Virus record (IMG/VR): IMGVR_UViG_3300050343_000230
Span: 1-64,000 of that record
DNA from: a virus
Length of the DNA: 64,000 bases
Direction: 5' to 3' (one strand)
Part shown: positions 1 through 64,000 of the stretch, piece by piece
Position numbering within the stretch: position 1 is the first letter of the stretch
Layout: every line of letters starts with the position of its first letter
The notes under the pieces: generated by a model
Told to the model about the DNA's origin: nothing
The model's database searches: none
The model's input: only the letters and a program-made list of their open reading frames with translations
Program-made: the position numbers and the translations under genes

Positions 1-79
1 GTAAGAGCGCGGTTGGCGCTGAGGTATTTTGGCGCGAAAGTGAGGAATAACTCAACAGCGAAGCAGTGATTTGCGGTGG

Positions 80-100
80 TTTTCCACAGCTTTCTCCACA
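80..100 (+). promoter_or_regulatory. Tandem DnaA-box-like sites (TTTTCCACA 80-88, TTCTCCACA 92-100)
   Basis: One exact match and one 1-mismatch match to the cyanobacterial DnaA box TTTTCCACA, 12 nt apart, in non-coding DNA upstream of an AT-rich tract. Confidence 0.45.
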
Positions 101-260
101 GGTCAGTTGATTAACTGTCCATCGTAGTTAGGTAGCAACGCCGCCGCCTTCACCTCTATCCCGCCCTGTCATATGTACCCATCCCACCCTTTCTTTTTTT
201 CTATACGGGTTATCAGTCGGACGGCTGTTGTAAGAACACTCAGGTAAATCTATTCATTTT

Positions 261-432
261 CGGTGTAAAAAGTGGGCCGGTGTAAAAATCGGCGCATAAA
301 AAAAGATCTGGAGTAGTTAATTACCCCAAATCACAAAAAAATAAAAAATTTTATATTATTAAATGCTGATATAAAAATTTATAGCCCAAAATATCACAAA
401 AGGGGGTGCTTACCCCAAACTTTTAGCCCAAA
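261..432. repeat. Short direct repeats in an AT-rich non-coding region
   Basis: CGGTGTAAAAA at 261 and 278; TACCCCAAA at 322 and 411; TAGCCCAAA at 382 and 424; ATCACAAAA at 330 and 393. Confidence 0.6.
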
Positions 433-447
433 TGCCCGGTCTTTGTT

Positions 448-726
448 CTAGATGCCTTGTCCTGGGCGCTGGCCTGGGTCACGTGCGCGTTGATATTCGC
501 GTGATACCTGGAATGCATCTTCCATCTTCTTTGTATCTGGGAGTTCACGGGCGAGTTCCCGACGAGCACCGTTGATAAATGTTTGTGTTTCTAGTGGACT
601 TTCGCCTGCCGAAGATCTTTTCTGGGCTTGATCTGCAATCGCAAGTAATGCAACGGCTTTTTCTTTCTTTTCGATGCCGCTTAAACCGCGATCCATGGCA
701 ATACTTTCAAAAACCAATGAATACAT
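448..726 (-). CDS. Hypothetical protein (92 aa)
   Basis: ATG ORF with no competing ORF, divergent from the virion module. Confidence 0.55.
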   Translation of the reverse strand: MYSLVFESIAMDRGLSGIEKKEKAVALLAIADQAQKRSSAGESPLETQTFINGARRELARELPDTKKMEDAFQVSREYQRARDPGQRPGQGI

Positions 727-795
727 CCTATAGCTAAGAAATTTTAGGCCTTAAAATAAATATATTCAAACAATGTTGTCAATAACTTTTTCATC

Positions 796-3333
796 ATGCT
801 GTCACCTGCTGATTACGCCGCTTATTCACGGGCTACTGGACTGGCTTACCCCCAATCAGACGAAGAAAAAGCAGGGATGTACGGTGATGTTCGTGATTTT
901 CGCCGCAATCAACTAAAAAAAGACGATGGTCCTAACCTTGCCGGGACAATGGCTATTGGCGCAGCCGCAATAGGTGGCATCGCAGGTGCAGGGCTACTTG
1001 GTAGAAAACTGTTAGCAAATGCCAGGAGGAATCAAACCCCATTAGGAGCTAAGACCGAGGGAGCCAGCGGCCAACCTGGGAAACAAGGAGGGGATTTAAG
1101 CGATCTTGCAACTGTACGCCGTATGGCTACGGCAGATATTCCTCAAACAGCTGCAAGTAACTCATTCACAAACTCTATTGTACGTGAAAACGCGCAAGGA
1201 CCGCGAACAAATTCATTAAGTGAGCAATTCACCGCCGATAATATTCAAGCGGGGGCTGAAAGCAAAGCAAAATCTAATGTTGCTACAGGATCTGTCTCAG
1301 GGTTAGCAGTACCGGGCAGTGGCTTTAGACAATTCAGTCAATCAGCCGATCAGATTGCAGGCGAAGCGGCAACTCCGCAGATCGTAGAGAAAAAAATTAC
1401 ATTTCAAGATGCATCACCGGCACCTGCGACTCGTTCTCAACAAGTAGCTGCTGAATCCGCAGAACAGAGAGCAAAGAACTTTGCTTCTGCCTCTGTTGAC
1501 ACAATGGTTGACATTCAAGAGAACAGAGAGCCGATCATTAAGGTTCAATCGACTGATGCATTAGATACTGCAGGCGATCAACTGGATAATAAGTTTGAAT
1601 CCGTTGTTCAACGTGATACTGACTCGATCTTTAAAGGTAAGCAAGCAGTTGCCTCCGAATTAAAGTTCACTGCTAAAGATTTGCTCAATTCACAGTTGCC
1701 AATGGATGAAGCAACCGATCGAATCATGGCAGCAGCTTCTGCAGGTAATGAAACTGCCAATATGCTTCTTGATCCCAATGTGCCTACCCGTCAATTGGCA
1801 CAAATGGGTGTATTAGGTAGTTCGATGAAGATGGATAAGGCATCAGGTCGTGTTGAAGCTAATCCAACGTATGAGATCAAAGGAGGTGCTGGTGCATCGA
1901 TGTCTGACCGTCCATCAAAGGCGCGAAAGCTAGTTGGAGCCTCTGTTGATGACGAAGGTGCTTCTAATTACGGTGATTTGTATGGATCTTCTGATGGTGA
2001 GTACCTTGATCTAGATACAGGCGCTGGTATTGAAGGGTCTGCTTATCTGAAAGAAACTGAAGGCTACAAAGAGCGTACCAATAAGGGGAAAACTTTCTTA
2101 GCAGGTAAAGTACAAGAGATGACAGGTTCTGTTCCTGGTTCGTCAAGACAAGAACGCGTTATTGATGAATTCATACCTATTCGTCAAGTACAAGGCGAGG
2201 AAAGTGCTGGTTATGTTGTTAGGCCAAGTATCCCTAAAGAAGAGCAATTTGCTTTAAGGTCTAAACGCCGTGTTGGCGCTGAGCCACGCGTTCAAGCAGG
2301 AACCGAAGGAGAAGATTTAAATGTTACTGGCAGCAGATTGATTGGTAACTTTGAAGCACCAGAATCTACTCCTTTCTTCCAGTTTGACGATGAAGTTGGT
2401 GTCTTGGTTTCAGATGAGGGTTTTATCAATCCCACTATCCGAGGTCGTGGCATTAAAGATTTAAAAACAGCACAGAACATTCCTTTGACAGGACGTTATA
2501 ACCCTGGGGATGATCGCTTAACAACTCAGCCTTATATGCTGTTCAATACAATCAATACTGAAGCAGGAGAGAAGAGTGTAAAGCAGCCCATCTATGGACC
2601 CCTTCTTCAGACTGTTAAAAATGAAAAGGGCGAACGTCGTGCTGTACCAACTGCTTTAAGTCGTGCTGAATTGTCTGATGCAGCAGATCGAGCTTCTGCT
2701 GAATTCATGGATCCTTCTGTACAACGTGCGTATCTTGGTGCAACAGATCCTGAATACTTAAAAATTCAAGAAGGCCCGATTGAAACACGTCCTTTTGATC
2801 GAACTGGTTATGTTGCAATGCGTTTGAATGAAGAAGCCATTATGCCTGACGGGATGATCAGGAAAGGACAATCTATTGAACTTCCTATCTTGTCAGATCC
2901 TTCTGCTAAACATCGTTTTGTTTCTGATATAAGCAGTGGTAGTTATGATTCTCAACAGTATGGCCGCGTTCCATATAAGAAAGGAGCGGAAGCAGAACCT
3001 ACTGGAGGAACAGAGCGCAAAGGTTTTGGTGGTGTGAATCCTATGGAACTGGAAGATGCTTCCGGGTATGAAGGAAAAGTTGCCTTCCGTACTCCTCGTG
3101 TTGAAGGAGGTCGTTCTCTTACACCAGCAGAATCACGCCCAGTAGCAGCACCTTCTAATCCTGTTGCAACTGGCATAGCAGAAACACGAACTAAGTTGGA
3201 ACAAGTAAAACCAAGTCGTGTCGTGTACGCTCCTGAACCTAGCCCTGATAGCATTGATTCATATGATGTTGGTTCTGTAATGCAACAAACCATGGCACAA
3301 GCAGGCCGTCGCCGTGGCTCAAGGAGGAACTGA
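796..3333 (+). CDS. Large putative internal virion/ejection protein
   Basis: 845-aa ORF; N-terminal Gly/Ala hydrophobic segment (AIGAAAIGGIAGAGLLG); first gene of the structural cluster; TAAAAT at 752-757. Confidence 0.55.
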   Translation: MLSPADYAAYSRATGLAYPQSDEEKAGMYGDVRDFRRNQLKKDDGPNLAGTMAIGAAAIGGIAGAGLLGRKLLANARRNQTPLGAKTEGASGQPGKQGGDLSDLATVRRMATADIPQTAASNSFTNSIVRENAQGPRTNSLSEQFTADNIQAGAESKAKSNVATGSVSGLAVPGSGFRQFSQSADQIAGEAATPQIVEKKITFQDASPAPATRSQQVAAESAEQRAKNFASASVDTMVDIQENREPIIKVQSTDALDTAGDQLDNKFESVVQRDTDSIFKGKQAVASELKFTAKDLLNSQLPMDEATDRIMAAASAGNETANMLLDPNVPTRQLAQMGVLGSSMKMDKASGRVEANPTYEIKGGAGASMSDRPSKARKLVGASVDDEGASNYGDLYGSSDGEYLDLDTGAGIEGSAYLKETEGYKERTNKGKTFLAGKVQEMTGSVPGSSRQERVIDEFIPIRQVQGEESAGYVVRPSIPKEEQFALRSKRRVGAEPRVQAGTEGEDLNVTGSRLIGNFEAPESTPFFQFDDEVGVLVSDEGFINPTIRGRGIKDLKTAQNIPLTGRYNPGDDRLTTQPYMLFNTINTEAGEKSVKQPIYGPLLQTVKNEKGERRAVPTALSRAELSDAADRASAEFMDPSVQRAYLGATDPEYLKIQEGPIETRPFDRTGYVAMRLNEEAIMPDGMIRKGQSIELPILSDPSAKHRFVSDISSGSYDSQQYGRVPYKKGAEAEPTGGTERKGFGGVNPMELEDASGYEGKVAFRTPRVEGGRSLTPAESRPVAAPSNPVATGIAETRTKLEQVKPSRVVYAPEPSPDSIDSYDVGSVMQQTMAQAGRRRGSRRN

Positions 3334-3335
3334 TT

Positions 3336-3569
3336 ATGACAGAAAAGAAAACAAAGACCAAAAACAAAGAAGACAAGGATTGGATTGGTAAAGCAGTCAA
3401 ACGTCCTGGTAGCTTTACGGCTAAAGCAAAAAAGAAAGGTATCACTTCTGCACAGCTGCAAGCCAACGTGGAAAAAGATCCTGATAAGTTTGACGAAAAA
3501 ACGCAGAAGCAGGCACGTCTTCGCGAAACTCTTGTACGATTAAACAAAAACAAAAAAGCTAAAAAATAA
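3336..3569 (+). CDS. Small Lys-rich protein
   Basis: 77 aa, very basic, WIGKAVKRPGSF motif; stop overlaps next start (TAATG). Confidence 0.7.
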   Translation: MTEKKTKTKNKEDKDWIGKAVKRPGSFTAKAKKKGITSAQLQANVEKDPDKFDEKTQKQARLRETLVRLNKNKKAKK

Positions 3570-4171
3570 TGCCCATCGATCCGCGCCTCGTTTCTTCAAA
3601 TCCCAGTAAGGTACTTGAGAATTCAAAGCTTAAGTTCTTTAAGGAAGTAAACATTGACTATGCGGATTCTTTTAAAAAGAAATCGACAGAGCCTCCTTTC
3701 ACAATTAACCGCTTTGATTCATCTGACTTAAGACGTAAAGTTCAGGCAAAGAAACCAAAGCTCAATCCTCGTCTTAGTTTTATTACAGAAGATAATGCAC
3801 AGGAGTTCGAGCTGTTTACTGGTGTAGGTAGATTCGATAGTCAGAAGCAAGACCTATATAGTTTTGAAAACGGTAGGCCCAATACAAAGGAAAACTTTAC
3901 TCAATACCCAGACTACAAACCTGTATGGGCTGATTTGTATTATGCAAGCCCAACAGTAGAAAAACGTGCCAAGAATCCAATGCCTAGCGTTCGTGATCCT
4001 GACCCACAAGGAATCATCATGTCACGTGCTGAATCTAAAGCTGAGAAGAATTTCGAAGATGAACTAAGCGTGGCACAGCTAATTAATCCTTCTCCGGAAG
4101 CTTCTAAATCTAGTAAGAAGCCAGCTGAAGCAGCAGACAAAAAAGAAGGTGTAGGAGAGAAAGAAAAATAA
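3569..4171 (+). CDS. Hypothetical virion-module protein
   Basis: 200-aa ORF, translationally coupled to upstream gene. Confidence 0.7.
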   Translation: MPIDPRLVSSNPSKVLENSKLKFFKEVNIDYADSFKKKSTEPPFTINRFDSSDLRRKVQAKKPKLNPRLSFITEDNAQEFELFTGVGRFDSQKQDLYSFENGRPNTKENFTQYPDYKPVWADLYYASPTVEKRAKNPMPSVRDPDPQGIIMSRAESKAEKNFEDELSVAQLINPSPEASKSSKKPAEAADKKEGVGEKEK

Positions 4172-4205
4172 GTCAGCTTAAAATTAAAATATAGTCGGAC
4201 ATGTT

Positions 4206-4874
4206 ATGGCATACGCTCAGATTGCAAGAGGATTAGGACAAGTCCTAGGTAAAGGATTCCTGCGTAATCTGGGCGGAAAGAAAGCAGTAAAAGAAATTGC
4301 ACAAGAATCTCTGCTTAGTGGTGGCCTTAACTTTGGTTTAGGCATTGGTGGGCAAGTAATGGCAAACCAGCCTATTGATGTAGGCCAGGCTCTTTTATAT
4401 GCTGGTGCAGATACATTGGCGTCAGGTGCTTCACTAGCTGGTGTTCGTGGTTCAAGACCAAGACGAATGCGCAAAGTTCAAGTTACAGATCCTAAGACAG
4501 GACAAAAGATAATGCAGACAGAACGGGTGCGTTCTAAGTTAGAAACACCTGTAAATATTCTTGCTTCTATTGGATCAAGTATTCCTGTAGGGATGTTAGC
4601 GGGTCAAGGTAATGGCAATGCTTTGCAAGGACAAGGAACTACCTTAATTCAAAACCCACAAACAGTTCAGGTAGCACAGCAAAATGCTCAACGTGCTCTT
4701 GTCAATATGGATCCTAACCTTATAGCAGGAGCTTATATGCCAGGTACTATGATGCAGAATACAAATGCACCTAGTAGCTCTGCTATGTACCAGCAGTTTT
4801 TAAATGATGCTGGAAGGGGTGTTGGTAATGATGCTACATTCCACGCCAACTCAATGGCAATTATGGGTCTGTAA
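4206..4874 (+). CDS. Gly/Ala-rich putative internal virion protein
   Basis: 222 aa with glycine-rich hydrophobic stretches. Confidence 0.6.
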   Translation: MAYAQIARGLGQVLGKGFLRNLGGKKAVKEIAQESLLSGGLNFGLGIGGQVMANQPIDVGQALLYAGADTLASGASLAGVRGSRPRRMRKVQVTDPKTGQKIMQTERVRSKLETPVNILASIGSSIPVGMLAGQGNGNALQGQGTTLIQNPQTVQVAQQNAQRALVNMDPNLIAGAYMPGTMMQNTNAPSSSAMYQQFLNDAGRGVGNDATFHANSMAIMGL

Positions 4875-4876
4875 TT

Positions 4877-5887
4877 ATGTTGGCAGGATTACGTAAAGGC
4901 TGGGAGACAGCTTCCAAAGTAATGCAGAACACAGGTGACTATGGTCACTCAATTATTCCTGCAAATACAAGAAGTAGAGACTTTTATAAAAATTTAGCTG
5001 CAGAAGGAGTCACCAAAGAAACACCTGCGCAACTAGCTGGGGCCTTAGGTGCACGGATGGTTACCGACTTAGGCACTGATGGTACACGTAATCTTTATTG
5101 GCGCTACAACCATCCCTCTCAAGTTACACAGAAAGGATTTGAAAAAGCAGTAGGGCCTGCAATTAACCAATACACGCAGCCACAGAAAGCTGCTATTGGT
5201 TTAACTGCAATTGGTTTACCAGTAGGTGCCTCCCTTGGCACAATGGATCTTACTAATCTGGGAGAGCTTGGAAGACCAAAAGGTTTTGCTCAAAGTTATT
5301 CAGAAGTAGGTGCAGAAGATCGCCGTGAGACTGGACAAGTTGTGCCAGAACTTATTGATCGTTTTGCATTAGGCCGCCAGGGGCGTCCTCTTAAATTTGA
5401 AACTGCACAACAAGATATTCCTGATTTAACGAAAGAACGTTACAGCAATTATCAAAAGTTTTTGTATAACGAAAAAGGTCCATTAGGTGTTGGAATACTT
5501 AAAGGCACCATGGAAAACTTACAGGGTGAACCTGAGATACGACTAGCAGGCTTCCCAGTAGGCCTTCAAGCAGCTGGTGCTGCCGTTGGCGGTACGTTAG
5601 GTGTTAGAGCTGCTACAGCTGGTAATACAAAGATTAAAGATACGATTGGAGGACAGCAGGTTTTAAGACCAGGAACTAAAATGCCAGCACGTAAAGTTGT
5701 TGGTATTGGTGCAGCAGGTGCTTTAGCCGGTGGTCTGACAGGTAAATTAATCAACATGGCAATTGCTCGTGGAGCACGTAAGGATCTGCCAAGTACTTAT
5801 GAGTACAGCAATCAGCACAACCAAGCAGTAAACAACATGCTTGCAGAAGGGCAAATTGATGAACAACAGTATCGCGCAATGCTTTGA
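4877..5887 (+). CDS. Putative internal virion/ejection protein
   Basis: 336 aa with several GxxxG hydrophobic segments. Confidence 0.6.
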   Translation: MLAGLRKGWETASKVMQNTGDYGHSIIPANTRSRDFYKNLAAEGVTKETPAQLAGALGARMVTDLGTDGTRNLYWRYNHPSQVTQKGFEKAVGPAINQYTQPQKAAIGLTAIGLPVGASLGTMDLTNLGELGRPKGFAQSYSEVGAEDRRETGQVVPELIDRFALGRQGRPLKFETAQQDIPDLTKERYSNYQKFLYNEKGPLGVGILKGTMENLQGEPEIRLAGFPVGLQAAGAAVGGTLGVRAATAGNTKIKDTIGGQQVLRPGTKMPARKVVGIGAAGALAGGLTGKLINMAIARGARKDLPSTYEYSNQHNQAVNNMLAEGQIDEQQYRAML

Positions 5888-5937
5888 ATTGGTTGCGATA
5901 GAATTTAATTAAATAATGTACATAGGCGGATTAAACA

Positions 5938-6867
5938 ATGATGTATGGAACATATGGTGGAGGTGTTCCCGGAGCACCCGGTAATATGGGTGGAGTAGGC
6001 GCTCCTGTTTCATTTGCTGGCGGTGTCTCACCTTCAGTGCGCGTTAGTGGTGGTAACAACCCCACAAGTGTTGCAGTTCCAGACATCAGCCTTGGTGGCG
6101 GCGGTAACTTAAACAATGCTGGGATGATGGAACGTGCACGAGCCATGACGGGACAGGCTCGGAACATGGCGGACAGCATGCACACTCGTGTCGTTAATAA
6201 CTCACAACGTGGTGGTTTGTTCCCTAGAGGTGCCTTACTTGGCGGTGCCCTGATGGGTGGAATCGTGCCAGGCGCTCAAGCTATTCAACGAGGTGATGCC
6301 GTAGAAGGTGTAGCAACTATTGGTGCTACTGCTGGTATTGCTGCTGGTGTTGGTAAAGCTGCTCAGAGGATAAACAATCCTTACGCCAAGATCGGAGCAA
6401 TGGCTGTAGGCGGTCTGCTTTCAGGTGGTATTGGCCAAGGCGTTGGTCAGCTCGCAGAAGATGTTGTTGGTGGTATTACCGGCAAAGGATCTAGCGAAGG
6501 AGCAGGTCGCAAGCGGAATGTTAAGGATGCAAGGAACCAAGCTGAGGTAATGGAAATCCTTGGCGGTGCAGCAATGCAACCTTATGTTCAAGCAAATATT
6601 GAACTTAGTGAAGCTGCAATGAATCAGCGCATTCTTGAAGCCCAAAGGATGCTGCCAACAATTAACCGGATGAAGAACGCTGATTTGGTTCGTCAGCAAG
6701 CTATTAATGCTTCTAACACCCAAAACTATATGGCGATGGGTACTGTTGCTACTGCTGGCAAACTTGCACTAGGTGCTCAAGAACAAGCCGGTGCAAACCT
6801 TCGCACTGCAATGACTGCTAATCCTTATGCGAATAGCACCATGCAGGCTCCTTCCATTAGCTACTGA
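5938..6867 (+). CDS. Gly-rich putative ejection (pilot-like) protein
   Basis: 309 aa; glycine-zipper-like segments then Q/A-rich helical C-terminus; TAGAAT at 5899-5904. Confidence 0.6.
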   Translation: MMYGTYGGGVPGAPGNMGGVGAPVSFAGGVSPSVRVSGGNNPTSVAVPDISLGGGGNLNNAGMMERARAMTGQARNMADSMHTRVVNNSQRGGLFPRGALLGGALMGGIVPGAQAIQRGDAVEGVATIGATAGIAAGVGKAAQRINNPYAKIGAMAVGGLLSGGIGQGVGQLAEDVVGGITGKGSSEGAGRKRNVKDARNQAEVMEILGGAAMQPYVQANIELSEAAMNQRILEAQRMLPTINRMKNADLVRQQAINASNTQNYMAMGTVATAGKLALGAQEQAGANLRTAMTANPYANSTMQAPSISY

Positions 6868-6872
6868 GTAAG

Positions 6873-7463
6873 ATGACACGTATTTCCGCTTACGCTTCTC
6901 CTTTGATAGGCCAAACTGTTGGCGGAGATATTGACCCTGACATCTTGGCGCGAGCTTCTTTGATTCAAAAAGGGCAAGAGAATGGGTTAATTCCAGAGAT
7001 GGCAACCCCTGGCAATCCTGTTGCTGTTGAAATTCAACCTTTTCAGACTTATCTAAACAGTACCCAATTAGATACTGGATTGGATGCTACACCTTCTGGT
7101 AGTGATCTTCCTGCTACTCCTGAAAGTCCCAAGCCGATGAGCGAGCTGGACTTTTTTGAAAGACTACTGAAGACTCAAACAGATGCAAAGATGTATGAAA
7201 ATAGCCCAGAAGTAATGAAGGCAAAAACTGATGAAGCCTTAAGACTGATGAATGCAATTGGTGATCGTCAACAGAAATATGGTTGGCAGTCACAACTGGT
7301 TGGCTTTGCTTTAAATAAACTGCCAGACATGCTGTCTGCTGGGGCACGTAATCGTAATTACTACTTAGATCAACTAGTAAGTAAAGGTCCAGCAATTAGC
7401 CAAGCCGCTTCAAGTATGTATACAGGAGCAGGAACTGGTAATTACTTTGGCAGAGGAGTCTAG
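6873..7463 (+). CDS. Hypothetical virion-module protein
   Basis: 196-aa ORF in a tightly packed operon. Confidence 0.7.
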   Translation: MTRISAYASPLIGQTVGGDIDPDILARASLIQKGQENGLIPEMATPGNPVAVEIQPFQTYLNSTQLDTGLDATPSGSDLPATPESPKPMSELDFFERLLKTQTDAKMYENSPEVMKAKTDEALRLMNAIGDRQQKYGWQSQLVGFALNKLPDMLSAGARNRNYYLDQLVSKGPAISQAASSMYTGAGTGNYFGRGV

Positions 7464-7481
7464 TAGCTGTAAAATATTAAG

Positions 7482-7979
7482 ATGGCAGGCCTTAATTCCG
7501 CGCCCTCGTCTGTTGCCACTTCTTTCCTGAATCAGACCGCTGGAACCAATACTTCTCAGTTTTGGAATCCCAGCAATATGGCAAACACCTGGGGAATCCA
7601 AAACCCGACACCCACAACATCAACAGGAGGTAATATGGTATTTCCATGGGCAGCCGCAGCAACCGTAGCAGCTCCTCTAATCGGAGGTCTGTTCCAAGGC
7701 AATGCGCAGAATCAAAAGCGAGAAGGAGCTAAAGAAGCTGTTGGCTTGCAGAATGCCATGCAGCAAGACACGGCATTGGCTGGGTTTGGTGCACAGGAAT
7801 TAACAAGAGATAATGATTGGCAGAGGCAACTAGCAGGTCAAATTGCGATGCTTGATTTAAGAAATAGTCCAGGTTACATCGCTGACATGTCGAGGCAAGC
7901 AGGCTTCGCTGGTTCTCTCGCTGGCCAATCACCGGCAACATTAGCTAGAGCAAATGCAATGTTTGGAGGTTTCGCATGA
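7482..7979 (+). CDS. Putative pilot/ejection protein, possible second start at 7635
   Basis: 165 aa; WAAAATVAAPLIGGLF segment followed by Q-rich helix; AGGAGG (7625-7630) precedes the in-frame ATG at 7635. Confidence 0.6.
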   Translation: MAGLNSAPSSVATSFLNQTAGTNTSQFWNPSNMANTWGIQNPTPTTSTGGNMVFPWAAAATVAAPLIGGLFQGNAQNQKREGAKEAVGLQNAMQQDTALAGFGAQELTRDNDWQRQLAGQIAMLDLRNSPGYIADMSRQAGFAGSLAGQSPATLARANAMFGGFA

Positions 7980-8518
7980 TTTTTGGATTATTTGGTGGCA
8001 ATAAACCTGCCGAAAGCCCTGAGCAATTAGGTTATGAACCTAATGAGGCTACACAGTACTTAATGGACTACCTTCAAAATGGTAGTAAATTTTCTAGCTC
8101 AAACGAAGCCTTTCGAGACAATTTAAACAGCACTTTAGGTACAGAACGTGGAGTTAATGTTGTAGGAGCAGCGTTTGCTCCGCAGATGAGCAGATACGGC
8201 AGTGAAGAAGAAATCAATTCTCTTTACAATGCTGCTCGCCTTGCAGGCGCTGCTGACAATCCTAACGAGCTACGTAACTTCACTTCACAATATCTTGCGA
8301 TGACACCTGCTGGCCAAGCGCAAGACATGAGTCCTTATTACAATAACCAGTCTTACTTGGGAGCAACAGCTAGAGATGCAAAAGGTGAATACGTAGGGCA
8401 ACGTGTATTTGGAAATAACGAAGAGATGTATACAAAAGCAAAGGACTTGATCGGGACTTCCACTGATTTAGCTCAAAATTATATTGCCAAACTAGGTGCT
8501 AAAGGAGGCTTTTCGTAA
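7976..8518 (+). CDS. Hypothetical virion-module protein
   Basis: 180 aa, ATGA overlap with upstream gene. Confidence 0.7.
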   Translation: MIFGLFGGNKPAESPEQLGYEPNEATQYLMDYLQNGSKFSSSNEAFRDNLNSTLGTERGVNVVGAAFAPQMSRYGSEEEINSLYNAARLAGAADNPNELRNFTSQYLAMTPAGQAQDMSPYYNNQSYLGATARDAKGEYVGQRVFGNNEEMYTKAKDLIGTSTDLAQNYIAKLGAKGGFS

Positions 8519-9273
8519 TGACAAGAGTAGGAAAGAGAGAGTATCTAGATTGGGCTGGTGATCGCGAATGCGGTACAGAAGATAGAGCTCTTGAGGTAGC
8601 ACGGCAAATTGGCATTTCAAATGTCAATAGCCAAAATGATGCCAATCAAATGAATGCTGAGTGTAGGAGGCAGAACAATGAAAACAATTCTCCTTCTCCT
8701 TCTCCTTCGCCAGAGCCAGAGCCTTTTGTAGACTCAGGCCCTACTTTTGTTGGTACTAATGCAGATGGGCAGGGCTTAACTGCCGCTGAGTTTGATTTGT
8801 ACGCCCAACAAACAATGTTTGGGTTGCAGTCTGCACAGCAGTCGCAGATGCAAGATTCTATTAATTCTACTTCGCTAGCAATTCAGAATCTTGAAAATGA
8901 AGCTTCTGCTTATGCACAAGACTCAGAAACGGGTCGTAATGTTTACAGCGAAGATGCTGCTAGTTGGCGTACTGACATCAGTACTAAACGCCAGCAAGAA
9001 TGGACTATGTATGATTCAGCGATGGATTATAAGGCGTCCGTTGATTCTCAAAAAATTAAAGGGGAATACGATGTTAGCCTTCGTAAAATCATGAATGCTG
9101 GCAATGAATCTGTAGCCAAAATTCAAGGCGAGTACAGTACAGCTAATACTCGTTTATCAGGTGAATATGATTTAGCAGGTGAGAAAGTTCGTGGTGCCGC
9201 TGCTCGTGATGTAGCGCAACGCAATAAAGAAGCAAGCATGTTTGGCAGTTTCTTAGGCGGCTTTTGGTCTTGA
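8518..9273 (+). CDS. Putative internal virion protein
   Basis: 251 aa, SPSPSPEPEP linker, helical repeats (IKGEY/IQGEY/LSGEY). Confidence 0.65.
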   Translation: MTRVGKREYLDWAGDRECGTEDRALEVARQIGISNVNSQNDANQMNAECRRQNNENNSPSPSPSPEPEPFVDSGPTFVGTNADGQGLTAAEFDLYAQQTMFGLQSAQQSQMQDSINSTSLAIQNLENEASAYAQDSETGRNVYSEDAASWRTDISTKRQQEWTMYDSAMDYKASVDSQKIKGEYDVSLRKIMNAGNESVAKIQGEYSTANTRLSGEYDLAGEKVRGAAARDVAQRNKEASMFGSFLGGFWS

Positions 9274-9324
9274 TTTAAGATGTAGTATCAGTAGTATAAT
9301 TAGTATAGTCAATTCGTTTATAGC

Positions 9325-9507
9325 ATGTCTAACAACCCAGGCGAATCCAACCTCAATAAAAATGATGCCGCCGTTGACCTTAAGACTTTCCAATCACTTT
9401 TGGACAAGCTAGAAGGATCTAAGAAGCGCCAACAGCGTCAGAAATCAGTAGAAGGTCGTCGTGACATCTACAGCCAAGGTCTTGCTTCCATGATGAGCAA
9501 CTTCTAA
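9325..9507 (+). CDS. Small hypothetical protein
   Basis: 60 aa, TATAAT at 9295-9300 upstream. Confidence 0.65.
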   Translation: MSNNPGESNLNKNDAAVDLKTFQSLLDKLEGSKKRQQRQKSVEGRRDIYSQGLASMMSNF

Positions 9508-9518
9508 GGAGTGGATCC

Positions 9519-9818
9519 ATGGTTGTAGGAGCACCTAAACCCCCAGCAGGACAAGTAGGAGTAACATCAGCTACGCCTAAAAATGTTGATGACACCTACG
9601 CAAATGACGATTGGTTTGATCTAGACCAATACAAAAAAGCTGCACAAGTTGCATACGATTTTTCCATTGGAAAGATGGAAAAAAGCGGTGACGAAGAACG
9701 TGAAACCATCGGGAAAGGAGCTTTTGAACAACGCAAGTCAGCGGACCAGCAGCAACAGTTCAGCGAAAAAGACGAAGCCAGGGATTACCGCCAGGCACAA
9801 AAGGGATATCGATTCTAA
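9519..9818 (+). CDS. Hypothetical protein
   Basis: 99 aa with a clear SD (AAGGAG) upstream. Confidence 0.7.
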   Translation: MVVGAPKPPAGQVGVTSATPKNVDDTYANDDWFDLDQYKKAAQVAYDFSIGKMEKSGDEERETIGKGAFEQRKSADQQQQFSEKDEARDYRQAQKGYRF

Positions 9819-10317
9819 TATCAATGTCAAAGTCTTTGAACATTGGTTAGATAATTTAGATAGCGCATCGAGAGAGTCTTTTTCTGCTTTTGCAGAAGAG
9901 ACTTTTTCTCCTATCCAGGTTTATTTATACGCTAAATTCCTGGGGTATGAAAGCAGCATCATTGCTGTGGACCATTGGGTAGCAGCTGTATACCCAAAGC
10001 CTGATCATTATCGAGTGCTGCTGCATGAGATTAATGAGATGCAAGAAGACATCCGCAAACTCCGGGAAGACATTGAGAATACTGCAGTCAAGCGTGATGC
10101 TGGCGTAGCACGTATTGCTCAAATGCAGAAAGAGCTTCGAGGGACTATTGCCCAGGTTGATTCCTTTGTGTCATCTAAAGATAGAAAAGGATTATTGATG
10201 GCAGGAGCAGACCGAGCCTTACGTGAACTGGCTTCTGTGTTTAAAGATGATCCTATTGAAGGGCCTTTACAAGAAGCTTCAATGTCTGTATGGGCTAGAA
10301 TTCAGTTTGAAGAATAG
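9688..10317 (+). CDS. Coiled-coil protein, candidate terminase small subunit (start uncertain: TTG 9649, GTG 9688 or GTG 9700)
   Basis: Helical/coiled-coil protein shortly upstream of terL; function inferred from position only. Confidence 0.45.
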   Translation: MTKNVKPSGKELLNNASQRTSSNSSAKKTKPGITARHKRDIDSNINVKVFEHWLDNLDSASRESFSAFAEETFSPIQVYLYAKFLGYESSIIAVDHWVAAVYPKPDHYRVLLHEINEMQEDIRKLREDIENTAVKRDAGVARIAQMQKELRGTIAQVDSFVSSKDRKGLLMAGADRALRELASVFKDDPIEGPLQEASMSVWARIQFEE

Positions 10318-10326
10318 GTTTATTTA

Positions 10327-10512
10327 GTGGAAGAATCTGCTGGACCATCTGTAGAATCTTCGTTCACGCATAAGTCGATGAACAATATTTTGCAGACCTT
10401 AGATCGTAACCGCCGTTTAAGTCCTGGCTTCAATAACTTCCGCCCAGTGGATGAAACCCCACAGGGAGGTAACCCATATCCCGATCAACCCTTAGCAGGG
10501 AAGTATATGTAA
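10327..10512 (+). CDS. Small hypothetical protein ending PLAGKYM
   Basis: 61-aa ORF, stop overlaps next ATG. Confidence 0.5.
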   Translation: MEESAGPSVESSFTHKSMNNILQTLDRNRRLSPGFNNFRPVDETPQGGNPYPDQPLAGKYM

Positions 10513-10667
10513 TGGCTAAGAAAAAAATGCCGCCTCAACTGGTGGAATATTACAAAAAGAAAACAGGCGGTAAGGACGGAGATGATGCTGAGAAATCAGC
10601 AGAGAAAGGATTGAAAGCTGCTAAGGCAGCTAAAAAACATAAAGATTGTAACTGCAAAGACAAGTAA
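10512..10667 (+). CDS. Small Lys-rich protein (51 aa, not in ORF track)
   Basis: Translated by hand: MAKKKMPPQLVEYYKKKTGGKDGDDAEKSAEKGLKAAKAAKKHKDCNCKDK; TAATG coupling. Confidence 0.7.
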   Translation: MAKKKMPPQLVEYYKKKTGGKDGDDAEKSAEKGLKAAKAAKKHKDCNCKDK

Positions 10668-10697
10668 GTTACTATTTAGTAACTACTAGGTCTGCTT

Positions 10698-12224
10698 GTG
10701 CCTTCTCATCTTCACTTAGCTTATCGGCGTAATGCAAAAGCTGCTGCAGCAAACCATCGCATACGCAAGAGTGATCAAGACGAGATTTACGAAAGAGCAA
10801 GAGAAGACTTTGGTTTTTTCTGTGAGTACGTAGCTGATAAAGCTCCAGCAGAACATCACAAGCACTGGAACCAACAGTTAGTTACAAACCAGAACAGCTC
10901 ATGTCTAACAAAAATTGCTGGACCCAATATTGACCTATTGGGGCCGCGTGGATCAGCCAAGAGCACTGTCCTAGGTTTATATACTGCCTGGGCCATTGGT
11001 GTACATACCACAGCCAAAAAGCCCCTACAAATTCTTTACCTCAGTTATACAGTTGATATTGCAAGATCCAAATCTGCCACGATCAAACGGATCATCGAAT
11101 CTAAAAAATATCAGAATGTATTCCCTACCGTTAAGCTGCTCAAAAACGTTACTAGCAACGAGTACTGGTCCATCGACCACAAGTTTGCTGGTATTGATAC
11201 AACTGGTGAAGAACAGTTTACTTTATGTGCCGCTGGCCTTAAAGGATCGGTGACTTCAAAACGATCTCATCTTGTCATCATTGATGACCCTGTGAAATCT
11301 GCAGCAGATATTGGCAACCCAGACATCCGCAAGATGATGCAGGATAACTGGAATGCAGTGATTGCTCCCACGATGTTTGAAGGCGGCCGTGCGATATGCT
11401 TGGGGACACGATTCCGTCATGACGATATACATGCGACAACGTTCTGCCAACAGAACAATTGGATGCAGATCGTCCTATCAGCGATCTTAAATAACGAGGA
11501 GACAGGCGAAGAAGAGTCATACTGGCCGGACATGTGGTCACTAGAGTACCTAAAAGAAAAGAAAAGGCAAGCACCAATTGCATTCTCTTTCCAGTACATG
11601 AATCAAATTGTCAGACAGAATGAACTGTCCTTGGCACCTGAGTTACTGGTTAAAGCAGAGATTGCAACAGAATTTGATTGCCTTGGTATTGGTGTTGACT
11701 TGTCCGCTGGCATTAAAGAGAAGAACGATTACACCGTTATGGTCTTAGGAGGAAAAATTGGTAACAAGATTCATATCATTGACTATCGAAGAATTCGTGT
11801 CATGGGTAACCTAGAGAAACTTGATGCAATGAAAGAGCTTCTTAATGACTGGTCAATCGTTGGCCGTCAAGATGACGGCTTATACTTTCCTACTTTCTCT
11901 ACATGTGACATCTGGTCTGAAGCAGTTCAGTATCAAGCATCACTAGAAGCAGATTTCAAACGTGTTTGTTTAGAGCAAGAAGATCTTTACAATCTTATTT
12001 GGCATCCAGTTAAAGGATTCCGTGCAGATAAGCTTGCACGTTTCAGAGGTATAATGGGTATGTTCGAAGACCACAAAATCATTTTTAATCGTTACCGTAA
12101 TTTCACTACTATGTTCGAAGAGCTTACTAACTTTGGTGTTAGCTCTCATGACGACTGCGTGGATGCCTTGGTATGGCTTGTTAATGGTTTAATGAAACGA
12201 GGAAAACTCCAGGTAGATTATTAA
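10698..12224 (+). CDS. terL: Terminase large subunit
   Basis: Walker A-like GPRGSAKS, Walker B LVIIDDP, GTRF coupling motif, nuclease GVDLS and HDDCVDAL motifs. Confidence 0.93.
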   Translation: MPSHLHLAYRRNAKAAAANHRIRKSDQDEIYERAREDFGFFCEYVADKAPAEHHKHWNQQLVTNQNSSCLTKIAGPNIDLLGPRGSAKSTVLGLYTAWAIGVHTTAKKPLQILYLSYTVDIARSKSATIKRIIESKKYQNVFPTVKLLKNVTSNEYWSIDHKFAGIDTTGEEQFTLCAAGLKGSVTSKRSHLVIIDDPVKSAADIGNPDIRKMMQDNWNAVIAPTMFEGGRAICLGTRFRHDDIHATTFCQQNNWMQIVLSAILNNEETGEEESYWPDMWSLEYLKEKKRQAPIAFSFQYMNQIVRQNELSLAPELLVKAEIATEFDCLGIGVDLSAGIKEKNDYTVMVLGGKIGNKIHIIDYRRIRVMGNLEKLDAMKELLNDWSIVGRQDDGLYFPTFSTCDIWSEAVQYQASLEADFKRVCLEQEDLYNLIWHPVKGFRADKLARFRGIMGMFEDHKIIFNRYRNFTTMFEELTNFGVSSHDDCVDALVWLVNGLMKRGKLQVDY

Positions 12225-12448
12225 TGGAACATTTAGTAGCTGTTGTAATTGCTGGTATTACAGGAATTGGCTGGGGTACAGGCAAGCTCTTTGGTAGGCT
12301 TCGTACTCTAGAAGATCGTATTGATCGTCTCCCAATTGAGTACGTCTTAAAACAAGACTACATTCGGGAGATGCAACGAACGAATGATGAGTTCAGCGAA
12401 ATCAACGTTAAGCTTGATAAACTTGTGGAAAAGATTTTGTCCAAATGA
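12224..12448 (+). CDS. Small membrane-anchored coiled-coil protein
   Basis: N-terminal hydrophobic helix followed by heptad pattern. Confidence 0.65.
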   Translation: MEHLVAVVIAGITGIGWGTGKLFGRLRTLEDRIDRLPIEYVLKQDYIREMQRTNDEFSEINVKLDKLVEKILSK

Positions 12449-12624
12449 GCTACTACGTAGAATTGATGGAAGATAACAATGGTGATTTGGTTATGCAAAT
12501 TCCTGAAGAAGTAATGGAAACATTAGGTTGGGAACCAGGTCAGCTTCTTACTTGGGATTTAAAAGGGGATGGGATTATCTTGCAAAGATTAAATGGAGAA
12601 GGAGGTTATGAACCGGTAGAATAA
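12445..12624 (+). CDS. AbrB/MazE/SpoVT-like small DNA-binding protein (59 aa, not in ORF track)
   Basis: Translated by hand: MSYYVELMEDNNGDLVMQIPEEVMETLGWEPGQLLTWDLKGDGIILQRL...; GDL-x-x-x-IP...LGW-x-x-G pattern typical of the AbrB fold. Confidence 0.7.
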   Translation: MSYYVELMEDNNGDLVMQIPEEVMETLGWEPGQLLTWDLKGDGIILQRLNGEGGYEPVE

Positions 12625-12642
12625 TTAAAAGCTTTATTAGAT

Positions 12643-13245
12643 ATGATTGGTGGATTAGCAGGAAGAGCACTTTCCACTATAGGCAACTCAGGGGGTTTAG
12701 CTTCTCAGTACCCACTTGGCCTTGCTGGTCAAATTGGTGGCCTTAATAATCAGATCTCTCCTCAAGCAGAAGGCGGTAATTTCTTTGGGAGCGGTACTTC
12801 TTTTGGGGTAGGTGGATTGGTAGGACAGCTGCTTCCTCCTATTGACCCTGCAAAGCATCGTGATGTAATGGGAAGAGAAAGAAAACGAGGGAGGATACAA
12901 GACTTAATTAACGATCCAGCAGCTACTCCAGGAGAGGTACGTAATGGCGAAGGGTTTTTAGGAACGACCCTTCCACGTTTAGCGCAAGGTTTACCTAATG
13001 GAGAGCAAGGACCATCACAAGGGCCTAACACTCCAGAAGGGCCTAACACTCCAGTAAAATATTATCCAGGTATGGGCTACGGACCAGTTGGCCCAATGGG
13101 TGGCGGGTTACCTCCTACACCAATGGCTAGTATGTATGGCGGTCCTCAGATGGGACAAGCAATGCCTCAAATGGGACAAGTAGGTGGCTTACTTGGTAAT
13201 GCCAATTTCTTTAATGATCCAATGACTATCAAACGCGTAAGCTGA
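12643..13245 (+). CDS. Gly/Pro/Met-rich hypothetical virion-module protein
   Basis: 200 aa, low complexity, 18-nt tandem duplication encoding GPNTP x2; TAGAAT at 12617-12622. Confidence 0.6.
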   Translation: MIGGLAGRALSTIGNSGGLASQYPLGLAGQIGGLNNQISPQAEGGNFFGSGTSFGVGGLVGQLLPPIDPAKHRDVMGRERKRGRIQDLINDPAATPGEVRNGEGFLGTTLPRLAQGLPNGEQGPSQGPNTPEGPNTPVKYYPGMGYGPVGPMGGGLPPTPMASMYGGPQMGQAMPQMGQVGGLLGNANFFNDPMTIKRVS

Positions 13246-13532
13246 TGGCACAAGACGACTCAAAATATACCAAGCCAGGAGTTCGTGAACGGATTAAAAA
13301 CCGTGTCATGAAAGGAACTAAAGGTGGTAAAGCCGGTCAGTGGTCTGCGCGTAAAGCACAGCTCGTAGCTTCCGAGTACAAGAAAGCTGGTGGCGGGTAC
13401 AAAGGTGGAGAAGGAAAGAAGCAAAAATCTTTAAAGAAATGGGGCAAAGAGGATTGGCAGACCAAAGATCAATATGAAAAAGGTAGAAAAGCTGCTACTG
13501 CAGCTAAAAAAGCTAAGGACAAAAGATCATGA
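13245..13532 (+). CDS. Basic protein, N-terminal half of a DUF5872-like protein
   Basis: KYTKP..RERIK...GGKAGQWSARKAQL.A.EYKK.GGGY...QKSLKKW...WQTK motif. Confidence 0.7.
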   Translation: MAQDDSKYTKPGVRERIKNRVMKGTKGGKAGQWSARKAQLVASEYKKAGGGYKGGEGKKQKSLKKWGKEDWQTKDQYEKGRKAATAAKKAKDKRS

Positions 13533-13651
13533 AACAAGCTAAAAAAGATTTACAGAAAATCTCCAAACAGTTAAAAGGCAGTGCCAAGATGCATGCCAGC
13601 CAAGCTAAAAAAATTGACAAGCTTGCCGGTAAATACATGGAGAAAAAATAA
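13529..13651 (+). CDS. Small Lys-rich protein (40 aa, not in ORF track)
   Basis: MKQAKKDLQKISKQLKGSAKMHASQAKKIDKLAGKYMEKK; coupled on both sides (ATGA, TAATG). Confidence 0.65.
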   Translation: MKQAKKDLQKISKQLKGSAKMHASQAKKIDKLAGKYMEKK

Positions 13652-14349
13652 TGGATTTAGCAGGTAAATTGATGGGCGGACTTAAATCTGTTGCAGGAGC
13701 AGGTTTAAATTTATTGCCAGACAGAATCAATTTGTTTGGTCGTTACTTGACAGGTGTCGGTAATTCTAATTTGCAATTAGATCGTTCTACTGAACAATCC
13801 TTAATCAATGCAACTGAAAAACCTCCTGTCTCTATGGGAATGGTACGTAGTTGGCCAGATCAAAGAACTGCAATAGAAGGTGATCTTTCTAAAAGCAAGA
13901 TGGTAGAAAGCCCAGTGGTTGCAGCAGGCCCAGGCATTCCAACCTCTGGTCCAACGATGCCATATATGAGTGGTGATCAAGTAGCTTCTCAAACACTCGG
14001 ACGCTTTAATGCAGAAGTGACTCCAACCACTGTTCGTGTTAAAGATACTTATGACATGGTCAATGAATCAGAAGATCCTGATTTAGTTAGCGGTCAATTC
14101 CAACCAGGCAAAGCGTATAGAACTTTGCAAGGAGCTTTTGATCCGACAAAAATTTATCATCCAAGGATTGATCAACTACAAGATATCAGCCATTTACTAA
14201 AACCTGAAGAAAAAGATTTTGGTGCTTACATGCGCGAGGTGGGTAAAGGCACAACAAGAAGTCCCTTAACAGATGTGGCTCGTGCTGCCATGTACGCATT
14301 ACCTGTTCAATTTCAACCGTATGAAATTGATTACACGATTCAACGCTAA
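13651..14349 (+). CDS. Hypothetical protein
   Basis: 232 aa, coupled start. Confidence 0.7.
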   Translation: MDLAGKLMGGLKSVAGAGLNLLPDRINLFGRYLTGVGNSNLQLDRSTEQSLINATEKPPVSMGMVRSWPDQRTAIEGDLSKSKMVESPVVAAGPGIPTSGPTMPYMSGDQVASQTLGRFNAEVTPTTVRVKDTYDMVNESEDPDLVSGQFQPGKAYRTLQGAFDPTKIYHPRIDQLQDISHLLKPEEKDFGAYMREVGKGTTRSPLTDVARAAMYALPVQFQPYEIDYTIQR

Positions 14350-14351
14350 CC

Positions 14352-14561
14352 ATGGCAGACAAAGCAATCCAATCTGACGGTACGACCAAACGTTACCTCC
14401 CCAAGAAAGCATGGGCTTCTCTTTCCAAAGAAGAAAGGGAAGATACTGACCGCAAGAAACGAGAGGGATCTCGTAAAGGAAAACAATTTGTCGGTAACAC
14501 AGAGAAAGCAAAGAAAGCTGGTAAAGCTGCTAGGATGTATAAAAGTAAGGCTGGTAAATAA
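14352..14561 (+). CDS. Basic protein, C-terminal half of a DUF5872-like protein
   Basis: RYLPKKAW..LS.EE...TDRKKREGS.KGKQFV.NT motif. Confidence 0.7.
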   Translation: MADKAIQSDGTTKRYLPKKAWASLSKEEREDTDRKKREGSRKGKQFVGNTEKAKKAGKAARMYKSKAGK

Positions 14562-16942
14562 TGGCCGGAACGAGCGCCCGTCTAAGAGAAATCGTTAACT
14601 CATACATCGAAAGAGATGGTAATGAGTACGTTGACACGGGCATTGTCGCAGGTCATATCGCTCAGATGAAGCTCTTTGGTATCCGCCAAGGTGTTGAGTT
14701 CTTCCCTTCACAAGATAACTTCGGGAATCAGCGAAAAGATTTTATCGATAAAGTAATTAAATACAACAAGCTAGACACAAGACTTGATTCGATATGGGAT
14801 TATTTTCTTTGTGATGGAAAAGGGCTTTTCTACATCAGACCTACTAAAAATAATTATCGTCTCTATTATTTCCGTAGCCATGAGTATCGCTCTTATTACA
14901 ACGTAGATGGTGAATTAGAAGAAGTCGTAATCATCTACAGCTATAAAGTCAAGACTGGAAAAGGAGGCATTTACCAGGACATTGGTTTGTCCGGACTAAG
15001 TGGTGCCACTGATCATGAAAATCCTGGACAGAAGCGTTACATCCGTTTGTCAATCAAACCTGATGTTATCGAAGAAACTCACTCAGAAGGTGAAATTTCA
15101 TTTGACAATGTCAACATGATGACCCCTGGCAAAACCCAGAAATTTGCCAATGAGCTTTTATATATTCCTTGCGTTGAGATCTTCAACAACCCCAAGGGCT
15201 TCTCCATGGAAGGCAGTGGGGAATTTGACCAATTAGCCAACCACATCATTACGCATGATGAGTTGGTACGCAACATGAAAAAGAACTTGCAGTTCTTTGG
15301 TAATCCTACGTTGCTTTCTTCCCGTCCCAAGACGGATCTGATGGAGCCAGGGGGAGGTGGGGATGGATCTGCGCAACGTCCCTCTATTGCTGCAAACTCA
15401 GGTTTCAATAGTATGTCGCCAATGTCGCGATCTACCTTTAAACAAGATCCTATTCAACGTGGTGTTGACGGACAACTCCGTGTGCCACGTGTTATTGCCA
15501 ACCTTGAGCCTAACGATCGAGTTGGTTATATTGTTCCTGATGCAATTTCAGGTGACCAGAATGCATTTGTACGACAATATAGAGAAGAGATTCGTACAGC
15601 CCTTGGAGGTGTAGATGAACTTTCAATCTCCGCAGGTGTTACTGCGACCGAATATAAAAGTTTGTTTGGTCGTGTTGCAGCCACCAGCAAAAAGAAAGCG
15701 AATTCGATTTATACGCATGGGCTCTGCCGATGCATGGAACTAATCATTTTTCAAGAGGAACAACTCTTCAAAGATACATTGGCAGCTGCTGCACAATTTG
15801 AAAAACCAATCACGCCTTCGCCAGGAAGTGGTCCAGAAGAAATGCAGTTTTATCGCGAGGCGATGGAAGAATATGACCAGCGTGTAAATCAACTTATGAT
15901 GGCATGCGTTAAAGCACAGATGATTCCACCTGGTGTTAGGGGACTAATACCAGATGGAGACATTACAATGCTTTGGCGTTGGCTTGGGCCGGTTTATGAA
16001 GAATCGACTCAAGATATCCTGAACAATTCAATTGTTGTAAGAAACTTACAAGAATTGGGTGTTGATAGCATAGAAGCACTGAAATATCTTTTCCCTTCAA
16101 AAACAGAAGAGGAAAGAGCGGAGATGCTTTCAGGATTTCCGTTCAGGATGGTTAACGAGTTACAAGGTGCTTACAACCAATTCTCTCGTTTGATAGGGGG
16201 CATGATGCAGACCCCTCATCCCCAATCTCCAGATTTGCCTATGGCAGCTGACCCGAGATTGGACCTTACTCCATATCTGTATCGAACACTAGAAGCATTA
16301 CAAAAGGAGATGAGTTATGCAGGACGCTTCCGTCCAATCGATCCCACAGATGAGCCAGCCATCCGTGGCCCCGAGCAGTTACGTGGCGGCAGCACCGGCA
16401 GCTCCGGTAGCGGCTCCTCAGGCAGCCCCGGCTCAGGTGGGGACGTACTTCCCCCAGGCGGTGCCCCAGGCGGCTCCAGCCTCGACTACCAGTTACCAAT
16501 CAAACCCGTCAGCATTCGTCCCCCCTTCCCAGGGCCAGGCGGATCAGGGGAACCCATGGGAATCGGCCTTCAACAAGGTGGTGAACCTACTGGGCAGTCC
16601 GGTGCAATCCCCGTTCCAGGGAGCACCATCACAGGCCCCGGTTCAGACTCCGGGTCAGTATACCCCGGCCAATTGGGGTCAAACAGCATCGACCCAACCC
16701 GACGCATCAACGAGCTGGGGTCAGCAGACCTCGCAAACAAGCCCGACCTCATACAGCAGCTCTTCCCAAACTTCATCGATCAACTCCTTAGCCGACGTGG
16801 CGGATCTCCTTCAGTGGAGTCCGGAGAGTCAGATGGTAGTGGCGAACTACGGGACGGAAGCGCCAGCGATTCTAAACCAGTACGCTCTAAACCTGGAAGG
16901 AATGCTGGACAGCGCGGTCGCGTGGGGAAGCGAGGCAACTAA
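14561..16942 (+). CDS. Portal protein with a long C-terminal extension overlapping the scaffold gene
   Basis: 793 aa, positioned between terL and scaffold/capsid; helical core of about 585 aa plus a Gly/Ser/Pro-rich tail. Confidence 0.75.
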   Translation: MAGTSARLREIVNSYIERDGNEYVDTGIVAGHIAQMKLFGIRQGVEFFPSQDNFGNQRKDFIDKVIKYNKLDTRLDSIWDYFLCDGKGLFYIRPTKNNYRLYYFRSHEYRSYYNVDGELEEVVIIYSYKVKTGKGGIYQDIGLSGLSGATDHENPGQKRYIRLSIKPDVIEETHSEGEISFDNVNMMTPGKTQKFANELLYIPCVEIFNNPKGFSMEGSGEFDQLANHIITHDELVRNMKKNLQFFGNPTLLSSRPKTDLMEPGGGGDGSAQRPSIAANSGFNSMSPMSRSTFKQDPIQRGVDGQLRVPRVIANLEPNDRVGYIVPDAISGDQNAFVRQYREEIRTALGGVDELSISAGVTATEYKSLFGRVAATSKKKANSIYTHGLCRCMELIIFQEEQLFKDTLAAAAQFEKPITPSPGSGPEEMQFYREAMEEYDQRVNQLMMACVKAQMIPPGVRGLIPDGDITMLWRWLGPVYEESTQDILNNSIVVRNLQELGVDSIEALKYLFPSKTEEERAEMLSGFPFRMVNELQGAYNQFSRLIGGMMQTPHPQSPDLPMAADPRLDLTPYLYRTLEALQKEMSYAGRFRPIDPTDEPAIRGPEQLRGGSTGSSGSGSSGSPGSGGDVLPPGGAPGGSSLDYQLPIKPVSIRPPFPGPGGSGEPMGIGLQQGGEPTGQSGAIPVPGSTITGPGSDSGSVYPGQLGSNSIDPTRRINELGSADLANKPDLIQQLFPNFIDQLLSRRGGSPSVESGESDGSGELRDGSASDSKPVRSKPGRNAGQRGRVGKRGN

Positions 16943-17315
16943 CACCCTGATGGGTTATGCCAACTTCTCCGTCAATGAGCATCGCGAGAATCTGGCTTAC
17001 AACGAAATTCTTACTAACCCTGACATCTTGTCGGATTACACCTTGAATTTCTTTGGTCCTCAAGGTCCATATCCAGTCTACGAATCTGAAGCAGAATTAG
17101 CTACCCCTGGTTATCCAACTCAGCAGGTATCTAACGAGCAAATGATTCCTGGCGCAAACTTCCCTGCACCTCCACAGGCTGCTGCTCCTCAAGCTCCCCA
17201 AGATTTCTGGGGTTCTTTCAAGCAACAGATGGATCAAGATCCTACGCAAGCATGGCGTGTGATCAACCAGGCTTCACCTCAGGTGATGGCTAACAAACTC
17301 TTCGTCATGGAGTGA
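16317..17315 (+). CDS. Capsid scaffolding protein (putative)
   Basis: Pro/Ala/Gln-rich 332 aa upstream of the capsid gene; AGGAG SD at 16305-16309. Confidence 0.7.
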   Translation: MQDASVQSIPQMSQPSVAPSSYVAAAPAAPVAAPQAAPAQVGTYFPQAVPQAAPASTTSYQSNPSAFVPPSQGQADQGNPWESAFNKVVNLLGSPVQSPFQGAPSQAPVQTPGQYTPANWGQTASTQPDASTSWGQQTSQTSPTSYSSSSQTSSINSLADVADLLQWSPESQMVVANYGTEAPAILNQYALNLEGMLDSAVAWGSEATNTLMGYANFSVNEHRENLAYNEILTNPDILSDYTLNFFGPQGPYPVYESEAELATPGYPTQQVSNEQMIPGANFPAPPQAAAPQAPQDFWGSFKQQMDQDPTQAWRVINQASPQVMANKLFVME

Positions 17316-17319
17316 TCCA

Positions 17320-17841
17320 ATGCGTAACGCTTTGAAATATGGTATTCCTGCGGCTGCCGGTCTCGGCGCTGCAGGTCTTGTTGCCAGTCAAGGCGGGAAT
17401 CCTGTTGAAGCCGGTGGCGCTGCTATTGCTGCTGGCTTAGGCGGTGCTGCTGGTTTAGTAGGCGCTCGTCTACTTGCGGGTAAATACAGCCCTCAATTAG
17501 TATCTAAAATCCAACGTGGTTTAGGTACAGTTGAGGATCGGCTTTCCCAGGCAAGTGCAAATCGCCCTGATGGTTCGATGAGAGCCAATGCCTTACTGGA
17601 TTTATCTAGCGCGGCAGGTAACATTGCTGATTCAGTCACTGAACGTGGCATGGCTAAAGCTACTGCTGCTGGCCTAGTTCCAGCTTCTGCTGCTACTGCT
17701 GCCCTTGGCGGCTATGGTGCAGGACAAGCAGTTGGTGCTGTTGCCCAAATGATTGGCATTGATCCAGAACTCCCTGGTTCAAGCAATACAGTTAATTCCC
17801 GATTAAACATGCAAGGTATGAACTACCTTCCCATGTATTGA
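17320..17841 (+). CDS. Ala/Gly-rich hydrophobic virion-module protein
   Basis: 173 aa with three glycine-zipper-like segments. Confidence 0.65.
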   Translation: MRNALKYGIPAAAGLGAAGLVASQGGNPVEAGGAAIAAGLGGAAGLVGARLLAGKYSPQLVSKIQRGLGTVEDRLSQASANRPDGSMRANALLDLSSAAGNIADSVTERGMAKATAAGLVPASAATAALGGYGAGQAVGAVAQMIGIDPELPGSSNTVNSRLNMQGMNYLPMY

Positions 17842-17926
17842 TTAGCACTTAAAATATTTAAGACTGCTAAACTTTTATTTAGATAGGGTGATTGTTTTGC
17901 CCGAATCTTTCGTTTGACAAACTTAC

Positions 17927-17945
17927 TATCCGTATACGGAGGATA
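17927..17945 (+). promoter_or_regulatory. Structured capsid RBS (palindrome TCCGTATACGGA overlapping SD GGAGG)
   Basis: Perfect 12-bp palindrome 17929-17940 and alternative TATCC/GGATA pairing; SD at 17938-17942; GTG start at 17953. Confidence 0.5.
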
Positions 17946-17952
17946 AACACAA

Positions 17953-19116
17953 GTGTTTTTAGATAACGACTTTCCTAAGATTTTAGGTGCGGAACTATAC
18001 CGTCCGCATCCCGCTTATGTCTGTGAAATGGCTGTCGAGCCTGTAGTCGTACATGACTTCACCTCGCAGCCCGGCCAGACCGTGCAGCTGGATCGCTATA
18101 AGTTCTGGGGAACTCCTGGTACTAAGGATTCACGCGAGCGTATTGCTGACCAGACTATTGGTACAGCTAATAGCCGTAACATCACGAAGGAGAAAGTCCT
18201 CGTGGTGCTTAAGGAATACACCGGCCCTGCGGACCCAGGTGATCCTACCCAGCCTTCAACCTTTAAGATTGCTCGTGAGACCCTGGTCACCGCGCAGCGT
18301 TTGCTGCTCGACACTGGCAACTTGAACATGTTCCACCAGTCAATCGGTAGCTTGACGCTGCTTGATGACTATCGTCGTTGGCGTGACCGCGTCTTCATTG
18401 ACGAACTTGCAAAAGCAGAAGCACAAGGTGCAGCTTCTTCAAGCCAAGGCGGTTATTACTTCGCTGGTGGTAAAGGTAAAGATGGTACTGGCCGTATTTC
18501 TTATACAGCTGCTGAGTACACCGCACAAGTACAACAGTTCTCTGTTCGTACCGACCTTCTCGAAGTTGTAAAAGATCTTCGTAAGCGCAACGTACCTACA
18601 TTTGCTGATGGTCTGTATCGCTGTATTTGCGATCCTACCTTCATGATGCACTTGCGTCGTGACGAAGATTTCCGTGAGATCGCTCGCTACGCAGGCAATC
18701 CTGGACAAGGCATGTACATGGCTAACCCCATGATGCCTAACAACTCCAGTTTCTACATGGGACCACAAGCTGGTCAGGGCTACTTCCTGGCTGGTGAACC
18801 TGTGATGCCTACTGGCGTTCAGTTTGAAGGCGTTAAGTTCTTTGAGTCAACCAACTTCCCAAATAAGAGTGTAACCACCTCATTTGATGCGGGTGCTAAC
18901 TACGCTTCTGAAGAAGTTGCACAAGGTTACTTCTTCGGTCCTCAGTCTGTTGGTGTTGGTATTGGCGGTCCTAACGCACAAGTACTCATTAACAACAATG
19001 ATGACTTCTCTCGCTTTATCATCCTGATTTGGCAGCTCTATGCTGGTTTCGAGGTCTTGAACAAAGACTTCATCACTACTGCATTCAGCTACCTCTCCGA
19101 TGACGGCGTAGTCTGA
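17953..19116 (+). CDS. Major capsid protein
   Basis: 387 aa after portal and scaffold; strong SD; biased codon use; G-x-T-V-x-L-x-R-Y and GVKFFES patterns seen in HK97-fold capsids. Confidence 0.82.
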   Translation: MFLDNDFPKILGAELYRPHPAYVCEMAVEPVVVHDFTSQPGQTVQLDRYKFWGTPGTKDSRERIADQTIGTANSRNITKEKVLVVLKEYTGPADPGDPTQPSTFKIARETLVTAQRLLLDTGNLNMFHQSIGSLTLLDDYRRWRDRVFIDELAKAEAQGAASSSQGGYYFAGGKGKDGTGRISYTAAEYTAQVQQFSVRTDLLEVVKDLRKRNVPTFADGLYRCICDPTFMMHLRRDEDFREIARYAGNPGQGMYMANPMMPNNSSFYMGPQAGQGYFLAGEPVMPTGVQFEGVKFFESTNFPNKSVTTSFDAGANYASEEVAQGYFFGPQSVGVGIGGPNAQVLINNNDDFSRFIILIWQLYAGFEVLNKDFITTAFSYLSDDGVV

Positions 19117-19146
19117 TCATAAATAAGTAAACCTCTATCAAGAAAA

Positions 19147-19914
19147 ATGGCATACTTATCTGCTAAGAAAATCTTCCCAGGTGACATGACTGAACCCCTT
19201 AATGGGTGGTATCAGAATATTGACACTACTGGTGGATCACAAAATAATGCATCCTTGGCAGGCCCGACTTCGGTCTTGGCCAATCCTGGATGGCAGTTTT
19301 ATCAACTGCGTGGATACGTACCTGTTACCAATACTGTTGGTGCAGGCTACGTCACTGTGGGCGATGTGATCATCCCTTCTCCTTACAAGAATGATGACAC
19401 CCGCGTCAACATCACTGGCATGACTGTCACTGCTGATGCTGAGCGCCCTGCTTACGTTTATCGCACTGCTGTTTCCGTAGCCTCTGGCTGGGGTGACGGA
19501 CGCGTTGCACTGGATGGCATCACTACTTCTGGCGCTACTCAGGTAATCGGTTTCGGTCCTGGTACTGCTACTGCTCCTGTAAGTTTCTCAGGTGTAGTTG
19601 AAGGAGCTAATATCACTGCTGCTGCTAGCAATCTTGCTGCAGGTACTGGTGGATTGGGTGCTTGCCCTCTAGATTCTTCTGTTGATTACGAAGTCTTAAC
19701 TGCTAACACAAACTTCCGTGTTTATTCCAAAGCATTGACTAACTCCACTGCCACTAATGGCGGCTGGGCTATCTCTAATGCTGACGCAGCTGCTGGCCGT
19801 GCTGGCTACATCCTTTGCGAAGTTTGCTTCGTACGTCAAGATGTTCCTGTCGATTACGACGAGCTTGAGCAGTATCTTCCCTACAAGATCGCTTCTAACT
19901 ATCCTGGTTATTGA
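19147..19914 (+). CDS. Putative capsid decoration/minor head protein
   Basis: 255 aa, beta-rich Thr/Ala/Gly composition, directly after the capsid gene with similar codon bias. Confidence 0.55.
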   Translation: MAYLSAKKIFPGDMTEPLNGWYQNIDTTGGSQNNASLAGPTSVLANPGWQFYQLRGYVPVTNTVGAGYVTVGDVIIPSPYKNDDTRVNITGMTVTADAERPAYVYRTAVSVASGWGDGRVALDGITTSGATQVIGFGPGTATAPVSFSGVVEGANITAAASNLAAGTGGLGACPLDSSVDYEVLTANTNFRVYSKALTNSTATNGGWAISNADAAAGRAGYILCEVCFVRQDVPVDYDELEQYLPYKIASNYPGY

Positions 19915-19929
19915 TATTTAGGGTAACAT

Positions 19930-19956
19930 GGGGCTAGTTAATAAATAGCTAGTCCC
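19930..19956 (+). promoter_or_regulatory. 11-bp hairpin ending 1 nt before the start of the HhH gene
   Basis: GGGGCTAGTTA/TAGCTAGTCCC (two G-U pairs), ATAAA loop; TAACAT at 19924-19929. Confidence 0.55.
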
Positions 19957-19957
19957 A

Positions 19958-20368
19958 ATGCTCTTTAAACACAATAAAACCGGTGTAAGGTTAAAGATCG
20001 TGTCTGAATGGGATGAGGGCGATTGGTTCATGGTCGAAGACCAAGACGGTCGCATCTTTACTGTTTACAAGACAGAAATTGTTGAAGACAAGGAAGCATC
20101 TAAGAAGGTTAAAACTCTTCAAGTAAAAGATGCAGCCAAAGGTGACGAGCCTCGTAAATTTCCTACAGATGTTCGGCTTAATGTCAATGGAGCTACGGCT
20201 CAAATGATTGCCGATCATATCAAAGGAGTCGGTCTTAAAACTGCAAAAGAGATTAAGGATTTACAGCTTTCTTTGTCAGGCGAAAGGTTCACTAGCCTTG
20301 AGCAGTTAAAATCGATTCCCCGCGTAGATTGGGACTCAGTGTTTGCAGCTGATCTAATCCGCGTCTAA
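19958..20368 (+). CDS. Helix-hairpin-helix (ComEA-like) DNA-binding protein
   Basis: LNVN.AT...I...IKGVG.KTA..I......GERF.SLEQL..IP.V matches the ComEA/HHH_3 pattern. Confidence 0.75.
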   Translation: MLFKHNKTGVRLKIVSEWDEGDWFMVEDQDGRIFTVYKTEIVEDKEASKKVKTLQVKDAAKGDEPRKFPTDVRLNVNGATAQMIADHIKGVGLKTAKEIKDLQLSLSGERFTSLEQLKSIPRVDWDSVFAADLIRV

Positions 20369-20373
20369 TGGTT

Positions 20374-20400
20374 AAGCCCCTGTAGGGGCTTTTCTATTAT
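20374..20400 (+). terminator. Rho-independent terminator of the capsid operon
   Basis: AAGCCCC-TGTA-GGGGCTT followed by a T-rich tract. Confidence 0.8.
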
Positions 20401-20438
20401 TTGTGCAGATTATAATTAACAAATACTGACGGTGCATT

Positions 20439-20918
20439 GTGCAGTTATCTGATTTCAATAAAAGCCGCGTCAGGTATCATCTTGGGTATTACGTTACCAG
20501 TGTCCCAGCAGGTGACTATGCGCGGCTAGAAGAAGCTTTGAATTCTGTCCCTGATTCAGTGTTCAACGATAAGATCATTTATCAGATCAATCGTTGTGAC
20601 GCTGCAGAGAAGAAAACACAGCTTGCTTCTTATGAGGATGACTTCACTCCTCCAAGCACAAGAGTCGAAGGTATTGTGGGAGACGTTGATCGTACGATTC
20701 GCTCCAGCAATGTCAAAGATGCTTTGAAAGTATGGGACGAAGTTTATCTGTATGAGACTAATCGTCTTGCACAGATTCTTTATGTACCTAACTACAAAGA
20801 TCCCTTCCAGGCACGTTATCGCTATGAGCGTTCTGGGGCAGAATTTATCATGGCTCTACCAGGCCCAGCTGATACAGCAGTGGGCGCAAACCTTTACCTT
20901 CGCGTTAACTACAGATAG
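20439..20918 (+). CDS. Putative head-tail connector/adaptor
   Basis: 159 aa, helical, follows the capsid operon; TATAAT at 20411-20416. Confidence 0.5.
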   Translation: MQLSDFNKSRVRYHLGYYVTSVPAGDYARLEEALNSVPDSVFNDKIIYQINRCDAAEKKTQLASYEDDFTPPSTRVEGIVGDVDRTIRSSNVKDALKVWDEVYLYETNRLAQILYVPNYKDPFQARYRYERSGAEFIMALPGPADTAVGANLYLRVNYR

Positions 20919-20920
20919 CC

Positions 20921-22279
20921 ATGCCCCTTAACTTTCTCGCTAAGCAAGCTGTACGATTTGGCAGGCCGGTTGTTAGTTCTGCTGTTGATGCTATTACAAA
21001 CCCCCAGACTTATATCAAACTGGGAGACCAGGCTAGTGACGTACTGCAACGGACACTTCCGACTCGTTTTCAAGGAGCTGGCTTTAAAGATATCCCGACT
21101 GCGTTTACTGGAACGCTTAATGATATTGCAGGCATGGCCCCTGGCGCAGCTAGAGAGCAAGCACGTAATAGTGCAAAGACACAATTAAACCAGGTTGCGC
21201 GTTCTTTAGAGCCTACCCTTCGTCGCCCTGCAGGACAAACAGCATCAGGTTTGTTAAGAGCGCCTAACGTAGGCAGTGCAGCACCGCGCCCAACTGTAGC
21301 GACAAGTGTGCCTGTTACACAGCTTCCACAGGCCGGTGGTCCTTTAGCTCGTGATTACGCCTTAGGACGTAGCTCAGGAGCTGTTAATGAAATGGCAGAT
21401 GTTCGTAAGCTTTTAACACAAGCACCTGCTAAAGCCACAAGTTTTTTAAACAACTTAAATCCTTTTAATAAGCCCGGTCGCCTTCTGAATCCCACTGGAT
21501 TTCGTGGGGGTCTTCTTTACGGTACAGCTGCTGACCAACTTCTTCCTCGTATAGGTTTAGATAAAAAGAATACAGCCGCTATTTCCACTGCACTTACAAT
21601 GCCTGGACCCCCATCGTTGAAACTTTTAGCGGGTCTTATGGCGCATGATTTTAACAATCCGCTTGCTACTGGAACCTTGGCGGATGCCCCGCAGCTCACT
21701 CCTGCACAAATAAAAGTAGCCAATAAAGCGCGTAAAGAACAAGGATTTTCTCCTTTAGGGCCTAATGGAGAAGTAGATAATAGACAAGAAAAGCTAACAC
21801 CACCTAAATCTGAAGAAATCTACGGATCCATTCCTCCTTCTGTCAATGATGATCTTCCCGGACAGAACTATGATTCAAGTGTGACACTGCCTGGTGCACC
21901 CACAATAAATAATCCTCCTTACGTACCACCCACAACGCTGACACCTGATCCCGTACCTCCTACGCCAACACCAGACATTGGGCAAGCAATGGATCCTTAT
22001 GCATATCAATTAAATGTATATGGACAAGGACGCCAAGATGCTGCTACACAGTCTTCACAAGCTGCTGTGCGTGACCTAGGACTTTCTATTCACAGGCAAC
22101 TGTATCCCGGCCTTTACCCAAATGAAGGGCCTAAAACACCCTTGCAAGAGCCAAGCACAATGAACAATTTGGATGCAATGTCTGAACTAGATGCATCCAC
22201 GAACGCAGTAGAAGAATTAATTGATCCTACAATTCTTGCTCAACTCAATGCAATGAACTTAAGGAGGTCAGGTTATTAA
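20921..22279 (+). CDS. Pro/Ala-rich putative internal virion protein
   Basis: 452-aa ORF in the structural operon. Confidence 0.6.
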   Translation: MPLNFLAKQAVRFGRPVVSSAVDAITNPQTYIKLGDQASDVLQRTLPTRFQGAGFKDIPTAFTGTLNDIAGMAPGAAREQARNSAKTQLNQVARSLEPTLRRPAGQTASGLLRAPNVGSAAPRPTVATSVPVTQLPQAGGPLARDYALGRSSGAVNEMADVRKLLTQAPAKATSFLNNLNPFNKPGRLLNPTGFRGGLLYGTAADQLLPRIGLDKKNTAAISTALTMPGPPSLKLLAGLMAHDFNNPLATGTLADAPQLTPAQIKVANKARKEQGFSPLGPNGEVDNRQEKLTPPKSEEIYGSIPPSVNDDLPGQNYDSSVTLPGAPTINNPPYVPPTTLTPDPVPPTPTPDIGQAMDPYAYQLNVYGQGRQDAATQSSQAAVRDLGLSIHRQLYPGLYPNEGPKTPLQEPSTMNNLDAMSELDASTNAVEELIDPTILAQLNAMNLRRSGY

Positions 22280-23097
22280 TGGATTACCAAATCACTGATA
22301 ACGATAAAGCAGCCATTGTCAGAACGGCACAACAGTTAGGAGTTACCCCTATTGAACTAGGAGCCGTTCTTCAGCGTGAGTCAGGCATGAACCCTAATAT
22401 CTGGGGTGGTAAAGGCGGCAATTACTATGGTGCTATTCAATTTGGTGGTCCGGAACGCAAAGAAGCTGGCTTAGATCCTAATAAGATTGGCAACTACAGC
22501 CTGGCAGAGCAAATGCCACATGTTCAAAAATGGCTTGGTGGTCGAGGGTATGAGCGAGGAATGGGAGTAGCTCTTTTATACAACACAATTCTTGGTGGCA
22601 ATCCAAATGCCAACATGAATACACAAGATTCGTTTGGTAGTTCAGTAAACAACTCTTTGCGAAGATTCCAACCCGGTGGTGCTGATTACACTGCAGCACA
22701 GAAAAAGCTAGGAGATCTAACTAGCTACGGTGTAGGGCAAGGCGGTCCAGGCTTCCCCCAACTCTCCTACCAATTCGACGAAGACGGAAACGTTATCGGC
22801 ATTGACCCCAGCTCAGCTGGTGGATCTACTACTTCCGGTGGTAATACTTACAACACTACTATCAATGTCACGGAAGGCAAAGATAAAGCGAACTTTATGG
22901 ATGCGATCAAAAAGCAACTTATGGGTCAAGCGCTTCTGGACCAGAATAAAAAAAGTTCAACCTCGTACGACCCGATGAGTATTGTCCAGCAGTACACAGG
23001 CATGAATTTAAAGCAATTTATGCCAGGAGAAACGACTAAAGAGGAGACACCTGGATATTTAGATCCAGCAACCTATCTAAACTTAATCAATAAGTAG
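22279..23097 (+). CDS. Virion-associated lytic transglycosylase-like protein
   Basis: LG..P..L.AV.QRESG.NP.....YYGAIQF matches SLT motifs I and II. Confidence 0.72.
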   Translation: MDYQITDNDKAAIVRTAQQLGVTPIELGAVLQRESGMNPNIWGGKGGNYYGAIQFGGPERKEAGLDPNKIGNYSLAEQMPHVQKWLGGRGYERGMGVALLYNTILGGNPNANMNTQDSFGSSVNNSLRRFQPGGADYTAAQKKLGDLTSYGVGQGGPGFPQLSYQFDEDGNVIGIDPSSAGGSTTSGGNTYNTTINVTEGKDKANFMDAIKKQLMGQALLDQNKKSSTSYDPMSIVQQYTGMNLKQFMPGETTKEETPGYLDPATYLNLINK

Positions 23098-23126
23098 TAA
23101 AATAAACTGATACTAGAAGTGGAAAC

Positions 23127-23912
23127 ATGACCGCTACGAATACTAATAAGCAGCCAGTATTTGTTGATCGGCCGCTAATTGCTCGGACTCGTTTAACAAA
23201 TCAGGTTGTTGGTAGTAACGCAACGGTCGAAGTCCAGGGTGGCCAAAGCCCTGCTCTACTGGTTGATATGGATGCAAACCTAAGCTCCGACAACAACAGT
23301 GGCGGCATCATCGATTCAGTAAGGGCTGTTCGTGATGACATGAACACCTCTATTGATCCTGACTATATTGTTAATACAACAACTTCAGGACAATTCATTG
23401 GCTTGGTTAGCGGCCAGACTGTTTACGTTACTAGTACTGGTCTTTTGGCTACTGGTACTTCTAACGGCCCTGGGTATTACACCTATACAGGAACTACTGT
23501 TACTGGAGAAATCAATACAGAAATCCTTTACTCAGGAGGAGTCGTCAATGGTTTTACATACACTTCCCTTGAAGCTGGCACTCTTCCCGCAGTCACATTA
23601 GCTCTTTATCACACTCGTGGAACCACAGTTCCCATCCCAGCAGATGGTGACTACCACATGGTTAGCTACAAGACCCTAGCCGTGGGCGAAACTAACATGG
23701 ATTTCACAGATGTCTTGCCTGAACTCAGCGTACCAGTTCCTAATACAGGTAATACCGCAGGACTTGGAGAAGCCAGTCCTCTTCGTAATAGGGCTATCAA
23801 TCTTCAACGCGGTGATCGTCTTTATGTTGGTGTTGTACAGCGCGGTGCACAGTCTTCTCAAACTGGTTATGTAAACGGAATTAGAATTACAGCGCAAGGC
23901 GGTTTCTATTGA
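23127..23912 (+). CDS. Putative tail structural protein
   Basis: 261 aa, beta-rich Thr/Gly/Val composition. Confidence 0.55.
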   Translation: MTATNTNKQPVFVDRPLIARTRLTNQVVGSNATVEVQGGQSPALLVDMDANLSSDNNSGGIIDSVRAVRDDMNTSIDPDYIVNTTTSGQFIGLVSGQTVYVTSTGLLATGTSNGPGYYTYTGTTVTGEINTEILYSGGVVNGFTYTSLEAGTLPAVTLALYHTRGTTVPIPADGDYHMVSYKTLAVGETNMDFTDVLPELSVPVPNTGNTAGLGEASPLRNRAINLQRGDRLYVGVVQRGAQSSQTGYVNGIRITAQGGFY

Positions 23913-23913
23913 T

Positions 23914-25647
23914 ATGACACGAAGAAGACCCGGAGGAAACTTTGGAAACTTCGGGACCGATTCTTTTGCAAAAAGACCAGACAAGAAAGATAAAAATTAT
24001 AAAGTAAAACCAATCACAGGAGCTTTTGGGGGTAGCGTTCCAGACTCTCTTTATAGCAGCAATAGAGAAGCAGCCTGGACACGATGGCGCAAAGGATGGG
24101 AGCTTGCTGTTGGAGATGGGGCACGTAAGTCTTTCTTGTATCCGTTTGACTATGAAATTCCTTTTCCTCCAGGAATCATTACACCCATTGGTGCAAGACA
24201 ACCTGTTATCTCCGGTGTCTTACAGGGTTTTCCAACTCAGAACAAAGAACTGGGTATGCACTGGGCCGGTGTTGTAGAAGCAGGTAACTTAAGATTTGAT
24301 GGCTTACAAGCACAAGATGGAACCCTGCTGGCAGTTTCTGGAGAAGCTGATCCAAGAGTTTTGTTTCTCAGCAGTGGCCAAGACAATACAAACTATTGGT
24401 ATATACAGCTCAGTGGTACGTTTAGCTCAGGTACTATTTCTGGCGTAACAGGGCCTTTACCTCCGCCTTTGTATGTAAGCTTTGGTCCTGCTGGCAGTCT
24501 TAAAGCAATCAACGGAGACATACTGGAAGATACGATTTTAACTGTGTCAGGAGAAGCAATCGATGCAGAGACACGTGATCCATTAACCAATAAACTTTAC
24601 GGTTTTGTACAAGCTGTTCTTATTGATGTTGATCAAAATCAAGGCATCCTTAAAGTTGCAAAGACTGGTTCAGTAGAGACAACGATTGATTCCGGCGTTA
24701 GAAGAACGCCGTCTCGTATACCATTTCATCCAGGACGATTTCTTCAGACAGGCAGACGTTACTGTTGCTCTTGCCAGGATTACATGCGTCGTGATTACGC
24801 TTACCTATCTAATCTTGGACTTAGAAAGAAACCTTTGTTTCCTGTTACAAGGTGCGCCACGACTAAACCGGGTCGCTACGAAGTGATGACAATGAATGGG
24901 CAGGTGATGAATGCAGCCCAAACCAAAGTTAATGCACAGATTCAACAAAACCGTTTGATGACTCTTGTCTATCCAAGCGGTAATCCAAATGATTACTCTT
25001 TACCAGGGGTTGGAACATTTGAGTCAGGCAAAAACATTGAAGATCCTAAGAACTTGTATAGAGATTTACCAGGTGTCTTCTCTGATTTCGGCAAAGCGTA
25101 TACCAGAGGAGTTGGACCAAATCCTGATCAAGTTGCAGAAGGCATGCCTAACTACAACGATTACAGGGCACCCGGCGGAGAGCTTACTTTCATCGCTGAC
25201 AACTGGACCTACACACTTGATTCCTATCGTTGGTGCAAGCACATTTATGCAATGAAATTTGCTGCTGGCGAAGCACCACCAGAACCATCAGATTTTCCTG
25301 TAGAAATAGGGCTTATGAGTGAATGGGAAACAAAATTAGTTCTCAGAACCCAAGCAGAACAGGTACGTGCATTTAATAAACTGGATTATTACGGAATGGG
25401 GTACATGGATGTACCACCATTCAATATCCAGGCACCAATGATGATGCCAATGATGCAAAGACTGTTCAATGTACCTAGTACTTTTATCGATATAAAAAAC
25501 TTCATGATGAAAGATAAAGACGGTAATTACTATAGTGTTGCTTCAGGACAGAAACCTGATTCAGGCGGTCAGTCAAGTGGATTCACTATTAATGACTGGA
25601 ACTTTAAAACCAACGCTTACGACTTAGGACCAGGCATAAATTACTAG
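23914..25647 (+). CDS. Large protein with a split SWIM-like Zn finger
   Basis: 577 aa; YCCSCQDY and WCKHIYA half-motifs about 153 aa apart. Confidence 0.6.
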   Translation: MTRRRPGGNFGNFGTDSFAKRPDKKDKNYKVKPITGAFGGSVPDSLYSSNREAAWTRWRKGWELAVGDGARKSFLYPFDYEIPFPPGIITPIGARQPVISGVLQGFPTQNKELGMHWAGVVEAGNLRFDGLQAQDGTLLAVSGEADPRVLFLSSGQDNTNYWYIQLSGTFSSGTISGVTGPLPPPLYVSFGPAGSLKAINGDILEDTILTVSGEAIDAETRDPLTNKLYGFVQAVLIDVDQNQGILKVAKTGSVETTIDSGVRRTPSRIPFHPGRFLQTGRRYCCSCQDYMRRDYAYLSNLGLRKKPLFPVTRCATTKPGRYEVMTMNGQVMNAAQTKVNAQIQQNRLMTLVYPSGNPNDYSLPGVGTFESGKNIEDPKNLYRDLPGVFSDFGKAYTRGVGPNPDQVAEGMPNYNDYRAPGGELTFIADNWTYTLDSYRWCKHIYAMKFAAGEAPPEPSDFPVEIGLMSEWETKLVLRTQAEQVRAFNKLDYYGMGYMDVPPFNIQAPMMMPMMQRLFNVPSTFIDIKNFMMKDKDGNYYSVASGQKPDSGGQSSGFTINDWNFKTNAYDLGPGINY

Positions 25648-25650
25648 GAT

Positions 25651-25680
25651 TTGACTTAGCATAACTTAATCCTTTATAAT
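25651..25680 (+). promoter_or_regulatory. sigma70-type promoter
   Basis: TTGACT-18 nt-TATAAT; followed by hairpin TATCAAG-GAAC...GTTC-T-CTTGATA near the predicted TSS. Confidence 0.7.
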
Positions 25681-25784
25681 GTTTTTATCAAGGAACAATA
25701 AGTTCTCTTGATATTCAAATCAAGTTACTCGTCGAGCTGGTTGACCAGTGTCTATAGTGCCATTATTCTTTTTCTCCTCTTACC

Positions 25785-26204
25785 ATGATCCATCAACACC
25801 TTCCGAACGACGCCCGGATAGTTGACGAAGTTTTCAATGTAGTTGCAAAACCAGGACTGGCAAAAGTAGGGTGGCTTCTTGCAATGGTTGCCGTTTACGG
25901 TAAAGCACCTATTGAACTAGAAGGGTTTACCTGGAATGAAGATAATTCAATTAACATCAAATCAAAAAAAAGACCCATTCACCCTCTGCATCCTCAGTGG
26001 GTTTTTATTTTTCAACTCAAAGAAAAGCAGCCTCTCAAAAAGAAAAGCTGCTGGAATCTCCTCGTCGTCAGCTTAACTGATGCAATGAATAAAGAACAGA
26101 TCAATCTTTCAATTGATGGTCTTATTCTTGCTCATAAGATTCGTAAAATTTATTACACTCCTATTAAACGACAGAAGCAGTTGCCTGCTCTTGTTTCTGC
26201 TTGA
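25785..26204 (+). CDS. Degenerate tyrosine-recombinase (integrase) catalytic-domain derivative
   Basis: WLLAMVAVYGKAPIEL and KRPIHPLHPQWVFIFQL mirror cyanobacterial integrase motifs (ATYGLRPxE; R..xPxxPxWV..F.L), but the catalytic Arg and HxxR are absent; only 139 aa. Confidence 0.55.
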   Translation: MIHQHLPNDARIVDEVFNVVAKPGLAKVGWLLAMVAVYGKAPIELEGFTWNEDNSINIKSKKRPIHPLHPQWVFIFQLKEKQPLKKKSCWNLLVVSLTDAMNKEQINLSIDGLILAHKIRKIYYTPIKRQKQLPALVSA

Positions 26205-26382
26205 GAAGCTTCTCTACCAAAGGAATATTCCAATAGTAAGTGTCACGGCACCTAGTCATTGGTCCCGCACCAAAGTGCTTTCCTAGTTTGTAGTCACCAC
26301 TATCCCGCATGCGATAGAGCGTACTGGTATCTACGCCAAGCATCTTTACTGCGCGATGCCTTGGTTGCCAGCTACTAGCCAT
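26164..26382 (-). CDS. Excisionase/MerR-like winged-helix DNA-binding protein
   Basis: AVKMLGVDTSTLYRMRDSGDYKLGKHF HTH pattern; TTGACT-16 nt-TATTTT upstream on the - strand. Confidence 0.7.
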   Translation of the reverse strand: MASSWQPRHRAVKMLGVDTSTLYRMRDSGDYKLGKHFGAGPMTRCRDTYYWNIPLVEKLLKQKQEQATASVV

Positions 26383-26523
26383 TAGTTTTAATCATGTACA
26401 TATCTAAAATAGTTCCAGATACAGAAAAGTCAAGCTGTGTGCAGAGGATGTTAACAGAGTCTTCAACAGGTTGAAGTTTTATGATATTTACCTGACATAG
26501 GATGGATTAACGGCTAGAACAAC

Positions 26524-26886
26524 ATGTTCAAAACGGAGAACGAACCGCTCGCACTCCTACTTGAACTCCGACCGAAACAAGCGAAAAAACGTTTTAGAGA
26601 TGAAATATACAAAGCCTGGAACTATAAATGTGGATATTGTGGAAACGAGGCAACCAGCCTGGACCATATTATCCCAAAATTTAAATCGGGTTCTTCCAAC
26701 CGAAATAATTTAATTCCTTGTTGTCGTACATGCAATACTAATAAAGCTTCAAGCCCAATGGAAGAATGGTACAGACAACAAGAATTCTTTTCCCAAAAAA
26801 AATTAGATGCTGTTCATGAATGGACAAAAGGAGATAAAATAGTATTTACTTCTGATATGAGCCAGCTAAGGCTAGGTGTTGCATAA
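26524..26886 (+). CDS. HNH endonuclease (McrA-like)
   Basis: CGYCG...SLDHIIP...G...NNL..CC..CN..K. Confidence 0.88.
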   Translation: MFKTENEPLALLLELRPKQAKKRFRDEIYKAWNYKCGYCGNEATSLDHIIPKFKSGSSNRNNLIPCCRTCNTNKASSPMEEWYRQQEFFSQKKLDAVHEWTKGDKIVFTSDMSQLRLGVA

Positions 26887-29808
26887 ATGGCTACATATAC
26901 AAGCAAAGGATGGAAAGCAACAAATTTAAAATACAACGGAAGAAGCTCAAGTAATAATCCATATACAGCAGGTGAGTTTTCAGAAGCTATACCTACAAGA
27001 TCAGCAAACCGTAAAACGGATGCAAAGACTAATCGTCCAGAAGAAACATCAACACAAATTTATGTAAAAATTAGAAATGGAAGAGTAGTAGATCTTAAAA
27101 ATGATGGCAAAGATTATCAAGGAGATGAATGGAAAGCATTTACTATAAGGCAACCGAATGACTATGATGGTTACGGGTTAAAGCAGTTTGCAGAAAATAG
27201 AAACTTTGAATGGACTGATAAATATTTAAATGAGGCACGTGGTTTTGGCGACCGAATAAAAACTGAGCGAGAAAATAACATCAAAGATAATGAGACAGCT
27301 AGAAGAACAAATGATGCGAATAGAATTTTAAATGAAACAGACCAAGCTTATAACGAAACAGTCCCTGCGTTACGTCAAGAAAAAGCAGATGAATTTAATG
27401 CAAAAGGTGATAAGCAAGTAACAAAAGTAAATTCCATAAACCAATGGAGTTCTTCTGCTGTTAAATGGGCGAAGGCTAGTCCGACTGGTCGCTATGTTGG
27501 TAATCGTTCTCAAATAAATTCAAATGCTTCTGGAGGCCAAGGTGAGTTCTTAACTTCATTAGTTAATGATGGTTATATTACAAATAAGGAAAAAAAGGAT
27601 CTTTTAGGTACTTTAACAACTTCTTATAAGACCTACTACGGCAGCACAAGGGTAACAGCCTGGAATTACGAAGCACAAGGAATCAATCCCCCTGTAGGGG
27701 GCTTTGATAGTAAGTATTACATAAACCAAAATGAAGGCAACAGTAATTTAGAAAAAAAATGGAATAATGCTGTAAAAAACGATGACCTTGATATTCTTGT
27801 TCGTTATGAAAACAAAGGTAATTTTGCATGGAATGATTACAGTACAGTAGGAAAATCAGCTGGTTATAGAGGTAATAAAGAAAAACCAACAGCACAAACA
27901 GATGCTTATAGAGAAGATTTTCAAAAGAATTTTTCAGATGCTGATAGACAATTAATTCGTGATAACCAGCTAGGCCTTACGGGTGAAAGGATATCAGATG
28001 GCAAACCTATTCGCACTGTTAACTGGGACGACGGAGTAGGTGGCGATTTAGAAGTAATTATTGGCGGCAGTATTGCACAAAGAGAATTAACAGAACAAGA
28101 TAAGTTTAAAGGCCTTGGTCTTGACATGGCAACTGATGCAATTAATGAATTAAATAAAGCAAGAGCAAGAGAAAGAGAATTAGATATATACAAAGGTTTA
28201 CCAGGATTTAGTGAAATATTTAATATGAATGCGACACTTTCAAACTCTATCCTGGGTGACTCAGGTGTAGGCGGAATCCTAGGAACGATGGGTGTTAATA
28301 CATCCCAATTAGAAGAAAGTTTTGAAGATCAAATAGGGGCGGTTACAGGCGTAAACTTCAATAGCTCAGAATACAACTGGCAAAAATGGTTTAACGATAC
28401 TTTAATTAAAGATATAGAGAGTAAAAGTGAAGTACTAGGTTTTGGTGTTGATTACAATAAAGATACAGGAGAGGTAAAAATCGGAGACGAACGTACAACT
28501 GTTTATGAACTAGAAGAAGATTTTAAAAAGAACTTTATCGATAACTATGTAACGCCACGTTTTGATCAATCAAAATCTATGGATGAATTTATTAGTTACA
28601 TTGACACTATTGATAAAGAAACAGAACAAAATATTTTTCAAACACAAACAGCAGTAAATGCACTGCGTGATGTCGCAGCATTACGTGCAGAAGAGTTTTA
28701 TGCAGGACTAGAAGGAAAAGTAGGAGATAGTTATCAAAAATCTTTTAATCCTGAATTTTATTTTAATCCTGGGAATTCCGCTAAGTATGGAACTGTAAAT
28801 GATGCCAAAAAATTAGATTATGCAAATCAGAAAAAAGAAGTTGCTGCTGACTGGAAAAAAGCAAAAGCAAATCCTAATTCCATCGCTTACGCATTGACTA
28901 AAAAGGAAGCTAAGGACTTTGGTTTAACGGGGTCAAGAACTGGAGTAACCTGGGCAGAGCTTGCTTATTATTATGGTCTAGATTTAAAAGATAAAAATTC
29001 TTTTGCCAAGTTACATTACGACAAAATAGGACGAAGCAAAAATTTTGACCCTGCACGTGATGTAGTAACAGACAGTGATGTAAAAAGTTTTATTAGCAAT
29101 AACGTTTTATCTGCAGTAGATGATTCACGTGATAAGTTTGGTGATTCACCTTTCCTTGCTTTTGTTACACCTGAAGAATTTGCAAATGAAATACTTGAAG
29201 GTATTGATCCCTTAGAAAATAAAGATGAATGGAAAGAATTGCTTGAGCTATATGGACTAGATGAAAGCGCAACATTAAATGAAGTAAAGGAATATATTCT
29301 TGAATCCGTTAGGACAGGTGCAGCAAAAGATATAAGAGAAGGTATTAAATATTTAAACCAAAAAAGTAAAAAGCCTACGCAAAAAGAGTTAGGCGTCACA
29401 TACATCGAAAGAGACGAAGACGCAAATCCTGAAGAAGATCCTGATGCTGATGCCTTATACAAAACATTTAAAAATGCTGGTTTTGGTGGTACGCAAGAAG
29501 AATTTTATGAAACGTTTTTGCCAGATATGGATAGAAATGATCTTAATATGATCACCCAAGGTCTTGAGGGGCTTCAACTTAAAGATGCTGACATGAGTGA
29601 TCCATTCACCGCCTTAGGTTCTGTTCAAGGCTTCCTAGGTGACGACGGTAGTGATCTATTTGGATCGTCAGACGAAGATAAAGATAAAGAAGAAGACAAA
29701 GAACCTAGTTATTTTGATTTATTTGCTGATGAAAAAAATTATGATAACGATTACGCAAGCGATTCAGGAAGAGAGTTGATTACAGATTTTACAAGTTTCT
29801 TTAAGTAA
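26887..29808 (+). CDS. Large hypothetical protein (possible internal virion protein)
   Basis: 973 aa, AT-rich coding, acidic C-terminus. Confidence 0.7.
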   Translation: MATYTSKGWKATNLKYNGRSSSNNPYTAGEFSEAIPTRSANRKTDAKTNRPEETSTQIYVKIRNGRVVDLKNDGKDYQGDEWKAFTIRQPNDYDGYGLKQFAENRNFEWTDKYLNEARGFGDRIKTERENNIKDNETARRTNDANRILNETDQAYNETVPALRQEKADEFNAKGDKQVTKVNSINQWSSSAVKWAKASPTGRYVGNRSQINSNASGGQGEFLTSLVNDGYITNKEKKDLLGTLTTSYKTYYGSTRVTAWNYEAQGINPPVGGFDSKYYINQNEGNSNLEKKWNNAVKNDDLDILVRYENKGNFAWNDYSTVGKSAGYRGNKEKPTAQTDAYREDFQKNFSDADRQLIRDNQLGLTGERISDGKPIRTVNWDDGVGGDLEVIIGGSIAQRELTEQDKFKGLGLDMATDAINELNKARARERELDIYKGLPGFSEIFNMNATLSNSILGDSGVGGILGTMGVNTSQLEESFEDQIGAVTGVNFNSSEYNWQKWFNDTLIKDIESKSEVLGFGVDYNKDTGEVKIGDERTTVYELEEDFKKNFIDNYVTPRFDQSKSMDEFISYIDTIDKETEQNIFQTQTAVNALRDVAALRAEEFYAGLEGKVGDSYQKSFNPEFYFNPGNSAKYGTVNDAKKLDYANQKKEVAADWKKAKANPNSIAYALTKKEAKDFGLTGSRTGVTWAELAYYYGLDLKDKNSFAKLHYDKIGRSKNFDPARDVVTDSDVKSFISNNVLSAVDDSRDKFGDSPFLAFVTPEEFANEILEGIDPLENKDEWKELLELYGLDESATLNEVKEYILESVRTGAAKDIREGIKYLNQKSKKPTQKELGVTYIERDEDANPEEDPDADALYKTFKNAGFGGTQEEFYETFLPDMDRNDLNMITQGLEGLQLKDADMSDPFTALGSVQGFLGDDGSDLFGSSDEDKDKEEDKEPSYFDLFADEKNYDNDYASDSGRELITDFTSFFK

Positions 29809-29832
29809 AATAAACAAAAGGATCTTATCCAA

Positions 29833-30132
29833 ATGTCAGACAAGCCTAAGAGAGCAGCGAAGGCTGCCAAGCTGCATAAAGATAAGATGAAATGCAATAA
29901 GCCACAAAAAACACCAGGGCATAAAACTAAGTCCCACGTCGTAAAAGCTTGCGAAAACGGTAAAGAAAAGATAATCCGTTTTGGCCAGCAGGGCGTGAAG
30001 GGAGCCGGTAAAAATCCCCAGACAGACAAAGAGCGAGCACGTAAGAAGTCATATTACGCAAGACACAATGCACAGGATAGCAAGCCATCTAAAATGAGTG
30101 CCAGGTATTGGAGTCATAAGGTCAAATGGTAA
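29833..30132 (+). CDS. Conserved basic phage protein
   Basis: KIIRFGQQG...RKKSYYARH...SARYWS..KW motif common in phage head modules. Confidence 0.75.
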   Translation: MSDKPKRAAKAAKLHKDKMKCNKPQKTPGHKTKSHVVKACENGKEKIIRFGQQGVKGAGKNPQTDKERARKKSYYARHNAQDSKPSKMSARYWSHKVKW

Positions 30133-30135
30133 CTT

Positions 30136-30315
30136 ATGACTCATGTAGACATTAAAGTTTCAGTAGAAGGAGTACGTACTCTTTACCAAGCAGTCAATGA
30201 TGCACTGGAATACTGGCCTGGATCACCAGCCAGACCAGCAGAGGAGCAAGAAAATTATAGACAAATGAAATTATTTTTGTTTAGTATAGTTTGTGAAGCT
30301 AATTATGACTTATGA
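30136..30315 (+). CDS. Small hypothetical protein (59 aa, not in ORF track)
   Basis: MTHVDIKVSVEGVRTLYQAVNDALEYWPGSPARPAEEQENYRQMKLFLFSIVCEANYDL. Confidence 0.65.
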   Translation: MTHVDIKVSVEGVRTLYQAVNDALEYWPGSPARPAEEQENYRQMKLFLFSIVCEANYDL

Positions 30316-30425
30316 ATACCGCTGGCTCTTATGTTCAAGCAAAGCCTAAGAAAACACGTCAAGGTCAAGGCAAGCATTCAAAGCCTTCTCATCGCCGTAA
30401 ACAGTTACGAGGGCAAGGAAAGTAA
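30312..30425 (+). CDS. Small basic protein (37 aa, not in ORF track)
   Basis: MNTAGSYVQAKPKKTRQGQGKHSKPSHRRKQLRGQGK; ATGA coupling. Confidence 0.65.
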   Translation: MNTAGSYVQAKPKKTRQGQGKHSKPSHRRKQLRGQGK

Positions 30426-30458
30426 TATATAGTTAAAGGGATTCTCTTTCAGCGTTCA

Positions 30459-31121
30459 ATGTACCCCTATAAGACTGCGTTGAACATCATTAAAACCTTT
30501 GAGGGCTTTAATGAAAAAGCATACCCAGACCCTGGGTCTGGAGGAGAACCCTACACGATTGGCCATGGAACACAGTTCTACCCTGATGGTACTGCTGTTA
30601 AGCAAGGACATATGTGTACCAAGAAGAAAGCTCTTGAGTATGTTCTCAAAGACATCAATATCATTGCGCATGAACTCAAAGCTTTAAACATGGGTCTATA
30701 CCCATCCAGCCTGGAAGCATTGATTTCTTTTATCCATTCCATTGGATGGGAAGCTTTTTTGTACAGTGAAATTATTGACCAATTAGACAGCAACGATTAC
30801 AAGGCAGTAACTGAATCCATCAACCAATGGGTCTTTGATAAAAACCACCAGGTGATAGGAGGTTTACTGGATAGACGCAGACAAGAAGTCAGGCTATTTC
30901 TGCAAGATATAGAGATGAACCCATGGCCTTCAGACATGATTCTACTAAAGGCTTTTAGAAATTATTCTGCAGCACCTCACCAGGTACGTGCTATTCGGGA
31001 ATTAGAAAGCGCAGTCAGCCCTTACGTTTTAAGTGAGTTCGCAAATGCCTTTTGCGTGACAGATACAATAGATGAAATGGAAGACGAAGAGCTAAGAGAC
31101 ATCTTTAGTTCTTGGAGTTAG
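30459..31121 (+). CDS. Lysozyme (GH24, T4/RrrD-like) with C-terminal accessory domain
   Basis: FEG....AY.D......TIG.G catalytic region; GL..RR..E motif. Confidence 0.85.
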   Translation: MYPYKTALNIIKTFEGFNEKAYPDPGSGGEPYTIGHGTQFYPDGTAVKQGHMCTKKKALEYVLKDINIIAHELKALNMGLYPSSLEALISFIHSIGWEAFLYSEIIDQLDSNDYKAVTESINQWVFDKNHQVIGGLLDRRRQEVRLFLQDIEMNPWPSDMILLKAFRNYSAAPHQVRAIRELESAVSPYVLSEFANAFCVTDTIDEMEDEELRDIFSSWS

Positions 31122-31145
31122 AATTATTCCAACAAGGTCTGAAGA

Positions 31146-31442
31146 ATGGAAGATTTCACATCGTTGAAAGAAATGGATCTGCCTTTACACTTACAGCTTT
31201 CTATGCGTAAAGCCGAGTTGGCAGCGCAAGAGATGACATGGGACCAGCTGCAGATTGCTCTTTTGAATCTGTACCACCAACGAATGCTTGAGCTGCAAGC
31301 AATTAAGGACATGCTCCAGGCTGAAGACGTTGAAATTGAATTTGATATCCCCACAGATCTAGAGCTTACTCAGCTTGCTATCAGCATGATGAGTCAAGAG
31401 ATGGACGACGAAGAGGATGATGAACAGCCAATTTTTGGTTAA
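31146..31442 (+). CDS. nblA: NblA-like phycobilisome degradation adaptor with acidic tail
   Basis: LPLHLQLSMRKAELAAQEMTWDQLQIALLNLYHQRM fits the NblA pattern L.L..Q...R......MS.(D/E)Q....L..LY.Q.M. Confidence 0.6.
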   Translation: MEDFTSLKEMDLPLHLQLSMRKAELAAQEMTWDQLQIALLNLYHQRMLELQAIKDMLQAEDVEIEFDIPTDLELTQLAISMMSQEMDDEEDDEQPIFG

Positions 31443-31448
31443 ATTGTC

Positions 31449-31766
31449 ATGCTATCAACTGAATACAGGCTACGCCTAGAGTACATTTGCAAGCGCATTG
31501 CAAATCAAGAAGAGGTAAAACTCACCGATATGATCTGGGCTGAGAAGCTAGGAAAAGCTAATCGTTCAGCAGGTGAGATGATGCGCAAAGCAAGGCGAAA
31601 AGCAAATAAACCAGAAATGGAAGAAGGTAGTCTTGACAGCTTTATGAATGCAATGGATCTAGGTGATCCAGACCCAAGCAATCATCGGACTAAGTTCAAT
31701 GGTCCAGATGATATTGCAAATTGGTTTAGTCAAGAAAAAACTGATGATTGGCGTCAACGCGATTAA
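31449..31766 (+). CDS. Conserved cyanophage hypothetical protein
   Basis: MLST.YRLRLE.IC..IA...EV.L.DMIWA.KL...D.W..RD pattern. Confidence 0.75.
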   Translation: MLSTEYRLRLEYICKRIANQEEVKLTDMIWAEKLGKANRSAGEMMRKARRKANKPEMEEGSLDSFMNAMDLGDPDPSNHRTKFNGPDDIANWFSQEKTDDWRQRD

Positions 31767-31948
31767 GGCCACCCAGTAGGAGCTACAATTCCTGGGTGCA
31801 AAAAGTTTTGTCCACATCGACGACGAAGATTATTTAAAACTTTTCTTTTATCTTCTGTCTTAAGGACAGGAGTATGGATTATCTCCCAAGCAACCTCCGC
31901 ACACAGCTTTGCAGGCAATGGCGGAGGAGTGTAGTGTGCACCTACCAC
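31763..31948 (-). CDS. Small hypothetical protein
   Basis: 61 aa, overlaps the hli stop. Confidence 0.45.
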   Translation of the reverse strand: MVGAHYTPPPLPAKLCAEVAWEIIHTPVLKTEDKRKVLNNLRRRCGQNFLHPGIVAPTGWP

Positions 31949-32133
31949 AAGCCAGGAATCAATTGACCTGTGGTCGCATACGCACCGATAGCAGCAATGA
32001 TTCCAAGCATTGCGAACCTACCGTTTAAACGTTCTGCTTTTGTGTTGTGGTCTTCGGTCACTTTAATTACCTCCATTGTGGGTTCTTTAGCAAAGACGTT
32101 TGTTTGTCCATGCTCGTTAGTTGTTACCGTCAT
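31942..32133 (-). CDS. hli: High-light-inducible protein
   Basis: AERLNGRFAMLG...GAYATTGQLIPG chlorophyll-binding motif with phage-type N-terminus (TNEHGQTNVFAKEP). Confidence 0.95.
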   Translation of the reverse strand: MTVTTNEHGQTNVFAKEPTMEVIKVTEDHNTKAERLNGRFAMLGIIAAIGAYATTGQLIPGLW

Positions 32134-32151
32134 AGTTTTTCATGATCTTGT

Positions 32152-32628
32152 TTATTCTATATCTACAAGACGCGTGAGATACCATTGCGCTTTTTGTAAT
32201 GACTGAACCCCTCCTTTATATTTTTCTCTCCACAAATATTTGGCGACGTTACCTTTTAAGTACCCTCTATATTCTTCTGGCGTTAGCTGCGCTTCAATTG
32301 CTTCAATGCATTCAATATTGCCATCAGTGTAGTGTGCAGGATGATTGACAAGATCTTCTTTTATATCATCTCCGCTTGTATCTGTTGCCCAAGGGACAGG
32401 ACAAACACCCCCCGGACAATCAGAAAACTCCATAATCACATCGCTAGATTCTGAAGAACCGCTCCCGACCGGTTCAAACCAGTCTGTAGTTTGCGTTGCT
32501 GGTTCATCGCTACTTCCTGCTCCTCTGGTGACAGCTGACCCATGTCTACTATCAGCTGCCTTGGCTGAGGTTCCGCTCCGTGCATCATTCCGGTTTCTGC
32601 GCTTGGAATCGTTCCCGTTACTCCGCAT
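32152..32628 (-). CDS. DUF3310 (SaV-like) protein; true start may be 32433
   Basis: VNHPAHY..G.IECI.AI......GYLKGN..KY.WR...KGG...L.KA.WYL. Confidence 0.85.
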   Translation of the reverse strand: MRSNGNDSKRRNRNDARSGTSAKAADSRHGSAVTRGAGSSDEPATQTTDWFEPVGSGSSESSDVIMEFSDCPGGVCPVPWATDTSGDDIKEDLVNHPAHYTDGNIECIEAIEAQLTPEEYRGYLKGNVAKYLWREKYKGGVQSLQKAQWYLTRLVDIE

Positions 32629-32828
32629 CTGGGCTGTGCTCTTGGATCAATACTTAGGTTAATACGATCGCTCATATTTTGCTGCGTTGCAGCAAGACCA
32701 GTATTGTATTGGTCATACAAAGGAACATCATTAGCCTCATTATCCAAAGGCTGACCAAAACTATCAAGAGTCAACATACGATCTTTTAACGTATCATTCG
32801 TTCCCATGAATTCATTGAGGAAACTCAT
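32436..32828 (-). CDS. Hypothetical protein
   Basis: 130 aa; TAGAAT on the - strand at 32859-32864. Confidence 0.6.
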   Translation of the reverse strand: MSFLNEFMGTNDTLKDRMLTLDSFGQPLDNEANDVPLYDQYNTGLAATQQNMSDRINLSIDPRAQPRCGVTGTIPSAETGMMHGAEPQPRQLIVDMGQLSPEEQEVAMNQQRKLQTGLNRSGAVLQNLAM

Positions 32829-32866
32829 TACACTATGCCCTGGTTTAAGTCAACTATAATTCTATT

Positions 32867-33220
32867 ATGGCTTATTCAAAGAATTATGACCGCAGTTTAG
32901 ATGCGGGATCTTCTGGTGGAGAGGTTAATGACCTTAACCCACAAAGGGCTTATGACGTAGATATTCGTCGATTAGATGAGGATGAGAGAGAAATCGCGAA
33001 GGCTGCGGACACTCGCAACGTAGGGAAGCAAAATCGTGTTGAAAAGTTTCTGCGAGCAAAGCGATCTGCAGGTAAGTTTTCTCAGAAGAGAAAATTCGAC
33101 GGTCCATGGACGAACAGAGAAGGACAAGTCCCTGCTTTTACCGAAGGTGATCAGTTTGGCAGGGCCGGTTCAACGAACTATGCAGATAAACCACAAGCGT
33201 CAACCAGTAGCTTTTTCTAA
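32867..33220 (+). CDS. Hypothetical protein, probably leaderless
   Basis: 117 aa; TATAAT at 32855-32860 puts the predicted TSS at about the ATG. Confidence 0.65.
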   Translation: MAYSKNYDRSLDAGSSGGEVNDLNPQRAYDVDIRRLDEDEREIAKAADTRNVGKQNRVEKFLRAKRSAGKFSQKRKFDGPWTNREGQVPAFTEGDQFGRAGSTNYADKPQASTSSFF

Positions 33221-33801
33221 GCCTTAGCTAATATTACTTCCAGCGGCTGGTTCTGATATTTTCCTTTGCGTTCTAAATAGCTCACTTCACAGGGCTCACC
33301 CTGGTAGAACAAGAGCTGGCAAATACCTTCGTTGGCGTAAATTCTATTGAACAAAGGAGTGCAATTACTAATCTCCAAAGTCAAATGCCCTTCCCAACCA
33401 GCCTCCGCAGGAGTAATGTTAGCCATAATGCCAGCCCTGGCATAAGTACTTTTGCCTACAGCCACCACCGTAACGTCCCTGGGTAGAGCCAGGCGTTCAA
33501 TAGCAACGCCAAGGCAGTAACCGTAAGGAGGCAAGATAAAATACTTTCCGCGCTCGTCTTCATGAAGTGCAGTCTCCTTTAAAATTTCAGGATCGAAGTT
33601 CTTAGCATCGCACATTCCGTGCTGAACGCCACCAAACAAAAGGCACTGACTGGGAGATAACCGGATATCGTAACCATAAGAGCTAAGTCCGTAACTAAGT
33701 ACAGGTACATCTTTTTCTTTGGTCACAAGACGATCCTGAAAGGGTTCAATCATCCCCTTCTTTGCAAATTTACGGATCTCTTTATCGCTTAGAACGCTCA
33801 T
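33217..33801 (-). CDS. dcd: dCTP deaminase
   Basis: SYGLSSYGYDIRL, GKSTYARAG, TPAEAGWEG.LTLE, YANEGICQLLF, KYQNQ. Confidence 0.95.
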   Translation of the reverse strand: MSVLSDKEIRKFAKKGMIEPFQDRLVTKEKDVPVLSYGLSSYGYDIRLSPSQCLLFGGVQHGMCDAKNFDPEILKETALHEDERGKYFILPPYGYCLGVAIERLALPRDVTVVAVGKSTYARAGIMANITPAEAGWEGHLTLEISNCTPLFNRIYANEGICQLLFYQGEPCEVSYLERKGKYQNQPLEVILAKA

Positions 33802-33824
33802 CTGACTATGTCTGTTCAGATAAT

Positions 33825-34418
33825 CTACACCAGCACTCTACCTTTTTCAGAGTAAATATCGACAAAATTTTCAGTTGCTTCAGCGATATTGTCTGGTGGA
33901 CCTAAGTAGACAATCATAGAAACCCCAGTAGACTTTGGCTCCACTTTGTCATCAGCATAATAGTGACGCAATAAAGAAGGTCTTTGCTTCATGATGCACA
34001 CTGGATGATCAAAGATGTCCTGGCTGTACATCACCATATCCACATAATTGGTAAGATAAACAGCTTGCTCTACTTCACGAGCCAACCATTTACGCTTTAA
34101 AGTTCTCCACCAGAGAGAATGCCCTGATGTAAGAGTGGGTGACAAACCTCTAGTCGGCTTCCAGCGAGCATTCTTTTTATCCCAGAAGTAAGACTGGTGT
34201 GGAGGAAATAAGTAGACTTTGCCAAACCATTTTTGATCGTTAAGCCCATCGTCAACTGGGTTGTAATAATTTTTTGCTCCTACATACGGATTGGCAAAGG
34301 CTGAGCTAGCAGGATCAAGATCAATTTCACCCATGAGCATATGGGCAGAGTCAACTAAATCACGATTTGAAATCCATTCAAAGTCTTCAGACTTTAAGTT
34401 CCCTCTCCTTAATCCCAT
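33825..34418 (-). CDS. Phage Dam-like adenine methyltransferase homologue with altered catalytic motif
   Basis: EW...IDLDPAS...AN..V.A..YY...DDGL...W.G.V pattern, but FPPH in place of NPPY. Confidence 0.7.
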   Translation of the reverse strand: MGLRRGNLKSEDFEWISNRDLVDSAHMLMGEIDLDPASSAFANPYVGAKNYYNPVDDGLNDQKWFGKVYLFPPHQSYFWDKKNARWKPTRGLSPTLTSGHSLWWRTLKRKWLAREVEQAVYLTNYVDMVMYSQDIFDHPVCIMKQRPSLLRHYYADDKVEPKSTGVSMIVYLGPPDNIAEATENFVDIYSEKGRVLV

Positions 34419-34801
34419 TATTTTGCATCCTTTTCATAATCAACTACAAAATAACGCATCCCCTGACTGTCATTGAGAATATAAGCAGCTGCTGCAGTGG
34501 GATCGATCTTAGCTGCTGACTCAAGAATTGTATTAAATGTTTCTGCCATTTTCTTTTCACCCTTACGTTCAGACTCTTCCTTGGCAGCGTGGAGTTCTTC
34601 TAGTGTCAGCCAGAACATTGAACGTTCATCCTCTGGTTGCATTACCAATGCACCAGGGCCTTCTGTTTTCCAAAATTCAAAAAAATATTTACCCATATCT
34701 GCCAAGATAATTCTGGCAGTTACGTCTGCGTAAGCTGCGCTATTACCATCGACATCCTTCCCGCAAACAGCTTGGAGGATTTTTTCTCTTCTATCTGTCA
34801 T
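34418..34801 (-). CDS. Hypothetical protein
   Basis: 127 aa, coupled in operon. Confidence 0.7.
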   Translation of the reverse strand: MTDRREKILQAVCGKDVDGNSAAYADVTARIILADMGKYFFEFWKTEGPGALVMQPEDERSMFWLTLEELHAAKEESERKGEKKMAETFNTILESAAKIDPTAAAAYILNDSQGMRYFVVDYEKDAK

Positions 34802-35255
34802 TGGTGATCAGTTTTTGTTTTTGCAAGACAGTCAACATCTTAGGTAATGGCTGATAGATAACAACCATTTTTCCCAAAACGCCCCGCTTTTTAATCAGCT
34901 TACCATTTTCATGACGCATTTTTTCAAACTCACCTGAACGGATTAAATACTCAGCAACGCAACGTAACCGCCGTTTCAAGGGTAGATCAGCATTGGGAAA
35001 ACGAGTACAAATCGTATCAGGTGTCATATCACGGAAAGCCAACCGTAAACGGTTAGCTAACGTCATATTGCTATTAGGATCCTCTAACTCAAAATCTTTG
35101 AGCAATTGGATGTATCGCTGTAGTACCTCGTTATCAAAAGAACCTGATGGAGGTGTGAATGGTTCCACTTGCAAGATCAAGCTTTCAGGAAGAAGCTCGA
35201 CATAATTATCAATAGTTAAGTTTTCGATCTCAACTTTGTCAAAACGATGCGGCAT
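34791..35255 (-). CDS. Hypothetical protein (start placed at MPHRFDK)
   Basis: 154 aa from ATG 35255, which minimises overlap with the upstream gene. Confidence 0.65.
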   Translation of the reverse strand: MPHRFDKVEIENLTIDNYVELLPESLILQVEPFTPPSGSFDNEVLQRYIQLLKDFELEDPNSNMTLANRLRLAFRDMTPDTICTRFPNADLPLKRRLRCVAEYLIRSGEFEKMRHENGKLIKKRGVLGKMVVIYQPLPKMLTVLQKQKLITNDR

Positions 35256-35709
35256 CTTTTTCTTCCTGAGTTCTAGGGATAGGAACGTTGTCCCAATGCG
35301 AGCGGTCATGAGGCTCATAAAGAGGACGCTTGCTTTTGTCAAAAGTCCTGAGGGTAGCCTCTGGGCCTTTGTGATAAGACAAGATCAACTGGTTCCAAGG
35401 GATACGAACCAATTGTTTTTTGGCACCTGCGGGAATAACAATGTAATGAACCCCCTGGACCCAGCCGTCAAAGCCCTTGGTCTTGTTACGTTTCTTGCCT
35501 TGCAAAATCCAATTACGAATCGTTTGATCCGTTACGCCTAAACGTTTTGCACACTCCTCAGTGGAAATGTATTCATCAGAATAGATTTCAGGACTGACCA
35601 TATCAGTCTCATCCTTGCTATACCGAGAATGCCACATAGAAGCAAGTATATTACGGATGCCTTTCAGCTCTCCTGCAATAACGTCTAAGCTCTTATTTAC
35701 TTCCGACAT
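35239..35709 (-). CDS. HTH DNA-binding protein (Xis/HTH_17-like)
   Basis: YISTEECAKRLGVTDQTIRNWI...W..GVHY. Confidence 0.8.
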   Translation of the reverse strand: MSEVNKSLDVIAGELKGIRNILASMWHSRYSKDETDMVSPEIYSDEYISTEECAKRLGVTDQTIRNWILQGKKRNKTKGFDGWVQGVHYIVIPAGAKKQLVRIPWNQLILSYHKGPEATLRTFDKSKRPLYEPHDRSHWDNVPIPRTQEEKDAASF

Positions 35710-35747
35710 ATACGAAAGTTTAATGCTACAGTTCATTTGAAAATACT

Positions 35748-36248
35748 GTGTTTTTGATGGAAGATCAAGTAACTCAGCAAAGGGATTTTGTTACTCCCAG
35801 TCAAGTCCCTCAAGAAGGGAACTATTTTGAGAACCCTGAAGGCCCTCGCTACAACAATCCAGCTGAATACGAGCAGGCCATGGCAGCTCAAACACCTCAA
35901 CCACAACAGCCTGGTGTTCAGTTCAATGTGCCTGATTTTGCAGCCATGCGGCAAGCTGCTTTACAGCAAGCAATTGAACAAGTAAAAGGTCAGCAAGTCC
36001 CTACTCCTCAAGCTCCTCCCGCAAGACCACCACAAGCGATTCCCCCTAATCCACCACGGGCTATCCCACCTAATCCCCCAAAGCCTCAGGTTCAACAAAA
36101 CCCTGAAGTCATATATGTCAGGCGCAACCTGACATTTGCAGAATTAATTATTGTATTCGCCCTTTCAGTTGGTGTTGTAACAGGTATTCAATTTGGATGG
36201 TATGTAGCTACTGATGTCTTGCCACGAATTGAGATCCGCGATAAATAA
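35748..36248 (+). CDS. Pro/Gln-rich protein with C-terminal transmembrane helix
   Basis: AIPPNPP repeated twice; hydrophobic LIIVFALSVGVVTGIQFGW. Confidence 0.65.
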   Translation: MFLMEDQVTQQRDFVTPSQVPQEGNYFENPEGPRYNNPAEYEQAMAAQTPQPQQPGVQFNVPDFAAMRQAALQQAIEQVKGQQVPTPQAPPARPPQAIPPNPPRAIPPNPPKPQVQQNPEVIYVRRNLTFAELIIVFALSVGVVTGIQFGWYVATDVLPRIEIRDK

Positions 36249-36289
36249 GCAGTCCTATAATCAACAAAGGATCTTAGCGTTATAGCAGG

Positions 36290-38746
36290 GTGGCAAATAG
36301 AAGAATAACGCAATTCCCTGTTATTGCACCAGGGGATATCAACGATCAAGACGTGCTTACTTTGGTGCACGTTTTTGAAGTTGACCCTGCACTGCGTAAT
36401 AAAAAGTTTAGCTTTGAACAGCTTCGTTTATATCTAGACGAATACTATATCAACACAGCAGAGTTTGATCCTCTGGTAGCAGGAAATGTTATTGTTTCTG
36501 GATACGCCATTATCAGTGGCGAAAGCATTTTTGGATCAACGTTAAATGTTAGTGGTAATACTTTTTTCTCTTCTGATGTAACAATCACAGGAGACCTAAA
36601 CGTATTAGGAGATTTAAATCTCACTGGTGACTTAAACGTAGACGATATTGATGCAGTTTTTATTACCACTGATGGATTCGAAGCTCAAGTATCTGGTTTT
36701 ATTAATAATCTTTCTGGTAATACAATCCAAGCCACAAGTGGAACGTATCAACACACTTCTACTGTTACGCAAACAGGTATTACTTCTAATTTTGTTAACG
36801 GTAATTTCACCAACTTAACAGCAGATTTTGTTGATATAGGAACAATTGAAGTCAGTGGTATCACTATTACAGGTGAGCTGATTTCTAGTGGAACAATCAA
36901 TGCAAATGATATCAATGTAACTGGCACCCTATCGGGCGCAACAATTACTGGTGATGTTGTTAATGTTACAGATCTGAACGTTACCAGCGGGAATTTCGAT
37001 TACATCTCCGGTATCACAATTACTGGCGACAACGTTGGAATTGCTAACGGTGAATTTACCAGTATGACTGGTGAAGACCTACGCTCCCTTAATCTCTCTG
37101 GTACGACAATCACCGGAGAAGATGTTTTCATCTTTAACGCGACCATTGTTAGTGGCAGCTATCAAACTCTGACGGGGCAAACCTTTACAGGAAACACTAG
37201 CAATATTCTGGACGCAAACATTACTGACTTGTATGCAGAAGTTGCAAACATTGATAATGCAACAATTACTGGTTTAACAGTACACACAATTACTGGAGAT
37301 GTTGCACAGTTTGAAGCCTTGTACGTTAGTGGTGATGCCACTATTACAGGCAATATAAATGTCAGCGGTGACCTTGTTATTGATGACATTACTGCTGATC
37401 ACATTGTTGCCAACAGCGGAGAATTTGGATCAGGCTATTTTCAATACCTTTCAGGCTTAGTAATCTCTGGGGAGAAAGGAGAATTTGGTCAAATTGACGT
37501 TACAGTTCTCAATGCGGCTGCTCTTCAATTTTCAGGTAACCAGGCTATTAGTGGAAGTTTAGATGTTATTGGAGATATTACAGTTACCGGAGATGTTTAT
37601 GTTCGAAGCGGTTTAACCGTCACAGGAACAATCAGTGGCACTTCAGGAATCTTCCCAACACTTGATTCAGATGTAACCAGAGTTAGTGGCCTCGAAGCTC
37701 AAGTTATCTGGATCAGTGGCGATGCTGTGGTCAGTGGTAATACTGAGTTACAAGGCAATTTAGATGTTAGTGGTTCACTGTCTACCAGTGGTGTTCTTAC
37801 CGTTCTTGACAACGTATTCGTCAGTGGTGATGTTGTAGTTGGCCCAAGTGGTGATCTTATTGTTTCTGGTGAAAGCCTCTTTGAAGGCAGTGGTTTATTC
37901 CTGGAAGATGCAATCTTTGCATCTGATGCAACAATCACTGGTGGCCTTAGTGTCTCAGGTGATTTAGAAATTGCTGGAGGCATTATGCTCACTGGTGATT
38001 TAAATGTCAATGATTTAACAGTTCGCAATGAATTATATGTAGGCAGCAATACAGTTATTAGTGGAGACCTCACTGTTACTGGTGGACTGTCAGTCAGTGG
38101 AGCAGCAGAATTTTTAAATGCCGTAACAATCTCAGGTGACCTGTCAGCTGATAACATTGTTGCGACAGGAAACATTATTGTTACAGACAATATTACTGCT
38201 ACAGGAGATATTTCTGGAGATAACGGCAATTTCCTCGGAACAATTACTGGTGACACAGTTCATGCGATCACAGTAACGGGAACGACTGCCAGTTTTACCT
38301 CTGGTTTATTTGACACGATTGTTGTCAGTGGTTCTCATACAATCAGCGGCAACTTAGCGGTAAGTGGTGATTTAGAAGTTGATGGTTCCGGTTTATTCCA
38401 AGGAACAGTAACGGGATCAACAGCAGACTTTACTTTCGTATATGGAAGGAATACCGTATCAGGATTAATTGTCACTGGCGAAACAGGTAATTTTACAGAG
38501 ATCCTTGCGAGTGGCATTGAATGTAGTGGCATCACTGTCATTGATGAACTTAACGTACCCTTTGGAACAGTAACTGAACCTGGATTAGGTTTTAAACGAC
38601 AAGGGCAGCCAACCGTTTATGACGGCATCATGTGTGAAAATATTGGCGGACAGTACAGTGAAATGACTTTCGTTAACCAGCAAGCGTCAGGAATGACACT
38701 TTCTTCTGGTAATGGAAGGTTCATTCTAACAATTTGGGGTGGCTAA
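36290..38746 (+). CDS. Long tail fibre/shaft protein with beta-repeats
   Basis: 818 aa dominated by [VI]SG/[VI]TG-x-L repeats; MAN.RITQ N-terminus typical of cyanophage fibres. Confidence 0.75.
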   Translation: MANRRITQFPVIAPGDINDQDVLTLVHVFEVDPALRNKKFSFEQLRLYLDEYYINTAEFDPLVAGNVIVSGYAIISGESIFGSTLNVSGNTFFSSDVTITGDLNVLGDLNLTGDLNVDDIDAVFITTDGFEAQVSGFINNLSGNTIQATSGTYQHTSTVTQTGITSNFVNGNFTNLTADFVDIGTIEVSGITITGELISSGTINANDINVTGTLSGATITGDVVNVTDLNVTSGNFDYISGITITGDNVGIANGEFTSMTGEDLRSLNLSGTTITGEDVFIFNATIVSGSYQTLTGQTFTGNTSNILDANITDLYAEVANIDNATITGLTVHTITGDVAQFEALYVSGDATITGNINVSGDLVIDDITADHIVANSGEFGSGYFQYLSGLVISGEKGEFGQIDVTVLNAAALQFSGNQAISGSLDVIGDITVTGDVYVRSGLTVTGTISGTSGIFPTLDSDVTRVSGLEAQVIWISGDAVVSGNTELQGNLDVSGSLSTSGVLTVLDNVFVSGDVVVGPSGDLIVSGESLFEGSGLFLEDAIFASDATITGGLSVSGDLEIAGGIMLTGDLNVNDLTVRNELYVGSNTVISGDLTVTGGLSVSGAAEFLNAVTISGDLSADNIVATGNIIVTDNITATGDISGDNGNFLGTITGDTVHAITVTGTTASFTSGLFDTIVVSGSHTISGNLAVSGDLEVDGSGLFQGTVTGSTADFTFVYGRNTVSGLIVTGETGNFTEILASGIECSGITVIDELNVPFGTVTEPGLGFKRQGQPTVYDGIMCENIGGQYSEMTFVNQQASGMTLSSGNGRFILTIWGG

Positions 38747-38788
38747 AGTAGAATGAAAAGATCAGTAGTGGTAGTCAGGTAGAAAATT

Positions 38789-39574
38789 ATGCCACAGTAT
38801 GGCGAAGTACGGGTTGATTACATCACCTATACAACCGGCGTTGTTCCGGCTGAAGGCAATCGGACTGTCACAGTTTCAAGCCTGATCGGTAACCCTACTT
38901 TTACTGGTGATGTCATTATCTCTGGTAACACATTTATCAGTGGTCAATTAGATGTTAGCGGTAACGTAATCTTTGACCAGAATTTAAATGTTAGTGGGGA
39001 TACTACTCTCAACAATTTAACTGTCACAGGAATTGCTTTTGTCGATGAATTGTATGTAAGTGGTGACACTACTGTTACTGGCAATGTTGGCATCAGTGGT
39101 GATACTGATATTCGCGGAAACTTAACTGTTACCGGGACATCTCAACAGATAGGAAATGCACAATTTGGAAGTGATGTTTGGATCAGTGGTCTAACCACAA
39201 TTAGTGGTGATCTTTACGTATCTGGCACTATTTCAGGTGCCACGGATGGTGGCGTAAATGGTTCTGGTTATTGGAAGATTCCTTCCGGTACATCTGCTGA
39301 ACGTCCTACTGGTGCAGGCCAAGTTCGTGCTGGCATGATCCGGTACAACACTACTCTTGATACATATGAAGGATTTGATGGTGGTGAATGGGGACCACTT
39401 GGTGGAGGTGCAACCGGTTCTGGGACTGATCGCGTATTTGTACTGAATGAACAAAGTGTCAACACTAACTACACGATCCCCGATCAGATGAACGCTACCA
39501 GCTGTGGACCGATTACAATTGAAAATACAGCAGAAGTCATCATTGGCGATGGCGAAAACTGGTCAATCGTTTAA
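38789..39574 (+). CDS. Tail fibre protein
   Basis: VSG repeats plus IPSGT.AERP...G.IRYNT....EG..G..W and GGATG.G.D.VF..N motifs. Confidence 0.8.
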   Translation: MPQYGEVRVDYITYTTGVVPAEGNRTVTVSSLIGNPTFTGDVIISGNTFISGQLDVSGNVIFDQNLNVSGDTTLNNLTVTGIAFVDELYVSGDTTVTGNVGISGDTDIRGNLTVTGTSQQIGNAQFGSDVWISGLTTISGDLYVSGTISGATDGGVNGSGYWKIPSGTSAERPTGAGQVRAGMIRYNTTLDTYEGFDGGEWGPLGGGATGSGTDRVFVLNEQSVNTNYTIPDQMNATSCGPITIENTAEVIIGDGENWSIV

Positions 39575-39585
39575 CTTAAAGAGCA

Positions 39586-41016
39586 ATGACATTACAACTA
39601 GGCGGCGACGGTGTAATTACAGGTTGTACTTCTCTTCAAGAACCTGATCTTACTGTTAGTGGTTTAACAATTAATGGCGCTCTAGAAGCTCCAAAAGCAA
39701 TCGTTAGTTCTGGTACTGCTGCAGAACCTTCTTATACGTTTAGTGGTGATATAGATACAGGTTTATATTATGCAGGCACTAACACTATTGGTGTGTCTAC
39801 TAATGGCACCCCTGCAGTAATAGTTAACGCTGTTCGCCAAGTGCTAGTGGGAACGACTAGTGCGCGTAGCGATTTTAATAACGGTACTGCATCTTGCAAA
39901 GTGCAGTTAGAAGGTACTAACTTTCCTTCTTCAAGTATTTCAATTACACGAAACTCTAGCGGTGTAGGAGCCCCCGCTCTTGAACTTGCAAAAACAAAAA
40001 GTACCGATGTTGGAGGAGTTGCGGCTGTTGTAGCTAATGACAAGCTTGGAACCATTAATTTTTCCGGATCGGATGGAACAGATCTTATCCGTGGTGCCAG
40101 GATTGAAGCTCACGTAGACGGTACACCTGGCACTGATGACATGCCAGGTCGCCTAGTGTTCTTAACTACTGCAGCTGGTATGGCATCACCAGCCGAACGT
40201 TTGAGAATTAATAAGGAAGGTAAGCTGTTGGTGGGGATTACTAGTGATTTTGGATCAGGTTCTGCCGGAGATCTTATTCAAGCTGCGTCAGGTTCAGGAG
40301 GTCATCTTTTACTTGGAAGAGAAGACTCCGCAGTAAGTGCCAATGAAACTATGGGACTTATCCGTGGCTATAGTTACGCAGGTAGCGTATGGGGAGAAGC
40401 TGCAAGAATTTCTCTTCAAGCTGATTCTAATCACATATCTACATCTAAACCCGGTCGCATACTTTTCTCCATTACTCCTGATAGTGCGACTACCCCTACG
40501 GAGCGTTTTAGACTTGATAATGAGGGTAGAGTTGATCATTTTGCTAGTGACGCAAATGCTTATGACTTACATGTCGCAGACAGTGGTGCTACTGACGTAG
40601 CTTTTGCGGTTAAAAGTGGTGCGACTAGCCTTGACGACGGCACCCTAGTCATGAACATATTGGCAGATGGTGATATAGAAAATGCAACTGGTAGGTACAC
40701 ACAAATTTCTGATCTTAAATTCAAAGAAAATATTATAAATGCTTCATCTCAATGGGAAGATCTTAAAGCGATTAGAATAGTAAACTTTAACTTCAAAGAA
40801 GAAAAAAATTGGGGTACGCACAAGCAAATTGGTGTTGTCGCTCAAGAAATTGAGGCTGTTTCTCCTGGTCTTGTTTGTCAAAGAAAAGAGGAAAATGGCG
40901 AAGAGTATAAATCCGTTGCATACTCCGTGCTCTATATGAAGGCAGTCAAAGCTCTTCAAGAAGCGATAGAGCGTATCGAAACCCTTGAACAACGCCTAAC
41001 TGATGCTGGCCTTTGA
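39586..41016 (+). CDS. Tail fibre with C-terminal peptidase S74 intramolecular chaperone
   Basis: SDLKFKENI...IGVVAQE.E.V.P.LV...KALQEA...IE.LE. Confidence 0.88.
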   Translation: MTLQLGGDGVITGCTSLQEPDLTVSGLTINGALEAPKAIVSSGTAAEPSYTFSGDIDTGLYYAGTNTIGVSTNGTPAVIVNAVRQVLVGTTSARSDFNNGTASCKVQLEGTNFPSSSISITRNSSGVGAPALELAKTKSTDVGGVAAVVANDKLGTINFSGSDGTDLIRGARIEAHVDGTPGTDDMPGRLVFLTTAAGMASPAERLRINKEGKLLVGITSDFGSGSAGDLIQAASGSGGHLLLGREDSAVSANETMGLIRGYSYAGSVWGEAARISLQADSNHISTSKPGRILFSITPDSATTPTERFRLDNEGRVDHFASDANAYDLHVADSGATDVAFAVKSGATSLDDGTLVMNILADGDIENATGRYTQISDLKFKENIINASSQWEDLKAIRIVNFNFKEEKNWGTHKQIGVVAQEIEAVSPGLVCQRKEENGEEYKSVAYSVLYMKAVKALQEAIERIETLEQRLTDAGL

Positions 41017-41068
41017 TCTTAAATAAAAATCTCTCACGTTAGAATAGTTAAAAAGTAGTTGGTAAAAA

Positions 41069-42829
41069 ATGTCTGGCGTTCTTCGTTTAAGCAATAACGT
41101 TACTGGTCGCAGCACCATTGTTGCTTCTGCAAATACTGACCAGACTTTTACTTTGCCTTCAATTGGCGGTACACTGTTAACTGGTGGAAGCAGCTTAGAA
41201 GTAATATTTCCTCCAGGAACAGAAGCCTTACCTGGTCTTCATGTACAAGGTGATGTAGATACAGGTTTATATGCTCCTGCAGCAAATTCATTAGGTATTT
41301 CTACGGCAGGATCCCAGCGCCTAATAATTGACGCTTCTGGCAGGGTTGGAATTGGAAATTCAACTATGTACCAATACTTAGAAGTAGGCTTTACTGACGA
41401 CAATGCTACTTTTCAAGGCACTGGTGCTTTCGGAGATTGGGGTGCAGGTTCTAGAGGGATTTTACTTGAAAACAAAAGTTCTACTACTGGCTCTAAAGTA
41501 TTAGCTCAATTTAGAAACACTGCTAATGATTGGTTTGCAGGCACCGCTCATAATGGAACTAACACTGATTTTATACTTCAGCGTGAAAATTTTGATCCTA
41601 CCCTAATAGTTAGTGCCGAGGGCAGGCTGTTGATGGGCACACCGTCTGATATTACTGGTAGTACAAATTATATTCTCCAAGCTGCAACCACAGGTGGTGG
41701 AAGTATAGCTCTTGCTAGAAATGATGGGACAGTAGGAGTAAATGAATCCATGGGGAGGATTACCTTTTATGGTAATGACGGGGGAACTTATGAAGCTGTT
41801 GGTCAAATTGATTGTCAAGCAGATGATCCTCATGCAGCAGGTGACAAACCAGGTCGCCTAGTGTTCTCCACTACTGCAGATGGTGCGTCAGCAGTAACTG
41901 AGCGAATGCGACTGGACAGTTCGGGTTCGTTGTTGATTGGGTCTACTCAAAATCAGATAGTTGGAAGAGGATCTATTGGCGGACGTCTTCAAGTTAGTGC
42001 TGATGACAACGAAGCAGCAATAACAATTAAAAGAGCCACTGCGGGTGCATTCGGTAGCTATCTTGGCCTTGGTAAAGCGAGAGGAACACTAGCGTCACCT
42101 AGCATCGTTCTAGATGGTGATGAACTTGGAACAATTTCTTTTGGAGCTTATGACGGAACAGACTACGCATCATTTGCTGCACAAATCACAGCTATTGTAG
42201 ATGGTCTTACCGGTGAAAATAACACTCCAGGGAAGCTTCATATCTATACGACTCCTGCTGGAGGTAGTCAATCATTGGCACGAATGCAGATAGATGCTCG
42301 TGGGCAGTTTATAGCTATATCAGATGGAACAGGCTCTGTTGACAATATGTTATCAACTCTAGGTGCCAGTAGTAGTAGCACAAAACTACTTTCTTGTCGG
42401 CGTAATGCAACTAGTGAAAATTTTGGATCAGGAACAGAAGTCTGTGTAATCCGAAGAAATGGAGATCTTGATAACACGAACAATTCGTATGGCGCTCTTT
42501 CTGATATTAAACTAAAAGAAAATATCGTTGATGCTGGCTCTCAGTGGGAGGACTTAAAAGCAATTCGGTTCCGTAAATACAATTACAAAAAAGAAACCAG
42601 AAACGATACGCTTACGCAACTAGGTGTTATTGCACAAGAGCTTGAACTTGTTTCCCCTGGCCTGGTTACCACTACTCCAGACCTGGACGAAAACGATGTT
42701 GATCTTGGCACAACTACTAAAAGTGTCAAATATTCGGTGTTAACCCTGAAAGCACTTGTTGCATTACAAGAAGCCATGACTCGAATTGAAGCTCTTGAAA
42801 CCGAAGTCAGCTCACTTCGAGCTAAATGA
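41069..42829 (+). CDS. Tail fibre with C-terminal peptidase S74 intramolecular chaperone
   Basis: SDIKLKENI...LGVIAQELE.V.P.LV; paralogous to the upstream gene. Confidence 0.88.
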   Translation: MSGVLRLSNNVTGRSTIVASANTDQTFTLPSIGGTLLTGGSSLEVIFPPGTEALPGLHVQGDVDTGLYAPAANSLGISTAGSQRLIIDASGRVGIGNSTMYQYLEVGFTDDNATFQGTGAFGDWGAGSRGILLENKSSTTGSKVLAQFRNTANDWFAGTAHNGTNTDFILQRENFDPTLIVSAEGRLLMGTPSDITGSTNYILQAATTGGGSIALARNDGTVGVNESMGRITFYGNDGGTYEAVGQIDCQADDPHAAGDKPGRLVFSTTADGASAVTERMRLDSSGSLLIGSTQNQIVGRGSIGGRLQVSADDNEAAITIKRATAGAFGSYLGLGKARGTLASPSIVLDGDELGTISFGAYDGTDYASFAAQITAIVDGLTGENNTPGKLHIYTTPAGGSQSLARMQIDARGQFIAISDGTGSVDNMLSTLGASSSSTKLLSCRRNATSENFGSGTEVCVIRRNGDLDNTNNSYGALSDIKLKENIVDAGSQWEDLKAIRFRKYNYKKETRNDTLTQLGVIAQELELVSPGLVTTTPDLDENDVDLGTTTKSVKYSVLTLKALVALQEAMTRIEALETEVSSLRAK

Positions 42830-42858
42830 TTTAAACTAGTATTACTAGGACGTAAAAA

Positions 42859-45651
42859 ATGAGTACGCTACGCGCATCTAATTTGATTCATGGTACTACA
42901 AGTATCAACAACATTGTTCTAGATGGACAAGGTCGCGCAATTTTTGGCCCTAATAGTTCTTTTGGTCGCGCTGCTCTTTATGTAGATCCGCAAACTAATA
43001 GAATAGGAGTTAACAAGGAGACTCCTACTGTTGCTTTAGATGTTGATGGCTCTATTAATGCAACAGGAAGTCTTAATTTTAGTGGTACTTTAAATCTTAC
43101 AGCAGATTTAGCAGTTGATACAAATACTTTATACGTAAATTCAACTACTAATCGTGTCGGACTTAAAAATAGTTCTCCTCAGTCTTTGCTACAAATTGGG
43201 TCTAGCACACCAGATGAAGAAGTTTATATTACTTTTGGTAAAACACTAGCATCCACTCAAACTAATCTACCTGTTATTGGACAGACGTCGCTTGATGGCG
43301 TAAGTAATGATTTAGCTATTGCTACTCGTTCTAGCACCGGAAAATTATTATTTTATACAGGGGCAGCTAACATTGCTAATATTGGTATAGGTACAAGTGA
43401 TAATAAAGCCCGTCTTCAAATTAATGAAGAAGGTCAACTTTTAGTTAACCCAAACAATGCATCAACAGGTGCAGCTGAAGCGGTTGTTATTTATGGTTAT
43501 GGTGATAGTAACAATATCTTAAAAGTATATGGCGCAGACGTAACTGCCGCGCCTTTTACATCCTTAGGTATAAATGGTGATATCGCATATGTAACAGGAG
43601 GCAACAACGGCACTGCATTTTGCAATCTAGCCCTCAGATGTACGCCTGCCACCGGAGTGGAAGCAACAGAATTATTTATATCAAGCAATGATGGTACATA
43701 TGCTGCCTTCTTTGGTGGAGATGCAAGCAGTAATGTTACGAACAGTAGCAATAATGTTCAAGTATATGGAGGAACTACTAACCGACCAAGACTTAGCCTG
43801 ATAACGAGTGATACCAGCATCGGAGATACCGCTGAGCTAGGTCGCTTTAACTGGTGGAATAACGACGGAGGGACATACGATGAGCTTGCGTATATGCGTG
43901 TTCTTGCTGATCAAGCCTTTAGTGCTGGTAATAAAGGATCACGTATTACCTGGGGCACTACGGCTAATGGTGCTACAACACCTACTGATCATATGATCTT
44001 GAGTTCGGCAGGTGATTTAACAGTTAGTAACGTTTTAAACGTAAGAGAAGCAATTGATTTAGCCGATAATGATGTCTTGCGCTTTGGCAGTGGTGATGAT
44101 TGTCAGATGGTGCATGATGGCTCACATTTCTATATTAAATTATTAGCTGATGACGACTTAATTATTAAAGATGAAAACAACGACGTAACTGCACTTAGGC
44201 TTGATTCTAGTGCTCGTCGTCTTTATGTTCAAGATAATATATACGCTGGTTATAACTTAACTGATTACAATAGCGGTACAAGTAATGCTGTAACTACATA
44301 CTGTAGAGATGCTGCTAATCAAGCTGCTGATACATGGACTGCCTATGCAAGTATCACTGCTGATTTCCGTGGTAATGCAAATGAAACAACTACTGAATCT
44401 ACACATCATTTTATTTCAGAAATAAAAGACCGAGCGGGTAATAGAACTGTTATTAACAAACTCGATGTTAACGGATCGCATTGGGCCTTTGGAAGTGTGT
44501 ATGCAGGACGGACGCAAAATTCTACAACCAGTACAGCTACAAATTACTATCAGCGTACTGGTAATGGCTATGGATTTCATAGTTATAACAGCATACCGTA
44601 TGCGACGGGTAAGAAATATGGAACTACCTATCGCGCTTATATAAAAATGAGTGCAGTATTTGATGATGCAGATGATAGAAAAGCTTTGTATGGGATCAAA
44701 TCAGATGCTGATAGTGTTATTGATTACGACGCAGATCAATATTTAGCCTGCTCTGCAATGGGGCGGTTTGATGTAAAAGGTGGTATTCGATCAGGGCGTG
44801 TTGAATCAGATGAAGCATCTCCTAACCAAATTTATGCACCAGTAGGCTGGGGTGGTGGTACTGGCATATTATCGTACACAACCAATAGTAATTCTTACAC
44901 TGCAATTTATGGACGCACTACAGCTAATACCGATCCTGTCTTACGCGTCCGTGTTAACCAAAGTGCTGATAAAGTACGTATTCAATCAAACGGTCAAGCT
45001 TATACAGATGGAGCTTGGAACAATGTCCCTGCTGACTATGCAGAATATTTTGAATGGGAAGATGGTAACCTTAACGATGAAGATAGAAGGGGTTTGCCTG
45101 TAGTCTTAGTTCAAGATGGCAAAATTCGTATTGCAACAACGGAAGACGATAGTGAAAGTATTATCGGTGTTATTTCAGCTTATCCAGCATTTGTTGGCGA
45201 TGCAGCGGAATTATCTTGGCATGGAATGTATGAGAAAGATTCTTTTGGTAAACCTGTTGAAGAAGACGAGTTATGGTTGATTTGGAACAAAGACTATAAA
45301 GATGGACTCCCTATCAACCAGCCAATTGCAAGTGACCCAGATACCTGGGGAGCTTCTGACGGTTTTCCTTTGTCAGATCTTCCAGGCATTGAAAAAGCCA
45401 TGGCTGATGGAGTAGATACAGGCATTCCACGCTGGGCGATTGCTCAAAATTGCATTGTCAATAAGCCAAAGCAAATTGTATCAAGTGCTTATGATGCAAG
45501 TAAAGCCTATATTCCAAGATCAGAACGTAAGGAATGGGATACTGTTGGTTTAATTGGAAAATTACCAGTAGTTAAAGGTTCTCCTATAGGTTCTAGGTGG
45601 ATTAAGATGGGTGAGTTGTCCGATACCTTAGATCGTTATTTTGTCCGTTAA
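42859..45651 (+). CDS. Tail spike/fibre with peptidase G2-type autocleavage domain
   Basis: ADYAEYFEWEDGN...RRG..V...IIGVIS...YIPRSERKEW..VGL.GK. Confidence 0.85.
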   Translation: MSTLRASNLIHGTTSINNIVLDGQGRAIFGPNSSFGRAALYVDPQTNRIGVNKETPTVALDVDGSINATGSLNFSGTLNLTADLAVDTNTLYVNSTTNRVGLKNSSPQSLLQIGSSTPDEEVYITFGKTLASTQTNLPVIGQTSLDGVSNDLAIATRSSTGKLLFYTGAANIANIGIGTSDNKARLQINEEGQLLVNPNNASTGAAEAVVIYGYGDSNNILKVYGADVTAAPFTSLGINGDIAYVTGGNNGTAFCNLALRCTPATGVEATELFISSNDGTYAAFFGGDASSNVTNSSNNVQVYGGTTNRPRLSLITSDTSIGDTAELGRFNWWNNDGGTYDELAYMRVLADQAFSAGNKGSRITWGTTANGATTPTDHMILSSAGDLTVSNVLNVREAIDLADNDVLRFGSGDDCQMVHDGSHFYIKLLADDDLIIKDENNDVTALRLDSSARRLYVQDNIYAGYNLTDYNSGTSNAVTTYCRDAANQAADTWTAYASITADFRGNANETTTESTHHFISEIKDRAGNRTVINKLDVNGSHWAFGSVYAGRTQNSTTSTATNYYQRTGNGYGFHSYNSIPYATGKKYGTTYRAYIKMSAVFDDADDRKALYGIKSDADSVIDYDADQYLACSAMGRFDVKGGIRSGRVESDEASPNQIYAPVGWGGGTGILSYTTNSNSYTAIYGRTTANTDPVLRVRVNQSADKVRIQSNGQAYTDGAWNNVPADYAEYFEWEDGNLNDEDRRGLPVVLVQDGKIRIATTEDDSESIIGVISAYPAFVGDAAELSWHGMYEKDSFGKPVEEDELWLIWNKDYKDGLPINQPIASDPDTWGASDGFPLSDLPGIEKAMADGVDTGIPRWAIAQNCIVNKPKQIVSSAYDASKAYIPRSERKEWDTVGLIGKLPVVKGSPIGSRWIKMGELSDTLDRYFVR

Positions 45652-45683
45652 CTGCTATAGTATTTAGTGTTTAAACAAGACTA

Positions 45684-45863
45684 ATGGCCTGTAAAAAAAG
45701 TGAATTGATCGAAGCTATTAATACTTTGATCAGTGCAGTATCAACGAGGAACCAGAAGCTCTTAGCTTTTAGTTCTGAAGAGCTTTCATCTTGTATTGAT
45801 ACACTTGAATTCGAGCCAGAAGAGGAGATGATTAATGACGATCAACCTGAGCAAGTCGGCTAA
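45684..45863 (+). CDS. Small hypothetical protein (59 aa, not in ORF track)
   Basis: MACKKSELIEAINTLISAVSTRNQKLLAFSSEELSSCIDTLEFEPEEEMINDDQPEQVG. Confidence 0.6.
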   Translation: MACKKSELIEAINTLISAVSTRNQKLLAFSSEELSSCIDTLEFEPEEEMINDDQPEQVG

Positions 45864-46518
45864 GTACTACAAGGAAGAATCACATCAGTTAGCTGCCTGG
45901 AACTGGCTAGAAAGTCAGCTATCTGATGCTGTCCTTGATGAGTTTGCTGAACTGTATCGTGCTGGGCCTGTTAACCCCAGCACTAAAATCATCACACCAC
46001 AGATCTGTCAACAGTTAACTGGTTATTCAGCCAGTTCTTTTGACGATACTTTCTGTGGTGACTTTAATAAGTTGCTAACGATGACTGGCTTTGACAAGCA
46101 CAGAGAAGCAATGTGCATGTTGATTGCTAATCTCATGCACGAAACTGGCAACTTTAAGTGGATGTCTGAGATTGCTGATGGCTCAGCGTATGAAGGACGT
46201 CAAGATCTCGGAAATACGTCCCCTGGTGACGGGAAAAAATATAAAGGGGCCGGAGTCTTGATGCTGACAGGTAAGTACAATTACTCACGTGCAGCAGAGA
46301 AATTACAAGACCCGCTTATCTTGGAACGCGGATGGAAATATGTAACTGATCAGTATCCGTTTAGGTCCGCCTTAGGCTGGATTGAAGATAATGATTTGTT
46401 AAATGTCTGTCTTACAAAAGGATTCGACGACTGTTGCTACCGAATCAACGGAGGTTGGAACGGGTATGACGACCGGGCCGCAAAATTCTCCATCACTAAA
46501 AACGTATTCGGCGTTTAG
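45835..46518 (+). CDS. GH19 (chitinase-like) endolysin with N-terminal accessory domain
   Basis: HETGNF....E....YEGR.DLGN..PGDG.KYKG.G...LTG.YNY...RINGG.NG..DR. Confidence 0.88.
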   Translation: MTINLSKSAKYYKEESHQLAAWNWLESQLSDAVLDEFAELYRAGPVNPSTKIITPQICQQLTGYSASSFDDTFCGDFNKLLTMTGFDKHREAMCMLIANLMHETGNFKWMSEIADGSAYEGRQDLGNTSPGDGKKYKGAGVLMLTGKYNYSRAAEKLQDPLILERGWKYVTDQYPFRSALGWIEDNDLLNVCLTKGFDDCCYRINGGWNGYDDRAAKFSITKNVFGV

Positions 46519-46589
46519 TTCTACCGTCAGTGTGTTCTTAGGCATATGGGCTTTAACGTCCGTTACTATTTTATTGCGAGCAATGAACT

Positions 46590-46748
46590 ATGTCTAAAGA
46601 TAAAAGGATTCGTGTCAACGTTTGCTGGACACAAAGTGGTGAAAACCATTGCAAGACAATGGAAAAAGAAGAAGCCTATGCTCTCAAGCGTTGGTTAGAT
46701 AAGAGCAAAGAAGGCTTTACATATTGGTTTCAAGCACTTGAAAATTAA
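46590..46748 (+). CDS. Small hypothetical protein (52 aa, not in ORF track)
   Basis: MSKDKRIRVNVCWTQSGENHCKTMEKEEAYALKRWLDKSKEGFTYWFQALEN. Confidence 0.55.
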   Translation: MSKDKRIRVNVCWTQSGENHCKTMEKEEAYALKRWLDKSKEGFTYWFQALEN

Positions 46749-46963
46749 TCTTTTCTTCTACGTTTGAGGCGTTTAGAACGCTTAAACGCTTCATCACTCC
46801 ACTCAGGAGCTTCTTTTTTGTACTGCTTGATCGCTTCATCAATCGTATAGGGAAGCATTGCTTCGTTCTTACGACGCTCAAGTTCTTGGGCGATACGATC
46901 TTTATCACTCCTCAAACTCCATGTTGCTAAGAACACAGCATCTGGAGGAGTGACACCCTTCAC
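46745..46963 (-). CDS. Small hypothetical protein
   Basis: 72 aa, GTGA overlap with upstream gene. Confidence 0.55.
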   Translation of the reverse strand: MKGVTPPDAVFLATWSLRSDKDRIAQELERRKNEAMLPYTIDEAIKQYKKEAPEWSDEAFKRSKRLKRRRKD

Positions 46964-47106
46964 TTTTTTACAGAAGGCTTTAACTTAAGTACAGCACGTA
47001 GGACAAGCTGGATCACGCTGTTGTCTTTATACTTAGACATACCAATGATCTCAGACGCTGCAGCAATAATGATCCAAGTAATTGGACTGGATAAAATTTC
47101 TTGCAT
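46960..47106 (-). CDS. Small membrane protein, possible holin (48 aa, not in ORF track)
   Basis: MQEILSSPITWIIIAAASEIIGMSKYKDNSVIQLVLRAVLKLKPSVKK: hydrophobic helix and basic C-terminus, next to the endolysin. Confidence 0.6.
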   Translation of the reverse strand: MQEILSSPITWIIIAAASEIIGMSKYKDNSVIQLVLRAVLKLKPSVKK

Positions 47107-47132
47107 GATAGAACTAATGAAGTATAACTATT

Positions 47133-47864
47133 CTAACGATCAAATTTTTCGTCGTTTTCATGCGGCGTATAAACAGTAAATTTATATTTACTTTTTGTTT
47201 CTGTTTTGGTTTCCCAGAAGTAATCTTCTGATTCCCCTAAACGCCCCCACTTAGCATTTGGATATTCGACATTGAAGTACCTGGTCGAGACAAGAAAATC
47301 GGGTGTCTTAAGTTCTTCTGGCGACAAACTAGGGTCAGTAATACAACATCGGTTGTTGGGGTACGCTGCGAATTGACCATTTCGCAATGCAATGACATTG
47401 AAGGATTTATGTTCGTCTGGCGTTTCTGCGAAAGATAAATCAGTCCTAGAGCGGTCCCCATTAAAACTGTCAATAGTAAACAGATAATCTCCGGAGAGAG
47501 AACCGTGGGTTTTGGTTCTGATTTCCCAGCCCATTGTGTAGGTAAGATTTTTTTCCAAGGTGGTAATGTCATAGCTAAAGCAATTCCAAAATTGAAGTTC
47601 TTCTAAAGGCAGATCAGGTGTGGGTGCTTCTGGTATTTCTGGATGATCTGAATCCCATACTAAGAAAGCAGAAATAGGAAGCTTGTCGTATAACGCACCA
47701 TATGACGGTATGAACGTCTCGAAGTAAAAGCACCGCCCTGGAAGGGATTTAATACTGACCCAATAACCAAGCACATACTCACCATGCCCATCACGCATAT
47801 CGCGTAAGTACTCTTTACGTACCCAAACTTTTTGTGCGGGTGCATTCGTAATCAGTGTTGACAC
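47133..47864 (-). CDS. Conserved marine phage hypothetical protein
   Basis: VWVRKEYL.D...GHGE...YGA.YDKLPISAF...NGQFAAYPNNR pattern. Confidence 0.75.
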   Translation of the reverse strand: MSTLITNAPAQKVWVRKEYLRDMRDGHGEYVLGYWVSIKSLPGRCFYFETFIPSYGALYDKLPISAFLVWDSDHPEIPEAPTPDLPLEELQFWNCFSYDITTLEKNLTYTMGWEIRTKTHGSLSGDYLFTIDSFNGDRSRTDLSFAETPDEHKSFNVIALRNGQFAAYPNNRCCITDPSLSPEELKTPDFLVSTRYFNVEYPNAKWGRLGESEDYFWETKTETKSKYKFTVYTPHENDEKFDR

Positions 47865-47868
47865 CTAA

Positions 47869-48033
47869 TCACACATCGTATTCACGGCACTCTAACGCCC
47901 ATGGCTCTAGCCTGCAATACTCTTTAAACGCTTCTGTTGGACGAGAAGATAACTTTATATCTGTTTTATTTTTTGTTCCTTCCCAATAGCTTCTAATCAA
48001 ATCAACAGGGGATGTTACTAATGGATTAGTCAT
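47869..48033 (-). CDS. cp12: CP12-like peptide with only the C-terminal Cys pair (54 aa, not in ORF track)
   Basis: MTNPLVTSPVDLIRSYWEGTKNKTDIKLSSRPTEAFKEYCRLEPWALECREYDV; terminal YC-x3-P-x3-EC-R-x-YD is the CP12 tail. Confidence 0.65.
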   Translation of the reverse strand: MTNPLVTSPVDLIRSYWEGTKNKTDIKLSSRPTEAFKEYCRLEPWALECREYDV

Positions 48034-48057
48034 CACATATTTATCAGTCAGTATAGT

Positions 48058-48993
48058 TTACTGGGAGGTAGCGAAAGGAGCGAAGACCCCTGATGGGAAA
48101 CGCTCATCATATGAATGATCTCTATCCCACGCTGCTTTCCATTCAGACAGCGAATGGTTAGGAGGAATCGTATTATACCAATTCTCTGTTGCATCTAAAT
48201 TAATCTTGCTACCCTCATTTGGCGCTTCTAAATCAGGACCAATGACCCACGTTAAAGGGTTTTTTGTCACAGTATTTTCAAAATTTACTTGCACAAAAAT
48301 TCCTGATGCAATCTCCGAAAATACAGGTGTATAAGCACTTAGTTCATTAAGCGTGACAGTTTGCGTAACTACCTGAGGGATTTCCAGGAACCCTGCACTG
48401 CTGTTTCCAAAATCTTCTTGCAACATATAAGCAACAAGAAAATCTTCAGTCATAATAAAGTTTTCTTCAATCTCTGAAAACTCAACAACTAAACCAACTC
48501 CATACTGGAATAGTTCATTGCGTGTAGCAGACACGCAGAACATGTACTCACCTGGAACAAGGTCGTAAAATAATTCGTCGCCCTTGTTATAAGCTTTTGG
48601 ATCATATGTATTGTATAAATCTGACTGACCACCTGCTACATCACCCTTGTAGGCACGGGGTTCTTGATGAATAACCCGACTTTCAATCGGGTTTTTATTC
48701 ATGTCATAGAAAGCAATCTCAAAACGAGTGGAGGTATCACTAAACCGATTGGTAGGTACGTAGTTACTAGTAGCTAATTTAGTGCCTGCTTTAATAGCAA
48801 TTATGCAAGCATCATCTAATAGTGTAAGTTTGAACCAGTTGTTATAAGTGTCATTGCCATACCCCCCTTGAATGATCTGACTTTTTGGTCCAAGCGTTCC
48901 TGTAAGAAGACGCAAGGATGTGCGATCAAAACGACCTAGGTTAAGGGGATTAAATTGTGATCGCTCCCTTTGAGGTACGCTCGGGTTCGTCAT
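48058..48993 (-). CDS. Hypothetical beta-rich protein
   Basis: 311-aa ORF. Confidence 0.7.
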   Translation of the reverse strand: MTNPSVPQRERSQFNPLNLGRFDRTSLRLLTGTLGPKSQIIQGGYGNDTYNNWFKLTLLDDACIIAIKAGTKLATSNYVPTNRFSDTSTRFEIAFYDMNKNPIESRVIHQEPRAYKGDVAGGQSDLYNTYDPKAYNKGDELFYDLVPGEYMFCVSATRNELFQYGVGLVVEFSEIEENFIMTEDFLVAYMLQEDFGNSSAGFLEIPQVVTQTVTLNELSAYTPVFSEIASGIFVQVNFENTVTKNPLTWVIGPDLEAPNEGSKINLDATENWYNTIPPNHSLSEWKAAWDRDHSYDERFPSGVFAPFATSQ

Positions 48994-49690
48994 CTATATC
49001 TTGCCGAGTCTGCGTATTGCTTTCTATTTTAGGATCTCTAATTGTTGGCCTATACAACTGTTTTAATAGGTAATCAATTGTCTGTCCTTTGCTTTGACGC
49101 AAAGCCATGATGGCATGTTTCTGCGGATCCCAATCCAGGGACAAGTATTGGAATGAAACTGGCCTGCGCTTAGCAGAAGAATTAAAGCTGGAGGTTGTAT
49201 GTAAAGGATTTACACAGCTTTCATCACCACAAAGATTGGCTGCTGTTGTTACGTACATCCTGCCCACGTCACCCCAGAAGGCTTGGTAAATAATTTTCTT
49301 TGTCTGCACACGGTCAGTAAGACGACCAGTGTTGTGGCTTCTCCAAGAGGGATAAGACGGTGCTTTAAAACTTTTACGCACATGCCAGCAACCTTCGTGA
49401 GGTGCCTCTGGATTATCCATCACCACGTTTTTCATCACCCTAGTAAGGATGTTCTGGTAATCTCTGTGGATAAAGTTCAGATCAAGACCACAAACGTTGG
49501 ATTCGATCTTCAAAGCGCAGTGATAACACCAGTGTCTTTCTGAGTCTCGTATGCGATGACCGAGATGGCAGGGAAAACCAAGGTAGAAACCTTGCTCTTC
49601 AAGGGAACCATTGGGATCTAGGTAACGAAAACTCCTGTCAATCACTGCTTTCTTGCCTCTGATGCCCTTCCTGTCATCAACATTGGCCAT
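48950..49690 (-). CDS. Zn-finger plus degenerate HNH (His-Me finger) protein
   Basis: PCHLGH...WCYHC N-terminal Zn site; CW...YQAFWG...CGDESCVNPLH, lacking the usual catalytic His before the Cys pair. Confidence 0.6.
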   Translation of the reverse strand: MANVDDRKGIRGKKAVIDRSFRYLDPNGSLEEQGFYLGFPCHLGHRIRDSERHWCYHCALKIESNVCGLDLNFIHRDYQNILTRVMKNVVMDNPEAPHEGCWHVRKSFKAPSYPSWRSHNTGRLTDRVQTKKIIYQAFWGDVGRMYVTTAANLCGDESCVNPLHTTSSFNSSAKRRPVSFQYLSLDWDPQKHAIMALRQSKGQTIDYLLKQLYRPTIRDPKIESNTQTRQDIDDEPERTSKGAITI

Positions 49691-49701
49691 AGTTCAAGCA
49701 A

Positions 49702-49883
49702 AGTTGAGGAGTTGAGGGTCCAATACTAACTCTTTTATTCTATGCAGTGTCATTTTAGCCCGACATTTTAGCCGTAACTTTAGCCCTCAGACAGCGCAGG
49801 CCCAAAATCGCGGCCAAAGTTGCAGGCCAAAATGACACTACATACATGAAGGGAGTAGGAATGAACCCCTCAACTTCTGAACT
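49702..49883. repeat. Long imperfect inverted repeat containing six iteron-like motifs
   Basis: 85-bp arms 49702-49786 and 49799-49883, 59/85 identical without gaps (hand count); three TTTAGCC units on the left, three inverted G(G/C)CCAAA units on the right. Confidence 0.85.
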
Positions 49884-49927
49884 CCAACCGTCGCATTTGA
49901 ATCTCAGACTGAGACTGGTTAGCCATT

Positions 49928-49946
49928 AAAAAAGCCCCGAAGGGCT
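49928..49946 (-). terminator. Rho-independent terminator of the primase/glycosyltransferase operon
   Basis: AGCCC-TTCG-GGGCT followed by T-run on the - strand. Confidence 0.85.
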
Positions 49947-49951
49947 GGTGG

Positions 49952-51208
49952 TCAGTCAGCCACGCCTACTGGTTCAAGCTTCTTTCCACCCTTGCGGCGA
50001 CGGCGTACCTTGGGGCGGGGGGGCTCGATCTCTTTCAGGGTCTCAGCAAAGACTTCCTCGAACTGGTAAGCGACGGTATCCCACTGGTACTTGGTATCCG
50101 TGGCACGTTCATAGCAAGCCTTGCCAACCTCTTCAAGCTTCTCGCGATTCTCATATAAGTCGCAAAGGATCTCACAGAGATGCTCGGCGCTAGGCACCGG
50201 CATATCACGGTTGTAGTTCATGTCCACATCAATGAAGCAGTTATCGATCAATGGTGCGGCACCTTCAAAGATCTCCTTGAGACTCGTGTGATTAGGCACC
50301 ACCTGGGCGATGCCACAGGCGGCGGACTCATGGTTGACTAACCCGTGTCCCTCACCTTTACAAGTATTTACCGAGACATCGGCCGTGTTGTAGATAAGAT
50401 TCAGTAACTCAACAGGGACTGAAGGCGGATGCGGAGACTGAGCAGTCATGACGATCCTGCCATTGGGATCCAGCCCACGCTTGAGCATCTCCCTGGAGAA
50501 CAGGGGCATGATGTCCCACCCTTGATCTTTCAATCCCATGTGAAGATACAGCTTGGTATCTGGTCGGCCAACGGCGAACTGAGCAAAAGCATCAATCGTG
50601 ATATCGATGCGCTTACGTCCTTGGTTCCGATTTCCATTGAAAACAATGAAGCCCTCCTCGGGAATGCCGAGTTTTTTCCTCGCTTCCTTCTTATTGACAG
50701 AGAAGAACTGTCCGTCAGTGACGCCGTGGGGGATTACAGTCACAGGCTTTTGGATTCCTGCGGCCATAAGTTCGTAAGCCCCGAAGTCTGTGTAGACAAC
50801 AATGTTGTCCCAGGCATTGGCGTGGTCTTTCAAGCAGCCCGTCCAGCCGTAGCTGTCCATCGGCATGTAAGCAATGAACTTAAAGTGCTTTGCTTCATGC
50901 AGATCCTTGATCTTGGCATAGATCGCATTGACGATCCACGCATCATTATTGATAAAAATCAGATCGGGTTTTTCCTTCTCAACGATCTCGCGGACACGAA
51001 GAGTACCGAAGGGCTCCGTTTGGAAACGGTTGGATGAGGGATACATCTTGAAGTCCTTCTGGAATTCATTTGGATCACCCCACCAGTTATTACCCAATAC
51101 AACGATCTCATATTTATCTTTCAATCGTGTAATCAAATTTTCTGTTACACGAGCAAAGCCAGTACGAGCAACGATGTCACCTGACCATAGGATCTTCGGC
51201 TTCGACAT
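49952..51208 (-). CDS. Glycosyltransferase family 4 (GT-B)
   Basis: TGFARV, IPHGV, NRNQGRKRID, GEGHGL...E..ACG motifs; start placed at MSKPKILW. Confidence 0.88.
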   Translation of the reverse strand: MSKPKILWSGDIVARTGFARVTENLITRLKDKYEIVVLGNNWWGDPNEFQKDFKMYPSSNRFQTEPFGTLRVREIVEKEKPDLIFINNDAWIVNAIYAKIKDLHEAKHFKFIAYMPMDSYGWTGCLKDHANAWDNIVVYTDFGAYELMAAGIQKPVTVIPHGVTDGQFFSVNKKEARKKLGIPEEGFIVFNGNRNQGRKRIDITIDAFAQFAVGRPDTKLYLHMGLKDQGWDIMPLFSREMLKRGLDPNGRIVMTAQSPHPPSVPVELLNLIYNTADVSVNTCKGEGHGLVNHESAACGIAQVVPNHTSLKEIFEGAAPLIDNCFIDVDMNYNRDMPVPSAEHLCEILCDLYENREKLEEVGKACYERATDTKYQWDTVAYQFEEVFAETLKEIEPPRPKVRRRRKGGKKLEPVGVAD

Positions 51209-53792
51209 TAGTATTCTTAACCTTATGTTCGAGCTGTATGTTACCGTAAAAATCACGGTACTTGTTAACATCCTGGGCTAAATCAATCAGGGAAGGATAA
51301 CCAGAATCAGTTTCATAGCTACGGATTCTAATGTTGAACAGCTGAATAGTTCGCTGATTCCCCTTGTAAACATTGAGGTTTAGCTGATGGTTGAGGATAT
51401 CCATGAGCATGTTTTCAAACCGTGCTCGTGACATCATATTCACATTGTTGTTACGGCAAAACTCACCGTAGTTGGCATAGAGCCTTGTCTCTGCGTAGTG
51501 ATAATAAGTACGAGCATCCTTAGCAGCAGGCTTGCAATCACCGATGTAGGACATGCAGTTGTTGTCGAACACGATGTTGGTATGCAGCCAGTCCATGATT
51601 GGATTGGATCGGATGTGTTGTTGCGTCGTGAATTTCTGGAAATAAGCAACCCGCTCTTGGGTTTGTAGCAGATAGCTACGCATGTCCTCTTCTGACATTT
51701 GCAGTACCCAGTTGACCAGTCCTGGCATATAAGGAGCAAACTCTCCAGATGTGGTATGGCGATCACAATTAATCAGAACCCTTTGCTGCTTTGCATTACC
51801 AGTGAAGGGACGATCAAAAGGAATTGTTAAGCGACGACGAAACAAGCCAGAGCTTGGGTCAGTAGTTTGGATCTGTTCGTTGGCTGTGATCATGATCAAG
51901 CCATCAAATTTAAATGTTGATTCTGTCTGCTTGTACTTGTGCTCACAGTTGATCAAGTCAGTACCCGTCAGGGCTTTGAGCATTGAAACGTTGCCGCCGT
52001 AACGCTCAACATCATTGAATAGCAGAAGCTTTTTATTAACAAGTTTGGAGGTTTCAAATCTGTTTTTCTCAAGCCGTTCCATGGTTGAGACTGCTGCATT
52101 GTCGAAACCAACCAGTGCATGACAGAGGTTTGCGAAAGTTGACTTACCGGATTTACCGGGTCCGACAATCTCAACAAAGCGTTGGATACTATCTGCGCTA
52201 GTAAGTACAGCCCTTAACCATGCACGAAGGAGTTGCACTCGCTCCCAATCATTGTGCTGTGTAAATTTCAGCCAGCGAACAATAGGTTCGCAGGTTGCGC
52301 TTGAGTCATACTCATAAGGCAATGAACGGTTGATGTAGTTTTCTTTCTTAAAGCCCTCAATCTCCTCTGTTGCAGTATTGAAAATGCCATTACGGAACAG
52401 GATCAACTCTTTATTAATGTTCCATTCAGAATTCTGCAGTGACTGAGACAACAAAATATACTGATCATTGATGGTGGAAACACCAAAACCCCTTGGCAGT
52501 AGTTCGTTTTTGATACGACTGAGCATGGAGTACAGCTCATGTTTCATCTCAGCTTCTGAAACCCCACTCCACAAACCCCATGCTTCACGTTCATAGATAT
52601 AGAACTGGTTTGAAGCAGGATCAAAGAGCAACTTACCGGCAAACATCTGGGTCAAAATGTCACACAGTTCGTTCGCTGGCGCATTTCGTTTTTTATTCAT
52701 CTCATTACCATCGGCATCGCCATCGAACTGCCGAGACTTTGGGAAGGTTTGCACCCTATTAAATGTGATTTCATCAGGTACTTCGGGTTCAGAATCCAAC
52801 ATTGCTTTCAACATGTCGCTTAGTGCCTCTATTGATTCATCGGCTACCGGCATTGCCCGGTATTCCTGAGATGGCTTGAAGCCATACTGTTTTGCATTGT
52901 GATATAAGGTGCCAGCTGTGATACCACCACCAGAAGAAAATGACCGCCACTTTTGATGGCAGGCACCATTCCTATATTTTTCAGACTGCTTAGACCATTC
53001 ATCCCACTCATCACAGAGTGCTTCATCAACTGAATGCAAGGCTTGACCTGCGGTCAGCCATGCGTCGTAATCATCAGCACATTCGGGAGGCAAAGTCCAT
53101 AATGCTTTGACTGCTTCTTTAACTTCAAAGTCATGGCCTAGTTTTGCATTGATAGCAAAGGATTCGCCATACATACGCGAATGCGTTTCGTTTGGCTTAC
53201 CTTGCTTCATATTCTTCAGTACAATGCCAGCAAGAATCCAATCAGGAATCTCAGGCAATTCTTTAGAAAAAGTGAAGTCCTCTTGCTCTTTCGTGAAGTA
53301 GCCCTCAGTATCCGGGTGCATACCCATGAGGACGCCTTGGCACCGCTTCCAAAGTATTTCAAGTTTCTCGCCATCCCCTTCTGCATGCCAGGCATATTTA
53401 TTACGGATGAACTTATCCCAATTGTTTTTGGAAACACGGTAGAGCTTACGCTCTCTACCCTCTCTGCCACTACAGATTGTCAGGGTTGGAGGGAGTGCTT
53501 CGTTGAGGGGCAATCCACTTTCTTTTTTAATAAGTTCGTAAACAGTAGGGCCATCGATGTCAATCCAGACCAAACCATAGGGCTCGTTGTAAACAGGCCC
53601 ACCAATAAGACCAACAGCTTTGGCACGTCCTTCTTCTAGTTCTTTCCCAACATCTTCTACTGCGTATGGTTTGTTTTGCCAGCCCTGGATGTAAGGGTTT
53701 TTTCTATCACCAATCGGGGTAAGAGGCCAGTCAAGAGGGATTAAGCCAAGATTAATTTCGCCGGGTTTTAATGCTGAAGACATTTGATTCAC
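51177..53792 (-). CDS. Primase-helicase (prim-pol + PriCT-2 + D5-like SF3 helicase)
   Basis: WPLTP...K.P...GWQ and DIDG prim-pol motifs; DYD.W...G.ALH...WDEWS..S.KY PriCT-2; Walker A GPGKSGKS; LKALTG.D....E.KYK; RR...IPF. Confidence 0.9.
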   Translation of the reverse strand: MNQMSSALKPGEINLGLIPLDWPLTPIGDRKNPYIQGWQNKPYAVEDVGKELEEGRAKAVGLIGGPVYNEPYGLVWIDIDGPTVYELIKKESGLPLNEALPPTLTICSGREGRERKLYRVSKNNWDKFIRNKYAWHAEGDGEKLEILWKRCQGVLMGMHPDTEGYFTKEQEDFTFSKELPEIPDWILAGIVLKNMKQGKPNETHSRMYGESFAINAKLGHDFEVKEAVKALWTLPPECADDYDAWLTAGQALHSVDEALCDEWDEWSKQSEKYRNGACHQKWRSFSSGGGITAGTLYHNAKQYGFKPSQEYRAMPVADESIEALSDMLKAMLDSEPEVPDEITFNRVQTFPKSRQFDGDADGNEMNKKRNAPANELCDILTQMFAGKLLFDPASNQFYIYEREAWGLWSGVSEAEMKHELYSMLSRIKNELLPRGFGVSTINDQYILLSQSLQNSEWNINKELILFRNGIFNTATEEIEGFKKENYINRSLPYEYDSSATCEPIVRWLKFTQHNDWERVQLLRAWLRAVLTSADSIQRFVEIVGPGKSGKSTFANLCHALVGFDNAAVSTMERLEKNRFETSKLVNKKLLLFNDVERYGGNVSMLKALTGTDLINCEHKYKQTESTFKFDGLIMITANEQIQTTDPSSGLFRRRLTIPFDRPFTGNAKQQRVLINCDRHTTSGEFAPYMPGLVNWVLQMSEEDMRSYLLQTQERVAYFQKFTTQQHIRSNPIMDWLHTNIVFDNNCMSYIGDCKPAAKDARTYYHYAETRLYANYGEFCRNNNVNMMSRARFENMLMDILNHQLNLNVYKGNQRTIQLFNIRIRSYETDSGYPSLIDLAQDVNKYRDFYGNIQLEHKVKNTNVEAEDPMVR

Positions 53793-54010
53793 TACTGGAT
53801 CCTCACTGTAAGTTGTTTTGAGTTGTTTGTAGATTTTTTTGCAATGTCGTAAGCATGTGCGTGAGCGTCTGAGGGCAACAGAAAGCAGTCACCATCACAA
53901 GCTTCATCCAAAGCCTGTGTGATCGCTGAGATCCATTGCCCTGTCTGGATTCTTATCTCCATAGGGCCTCTTTTGTTTGCGTCTTTTAATCTTAGTTGTA
54001 CTGAATCCAA
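53792..54010 (-). CDS. Small hypothetical protein
   Basis: 72 aa, coupled to the primase start. Confidence 0.5.
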   Translation of the reverse strand: MDSVQLRLKDANKRGPMEIRIQTGQWISAITQALDEACDGDCFLLPSDAHAHAYDIAKKSTNNSKQLTVRIQ

Positions 54011-54053
54011 GAAAAATTAGAGTGAAATAGAATAAATAAAAAGATCAGGCAAG

Positions 54054-54848
54054 ATGTACGGTAACAATTTTGATTACACAGGACAACAGCCTGATGTAGA
54101 TCGTGAGATCTTGCAAGAGATCATGGATGATACGCGAAACAATACAAATAAATACACCGCACAAGGATTCCCAGATTCTGACATGGGAGATCGGTTTGAA
54201 GAAGCTGGTGTCGGTGATGTTAGTGCCTTTTTAGACGAAGCTTATGCACCTTTTATACCTGAGCAAACTCCGTCTTATGCAGACTTTATGTCGAAGACAC
54301 CCCAAAATATTGCCAATACAATTGGGGCAGTGCAAGCGCAATATCAAACAGGACGTGCTGCTAGAACACAAGACTTTCAAAACATACTGAATGACGTAAA
54401 AAAATATACGTATGGTGATGATGATGCCTTTGCTAATGCCGGTTCACCAGCAATTCCTAACACTGTAGATCTAGATAATTTGAATGGAAACAACGCAGCT
54501 GCTGCAGAAATTGATGCTCTTAGAATCAAACGTATCCAGGCAGTTGATGGCGAGCCTCTAGAATATTTTGCTGACACATTCGGTAAATCATTTGGTCTTA
54601 ATGACTACGACAGATTACTGGCAGGAGGCCAGAGTGAAGATGTTATACAAGGTCGTATAAACCAGTACGCAAAAGAAGGAGGTACGTTTGGCGCAGGAGT
54701 AAAACAAATGGACTTTTTTGAACCACGCCCTACTATTGGTAGCTTTATGAAAGGCAGTGGCTTTGGTAAAGAAGATAAAGCACGAGCCCAAGGAGCAGGT
54801 TACTCTAATGCTGAAATCAGGGAATGGAAGAAAAAAACTGGTAATTAA
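54054..54848 (+). CDS. Hypothetical protein
   Basis: 264 aa; own TAGAATAAA element at 54028. Confidence 0.65.
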   Translation: MYGNNFDYTGQQPDVDREILQEIMDDTRNNTNKYTAQGFPDSDMGDRFEEAGVGDVSAFLDEAYAPFIPEQTPSYADFMSKTPQNIANTIGAVQAQYQTGRAARTQDFQNILNDVKKYTYGDDDAFANAGSPAIPNTVDLDNLNGNNAAAAEIDALRIKRIQAVDGEPLEYFADTFGKSFGLNDYDRLLAGGQSEDVIQGRINQYAKEGGTFGAGVKQMDFFEPRPTIGSFMKGSGFGKEDKARAQGAGYSNAEIREWKKKTGN

Positions 54849-55693
54849 ATAAGGTCTCTGTCATAGACAGGGCAACGGTCAAGTTGTTTGTAGTATTCCT
54901 CTACAACCTTTAGCCATTTGTCCTGACAAGAATCAAGATGACGACGAGAGATTTTAAAGAGCTGCGTATCCTCTGGTGTTGACACAAGGATGGCAGCTTG
55001 CTGTACTTTCATGTTTAATGTCTGCTCAATACCAAGGGCATAAGCTCCTAGCTGCAAGCATGTTTTATTAAACTTCATATAACCACCAAGACGATCCCGC
55101 CATTCCACACTTCCCTTTGGCAAATCTTTAGGCCACCATCTGCAATATGGCTTTACGCTGGTCTTCAGGTCAGCAAGTGTCAGCTTGTTGCCTGCAACTC
55201 CAATGATGTCAGGTGATCCGACCCATGGTCTCTCTTCCTCGTCCCTTCCCCACACGCGCCCGATACCATCTTCGGATAAAGCGAACTCGTGTTCACGCTT
55301 CAGCGGTGTTTCGGCCCAAAGCACTTCTTGGAATTGGTCAAGAATCTCTGGCATCCCGGTCCAAAAGTTTGCGTAATCCGGAAGAACGTCAAAGGCTTCT
55401 TGCTTCAGGTACATCTCCATACAGCTATGTATCGCCGTACCACGTTCTGCTGCAGCTTCTTTGACACCAGGATTATTCTTGGACCACATCTCAAGCTTTT
55501 TCTTATTAGCTTCTGATGCGGTCTCTGAAATTATTGTTGTTACAGATGCTGCTGGCCCTGTCTGGAACGGGGTTTGATAGTGCCGTTTACCATTGATAGT
55601 GACCCTGGCAGGCTTATTGTTTAACGCTTTAAACTCTTCGGGGTCACGAGTATAAATGTCAAAGACAGTTTCAGTATCTGTGTATCCAACCAC
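54845..55693 (-). CDS. PD-(D/E)XK exonuclease
   Basis: SVTTI...RGTAIH...E...G..D...ADLKTS...QLGAY. Confidence 0.85.
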   Translation of the reverse strand: MVGYTDTETVFDIYTRDPEEFKALNNKPARVTINGKRHYQTPFQTGPAASVTTIISETASEANKKKLEMWSKNNPGVKEAAAERGTAIHSCMEMYLKQEAFDVLPDYANFWTGMPEILDQFQEVLWAETPLKREHEFALSEDGIGRVWGRDEEERPWVGSPDIIGVAGNKLTLADLKTSVKPYCRWWPKDLPKGSVEWRDRLGGYMKFNKTCLQLGAYALGIEQTLNMKVQQAAILVSTPEDTQLFKISRRHLDSCQDKWLKVVEEYYKQLDRCPVYDRDLI

Positions 55694-55701
55694 GGCGAGT
55701 T

Positions 55702-56454
55702 GTGTATATTAAGTTGAGTGTAGCGCAATCCCTGGTGAATACAACACAGATCTTTCTCAGCACATTACCAAAAGAAAAGCGAGGAGATTTACCATGGCAA
55801 ATACAAGATGCCATGGAATCTGTACTGGATTGGTATAGCGATACTGACTACACGGTTTACGACAACGAAGCGGTTGAAAAATTTCTTGATACCCATTTCG
55901 AGCCAAAAGTTCGCGCTGCATATGAGAAGCTAAATCCTTTGGCATATAAAGCAGATCTAGCGAGGTACTGCATTCTCTATATCAAAGGAGGATGGTATCT
56001 AGATGTAGGCATCACTGCCCTTGGCAGAGTAGAACCAAAAGAAAATCTATTTGCTTTCCGCAGTATGAATAGATATTCCATGACGAGCTGGGCCTGTGAC
56101 AACGGAATGATCTATTGCAAGGAAGGAAACCCTGCATTGAAACGTGCTATTGATCTTGTAATCTCAAACGTCTCAAATAAGTATTACGGTAAGACACCAT
56201 TGTGTCCCACCGGCCCGTCCCTATGGGGCCGTGCCATTGCAGAATCTGTTAGTGAAGGAAATGAAAGCATGCTTTTTGGTGACTGTGACGAGCTAACACC
56301 CAACCTAATCATCAAAAATAAAGCATTTATCACACCGCAAGGCCAAATCTTGGCTGAATGTAAGCCCACACAAGGTGGTGACCTCACTGGAATGGGAGCA
56401 AGGGACACCAATAACTACAATATTTTCTGGCATAACCGGCAGGTTTACCGTTGA
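55702..56454 (+). CDS. Glycosyltransferase family 32 (OCH1-like)
   Basis: AYKADLARYCILY..GGWYLD and TGP..WG motifs. Confidence 0.85.
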   Translation: MYIKLSVAQSLVNTTQIFLSTLPKEKRGDLPWQIQDAMESVLDWYSDTDYTVYDNEAVEKFLDTHFEPKVRAAYEKLNPLAYKADLARYCILYIKGGWYLDVGITALGRVEPKENLFAFRSMNRYSMTSWACDNGMIYCKEGNPALKRAIDLVISNVSNKYYGKTPLCPTGPSLWGRAIAESVSEGNESMLFGDCDELTPNLIIKNKAFITPQGQILAECKPTQGGDLTGMGARDTNNYNIFWHNRQVYR

Positions 56455-57101
56455 ATCAATAGTTTTCCTGCTGTCAGGTAGGAGAAACGTGCCTCTGGTA
56501 GGACAGAATTTGCTCCTGTGATCTTTTCTTTTACATTGGTGAAGTAATTTTCCTCTACTTCATCTTCAATAGCTGGTAGTTGTAGACCAGGTAAATCAAA
56601 AGTACACAGGAGATAACCTCCTTTCTTAACCATTGAGAACAAACGGCGTAATATTTGTACATGATTACCATTGACTTCTTCCAACGTCGAGACGTTAATG
56701 ACAAAATCAAATGCTTCCCACCAATCAGACGGTGGGTCTTCTAGCAAATTCCAGAGCGTAGTTCGTGGTAGATCAGATCGTTGGATGTCAGTATGAAGAG
56801 TTTCATATCCACGGCCATCTAATGCATCTTTGAATTCTTTGTGGCAAGTATAAGGGCCGCCTTCAAAGCCCCAGCTGGTGTTATGAACAGTAGAAGCTTT
56901 GCTATCTTTAGTCCGTGGTTTTGCTCCTAACTTTTCTAACGTTTGAAGTACCCATTCATATTCATATACACGAGACCATGCACCCCACTTGACATCTGAC
57001 GGATCATCTGTAGAAAAATTTCTAAATTCAAGAACATCAAAGTCCTCGATAGGCCCCGTCACAAGCTTACGTACTTTACGATTCGGCATGCACCGGCTCA
57101 A
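56445..57101 (-). CDS. Putative SAM-dependent methyltransferase
   Basis: WSRVYEY...FDFVINVSTLEEV...VKKGGYL..TFD. Confidence 0.6.
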   Translation of the reverse strand: MSRCMPNRKVRKLVTGPIEDFDVLEFRNFSTDDPSDVKWGAWSRVYEYEWVLQTLEKLGAKPRTKDSKASTVHNTSWGFEGGPYTCHKEFKDALDGRGYETLHTDIQRSDLPRTTLWNLLEDPPSDWWEAFDFVINVSTLEEVNGNHVQILRRLFSMVKKGGYLLCTFDLPGLQLPAIEDEVEENYFTNVKEKITGANSVLPEARFSYLTAGKLLIQR

Positions 57102-57103
57102 AA

Positions 57104-57751
57104 CTACGTTAAGTATAAGGATAAATACAGAGAATACATCTCTTTTACTTTTGGTTTGTTCAGCGGACCATCGTAAACATGGCTATGGAAATATTGATTC
57201 ATGAAGTCATAAGGCTCTAGTTCTAAGTTGATAGGTCTAAAGACAGACCCGATAGCAAGATCTGTATTGGCTTTACATGTCTTGTTGGTGGTAACAAGCA
57301 AAAGCTTACCGACTCTTGACGCTTCTTTTAAGTATTGAATGTTGTATGCAGTAGGCAGATGCTCTAATGTATGGCGGCATAAGATCAAATCAAATGCATT
57401 GTTAGCTTGATCCTCTAAAAAGGAAAGAGAATCTGTATGGACAAAGCGAGTATGACTATTGCCATAGGTGAAATTATTTCTGACTACAAGTTCTTCTACG
57501 ATGTCTAACCCTGTGTAGTCAGGCAGTCGTTCAGCTAATCTCTTCATCCAATTCCAGTCACCGCAAGAGGTATCAAGCATGCAGTTGACATTGAACTCAC
57601 TGACAATATCGGTGAAATTCTCTAGCAAAGAACCTGCATAACTCATGGTGCTGCCTTCACCACTGCGTGATTCGGCAGACCCCCAGAAATTAGAACGATA
57701 GATATCGGTGAATGTTTCTTCTAAAGCGTGACACTCTTTACTGTTTTCCAT
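57104..57751 (-). CDS. Class I SAM-dependent methyltransferase
   Basis: FTDIY..N.W...ES.SG.GS...LD..CGD.NWM...YTGLDIV...DLILCR..L.HL. Confidence 0.85.
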   Translation of the reverse strand: MENSKECHALEETFTDIYRSNFWGSAESRSGEGSTMSYAGSLLENFTDIVSEFNVNCMLDTSCGDWNWMKRLAERLPDYTGLDIVEELVVRNNFTYGNSHTRFVHTDSLSFLEDQANNAFDLILCRHTLEHLPTAYNIQYLKEASRVGKLLLVTTNKTCKANTDLAIGSVFRPINLELEPYDFMNQYFHSHVYDGPLNKPKVKEMYSLYLSLYLT

Positions 57752-58482
57752 CCACCAGAAATCGCATTCCTAACTACTTTATCTCGTTGCGAGAAAAATA
57801 GGGAATGTGATAACCAAGTATTGTTAGATGTTGCAACTGCGTCCGTACCCAGTTCAATCGCATGAATGCTACCCCACTTGTCTTCTTCACCTGGGGGATG
57901 TGGAGGACAGAAGGTTTGTACATTGCCATATTTTTGAGCACAGTAACTGAAGTGAATGTCTTCTCCGTTATCCCACGTGTAAGGCTTCTCCCTCCAAAGA
58001 TGAGATAAGCATTCACGATTAAAGAACCAAGCGTGTCCAACAAGATCAACACGTTCTGTTTCTTGATTTTGCCCAGGCCAACCAGAGCGTGTGTGGTTTT
58101 CATATCTAAAACTATTTAATGTGACACCAGCTGAACCAAGAATAGGAGTTTGATAACCTTCTTCTTCTAGCTTGCAGTAAGTACCGAGACAGTTCTCAAA
58201 CCATTCTGGCCCAGGAATCGTGTCATCATCAAACATTGCAATGTATTTAGTGTCAGCTAAGAGCGCCCCTGCGAATCGTCCGAAGAATTTGAAATTATAA
58301 CTACAGTCAATAACCCTGTCGATATCAAGATACTCAAGGCAAAGGTCACTGTTATCAGCATGCTCATTAACCCATACCCAAATTTCTTTCGGTGGGAATG
58401 TCTGGTTGCGCAGAGCCTCAATTTGTCTCGCTAGATTCTGAGGTCTGCGATACAGGTTAAGGATAACCGTTACGTCAAACAT
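57721..58482 (-). CDS. Glycosyltransferase family 2-like (GT-A)
   Basis: VTVIL..YRR...L..Q..AL..QT, FDDDTIPG, GEDI; start placed at MFDVTV. Confidence 0.82.
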   Translation of the reverse strand: MFDVTVILNLYRRPQNLARQIEALRNQTFPPKEIWVWVNEHADNSDLCLEYLDIDRVIDCSYNFKFFGRFAGALLADTKYIAMFDDDTIPGPEWFENCLGTYCKLEEEGYQTPILGSAGVTLNSFRYENHTRSGWPGQNQETERVDLVGHAWFFNRECLSHLWREKPYTWDNGEDIHFSYCAQKYGNVQTFCPPHPPGEEDKWGSIHAIELGTDAVATSNNTWLSHSLFFSQRDKVVRNAISGGWKTVKSVTL

Positions 58483-58516
58483 GGCCCACTTGTTTATTTC
58501 TGCACTATAGTTCAAT

Positions 58517-58612
58517 TGGCTTCATGTCGGAAGCCATTCAATTTAGTAAACAAACGTCTCCAAGGTTACGGTTTAAAAGGAAGAACCTAGGGCTTGATCA
58601 GCCCTTTTTTTT
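58517..58612 (+). ncRNA. Candidate small RNA or attenuator leader
   Basis: TATAGT at 58506-58511, 5' hairpin TGGCTTC-ATGTCG-GAAGCCA, 3' terminator; no annotated + strand gene ends here. Confidence 0.45.
58589..58612 (+). terminator. Rho-independent terminator
   Basis: AGGGCT-TGATC-AGCCCT followed by a T-run. Confidence 0.75.
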
Positions 58613-58641
58613 GTTATTATTTACAAAACATATAAATTTTT

Positions 58642-58893
58642 TTGGCAACTAGAGAAGCAAATCTTAGACATAGGTATGGCATTGGGGTCAAAGACTATGA
58701 TGCGATGTACAAAAAACAGAAAGGAAAGTGTGCAATTTGTGGCATCAAGAGGGATAAAAATCTAGATGTAGACCATTGTCATCACACAGGAAAGATTCGC
58801 GGCTTGCTTTGCAATTGCTGCAACCAAGCCTTAGGTTTATTAAACGATGATGAAAAAATTATTAAGAAAGCAGCTGAATATGTTACTTCTTAA
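58642..58893 (+). CDS. Recombination endonuclease VII domain protein
   Basis: YGI....Y..M...Q.GKCAICG....L.VDHCH.TG..RGLLC..CN..LG. Confidence 0.88.
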   Translation: MATREANLRHRYGIGVKDYDAMYKKQKGKCAICGIKRDKNLDVDHCHHTGKIRGLLCNCCNQALGLLNDDEKIIKKAAEYVTS

Positions 58894-59432
58894 TTGTTTC
58901 TTAGGGTTGCTTTGATTTGCCAAGCAGCGGTAAAGCAATCTTCAACAAGTTCTCCACAATAATTTTCAATATCAAAAGCATCCATCTTAGCTGCTATCTT
59001 GGCTACGTTTTTAGCACACATACCAAAAGCTTCTAAGTTCTCGTAGTAAGTTATAAGCATCGCAGTGCCTTCATATGCTTCGATATGACTGAATTTTTTA
59101 TAAGCTGCCATCAAGCCTTTACAACACATAGGCATCAAATAATCAAGAGAGCGGGTAAGTTCTCCGAGTCTATCCAATTGTTTTTGGTGTTTTTTATATT
59201 GTCCCTTAGTGAATTCATGTACACCAAAGAAATTACCACCTTCAAAATTCAAATGTACGAGGTGCGCTTGAAGCATCAAGTGGGCAGCATGGCTACTAAG
59301 TGTTATGAGTTCATTAGCCAAACGGCTTACGGGTTCTTTTTTACTCTTGGGCTGGGGCTCATTGGATACTGGCTTTTCTGGCTGCCGCTCTGTAGTTTGT
59401 TCCGGCTGTACCGGAGGAATGCCACTATACAT
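58890..59432 (-). CDS. dps: Dps/ferritin-like protein
   Basis: QAH..H.N.EG.NF..VHEF...QY......D.LGE..RSL matches the Dps signature region. Confidence 0.72.
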   Translation of the reverse strand: MYSGIPPVQPEQTTERQPEKPVSNEPQPKSKKEPVSRLANELITLSSHAAHLMLQAHLVHLNFEGGNFFGVHEFTKGQYKKHQKQLDRLGELTRSLDYLMPMCCKGLMAAYKKFSHIEAYEGTAMLITYYENLEAFGMCAKNVAKIAAKMDAFDIENYCGELVEDCFTAAWQIKATLRNN

Positions 59433-59514
59433 GAACCTTTGCTCGTGCTAATGATTTACATTCTAATAGAAAGACCGCTGGTAAACTAGATAAAAGCGAT
59501 ACTCAAGGCAGGCA

Positions 59515-60054
59515 ATGGCTAGTTCAAGAAAGAATTTATTAGATCGTTACGCTGAACTTGGTTTTAGACAAGGAGACACAAAAAATGTTGGTCTTGCTGT
59601 TCGTTTAGAAATTGAAGAACGAAAAGAACAGTATAACGAATTAAAAAAAGACATTGAAAAACTTCCTTCCGAAGACAACAGCTCTGTTGTTGATTGCAAT
59701 ACACCTTATTCTCTTGTAGTAGGCGAGCTTGACAGCAACGACTTACTTAAATCAAAAGGTAAAAATGTAGAAGCTACCCAAATTTTAGAGACTATTAGTC
59801 TTAGAGATAAGAAAGGAAACGACCTGGGCAATGTGAGGTTTGAATCAGGTAGCGGAATTGGAGTAGCCTTAAGCAATAGATATAAAGACACTATTTATAT
59901 CCATGGAGGACAACTTCAAAGCAACATCACAAAGAATTCTTCTGACATCAGCGCTAACTACACTGATTTGTTAGGTCAAATCAAAGACCTTCAACGTGAA
60001 GTTGAGGTGCTTAAAAACATTTTAAATGGTTCAAAGGCAACCAAGAAAAAATAA
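59515..60054 (+). CDS. Hypothetical protein with coiled coils
   Basis: 179-aa ORF. Confidence 0.65.
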   Translation: MASSRKNLLDRYAELGFRQGDTKNVGLAVRLEIEERKEQYNELKKDIEKLPSEDNSSVVDCNTPYSLVVGELDSNDLLKSKGKNVEATQILETISLRDKKGNDLGNVRFESGSGIGVALSNRYKDTIYIHGGQLQSNITKNSSDISANYTDLLGQIKDLQREVEVLKNILNGSKATKKK

Positions 60055-60064
60055 TGTGTAATGA

Positions 60065-60289
60065 ATGAACTTATCACAAAAAGAAAAAGTATTAATTAGC
60101 TTTCTAGGTATTATCTTTTCAGCCCAGATCATTCTCTATGGGATTGGTCTGGGTTTTTGCATGCGTAATGGTGGATTAAATGCATGTCCTGAAATCGGCA
60201 AAAGAGGAGAGATTATGTTTGCTGGAATGACTGCCACTGTATTAGCATTAATCACAAATATAGGTACTGGCGGCCGTACTCCAAAATGA
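60065..60289 (+). CDS. Small two-TM membrane protein
   Basis: Two hydrophobic helices joined by a Cys-containing loop. Confidence 0.65.
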   Translation: MNLSQKEKVLISFLGIIFSAQIILYGIGLGFCMRNGGLNACPEIGKRGEIMFAGMTATVLALITNIGTGGRTPK

Positions 60290-60459
60290 AAAACATGGAT
60301 GACGAAACCCTACACAACTGGCACAAAATAAAAACCCACCTTGAAAAGGTAGGTAAAACAGATAACATGTTTTATACACGTGCAGTAAGTATCACTGCAG
60401 CTAATGGTGACCCATTACCCCAAATCAATTGGCCGAGTTCCAGTGGTGAAATCAACTAA
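60286..60459 (+). CDS. Small cyanophage-type hypothetical protein (57 aa, not in ORF track)
   Basis: MKNMDDETLHNWHKIKTHLEKVGKTDNMFYTRAVSI...; ATGA coupling. Confidence 0.6.
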   Translation: MKNMDDETLHNWHKIKTHLEKVGKTDNMFYTRAVSITAANGDPLPQINWPSSSGEIN

Positions 60460-60762
60460 GTCATCAAGAGTTTTTATCTCTGCCTTATGCCAGTTTTGTT
60501 GAGCCTTAATTCCTTCAAGGAATGCTTTATAAATGTCTTCACCTGACAGACGTTTCTGTCCGAGGACATCATAAGGCTCTGTGTATTCACTAACAATCTC
60601 TTCAAAAGCATCGACACAGCGTCGGTACTGTAGATAGTGATTGTCAAGATCATCTAATGAACCAGCATGAGTTGTGTCATGAAGGTTTTCTCTTGACGCC
60701 TTGGTTACACCAGGCTCATCAAGTTCAGCAACAACAGGCTTTCCAAACGATTTAGTAGTCAT
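60415..60762 (-). CDS. Hypothetical protein
   Basis: Start placed at MTTKSF, coupled to the upstream stop. Confidence 0.6.
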   Translation of the reverse strand: MTTKSFGKPVVAELDEPGVTKASRENLHDTTHAGSLDDLDNHYLQYRRCVDAFEEIVSEYTEPYDVLGQKRLSGEDIYKAFLEGIKAQQNWHKAEIKTLDDLVDFTTGTRPIDLG

Positions 60763-61103
60763 CAATCGTGGAGAGTAGGTACAAATTCTTCTGTGCATCC
60801 ATCTTCTTTAGAACATGGTGAGACATCTTCCCTAGCATCAACACCAGTACCAATCAAGTTCGGATCCATTTTTTCAAGTTGCCTGAATGCTGCTTGATCA
60901 AGAAAGTCTTTGATTGCTCGTTGTTGTTCAAACCACATTTCTTTGCAGTAAGGACCAGCTTCCTTTAAACAAAACTCTTGCCAAAGCCCAGTGAACAAAC
61001 CATTAGTACGTCCTGAACGTTCATACATATGTTGCATGAATATAGTACGTTTGTTTTGTTCATTGATGTCCCAACCAACCATGTCTGGAGTGTCCATTGT
61101 CAT
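60762..61103 (-). CDS. Hypothetical protein
   Basis: 113 aa, Y..SGR.NG.FTGLW motif. Confidence 0.65.
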   Translation of the reverse strand: MTMDTPDMVGWDINEQNKRTIFMQHMYERSGRTNGLFTGLWQEFCLKEAGPYCKEMWFEQQRAIKDFLDQAAFRQLEKMDPNLIGTGVDAREDVSPCSKEDGCTEEFVPTLHD

Positions 61104-61109
61104 AAGAAT

Positions 61110-61310
61110 TTAGTTGAACTGATCTACTGATACTACCTTGCTAAAGAGACCGTGCACACTATCGCCACGAACATCAAACAATGCAGCGTGAATATCATCT
61201 TCTAAAGAGACAGCAAATTCCTCTGGTGTCTTGCCTTTAAAAGGATCGTATTCAACCTCAAATTCTAAAGTGTACTTAATAGAAAGTAGAGGCTTAGCTT
61301 CGATTTGCAC
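61110..61310 (-). CDS. Hypothetical protein
   Basis: 66 aa in operon. Confidence 0.55.
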   Translation of the reverse strand: MQIEAKPLLSIKYTLEFEVEYDPFKGKTPEEFAVSLEDDIHAALFDVRGDSVHGLFSKVVSVDQFN

Positions 61311-61337
61311 GGTGTTGTTGTAGATGCTTATACCTTA

Positions 61338-61610
61338 TCATTTATCCATTAATCTTTCCAGATTATTTACGGTGGATCCTTCGTATTGAGCAAGCTTGCT
61401 TTGGATGATGTTGGCATAAGACACAGCAGCTTCTACGATCTGCTCTGCATCAAGGCCTTGAGAAACCTGTGGGTTAGCAAGCAGGCCAGCTACGAGTGTA
61501 GTGACCTGCCATTCCATGCGTCCACCTAAGAACGCTGTTAAGGGCGTACCACCCTTGGTGAAGTTATCGAGGATGTAATAAATATGTTCCTCGTAATTCT
61601 TAGGGTCCAT
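61338..61610 (-). CDS. Hypothetical protein
   Basis: 90 aa with AAGGAG SD. Confidence 0.65.
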   Translation of the reverse strand: MDPKNYEEHIYYILDNFTKGGTPLTAFLGGRMEWQVTTLVAGLLANPQVSQGLDAEQIVEAAVSYANIIQSKLAQYEGSTVNNLERLMDK

Positions 61611-61633
61611 TGGTACAACTCCTTTTCTTTATC

Positions 61634-61921
61634 CTATTGCATGGAATACCAATAGGCATTGGATGCATTGGTGTGATACCGCTTCGCATTAATTAACTTA
61701 ATGCGGCGCTCATATAATGCATTGATCTTGTCCTCGTTATAAGGAACCTCTTCTCCTTTTTCTAGTTCGATCTCTGCCACCAAGACTTCCATTTGCATGT
61801 CGATGTCAGTCACCGCATGCTTATGGCATGTCATCTTTAGGTCAGCATCCTTTTCATTAGCTGGTGCATCAAGAGTTGCGTAGAAGTTTTTCTGTAACGA
61901 AGGATGAAATTTAGTCCACAT
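61634..61921 (-). CDS. Hypothetical protein
   Basis: Start placed at MWTKFHP to limit overlap. Confidence 0.55.
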   Translation of the reverse strand: MWTKFHPSLQKNFYATLDAPANEKDADLKMTCHKHAVTDIDMQMEVLVAEIELEKGEEVPYNEDKINALYERRIKLINAKRYHTNASNAYWYSMQ

Positions 61922-62570
61922 TTTGGTTGAGTTGTTTGTTGAGGATACGTTTGCGACTGATGCGGTACTTTTTGATGAGGCGTACTCCTGAGGGGAGTGG
62001 CTGACCATTTTCATGGGCTGCTCGGATTGCATCGGGATTCGGTACGTGCTTATGCTTGATTTTTTCATCTGACCAAAGGATGTCTTTGCCATTGTTTGAT
62101 CTAACGATAGTGGTCGTGGTGACCTCTTCGACCATAGCGTAGGCTTCTTTGTCTTCGTTGTCCCATTCTTCTACGGGTTTCGATACCTCTAGGGCCAATT
62201 CCGGTAGTGGACTAATGTTGAATTGGTAATTTTTACCTATCAACTTGTTATCTTCTATGCATCCCAGTTGATGCAAGCGTTCTAAGATGCCACGCAATCC
62301 TTTTACTTCTGCTTCATGATGCTTGATTGCAGCATCAAGAAGTTTTTTCTCTTCCTTACCAGTAGCAATTAATTGTTCGTGGTTGGTAAGAGCGTAATGA
62401 ATGCCATCCATCTTTTCAGAACGGATCCGTGCAACTTGCTCAAGCTCAGCCAGAACCAACTGCTTTGATTCAGGAGTGAGCAAAGGCAAGCTGTGCGACA
62501 GGCCAGCATAGTGCTTGTACAAGTCGAAGGTGTTGAGCTTGTTGAGATTAACAGCTGTGATTTGTGTCAT
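61911..62570 (-). CDS. Siphovirus gp157-like protein
   Basis: Coiled coil K.D.I......E...L, then K..P..DAIR.A..NG..LP.GV.L C-terminus. Confidence 0.6.
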   Translation of the reverse strand: MTQITAVNLNKLNTFDLYKHYAGLSHSLPLLTPESKQLVLAELEQVARIRSEKMDGIHYALTNHEQLIATGKEEKKLLDAAIKHHEAEVKGLRGILERLHQLGCIEDNKLIGKNYQFNISPLPELALEVSKPVEEWDNEDKEAYAMVEEVTTTTIVRSNNGKDILWSDEKIKHKHVPNPDAIRAAHENGQPLPSGVRLIKKYRISRKRILNKQLNQNVD

Positions 62571-62640
62571 CAGAATTGTGAAGTAATGTAGTTGATTGCC
62601 ATTGCCATACCGAAGGCAATAGCGCTTTGAAATACCTCGG

Positions 62641-63606
62641 TCAGGATGTTGGTGACTGCTGAGAAGAAGGCTGAGAACATGATTTGAATGCGTTAGAAAC
62701 TGAAAGTAATGCGGTGTGTGGGAAAGGAACAAAGCCTTGTTCAATCATGGCATCGAATAGATCCCATGCATGTGTTTCATCGAAACGTTCTTGTGATTTG
62801 TATACCCGCCAGTATTTCAGCGGAGCATTCTGACCATGTTTAGTGAAGATAATACTGAGACGGCCATGGGTTTGACCAATCTCTGGTGGTGCATAGTACC
62901 AAGCTGTAGCATTGTCTGCCATGTTGCCACGGCAGGATTCGATTAGTTCAGAGCGTTGTGATAGATGTGAACGATACTTGGCGAACCAAGTCATGTGTTT
63001 GCATGTGGGTTGATACCCAGGGATTTCTTCCTGTAGTTGTGGAAGCAATTGAACTTGACGTTGGAAAGAACCACAGTTGCAATAGGGCTTGGGTTCTTCA
63101 GGAGTCTCAGGTGTTTCATCAAGACCTGAACCTAAGATGTCCTTAGGATTAATCTCGGTCTTACCATCTGGTGAAATCAGATAGCCGAGATCGAATGCAC
63201 TCAAGGTGCTTTTGAGTTTTGTCTCGTCATGAATCATCGAGAACTTATTGGCCCAACGACGTTGAGCTACTGCTGAGACGAGTGCGGTACTACCTTGAGA
63301 CTGGTAATGCCAGCCTTTAAACAAGATGTAGCAATTGTTTCTCCAGATACTGGGTCCACGGAAATTTGGTCCGAGGTAAGAGAAGAAGTGCGGCAGTCGG
63401 GAGGTAAAGGTCTTGAAGGCATCGATGATTGGTCGTATGGCATACTCCTGGCTGGTGCCGTCAGTACGACACACAACAAGATCAGAACCCTTACGGAATA
63501 AGCCACTGATGTCGGTATCATCAAATTCAGCAAACGCTCTACGGATGTTTGCACGGGAATAGATAAGTGATTGAGCTTCATTTAGTGGACTTAGTTGTGT
63601 TTCCAT
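62641..63606 (-). CDS. SWIM Zn-finger protein
   Basis: YCNCGSF...TCKH motif; start placed at METQLS. Confidence 0.7.
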   Translation of the reverse strand: METQLSPLNEAQSLIYSRANIRRAFAEFDDTDISGLFRKGSDLVVCRTDGTSQEYAIRPIIDAFKTFTSRLPHFFSYLGPNFRGPSIWRNNCYILFKGWHYQSQGSTALVSAVAQRRWANKFSMIHDETKLKSTLSAFDLGYLISPDGKTEINPKDILGSGLDETPETPEEPKPYCNCGSFQRQVQLLPQLQEEIPGYQPTCKHMTWFAKYRSHLSQRSELIESCRGNMADNATAWYYAPPEIGQTHGRLSIIFTKHGQNAPLKYWRVYKSQERFDETHAWDLFDAMIEQGFVPFPHTALLSVSNAFKSCSQPSSQQSPTS

Positions 63607-63633
63607 TGATAAGATGAAATGAAATGATGTGGT

Positions 63634-63840
63634 GTGATGTTGAACTTTGAACAATCTCCAGAAGAGGAGTTTTGGAAGTTAAGAATGCATCGTGAAATAG
63701 AGAATACAGAATCAAAAGAGGAACTCCGCACGATCGCGAAGCTCCTCGTCAGCATAGCAGCAACTAGGCAGTGTGTGATCAAAGGTCTAGTACGTGATGC
63801 ACTAGACCATATGTCATCACAACATACTGTCAGCTCCTAG
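63634..63840 (+). CDS. nblA: NblA-like protein (second, divergent copy)
   Basis: QSPEEEFWKLRMHREIENTESKEELRTIAKLL....RQ.VIK.L resembles the two-helix pattern of marine/phage NblA. Confidence 0.55.
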   Translation: MMLNFEQSPEEEFWKLRMHREIENTESKEELRTIAKLLVSIAATRQCVIKGLVRDALDHMSSQHTVSS

Positions 63841-64000
63841 GTTGTCTCGTTGGTTGAGGACTTTGACTTCAACGGTTTCGTTAGGGTTCCCCCCTCTGGA
63901 CTCCGGAAGAATATTGACACCTTCCGCGATCCCATACGCACCATTGAGCCGACTAGCGTCTTGCTTCGAGTGCTGGTTGATGTAGTCGTTATACATCTCT
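63817..64000 (-). CDS. 3' end of a gene truncated by the window edge
   Basis: Open frame ...EMYNDYINQHSKQDASRLNGAYGIAEG...LGADSML* running off the window. Confidence 0.55.
   Translation of the reverse strand, partial: EMYNDYINQHSKQDASRLNGAYGIAEGVNILPESRGGNPNETVEVKVLNQRDNLGADSML

Follow-up and report, generated by a model that had tools for sequence, protein, structure and literature searches.

A conserved out-of-frame overlap between the predicted portal gene and a scaffold-like gene in the head module of S-EIV1-like cyanophages

Results

Organization of the locus

The analyzed window comprises the first 64,000 nucleotides of the viral record IMGVR_UViG_3300050343_000230 (genome size, 77.5 kb), and its head module contains two genes on the same strand, designated here ORF A and ORF B, that share 626 nt in different reading frames. 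The main features are as follows.

10698-12224, + strand: terminase large subunit (TerL) gene, given for context (Pfam Terminase_6C; phrog_38, E 9e-77)
14561-16942, + strand: ORF A, predicted portal protein of 793 aa, with a folded core (residues 1-~590) and a tail (residues ~591-793)
16304-16309, + strand: Shine-Dalgarno (SD) sequence AAGGAG of ORF B, within the portal codons K-E, 7 nt upstream of the ATG
16317-17315, + strand: ORF B, putative scaffold-like protein of 332 aa, in the +1 frame relative to the portal
16317-16942, + strand: dual-coding overlap of ORF A and ORF B, 626 nt, in which portal residues 586-793 correspond to ORF B residues 1-208
17953-19116, + strand: major capsid protein (MCP) gene, given for context (phrog_1357 major head protein, E 2e-16)

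The portal gene is preceded by TerL and followed by the MCP gene, and the same order is found in the related locus L242. The ORF B gene sits after the portal gene and before the MCP gene; an extra 173-aa ORF separates it from the MCP gene in the window, and in L242 the MCP gene is located directly 3' of ORF B. No prohead protease was recognized among the genes neighbouring the pair. The start of ORF B is the first ATG past an in-frame TGA, which is situated two codons before it.

Over the 208 codons preceding its stop, the portal frame contains no other stop codon, six more occur in the 124 codons that follow, and the third frame of the overlap has seven. The GC content of the overlap is 62% vs. 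43% for the genome, and the GC3 of ORF B is 0.66 within the overlap vs. 0.47 past it. The first-pass annotation of this DNA had described a 626-nt overlap in the +1 frame with an AGGAG SD for ORF B, a GC rise accompanied by C/G-ending ORF B codons, and a quick return of portal-frame stops; the coordinates were reproduced exactly and the two compositional claims are borne out by the values above.

RNA-library contigs from one study cover positions 16236-17342. Three of them start at 16298/16299 and extend no further upstream, which hints weakly at a separate 5' end, although contigs of a single study do not establish a transcript start and carry no information on translation. No sigma-70-like site indicating an internal promoter was found near 16299.

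The portal protein and its C-terminal tail

ORF A is identified as a portal protein by its predicted fold and gene context and not via a named sequence family. The core, residues 1-590, was predicted confidently by AlphaFold2, and Foldseek matched it to many phage portals (NF5, 80alpha, T7, SPP1, lambda) with a probability of 1.00 and E-values down to 7e-11. At the sequence level, ORF A had no Pfam match, no PDB sequence match and no match to a curated portal family; the sole hit was phrog_20475 'virion structural protein' (E 5e-255), in which the match extends through residue 738.

The tail of about 200 aa is rich in Gly, Ser and Pro. The segments at its boundary and along it are as follows.

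16316-16357, + strand: boundary motif YAGRFRPIDPTDEP, whose TAT-G contains the ATG of ORF B (top-residue frequency 0.92-0.99; local portal dN/dS 0.30)
16382-16480, + strand: Gly/Ser/Pro linker with indels among relatives (portal dN/dS 0.8-1.0; pLDDT <40)
16607-16630, + strand: motif IPVPGSTI, family-wide [LI]PxPG[SG]T[VI], read as SPFQGAP in ORF B (dN/dS 0.51 for the portal and 0.28 for ORF B)
16718-16789, + strand: motif GSADLANKPDLIQQLFPNFIDQLL, family-wide DLAxxPG[IL]LxQLFP[TN]F helix (portal dN/dS 0.27-0.28)
16874-16939, + strand: basic C-terminal tip with 8 K/R vs. 1 D/E in the last 25 residues (dN/dS >1)

AlphaFold2 predicted the tail to be disordered except for a helix at residues 728-744 (pLDDT ~72) and a short strand at 689-691, which agrees with the ordered-looking segment noted in the first-pass annotation, and the residue counts are in line with the Arg-rich tip noted there. 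The [LI]PxPG[SG]T[VI] motif was found in the tails of portals with as little as 27-30% core identity and the DLAxxPG[IL]LxQLFP[TN]F helix motif is also kept in distant relatives, so that [LI]PxPGST[VI], DLAxxPGLLxQLFPxF and the basic tip are common to portals at 27-47% core identity. The K/R-rich end recurs family-wide though its sequence varies freely; in the window's clade, the last ~50 residues of the tail and the G/S linker evolve freely in the portal frame. An (L/A)AG[KR] cleavage motif was considered at YAGRFR and is unsupported, the equivalents in other clades being YSGSYEP, YGKPNY and YGQQFN.

The scaffold-like ORF B

ORF B is a putative scaffold-like protein, a designation drawn solely from its gene position and predicted architecture. 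Over its first ~155 residues it is largely disordered, with abundant Ala, Ser, Gln and Pro. In the AlphaFold2 model (overall pLDDT 56), disorder was assigned to residues 1-78 and 94-155 and helices to 80-93, 158-246 and 297-331, the latter two having good pLDDT values. Conserved segments are listed below.

16554-16595, + strand: helix 80-93 (PWESAFNKVVNLLG), top-residue frequency 0.97 (dN/dS 0.11 for ORF B and 1.28 for the portal)
16857-16925, + strand: motif EAPAILNQYALNLEGMLDSAVAW at the start of the long helix 182-233, top-residue frequency 0.93-0.94 (pLDDT 85-92)
17205-17309, + strand: C-terminal helices 297-331, past the overlap (pLDDT ~90), with AWR...KLFVME kept between clades

The NPWE[SA]A sequence of ORF B is also kept between clades, as is the motif EAPAILNQYALNLEGMLDSAVAW, at which dN/dS is 0.15-0.3 for ORF B and >1 for the portal. 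No match to ORF B was obtained in Pfam, in PHROGs (searched with the single sequence and with 41 members), in the PDB profile search, with Foldseek or in the ESM Atlas, and comparing its profile with that of the protein in the same position in L242 gave no significant result. A complex prediction for the portal tail (residues 676-793) with ORF B (residues 70-332) gave a score of 0.00 (mark 0.32) and is uninformative on binding. Homologues of ORF B measure 232-363 aa in all relatives; in the isolate S-EIVl, whose ORF B has 325 aa in its long form, the GenBank record annotates the homologue as just 133 aa.

Conservation of the overlap among relatives

Among distinct relatives whose portal gene is complete, all 212 keep both frames open, with overlaps of 293-668 nt and a third frame that is never free of stops (1-15); these sequences are related by descent, so the counts are not independent trials. 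In the window's clade, both frames are open at 81 of 81 loci (overlap 506-644 nt), and the same holds for all 76 evaluable loci (overlap 488-512 nt) of a second clade with 46% portal identity. The overlap measures 179 nt in a short-tail clade and 293 nt in the most distant clade, with ~27% portal identity, where the MCP gene follows directly after ORF B. Nowhere among the relatives examined does the portal end near YAGRFRP with a variable frame downstream, the outcome that the first-pass annotation had named as contrary to its reading.

The position of ORF B's ATG is kept in four clades, either at the portal's conserved L-x-Y-G/A or a few codons 3' of Y-G/A. A 21-nt motif at the SD, AAGGAGATGAGYTATGCAGGA, is invariant in the 81 loci of the window's clade; an obvious SD for ORF B is restricted to this clade and the other clades are without one.

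The family is abundant in aquatic viromes, as the searches returned >590 IMG/VR matches and >2,000 protein clusters, and the only one of 50,697 phage records with this portal is S-EIVl. DNA scans for intermediate clades with two alignments retrieved only two clades already sampled, and scans with two single proteins (P0180 and P0131) gave no match.

Selection acting on both frames

Conservation, codon-position diversity and overlapping-gene dN/dS were each evaluated with phantom-frame controls. In the window's clade, the portal dNN/dSN was 0.70 (0.53-0.89) vs. a phantom-frame null of 1.40, and the ORF B dNN/dNS was 0.31 (0.24-0.39) vs. a null of 0.85. The second clade served as a replicate, with the portal at 0.36 vs. 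1.42 and ORF B at 0.50 vs. 0.81; the more constrained frame is thus ORF B in the window's clade, where the portal tail is under weak constraint, and the portal tail in the second clade. Synonymous rates in the overlap were 2- to 8-fold lower. Diversity at the three codon positions of the portal frame was 0.35/0.19/0.24 in the overlap vs. 0.18/0.11/0.50 in the portal core, and the most variable sites of the overlap are the third positions of ORF B. When synonymous codons of one frame were shuffled, the other frame stayed open in a minority of trials per sequence (0.3-10% for the portal and 0-5% for ORF B). Taken together, these three measures support purifying selection on both frames in two independent clades, as had been proposed from the open frames of the window.

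The local dN/dS values show that constraint switches between the frames along the overlap. Where ORF B forms its helices (80-93 and from 169 onward), variation in the portal tail is unrestrained, and the portal helix at 720-743 coincides with Ser/Thr filler in ORF B, which across GSADLANKPDLIQQLFPNFIDQLL is Ser/Thr-rich and looser (dN/dS 0.45-0.50). The overlap is presumably tolerable because both products are of low complexity in it and because short islands of constraint fall now in one frame and now in the other.

Discussion

The two genes described here very probably form a genuine and ancient dual-coding pair, located in the head module of an S-EIV1-like cyanophage. By its shared DNA, conserved open frames and signatures of dual purifying selection, it belongs to the overprinted gene pairs, i.e., those that overlap out of frame on the same strand. 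Long out-of-frame overlaps are textbook knowledge for tiny viruses and for phage spanin genes. Such an overlap is unexpected in a phage genome of 77 kb when both partners are core genes for head assembly, and at about 500-640 nt it is unusually long, as well as old, for a tailed phage. No description of an overlap of the portal with ORF B was found in the literature.

We considered whether a single frame could account for the data. If only ORF B were functional, the portal tail would be a tolerated read-through, open since the Pro/Ala/Gln/Ser-rich ORF B rarely makes stops in the -1 frame. This would be in keeping with the tighter constraint on ORF B in the window's clade (0.31 vs. 0.70 for the portal) and the variability of its third positions, with the predicted disorder of the portal tail, with the very short tails of some relatives, and with a portal frame that survives up to 10% of synonymous shuffles of single sequences. 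Such a reading is nevertheless very unlikely, as the portal frame is open in 212/212 distinct relatives with tail lengths that are narrow within each clade, the portal dN/dS values of 0.70 and 0.36 lie well under the phantom null of ~1.4, constraint in the second clade is stronger on the tail than on ORF B, and the two motifs and basic tip of the tail survive at 27-47% core identity. The converse, that only the portal frame is functional and the downstream gene starts past the portal stop, is even less probable. It would make the long +1 frame a by-product of composition, and it can draw on the short downstream gene in the S-EIVl annotation (133 aa in GenBank), on the fact that, in long contigs, the long form is rarely picked up by gene callers, and on the low-complexity, predicted disordered N-terminus of ORF B. 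The dN/dS of ORF B in the overlap (0.31 and 0.50 vs. nulls of 0.85 and 0.81) argues against it, as do the position of the most variable sites at ORF B third positions, the conservation of NPWE[SA]A and EAPAILNxYAxxLE between clades at 33-40% identity, the ATG position kept in four clades, and the ORF B frame remaining open in just 0-5% of shuffles; moreover, the annotated start would split the confident helix 182-233.

A programmed frameshift would join the N-terminus of ORF B to the C-terminus of the portal tail (-1), or the portal to the C-terminus of ORF B (+1), beside or instead of two separate products. The geometry fits, in that a -1 shift out of ORF B enters the portal frame, and -1 frameshifts are frequent in phage structural genes. 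We assign this arrangement a lower probability still: no conserved slippery heptamer exists in the ORF B frame, any heptamer at all is present in just 21 of 76 sequences, and the recurrent CCCAAAC of the portal frame encodes F-P-N of a conserved motif, and a shift there would lead into the third frame, which is closed; about 200 codons open in both frames and an ATG with an SD would also be unneeded. We reject, as the least probable reading of all, an artefact in which a sequencing or assembly error erased a portal stop near 16330, a possibility that the first-pass annotation had itself raised. That such errors are plausible a priori in a lone metagenomic contig is all that speaks for it, whereas a near-identical stretch was recovered from sequencing runs of nine or more DNA studies, two independent DNA assemblies differ by substitutions alone, with no indel and no stop, and the same open frame is present in the isolate S-EIVl and in more than 200 relatives.

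The dual-coding pair resembles several known systems in part. Like the two-component spanins (lambda Rz/Rz1, P2 lysB/lysC, T7 18.5/18.7), it occurs in a tailed phage on the same strand, has a +1 downstream start inside the upstream gene, presumably with separate translation, and places the overlap on the variable C-terminal part of the upstream protein. The second spanin gene is routinely missed or truncated by gene callers (PMC6139136), and the same applies to ORF B of S-EIVl. The spanins, however, belong to the lysis cassette and overlap by roughly 100-200 nt, whereas here the head-assembly module and the portal are involved, the overlap covers 500-640 nt and about two thirds of the downstream protein, and it is kept family-wide down to ~27% identity.

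Head genes nested in frame, such as lambda C/Nu3, Mu I/Z and the P2-type protease-scaffold fusions, rely on internal initiation in the same frame and therefore share the same residues. The likeness is that a head gene beside the portal shares its DNA with a scaffold-type protein; the difference is that the frames of the portal and ORF B are not the same and the protein sequences are unrelated. In P22, the C-terminal extension of the portal protein gp1 forms the barrel, an ordered helical tube. The tail described here is likewise a long extension past the portal crown that is expected to reach into the capsid interior, but it is predicted to be disordered, has short linear motifs and a basic tip, and shares its DNA with ORF B.

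Overprinted genes of small viruses (phiX174 A/B/K and D/E; Pavesi et al. 2018) have in common with the present pair the out-of-frame arrangement, the disorder-prone low complexity and the suppressed synonymous change. Proven viral overlaps are enriched in C, Pro and Ser, which the composition of the portal/ORF B overlap fits, and the catalogue of Pavesi et al. 2018 includes one dsDNA-virus pair among 80 (PMC6195259). Those genomes are tiny and under strong size pressure, in contrast to the 77.5 kb and the two core morphogenetic genes considered here.

We propose that ribosomes starting at the portal ATG would continue to position 16942 and produce a 793-aa portal with a ~590-aa core and a ~200-aa disordered tail, and that a separate initiation at the ATG at 16317 would yield the 332-aa scaffold-like protein in the +1 frame. 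This ATG is embedded in the conserved ..KEMSYAG.. motif of the portal, whose K-E codons double as the AAGGAG ribosome-binding site. Since the C-terminus of solved portals comes after the crown, all twelve tails are expected to point into the capsid. There, the tail motifs and the basic tip could serve to recruit an internal partner or to tether it (scaffold, core or ejection proteins) and/or touch the packaged DNA, and the original suggestion that, within the prohead, the tail acts as a tether for DNA, scaffold or ejection proteins is plausible given the topology of portals. A more specific and rather speculative version, in which sharing the DNA would serve more than compaction, is that the disordered tail is a portal-borne assembly or ejection device, in which the motifs dock scaffold, core or ejection proteins and the tip holds the DNA end, and that the embedded start of ORF B locks portal and scaffold into one co-inherited and co-regulated unit throughout the lineage; we consider this possible but doubtful. 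The long tail is not indispensable everywhere, since it is cut to 19-65 aa in some relatives.

These observations have consequences for phage annotation, as ORF B is truncated to 133 aa in the only isolate, S-EIVl, and its long form does not survive standard gene calling. For the evolution of overlapping genes, the locus offers a clean natural case of two disordered regions that share DNA under alternating constraint, and for work on phage assembly it brings to light a conserved portal tail that carries short linear motifs for a putative partner.

Which of the two frames is younger was approached by codon usage and phylogeny; the first-pass annotation had called the tail the overprinted partner, which these approaches do not establish. 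The codon-usage fit (portal tail -0.14, ORF B -0.39, third frame -0.42) leans towards an older portal frame but is confounded by the GC-rich composition. Portal tails measure 90-240 aa throughout the family and 70-98 aa in the most divergent group. Portals of 550-625 aa were considered as outgroups lacking a tail, a reading under which the tail would have been added late, and the tree rejects this; the short-tail portals are nested among long-tail portals with 100% support, indicating that the short tails are secondary.

Overlapping portal and scaffold-like genes

The IMG/VR record whose first 64 kb form the window measures 77,499 nt and is rated 98% complete; its sole cultured relative, Synechococcus phage S-EIVl, shares ~70% nucleotide identity with it across this stretch. 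Two genes have 626 nt in common:

14561-16942, + strand, ORF A, portal by fold, 793 aa
16317-17315, + strand, ORF B, scaffold-like candidate, 332 aa, +1 frame

ORF B opens at the first ATG that follows an in-frame TGA, with AAGGAG 7 nt upstream. The GC content of the overlap is 62% vs 43% for the whole genome, and past its own stop the portal frame meets 6 further stops in 124 codons. All that the first-pass annotation, made from the sequence alone, had described proved correct, including the 626-nt overlap, the +1 frame, the AGGAG SD, the rise in GC and the rapid stops beyond the portal end.

No sequence match to ORF A was found in Pfam or PDB, and it matches phrog_20475 as far as residue 738. 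The AlphaFold2 model, built with 56 homologues as input, is confident over residues 1-590, and its fold identifies ORF A as a portal, because Foldseek relates it to many solved portals with probability 1.00. Residues 600-793 are predicted to be disordered, the exceptions being a strand of a few residues at 689-691 and one helix at 728-744.

ORF B matched nothing in any library tried. Its model is disordered over residues 1-78 and 94-155 and helical over 80-93, over 158-246, where it is confident, and over a C-terminal element (297-331). In L242, a distant locus, the gene after the portal sits directly 5' of the capsid gene. The position after the portal and the predicted architecture suggest a scaffolding protein. 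The head module of L242, the most divergent relative (L242:1927-6734), is very compact: the terminase gene is followed immediately by that of the portal (571 aa), then by the overlapping +1 ORF (232 aa) and the capsid gene. The sequence similarity of the L242 ORF B to that of the window is not significant. The S-EIVl homologue is annotated in GenBank as AHV82225, a protein of 133 aa whose start, at position 7306 of the S-EIVl locus L001, lies beyond the portal stop and would split a predicted long helix; the conserved 325-aa frame is open from an ATG at 6730 (L001:6730-7707; KJ410740, record 59287-60264).

Conservation and selection

Both frames are open across 506-644 nt in the window clade (81 loci, portal identity 69-99%), where the third frame carries 2-12 stops, and across 488-512 nt in 76/76 evaluable loci of a second clade of relatives (clade 2, 46% portal identity). 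The overlap spans 179 nt in a short-tail clade and 293 nt in the most divergent clade found (~27% identity). The ATG of ORF B lies within, or a few codons 3' of, the conserved portal motif L-x-Y-G/A in all four clades, and in three of them it is built from TAT + G. Among all loci fetched, not one of the 212 distinct evaluable overlaps lacks the arrangement, and when one protein was held fixed and synonymous codons were permuted, the other frame was open in just 0-10% of shuffles. The openness of both frames is thus conserved among relatives. A portal stop codon lost through sequence error, which the first-pass annotation had wanted checked, is excluded, since independent assemblies of the same phage differ by substitutions only.

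Substitutions were sorted by their effect in both frames, OLGenie-style, in 76 sequences of the window clade and 66 of clade 2; phantom frames taken from these genes outside the overlap served as calibration.

Selection on each frame of the overlap (range in brackets)
Portal tail dNN/dSN, window clade: 0.70 (0.53-0.89); phantom null 1.40
Portal tail dNN/dSN, clade 2: 0.36 (0.26-0.48); phantom null 1.42
ORF B dNN/dNS, window clade: 0.31 (0.24-0.39); phantom null 0.85
ORF B dNN/dNS, clade 2: 0.50 (0.37-0.66); phantom null 0.81

All ratios fall below their phantom nulls, in line with the earlier inference that selection keeps both frames open, and the dominant frame is not the same in the two clades. 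Changes synonymous in one frame are 2-8x rarer in the overlap than in single-coding parts. Codon-position diversity gives the same picture: the strong third-position excess usual in genes, 0.50, shrinks to 0.24 (portal frame) or 0.38 (ORF B frame), while position 2 of ORF B is more variable than position 1, the opposite of normal genes and what portal constraint predicts. Because the dN/dS tests and codon-position diversity agree, we conclude that purifying selection acts on both frames.

Both proteins are low-complexity within the overlap, the portal tail (residues past ~590) with 21% Gly, 14% Ser and 13% Pro and ORF B 1-208 with 16% Ala, 15% Ser, 12% Gln and 12% Pro, a bias that matches the one PMC6195259 reports for viral overlaps that are proven. 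In a sliding window, constraint switches between the frames: the portal sequence evolves freely under the ORF B helix 80-93 and 181-203 motif, portal helix 720-743 overlies Ser/Thr filler of ORF B, and 16607-16630 is constrained in both (portal IPVPGSTI, ORF B SPFQGAP). A slippery-form heptamer in the portal frame, CCCAAAC (window:16763-16769; 58/76 relatives), is probably a mere consequence of coding, since it spells the conserved FPN of the portal tail helix and a -1 shift enters the closed third frame.

The portal tail

The tail is old and modular: portal representatives at 27-47% core identity have one tail plan in common.

Tail plan, in order
1: Y-G/A..P.DP boundary
2: Gly/Ser/Pro/Thr linker
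3: [LI]PxPG[SG]T[VI]
4: second linker
5: DLAxxPG[IL]LxQLFP[TN]F helix
6: basic tip

Short tails as the ancestral state are rejected, and their shortness is secondary, because on the core tree the few short-tail portals sit inside a well-supported long-tail clade. Four portals (P0180, P0189, P0202, P0211) of this nested subclade have tails of 19-65 aa vs 148-177 aa in sister lineages; ORF B in the one such clade examined at the DNA level (L239-L241) is still full length, ~310 aa, with the same start.

Expression and related arrangements

We propose that ORF B is translated by separate initiation at 16317, to which the SD in the window clade, the conserved ATG and, as a weak hint, RNA-library contig ends point. 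Contigs of two oligo-dT marine RNA libraries from one study cover ORF B (window:16236-17342) with no coverage at 15900-16235, and three start at 16298/16299, 18 nt 5' of its ATG; these starts may reflect processing or a separate 5' end, and no sigma-70-like promoter was found near them. The C-terminus comes after the crown in solved portals, so twelve flexible tails would point into the capsid interior, where their motifs could bind an internal partner or DNA.

Literature searches found no description of this overlap. Among known tailed-phage arrangements, spanin pairs with overlapped or embedded genes, such as lambda Rz/Rz1, come closest; their second gene likewise uses the +1 frame, and gene callers often miss it (PMC6139136). 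However, spanin pairs belong to the lysis cassette and the portal/ORF B pair to the head module, with a longer overlap and far deeper conservation.

Between terminase and portal (window 12643-14561) lie a 200-aa Gly/Pro/Met-rich ORF, a 232-aa ORF without a family and two small Lys-rich ORFs at 13245-13532 (phrog_17747) and 14352-14561 (phrog_14910), both of families of unknown function; these may encode internal or DNA-associated head proteins. The S-EIVl large terminase (L001:1523-4063, 846 aa) seems to carry a ~330-aa insertion, possibly an intein, because terminase profiles match it at residues 24-201 and again at 532-841, whereas the 508-aa terminase of the window (10698-12224) is matched in a single piece.

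Follow-up and report, generated by a model that had tools for sequence, protein, structure and literature searches.

The SaPI/PICI Pri-Rep origins consist of two opposed sets of short repeats near the gene of an SF3-type primase-helicase, and their specificity is particular to the individual element (PMC9371898). Their 5-6-nt iterons flank an A+T-rich center, the origin follows directly after rep, and the iterons are read by the C-terminal winged helix of the helicase (PMC9371898). In the Rep/iteron replicons, the initiator gene stands beside an array of its own sites, the sites overlap a promoter, and initiator and sites diverge as specificity pairs (PMC4980987). Known initiators have winged-helix or helix-turn-helix folds, and their sites are in-phase direct repeats beside a clear A+T-rich unwinding element. 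Lambda O and SPP1 G38P are also initiator-iteron systems. Large palindromic origins with inverted initiator sites, located in a promoter-bearing intergenic region, are found in herpes simplex virus (oriL and oriS), where the center is A+T-rich, the initiator UL9 is an SF2 helicase and the system is eukaryotic. In plasmid R1, the promoter from which the operon of the binding protein, ParR, is transcribed is flanked by, or embedded in, the two iteron sets of parC; these iterons are direct repeats and serve plasmid partition.

The locus described here probably comprises an initiator or regulator with cognate iterons, which the fold of its protein and its palindromic layout set apart. The IMG/VR virus record that contains it is 77.5 kb long, with a completeness rated at 98%; its first 64,000 nucleotides (64 kb) are called the window. 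Phage GenBank records yielded a single match: with 65% nucleotide identity, the glycosyltransferase of Synechococcus phage S-EIV1 (S-EIVl). Judged by this match, the source phage, which is marine and uncultured, belongs to the S-EIV1 cyanophage lineage. The lineage is common in marine and freshwater metagenomes, and S-EIV1 itself has been cultured. In the literature on the lineage, we found no paper on an origin of replication or a region of early control. Every gene surrounding the palindrome that is the subject of this report is carried by the minus strand, in the following order.

51177 to 53792, minus strand: primase-helicase with Prim-Pol, PriCT_2, D5_N and DUF5906 P-loop domains and a weak Pox_D5 match at the C-terminus
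49952 to 51271, minus strand: GT4-family glycosyltransferase of 439 aa, the final gene of the upstream arm
49927 to 49946 (stem 49946-49933), minus strand: intrinsic terminator with an AGCCC-TTCG-GGGCT stem followed by a T run, which closes the glycosyltransferase/replication-gene arm
48950 to 49690, minus strand: orfA, 246 aa, a putatively nuclease-dead I-PpoI-like (His-Cys box) protein and the proposed iteron binder

Beyond orfA, the minus strand continues with a 311-aa ORF and a phrog_3704 protein; the content of the orfA operon is orfA, orfB, a CP12-like small ORF and the phrog_3704 protein. An ESM Atlas search with orfB returned unnamed viral clusters only. The gene for a family-A DNA polymerase (PolA) is located further up the same arm as the primase-helicase, at about 65.9-66.9 kb. 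Given the order primase-helicase, glycosyltransferase, terminator, palindrome and orfA, the palindrome marks where the replication-gene arm gives way to the following minus-strand operon. A preliminary description, made from the letters of the DNA, had placed the palindrome downstream of the primase-helicase operon, with a terminator shielding it from upstream transcription. The terminator was found as described, on the minus strand at 49946-49933. The placement needs the amendment that all the genes there are on the minus strand and that the glycosyltransferase gene and the terminator intervene.

The palindrome spans positions 49702-49883 (182 bp). When the sequence was read again, all positions and motifs given in the preliminary description proved correct, including an arm match of 59/85 over the arms as they were drawn there; taken without gaps about a center at 49792.5, the arms match at 61/91 positions. 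The palindrome and its immediate surroundings are made up of the following elements, with strand given where one applies.

49902 to 49914: small dyad, TCTCAGaCTGAGA
49868 to 49885: outer boxes (motif II) on the far side, in two copies, CCTCAACT and the degenerate CTGAACTCC, which mirror the boxes at 49702-49718
49799 to 49834: three iterons (motif I) in the arm distal to orfA, of the GGCCMAAAnT type and with 13-nt spacing: GGCCCAAAAT at 49799, GGCCAAAGTT at 49812 and GGCCAAAATG at 49825
49786 to 49798: center of symmetry, CTCAGACAGCGCA, G+C-rich
49751 to 49785: three iterons (motif I) in the orfA-side arm, with 12-13-nt spacing: CATTTTAGCC at 49751 and 49764, AACTTTAGCC at 49776
49736 to 49741, minus strand: -10-like hexamer TAGAAT, 46 nt upstream of the orfA ATG, then AAAAGAGTTAG
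49702 to 49718: outer boxes (motif II) on the orfA side, AGTTGAGG AGTTGAGGG, 12 nt upstream of the orfA ATG; AGTTGAGG boxes are at 49702 and 49710 on the plus strand and at 49868 on the minus strand

The 12-13-bp spacing of the iterons in the window is out of helical phase. A modest A+T-rich stretch is present at 49720-45 (69% A+T over 26 bp versus about 57% genome-wide, by hand count), and some relatives have arms that are richer in A+T. The preliminary description had named an inflection in GC skew as a check; we found none at the palindrome; the skew tracks gene orientation and carries no information on an origin. The palindrome has an inverted-repeat score of 27.2; the second-best of 308 segments covering the whole genome scores 12.7, and the median is 9.2. 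Given this difference, the palindrome is not due to chance, and it is by far the strongest inverted repeat of the genome. The three exact iteron copies occur nowhere else within the 64-kb window.

A blastn search of the intergenic DNA against 80 relatives returned no match, and conservation was therefore sought by architecture instead. In relatives whose loci were found via the glycosyltransferase, the order of primase, glycosyltransferase, a gap of about 300 nt, orfA and orfB is preserved. We then examined, as the preliminary description had recommended, the same intergenic position in related phages, using 113 distinct loci obtained as orfA homologues from viral and metagenome contigs. A long palindrome with a score of at least 17 is present within 760 nt upstream of orfA in 88 of the 113 loci, versus none of 113 control stretches from neighboring coding DNA (maximum score 14.2). 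The repeat sequences vary between lineages, and the architecture is preserved. In some gaps, the hairpins are built from CCCAAATGGTACG, GTCGCCCAAAACT or CCAAAAAGGTACA, each present three times and facing degenerate complements, and other gaps have 2+2 repeats around a spacer of about 115 nt. The locus L200 (loci are given as L numbers where they need to be told apart) has 200-nt arms, with 165/198 positions paired, each bearing four iterons of 21-22 bp, AAAAGTGACAAAACTGTAG, and between the arms a G-rich spacer of 185 nt. The arms of L186, L183 and L202 measure 160-210 nt, and the spacers of the large relatives are G-rich; spacers in relatives reach about 200 nt. The S-EIV1 isolate carries, at the same locus, three exact copies and one near copy of the repeat CTTACATATCC within 400 bp, and the remainder of its 79 kb holds a single match, with 1 mismatch. 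In L164-166, close relatives that form the subgroup of the window, all six iterons have changed in concert, from GGC to GAC in one arm and from GCC to GTC in the other; the terminator is kept in these loci, and an analogous terminator is found in the L004 group. Judged by this comparison, the element is a conserved, lineage-wide cis-acting site that is paired with the adjacent, apparently nuclease-dead I-PpoI-like protein.

The orfA protein of the window has no match in Pfam and a weak "endonuclease" match in PHROGs. Some of its relatives have weak zf-His_Me_endon and HNH_3 matches, which are not significant (best E-values among 11 members: 0.00089 for PF05551, seen in 3/11, and 0.0035 for HNH_3, seen in 1/11). 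When the family profile was compared to all PDB sequences, I-PpoI was the sole match (E of about 0.2), and the match falls on the zinc motif: the C-x4-C-x-NPLH of orfA aligns to residues 91-112 of I-PpoI, and residues C154, C159, N161, P162, L163 and H164 are invariant. The catalytic general-base histidine, His98 of I-PpoI, is absent throughout the orfA family, and its position is not conserved (the equivalent stretch reads AANLC in the window and SRR-C in the L004 group). With an AlphaFold model of orfA (pLDDT 76), three chains among 48,161 representatives reached a Z score of at least 2, all of them weak matches: the DNA-binding domain of NFIC (Z 4.5), the MH1 domain of Smad4 (Z 4.1) and I-PpoI (Z 2.7). 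Foldseek also ranked NFI and Smad first, with E-values of 0.4 or worse. We take the NFI fold to be grouped with the His-Me fingers. MH1 and I-PpoI are placed in the His-Me finger superfamily, in a classification where both groups comprise eukaryotic sequences only and where MH1 is regarded as a degraded nuclease that has retained DNA binding (PMC5714182). Because the three weak fold matches are all of the His-Me-finger type and MH1 keeps DNA binding, orfA is, on the evidence of the model, best read as a nuclease-dead, sequence-specific duplex-DNA-binding protein. Smad MH1 and NFI share with orfA the absence of the catalytic histidine and the retention of the zinc ligands (PMC5714182; PDB 5nm9 and 9xvd). 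The two PDB entries are complexes with short G/C-containing motifs, among them TGGCA for NFI, to be compared with TTGGC in the iterons of the window. No membership of orfA in either family was found at the sequence level, and the structural similarity is weak (Z 4.1-4.5).

Natural variants of the locus indicate which protein matches the repeats. From the primase gene to past orfB, L008 and L011 share 96-99% identity, barring the hairpin (76-85%) and the first two-thirds of orfA (75-92%). In these divergent stretches, L008 resembles L006, which has the iteron type of L008. The iterons of L008 and L011 differ, and their primase-helicases differ only at residues 71-464 of about 870, so the C-terminus of the helicase cannot set the iteron type. 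In 13 distinct loci of the L004 group, high conservation of orfA is interrupted by a stretch of 12 residues that separates CWPI from PKR. A coarse interpolation between aligned ranges suggests that this hypervariable loop may be located near the DNA-contacting sheet of I-PpoI. The class of the loop tracks the core of the iteron in 12 of the 13 loci, as follows.

Loop ..YREYKT: iteron core CAAAA(C/A)TGTC, 5 loci
Loop ..YRKYDT: iteron core CAAAAAGGTAC, 2 loci
Loop ..YRGIxx: iteron core C(C/T)AAATGGTAC, 2 loci
Loop ..H(V/L)xxNV: iteron core CAATAA(C/T)GT, 3 loci
Loop ..NLNASV: iteron core as in the YREYKT class, 1 locus (L190, the exception)

The association between loop and iteron appears only with the iteron core and in mosaics of site patterns; a naive Mantel test of whole 13-mer iterons against the loop is not significant (r 0.12, p 0.14), and the same holds for a partial Mantel test. 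The mosaics were scored by counts of informative sites, for which a first screen of pairs gave one informative pair and a scan of metagenomes added to it. L193 is L092-like in the glycosyltransferase flank (71:8), the C-terminus (25:5) and orfB (154:9) and L090-like in the hairpin (13:21) and the loop codons (9:35), and the roughly 350 nt between hairpin and loop are again L092-like (8:2 and 18:8 in the comparison against L194). Similarly, L180 is L091-like in the hairpin (2:26) and the loop (2:29) and L089-like in the promoter and first codons that separate them (13:5). L089 has the same mosaic pattern against L091 and L090. By these site counts, repeat type and orfA loop switch ancestry jointly in three mosaics, and the intervening DNA does not. 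Linkage alone hardly accounts for two patches that change together when the interval between them does not, and these patterns point to the orfA loop and the iterons as a functional pair.

Given that repeat type and hypervariable loop switch together in the mosaics, orfA is the best candidate for the protein that binds the repeats. The preliminary description had named the adjacent degenerate HNH-like protein as a possible go-between for the helicase, and the mosaic genomes lend weight to that choice. The SaPI/P4 model, in which the helicase reads its own iterons, fails for the main repeats, and a separate-initiator model as in Rep/iteron replicons or lambda O fits better. The loading of the SF3 helicase at the palindrome, which the preliminary description had also proposed, is a conjecture, as is origin function. 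Of the likeness to P4 and SaPI origins drawn in the preliminary description, the two opposed iteron sets stand. The center, the position behind the helicase and the role of the helicase C-terminus in specificity do not: the window has 12-13-bp iterons around a G+C-rich center, a glycosyltransferase gene and a terminator between helicase gene and repeats, and iterons that track orfA instead.

The repeats are accompanied by signals for transcription. The TAGAAT hexamer is located within the orfA-side arm, 4 nt past the last iteron; in a promoter scan of 49300-50300, neither a -35 element nor a two-hexamer sigma-70 promoter was found. In the L004 group and in L164-166, a CTAkAATAArAGAGT block follows the orfA-proximal arm and is conserved where the iterons diverge. 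On the sense strand, TAnAAT is present in the orfA-proximal arm of 29 of 85 palindromes, versus 8 of 85 at the mirror position, counts that are a rough guide, as some matches in the group of the window fall inside iterons (CTAAAAT). In S-EIV1, one repeat copy, additional to the others, overlaps a TATAAT immediately 5′ of the orfA ATG. Because the iterons take up the position where an upstream promoter element would be, the orfA operon is probably autoregulated, whether the palindrome is an origin or an operator.

The preliminary description had interpreted the repeats as protein sites on duplex DNA, on the ground that the mismatches between the arms favor G-U pairing on neither strand. For this sequence, that ground was mistaken: the minus strand has 10 wobble-type mismatches and the plus strand 6, and in the iteron part alone the numbers are about 8 and 2, as read off the printed alignment. 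The palindrome could instead act as a long hairpin, either in RNA (a read-through transcript or the orfA 5′ leader, for example in processing or stability) or as a priming signal in single-stranded DNA, with the repeats being segments of its helix. RNA of the minus strand folds to −99.3 kcal/mol (z −8.05), compared to −80.6 for the plus strand, and the arms of the palindromes are 67-85% complementary over their full length, beyond the repeats. In the sub-lineage of the window, the arms retain a G/A difference that is compatible with wobble pairing, which goes against the duplex-site reading: each iteron pair has one G.U position, three in all, that is preserved in 4/4 close relatives, and the pair neighboring a conserved G.U has switched from C-G to U-A. 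Contigs from RNA libraries of three studies bridge the terminator, the palindrome and the 5′ end of orfA, so transcription through the palindrome is possible; these contigs come without strand, ends or level and may stem from DNA carry-over, and thus reveal neither a strand nor an RNA origin. Across the family, the bias is reversed. Among 84 distinct palindromes, wobble mismatches total 216 for the orfA-sense strand and 337 for the antisense strand, and of 25 decided clusters, 18 favor antisense, in contrast to the window, where sense is favored. None of the Rfam covariance models matched at the gathering score (one chance-level match had an E-value of 0.77). Periodic repeats, 200-nt arms and spacers of 90-200 nt are neither needed by nor typical of RNA hairpins, and a -10 box within the arm would start transcripts inside the hairpin. 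Moreover, the repeats vary together with orfA, and the fold relatives of orfA are binders of duplex DNA. We therefore consider a hairpin function unlikely. The periodicity (12-13 bp in the window and the L004 group, 21-22 bp in L200), the arms of up to 200 nt and the lack of a family-wide, strand-consistent wobble bias sustain the earlier conclusion that the repeats are protein sites, and an array of duplex iterons bound by orfA is, as judged from these sequence patterns, a probable description of the element.

As to what such an array would do, we propose, as the likeliest main function and with a rough probability of 0.4, that the palindrome is a replication origin that is combined with autoregulation. 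Under this hypothesis, two inverted sets of three 12-13-bp iterons and 2+2 outer boxes would form a cis-acting duplex-DNA element. The iterons would be bound by orfA, a presumed descendant of I-PpoI-like homing endonucleases that has lost the catalytic histidine, and the hypervariable loop of orfA would determine which iteron sequence is recognized. Because the orfA-side arm carries the -10 box of the orfA operon, orfA bound to the iterons would also control transcription of its own gene, in the manner of plasmid Rep proteins, and the complex of orfA and iterons would mark the start site for the phage primase-helicase and the family-A DNA polymerase. The data show that the element exists, is unique in the genome, keeps its position and architecture among relatives and co-varies with the orfA loop; binding and autoregulation, and to a greater degree origin activity and recruitment of the helicase, are inferred. 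In a phage equipped with a primase-helicase and a polymerase of its own, the element adjoins the replication module, and its two opposed iteron sets follow the plan of SaPI origins (PMC9371898). Arrays of up to 4+4 iterons and arms of 200 nt are larger than usual operators. In addition, the far arm is located behind a terminator and adjoins no promoter that it could serve, yet its mirror image is maintained family-wide. Against an origin stand the G+C-rich center, the absence of a clear unwinding element in the window, the spacing off helical phase and the lack of a skew signal. The nonsignificant Mantel test, the violation of the loop/iteron rule by L190 and fold Z scores below 5 also count against this explanation.

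The -10-like box inside the orfA-side arm makes an operator function a serious rival: orfA would then be a transcription factor that, via the iterons, represses or activates the one promoter from which its operon is read, cooperative binding or looping would be the task of the far arm and the outer boxes, and replication would start elsewhere. The promoter embedded in the palindrome and the confinement of the sites to a single locus fit such a purely autoregulatory operator as well as they fit an origin, and a regulator with a single target is free to drift together with its site. The promoter signals described above, with a -10 block that persists where the iterons do not, conform to this view; the fold relatives of orfA, Smad MH1 and NFI, are transcription factors; and where the neighborhood is altered by a small ORF or a divergent gene, the element still accompanies the orfA operon. 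Set against the size of the arrays, the maintained far arm and the position at the edge of the replication module, the operator reading is, in our view, somewhat less likely than an origin. The palindrome might also be the target of another transaction of orfA, in recombination, homing or packaging, with His-Me finger activity provided by other residues. This would be in line with the descent of orfA from homing-endonuclease-type proteins and with the patchy recombination that is seen around the locus. Cruciforms are cut by T4 endonuclease VII. The latter is also a His-Me finger enzyme (PMC5714182). The general-base histidine, however, is missing throughout the orfA family, the orfA gene holds its syntenic position and seems to be inherited vertically, with no sporadic distribution, the terminase gene is 38 kb away, and no recombinase adjoins the palindrome, all of which makes such a target quite improbable. 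Finally, a mobile palindromic element (MITE), an outcome that the preliminary description had listed as refuting, or a chance repeat would account for the palindromic form and nothing more. It is contradicted by the single copy in the genome, by the fixed syntenic position in diverged relatives and by the co-variation with the neighboring gene, and we give it hardly any credence.

If the palindrome is an origin with autoregulation, the locus departs from the described systems in several ways. Its layout is of the initiator type found in Rep/iteron replicons, with a palindrome whose near edge is 12 nt from the ATG of the putative initiator orfA and a -10-like box in the proximal arm. The putative I-PpoI-like fold differs from the folds of known initiators, and one large palindrome with 12-13-bp spacing takes the place of their in-phase direct repeats. 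The two iteron sets around the promoter of the binding protein's operon resemble those of R1 parC, in contrast to which no partition ATPase is encoded at the window locus. The inverted sites in a promoter-bearing intergenic region recall herpes oriL and oriS. NFI, one of the fold relatives of orfA, acts at the adenovirus origin.

We conjecture, as a tentative scenario, that this cyanophage lineage domesticated a homing endonuclease of the I-PpoI type into a nuclease-dead, origin-binding initiator, whose loop forms a co-evolving specificity pair with the palindromic array. If true, this would be a parallel in bacterial viruses to the eukaryotic MH1 and NFI domains. The locus is a testable candidate, as it combines a unique cis element with a neighboring protein of unusual fold, and the natural variants already suggest which orfA loop reads which DNA sequence. 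Confirmation would give phage biology a new fold for an initiator or regulator, provide a compact natural system in which to follow the diversification of protein-DNA specificity pairs, and supply a sequence marker by which these phages could be grouped into replicon or regulon types.

The outer boxes also vary among lineages, being AGTTGAGG in the window, AGGGCGGA in the L004 group and TGCAGAC in L200. These 8-bp boxes might be sites for the conserved C-terminal domain of the helicase, a candidate assignment that is confounded by phylogeny. The small dyad at 49902-49914 is kept in L164-166, and related TGAGAC/GTCTCA dyads are located at the center or the flank of the palindromes of relatives.

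Mismatches between the arms of the palindrome, the 182-bp inverted repeat just upstream of orfA (a 246-aa gene encoding a nuclease-dead I-PpoI-like protein), are unevenly distributed between the strands. Across 84 distinct palindromes located upstream of orfA homologues (L084-L243), 337 wobble-compatible inter-arm mismatches fall on the orfA-antisense strand vs. 216 on the sense strand, and the antisense excess is seen in 18 of the 25 decided clusters (P ~ 0.04). In the window and its close relatives the bias is reversed, and this reversal is conserved, with one sense-strand G·U per iteron pair. The strand bias may reflect either mutational strand asymmetry or structural constraint.

The C-terminal end of the primase-helicase (approximately residues 760 to 871; window 51177-51500) carries a conserved block, LYANYxEFC...MSRSRFE...NHQLNLNVY, and residues 768 to 812 weakly match Pox_D5. 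Within the L004 group, relatives that have an analogous hairpin with other iteron cores, this block is 84 to 100% identical, and the outer boxes of the hairpin, AGGGCGGA, are constant as well. We suggest that the outer boxes could be read by the helicase C-terminal block. As listed, the ORFs of the glycosyltransferase and the primase-helicase share 95 nt (window 51177-51271). Because the glycosyltransferases of relatives align only from approximately residue 20, and the two genes do not overlap in those relatives, the true start of the window glycosyltransferase is probably further downstream than listed.

RNA-library contigs from three studies cover window positions 49541-49947 without a break, spanning the terminator, the palindrome and the 5′ end of orfA, and two of these contigs continue past 49947 with an identical variant sequence. 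The contigs show that the sampled material contains a close relative of the window phage. Many metagenome contigs (L172, L189, L198, L224, L230, L238 and L242) start 10 to 350 nt before the orfA match, which places their ends at the expected palindrome or within it. Most likely, assembly broke off at the inverted repeat, and the DNA itself does not physically end there.

The surroundings of the palindrome vary among relatives. In more distant relatives (L106, L105, L115, L134, L144, L158 and others), a small ORF of 100 to 135 aa separates the palindrome from orfA. This ORF is absent from both the window group and the L004 group. In the isolate S-EIV1 (L003, KJ410740; locus 5069-5332 and 4634-5074), the annotation places two tiny ORFs (AHV82136 and AHV82137) on the plus strand near the palindrome, and the orfA homologue reads through this stretch on the opposite strand. 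The true start of the S-EIV1 homologue appears to lie approximately 230 nt upstream of the annotated one, at an ATG just 3′ of a TATAAT box.

A small dyad built from TGAGAC/GTCTCA (e.g., ATGAGACTCAT) forms the exact palindrome centre in many relatives, including L106, L120, L134 and L153, and lies downstream of the hairpin, on its right flank, in the L004 group. The largest palindromes have G-rich central spacers with runs of 6 to 8 G. The corresponding features are as follows.

Window 49902-49914: related dyad TCTCAGTCTGAGA, outside the palindrome, with the terminator on one side and the palindrome on the other
L200, 1513-1697: G-rich central spacer
L186, 521-612: G-rich central spacer
L202, 2605-2781: G-rich central spacer

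Two other relatives, L009 (5282-5390) and L012 (5278-5320), carry three to four direct 11-nt repeats, CCAGACAACTG, plus one inverted copy. These repeats are located between the glycosyltransferase stop codon and the terminator and differ from the main palindrome in both repeat type and position.
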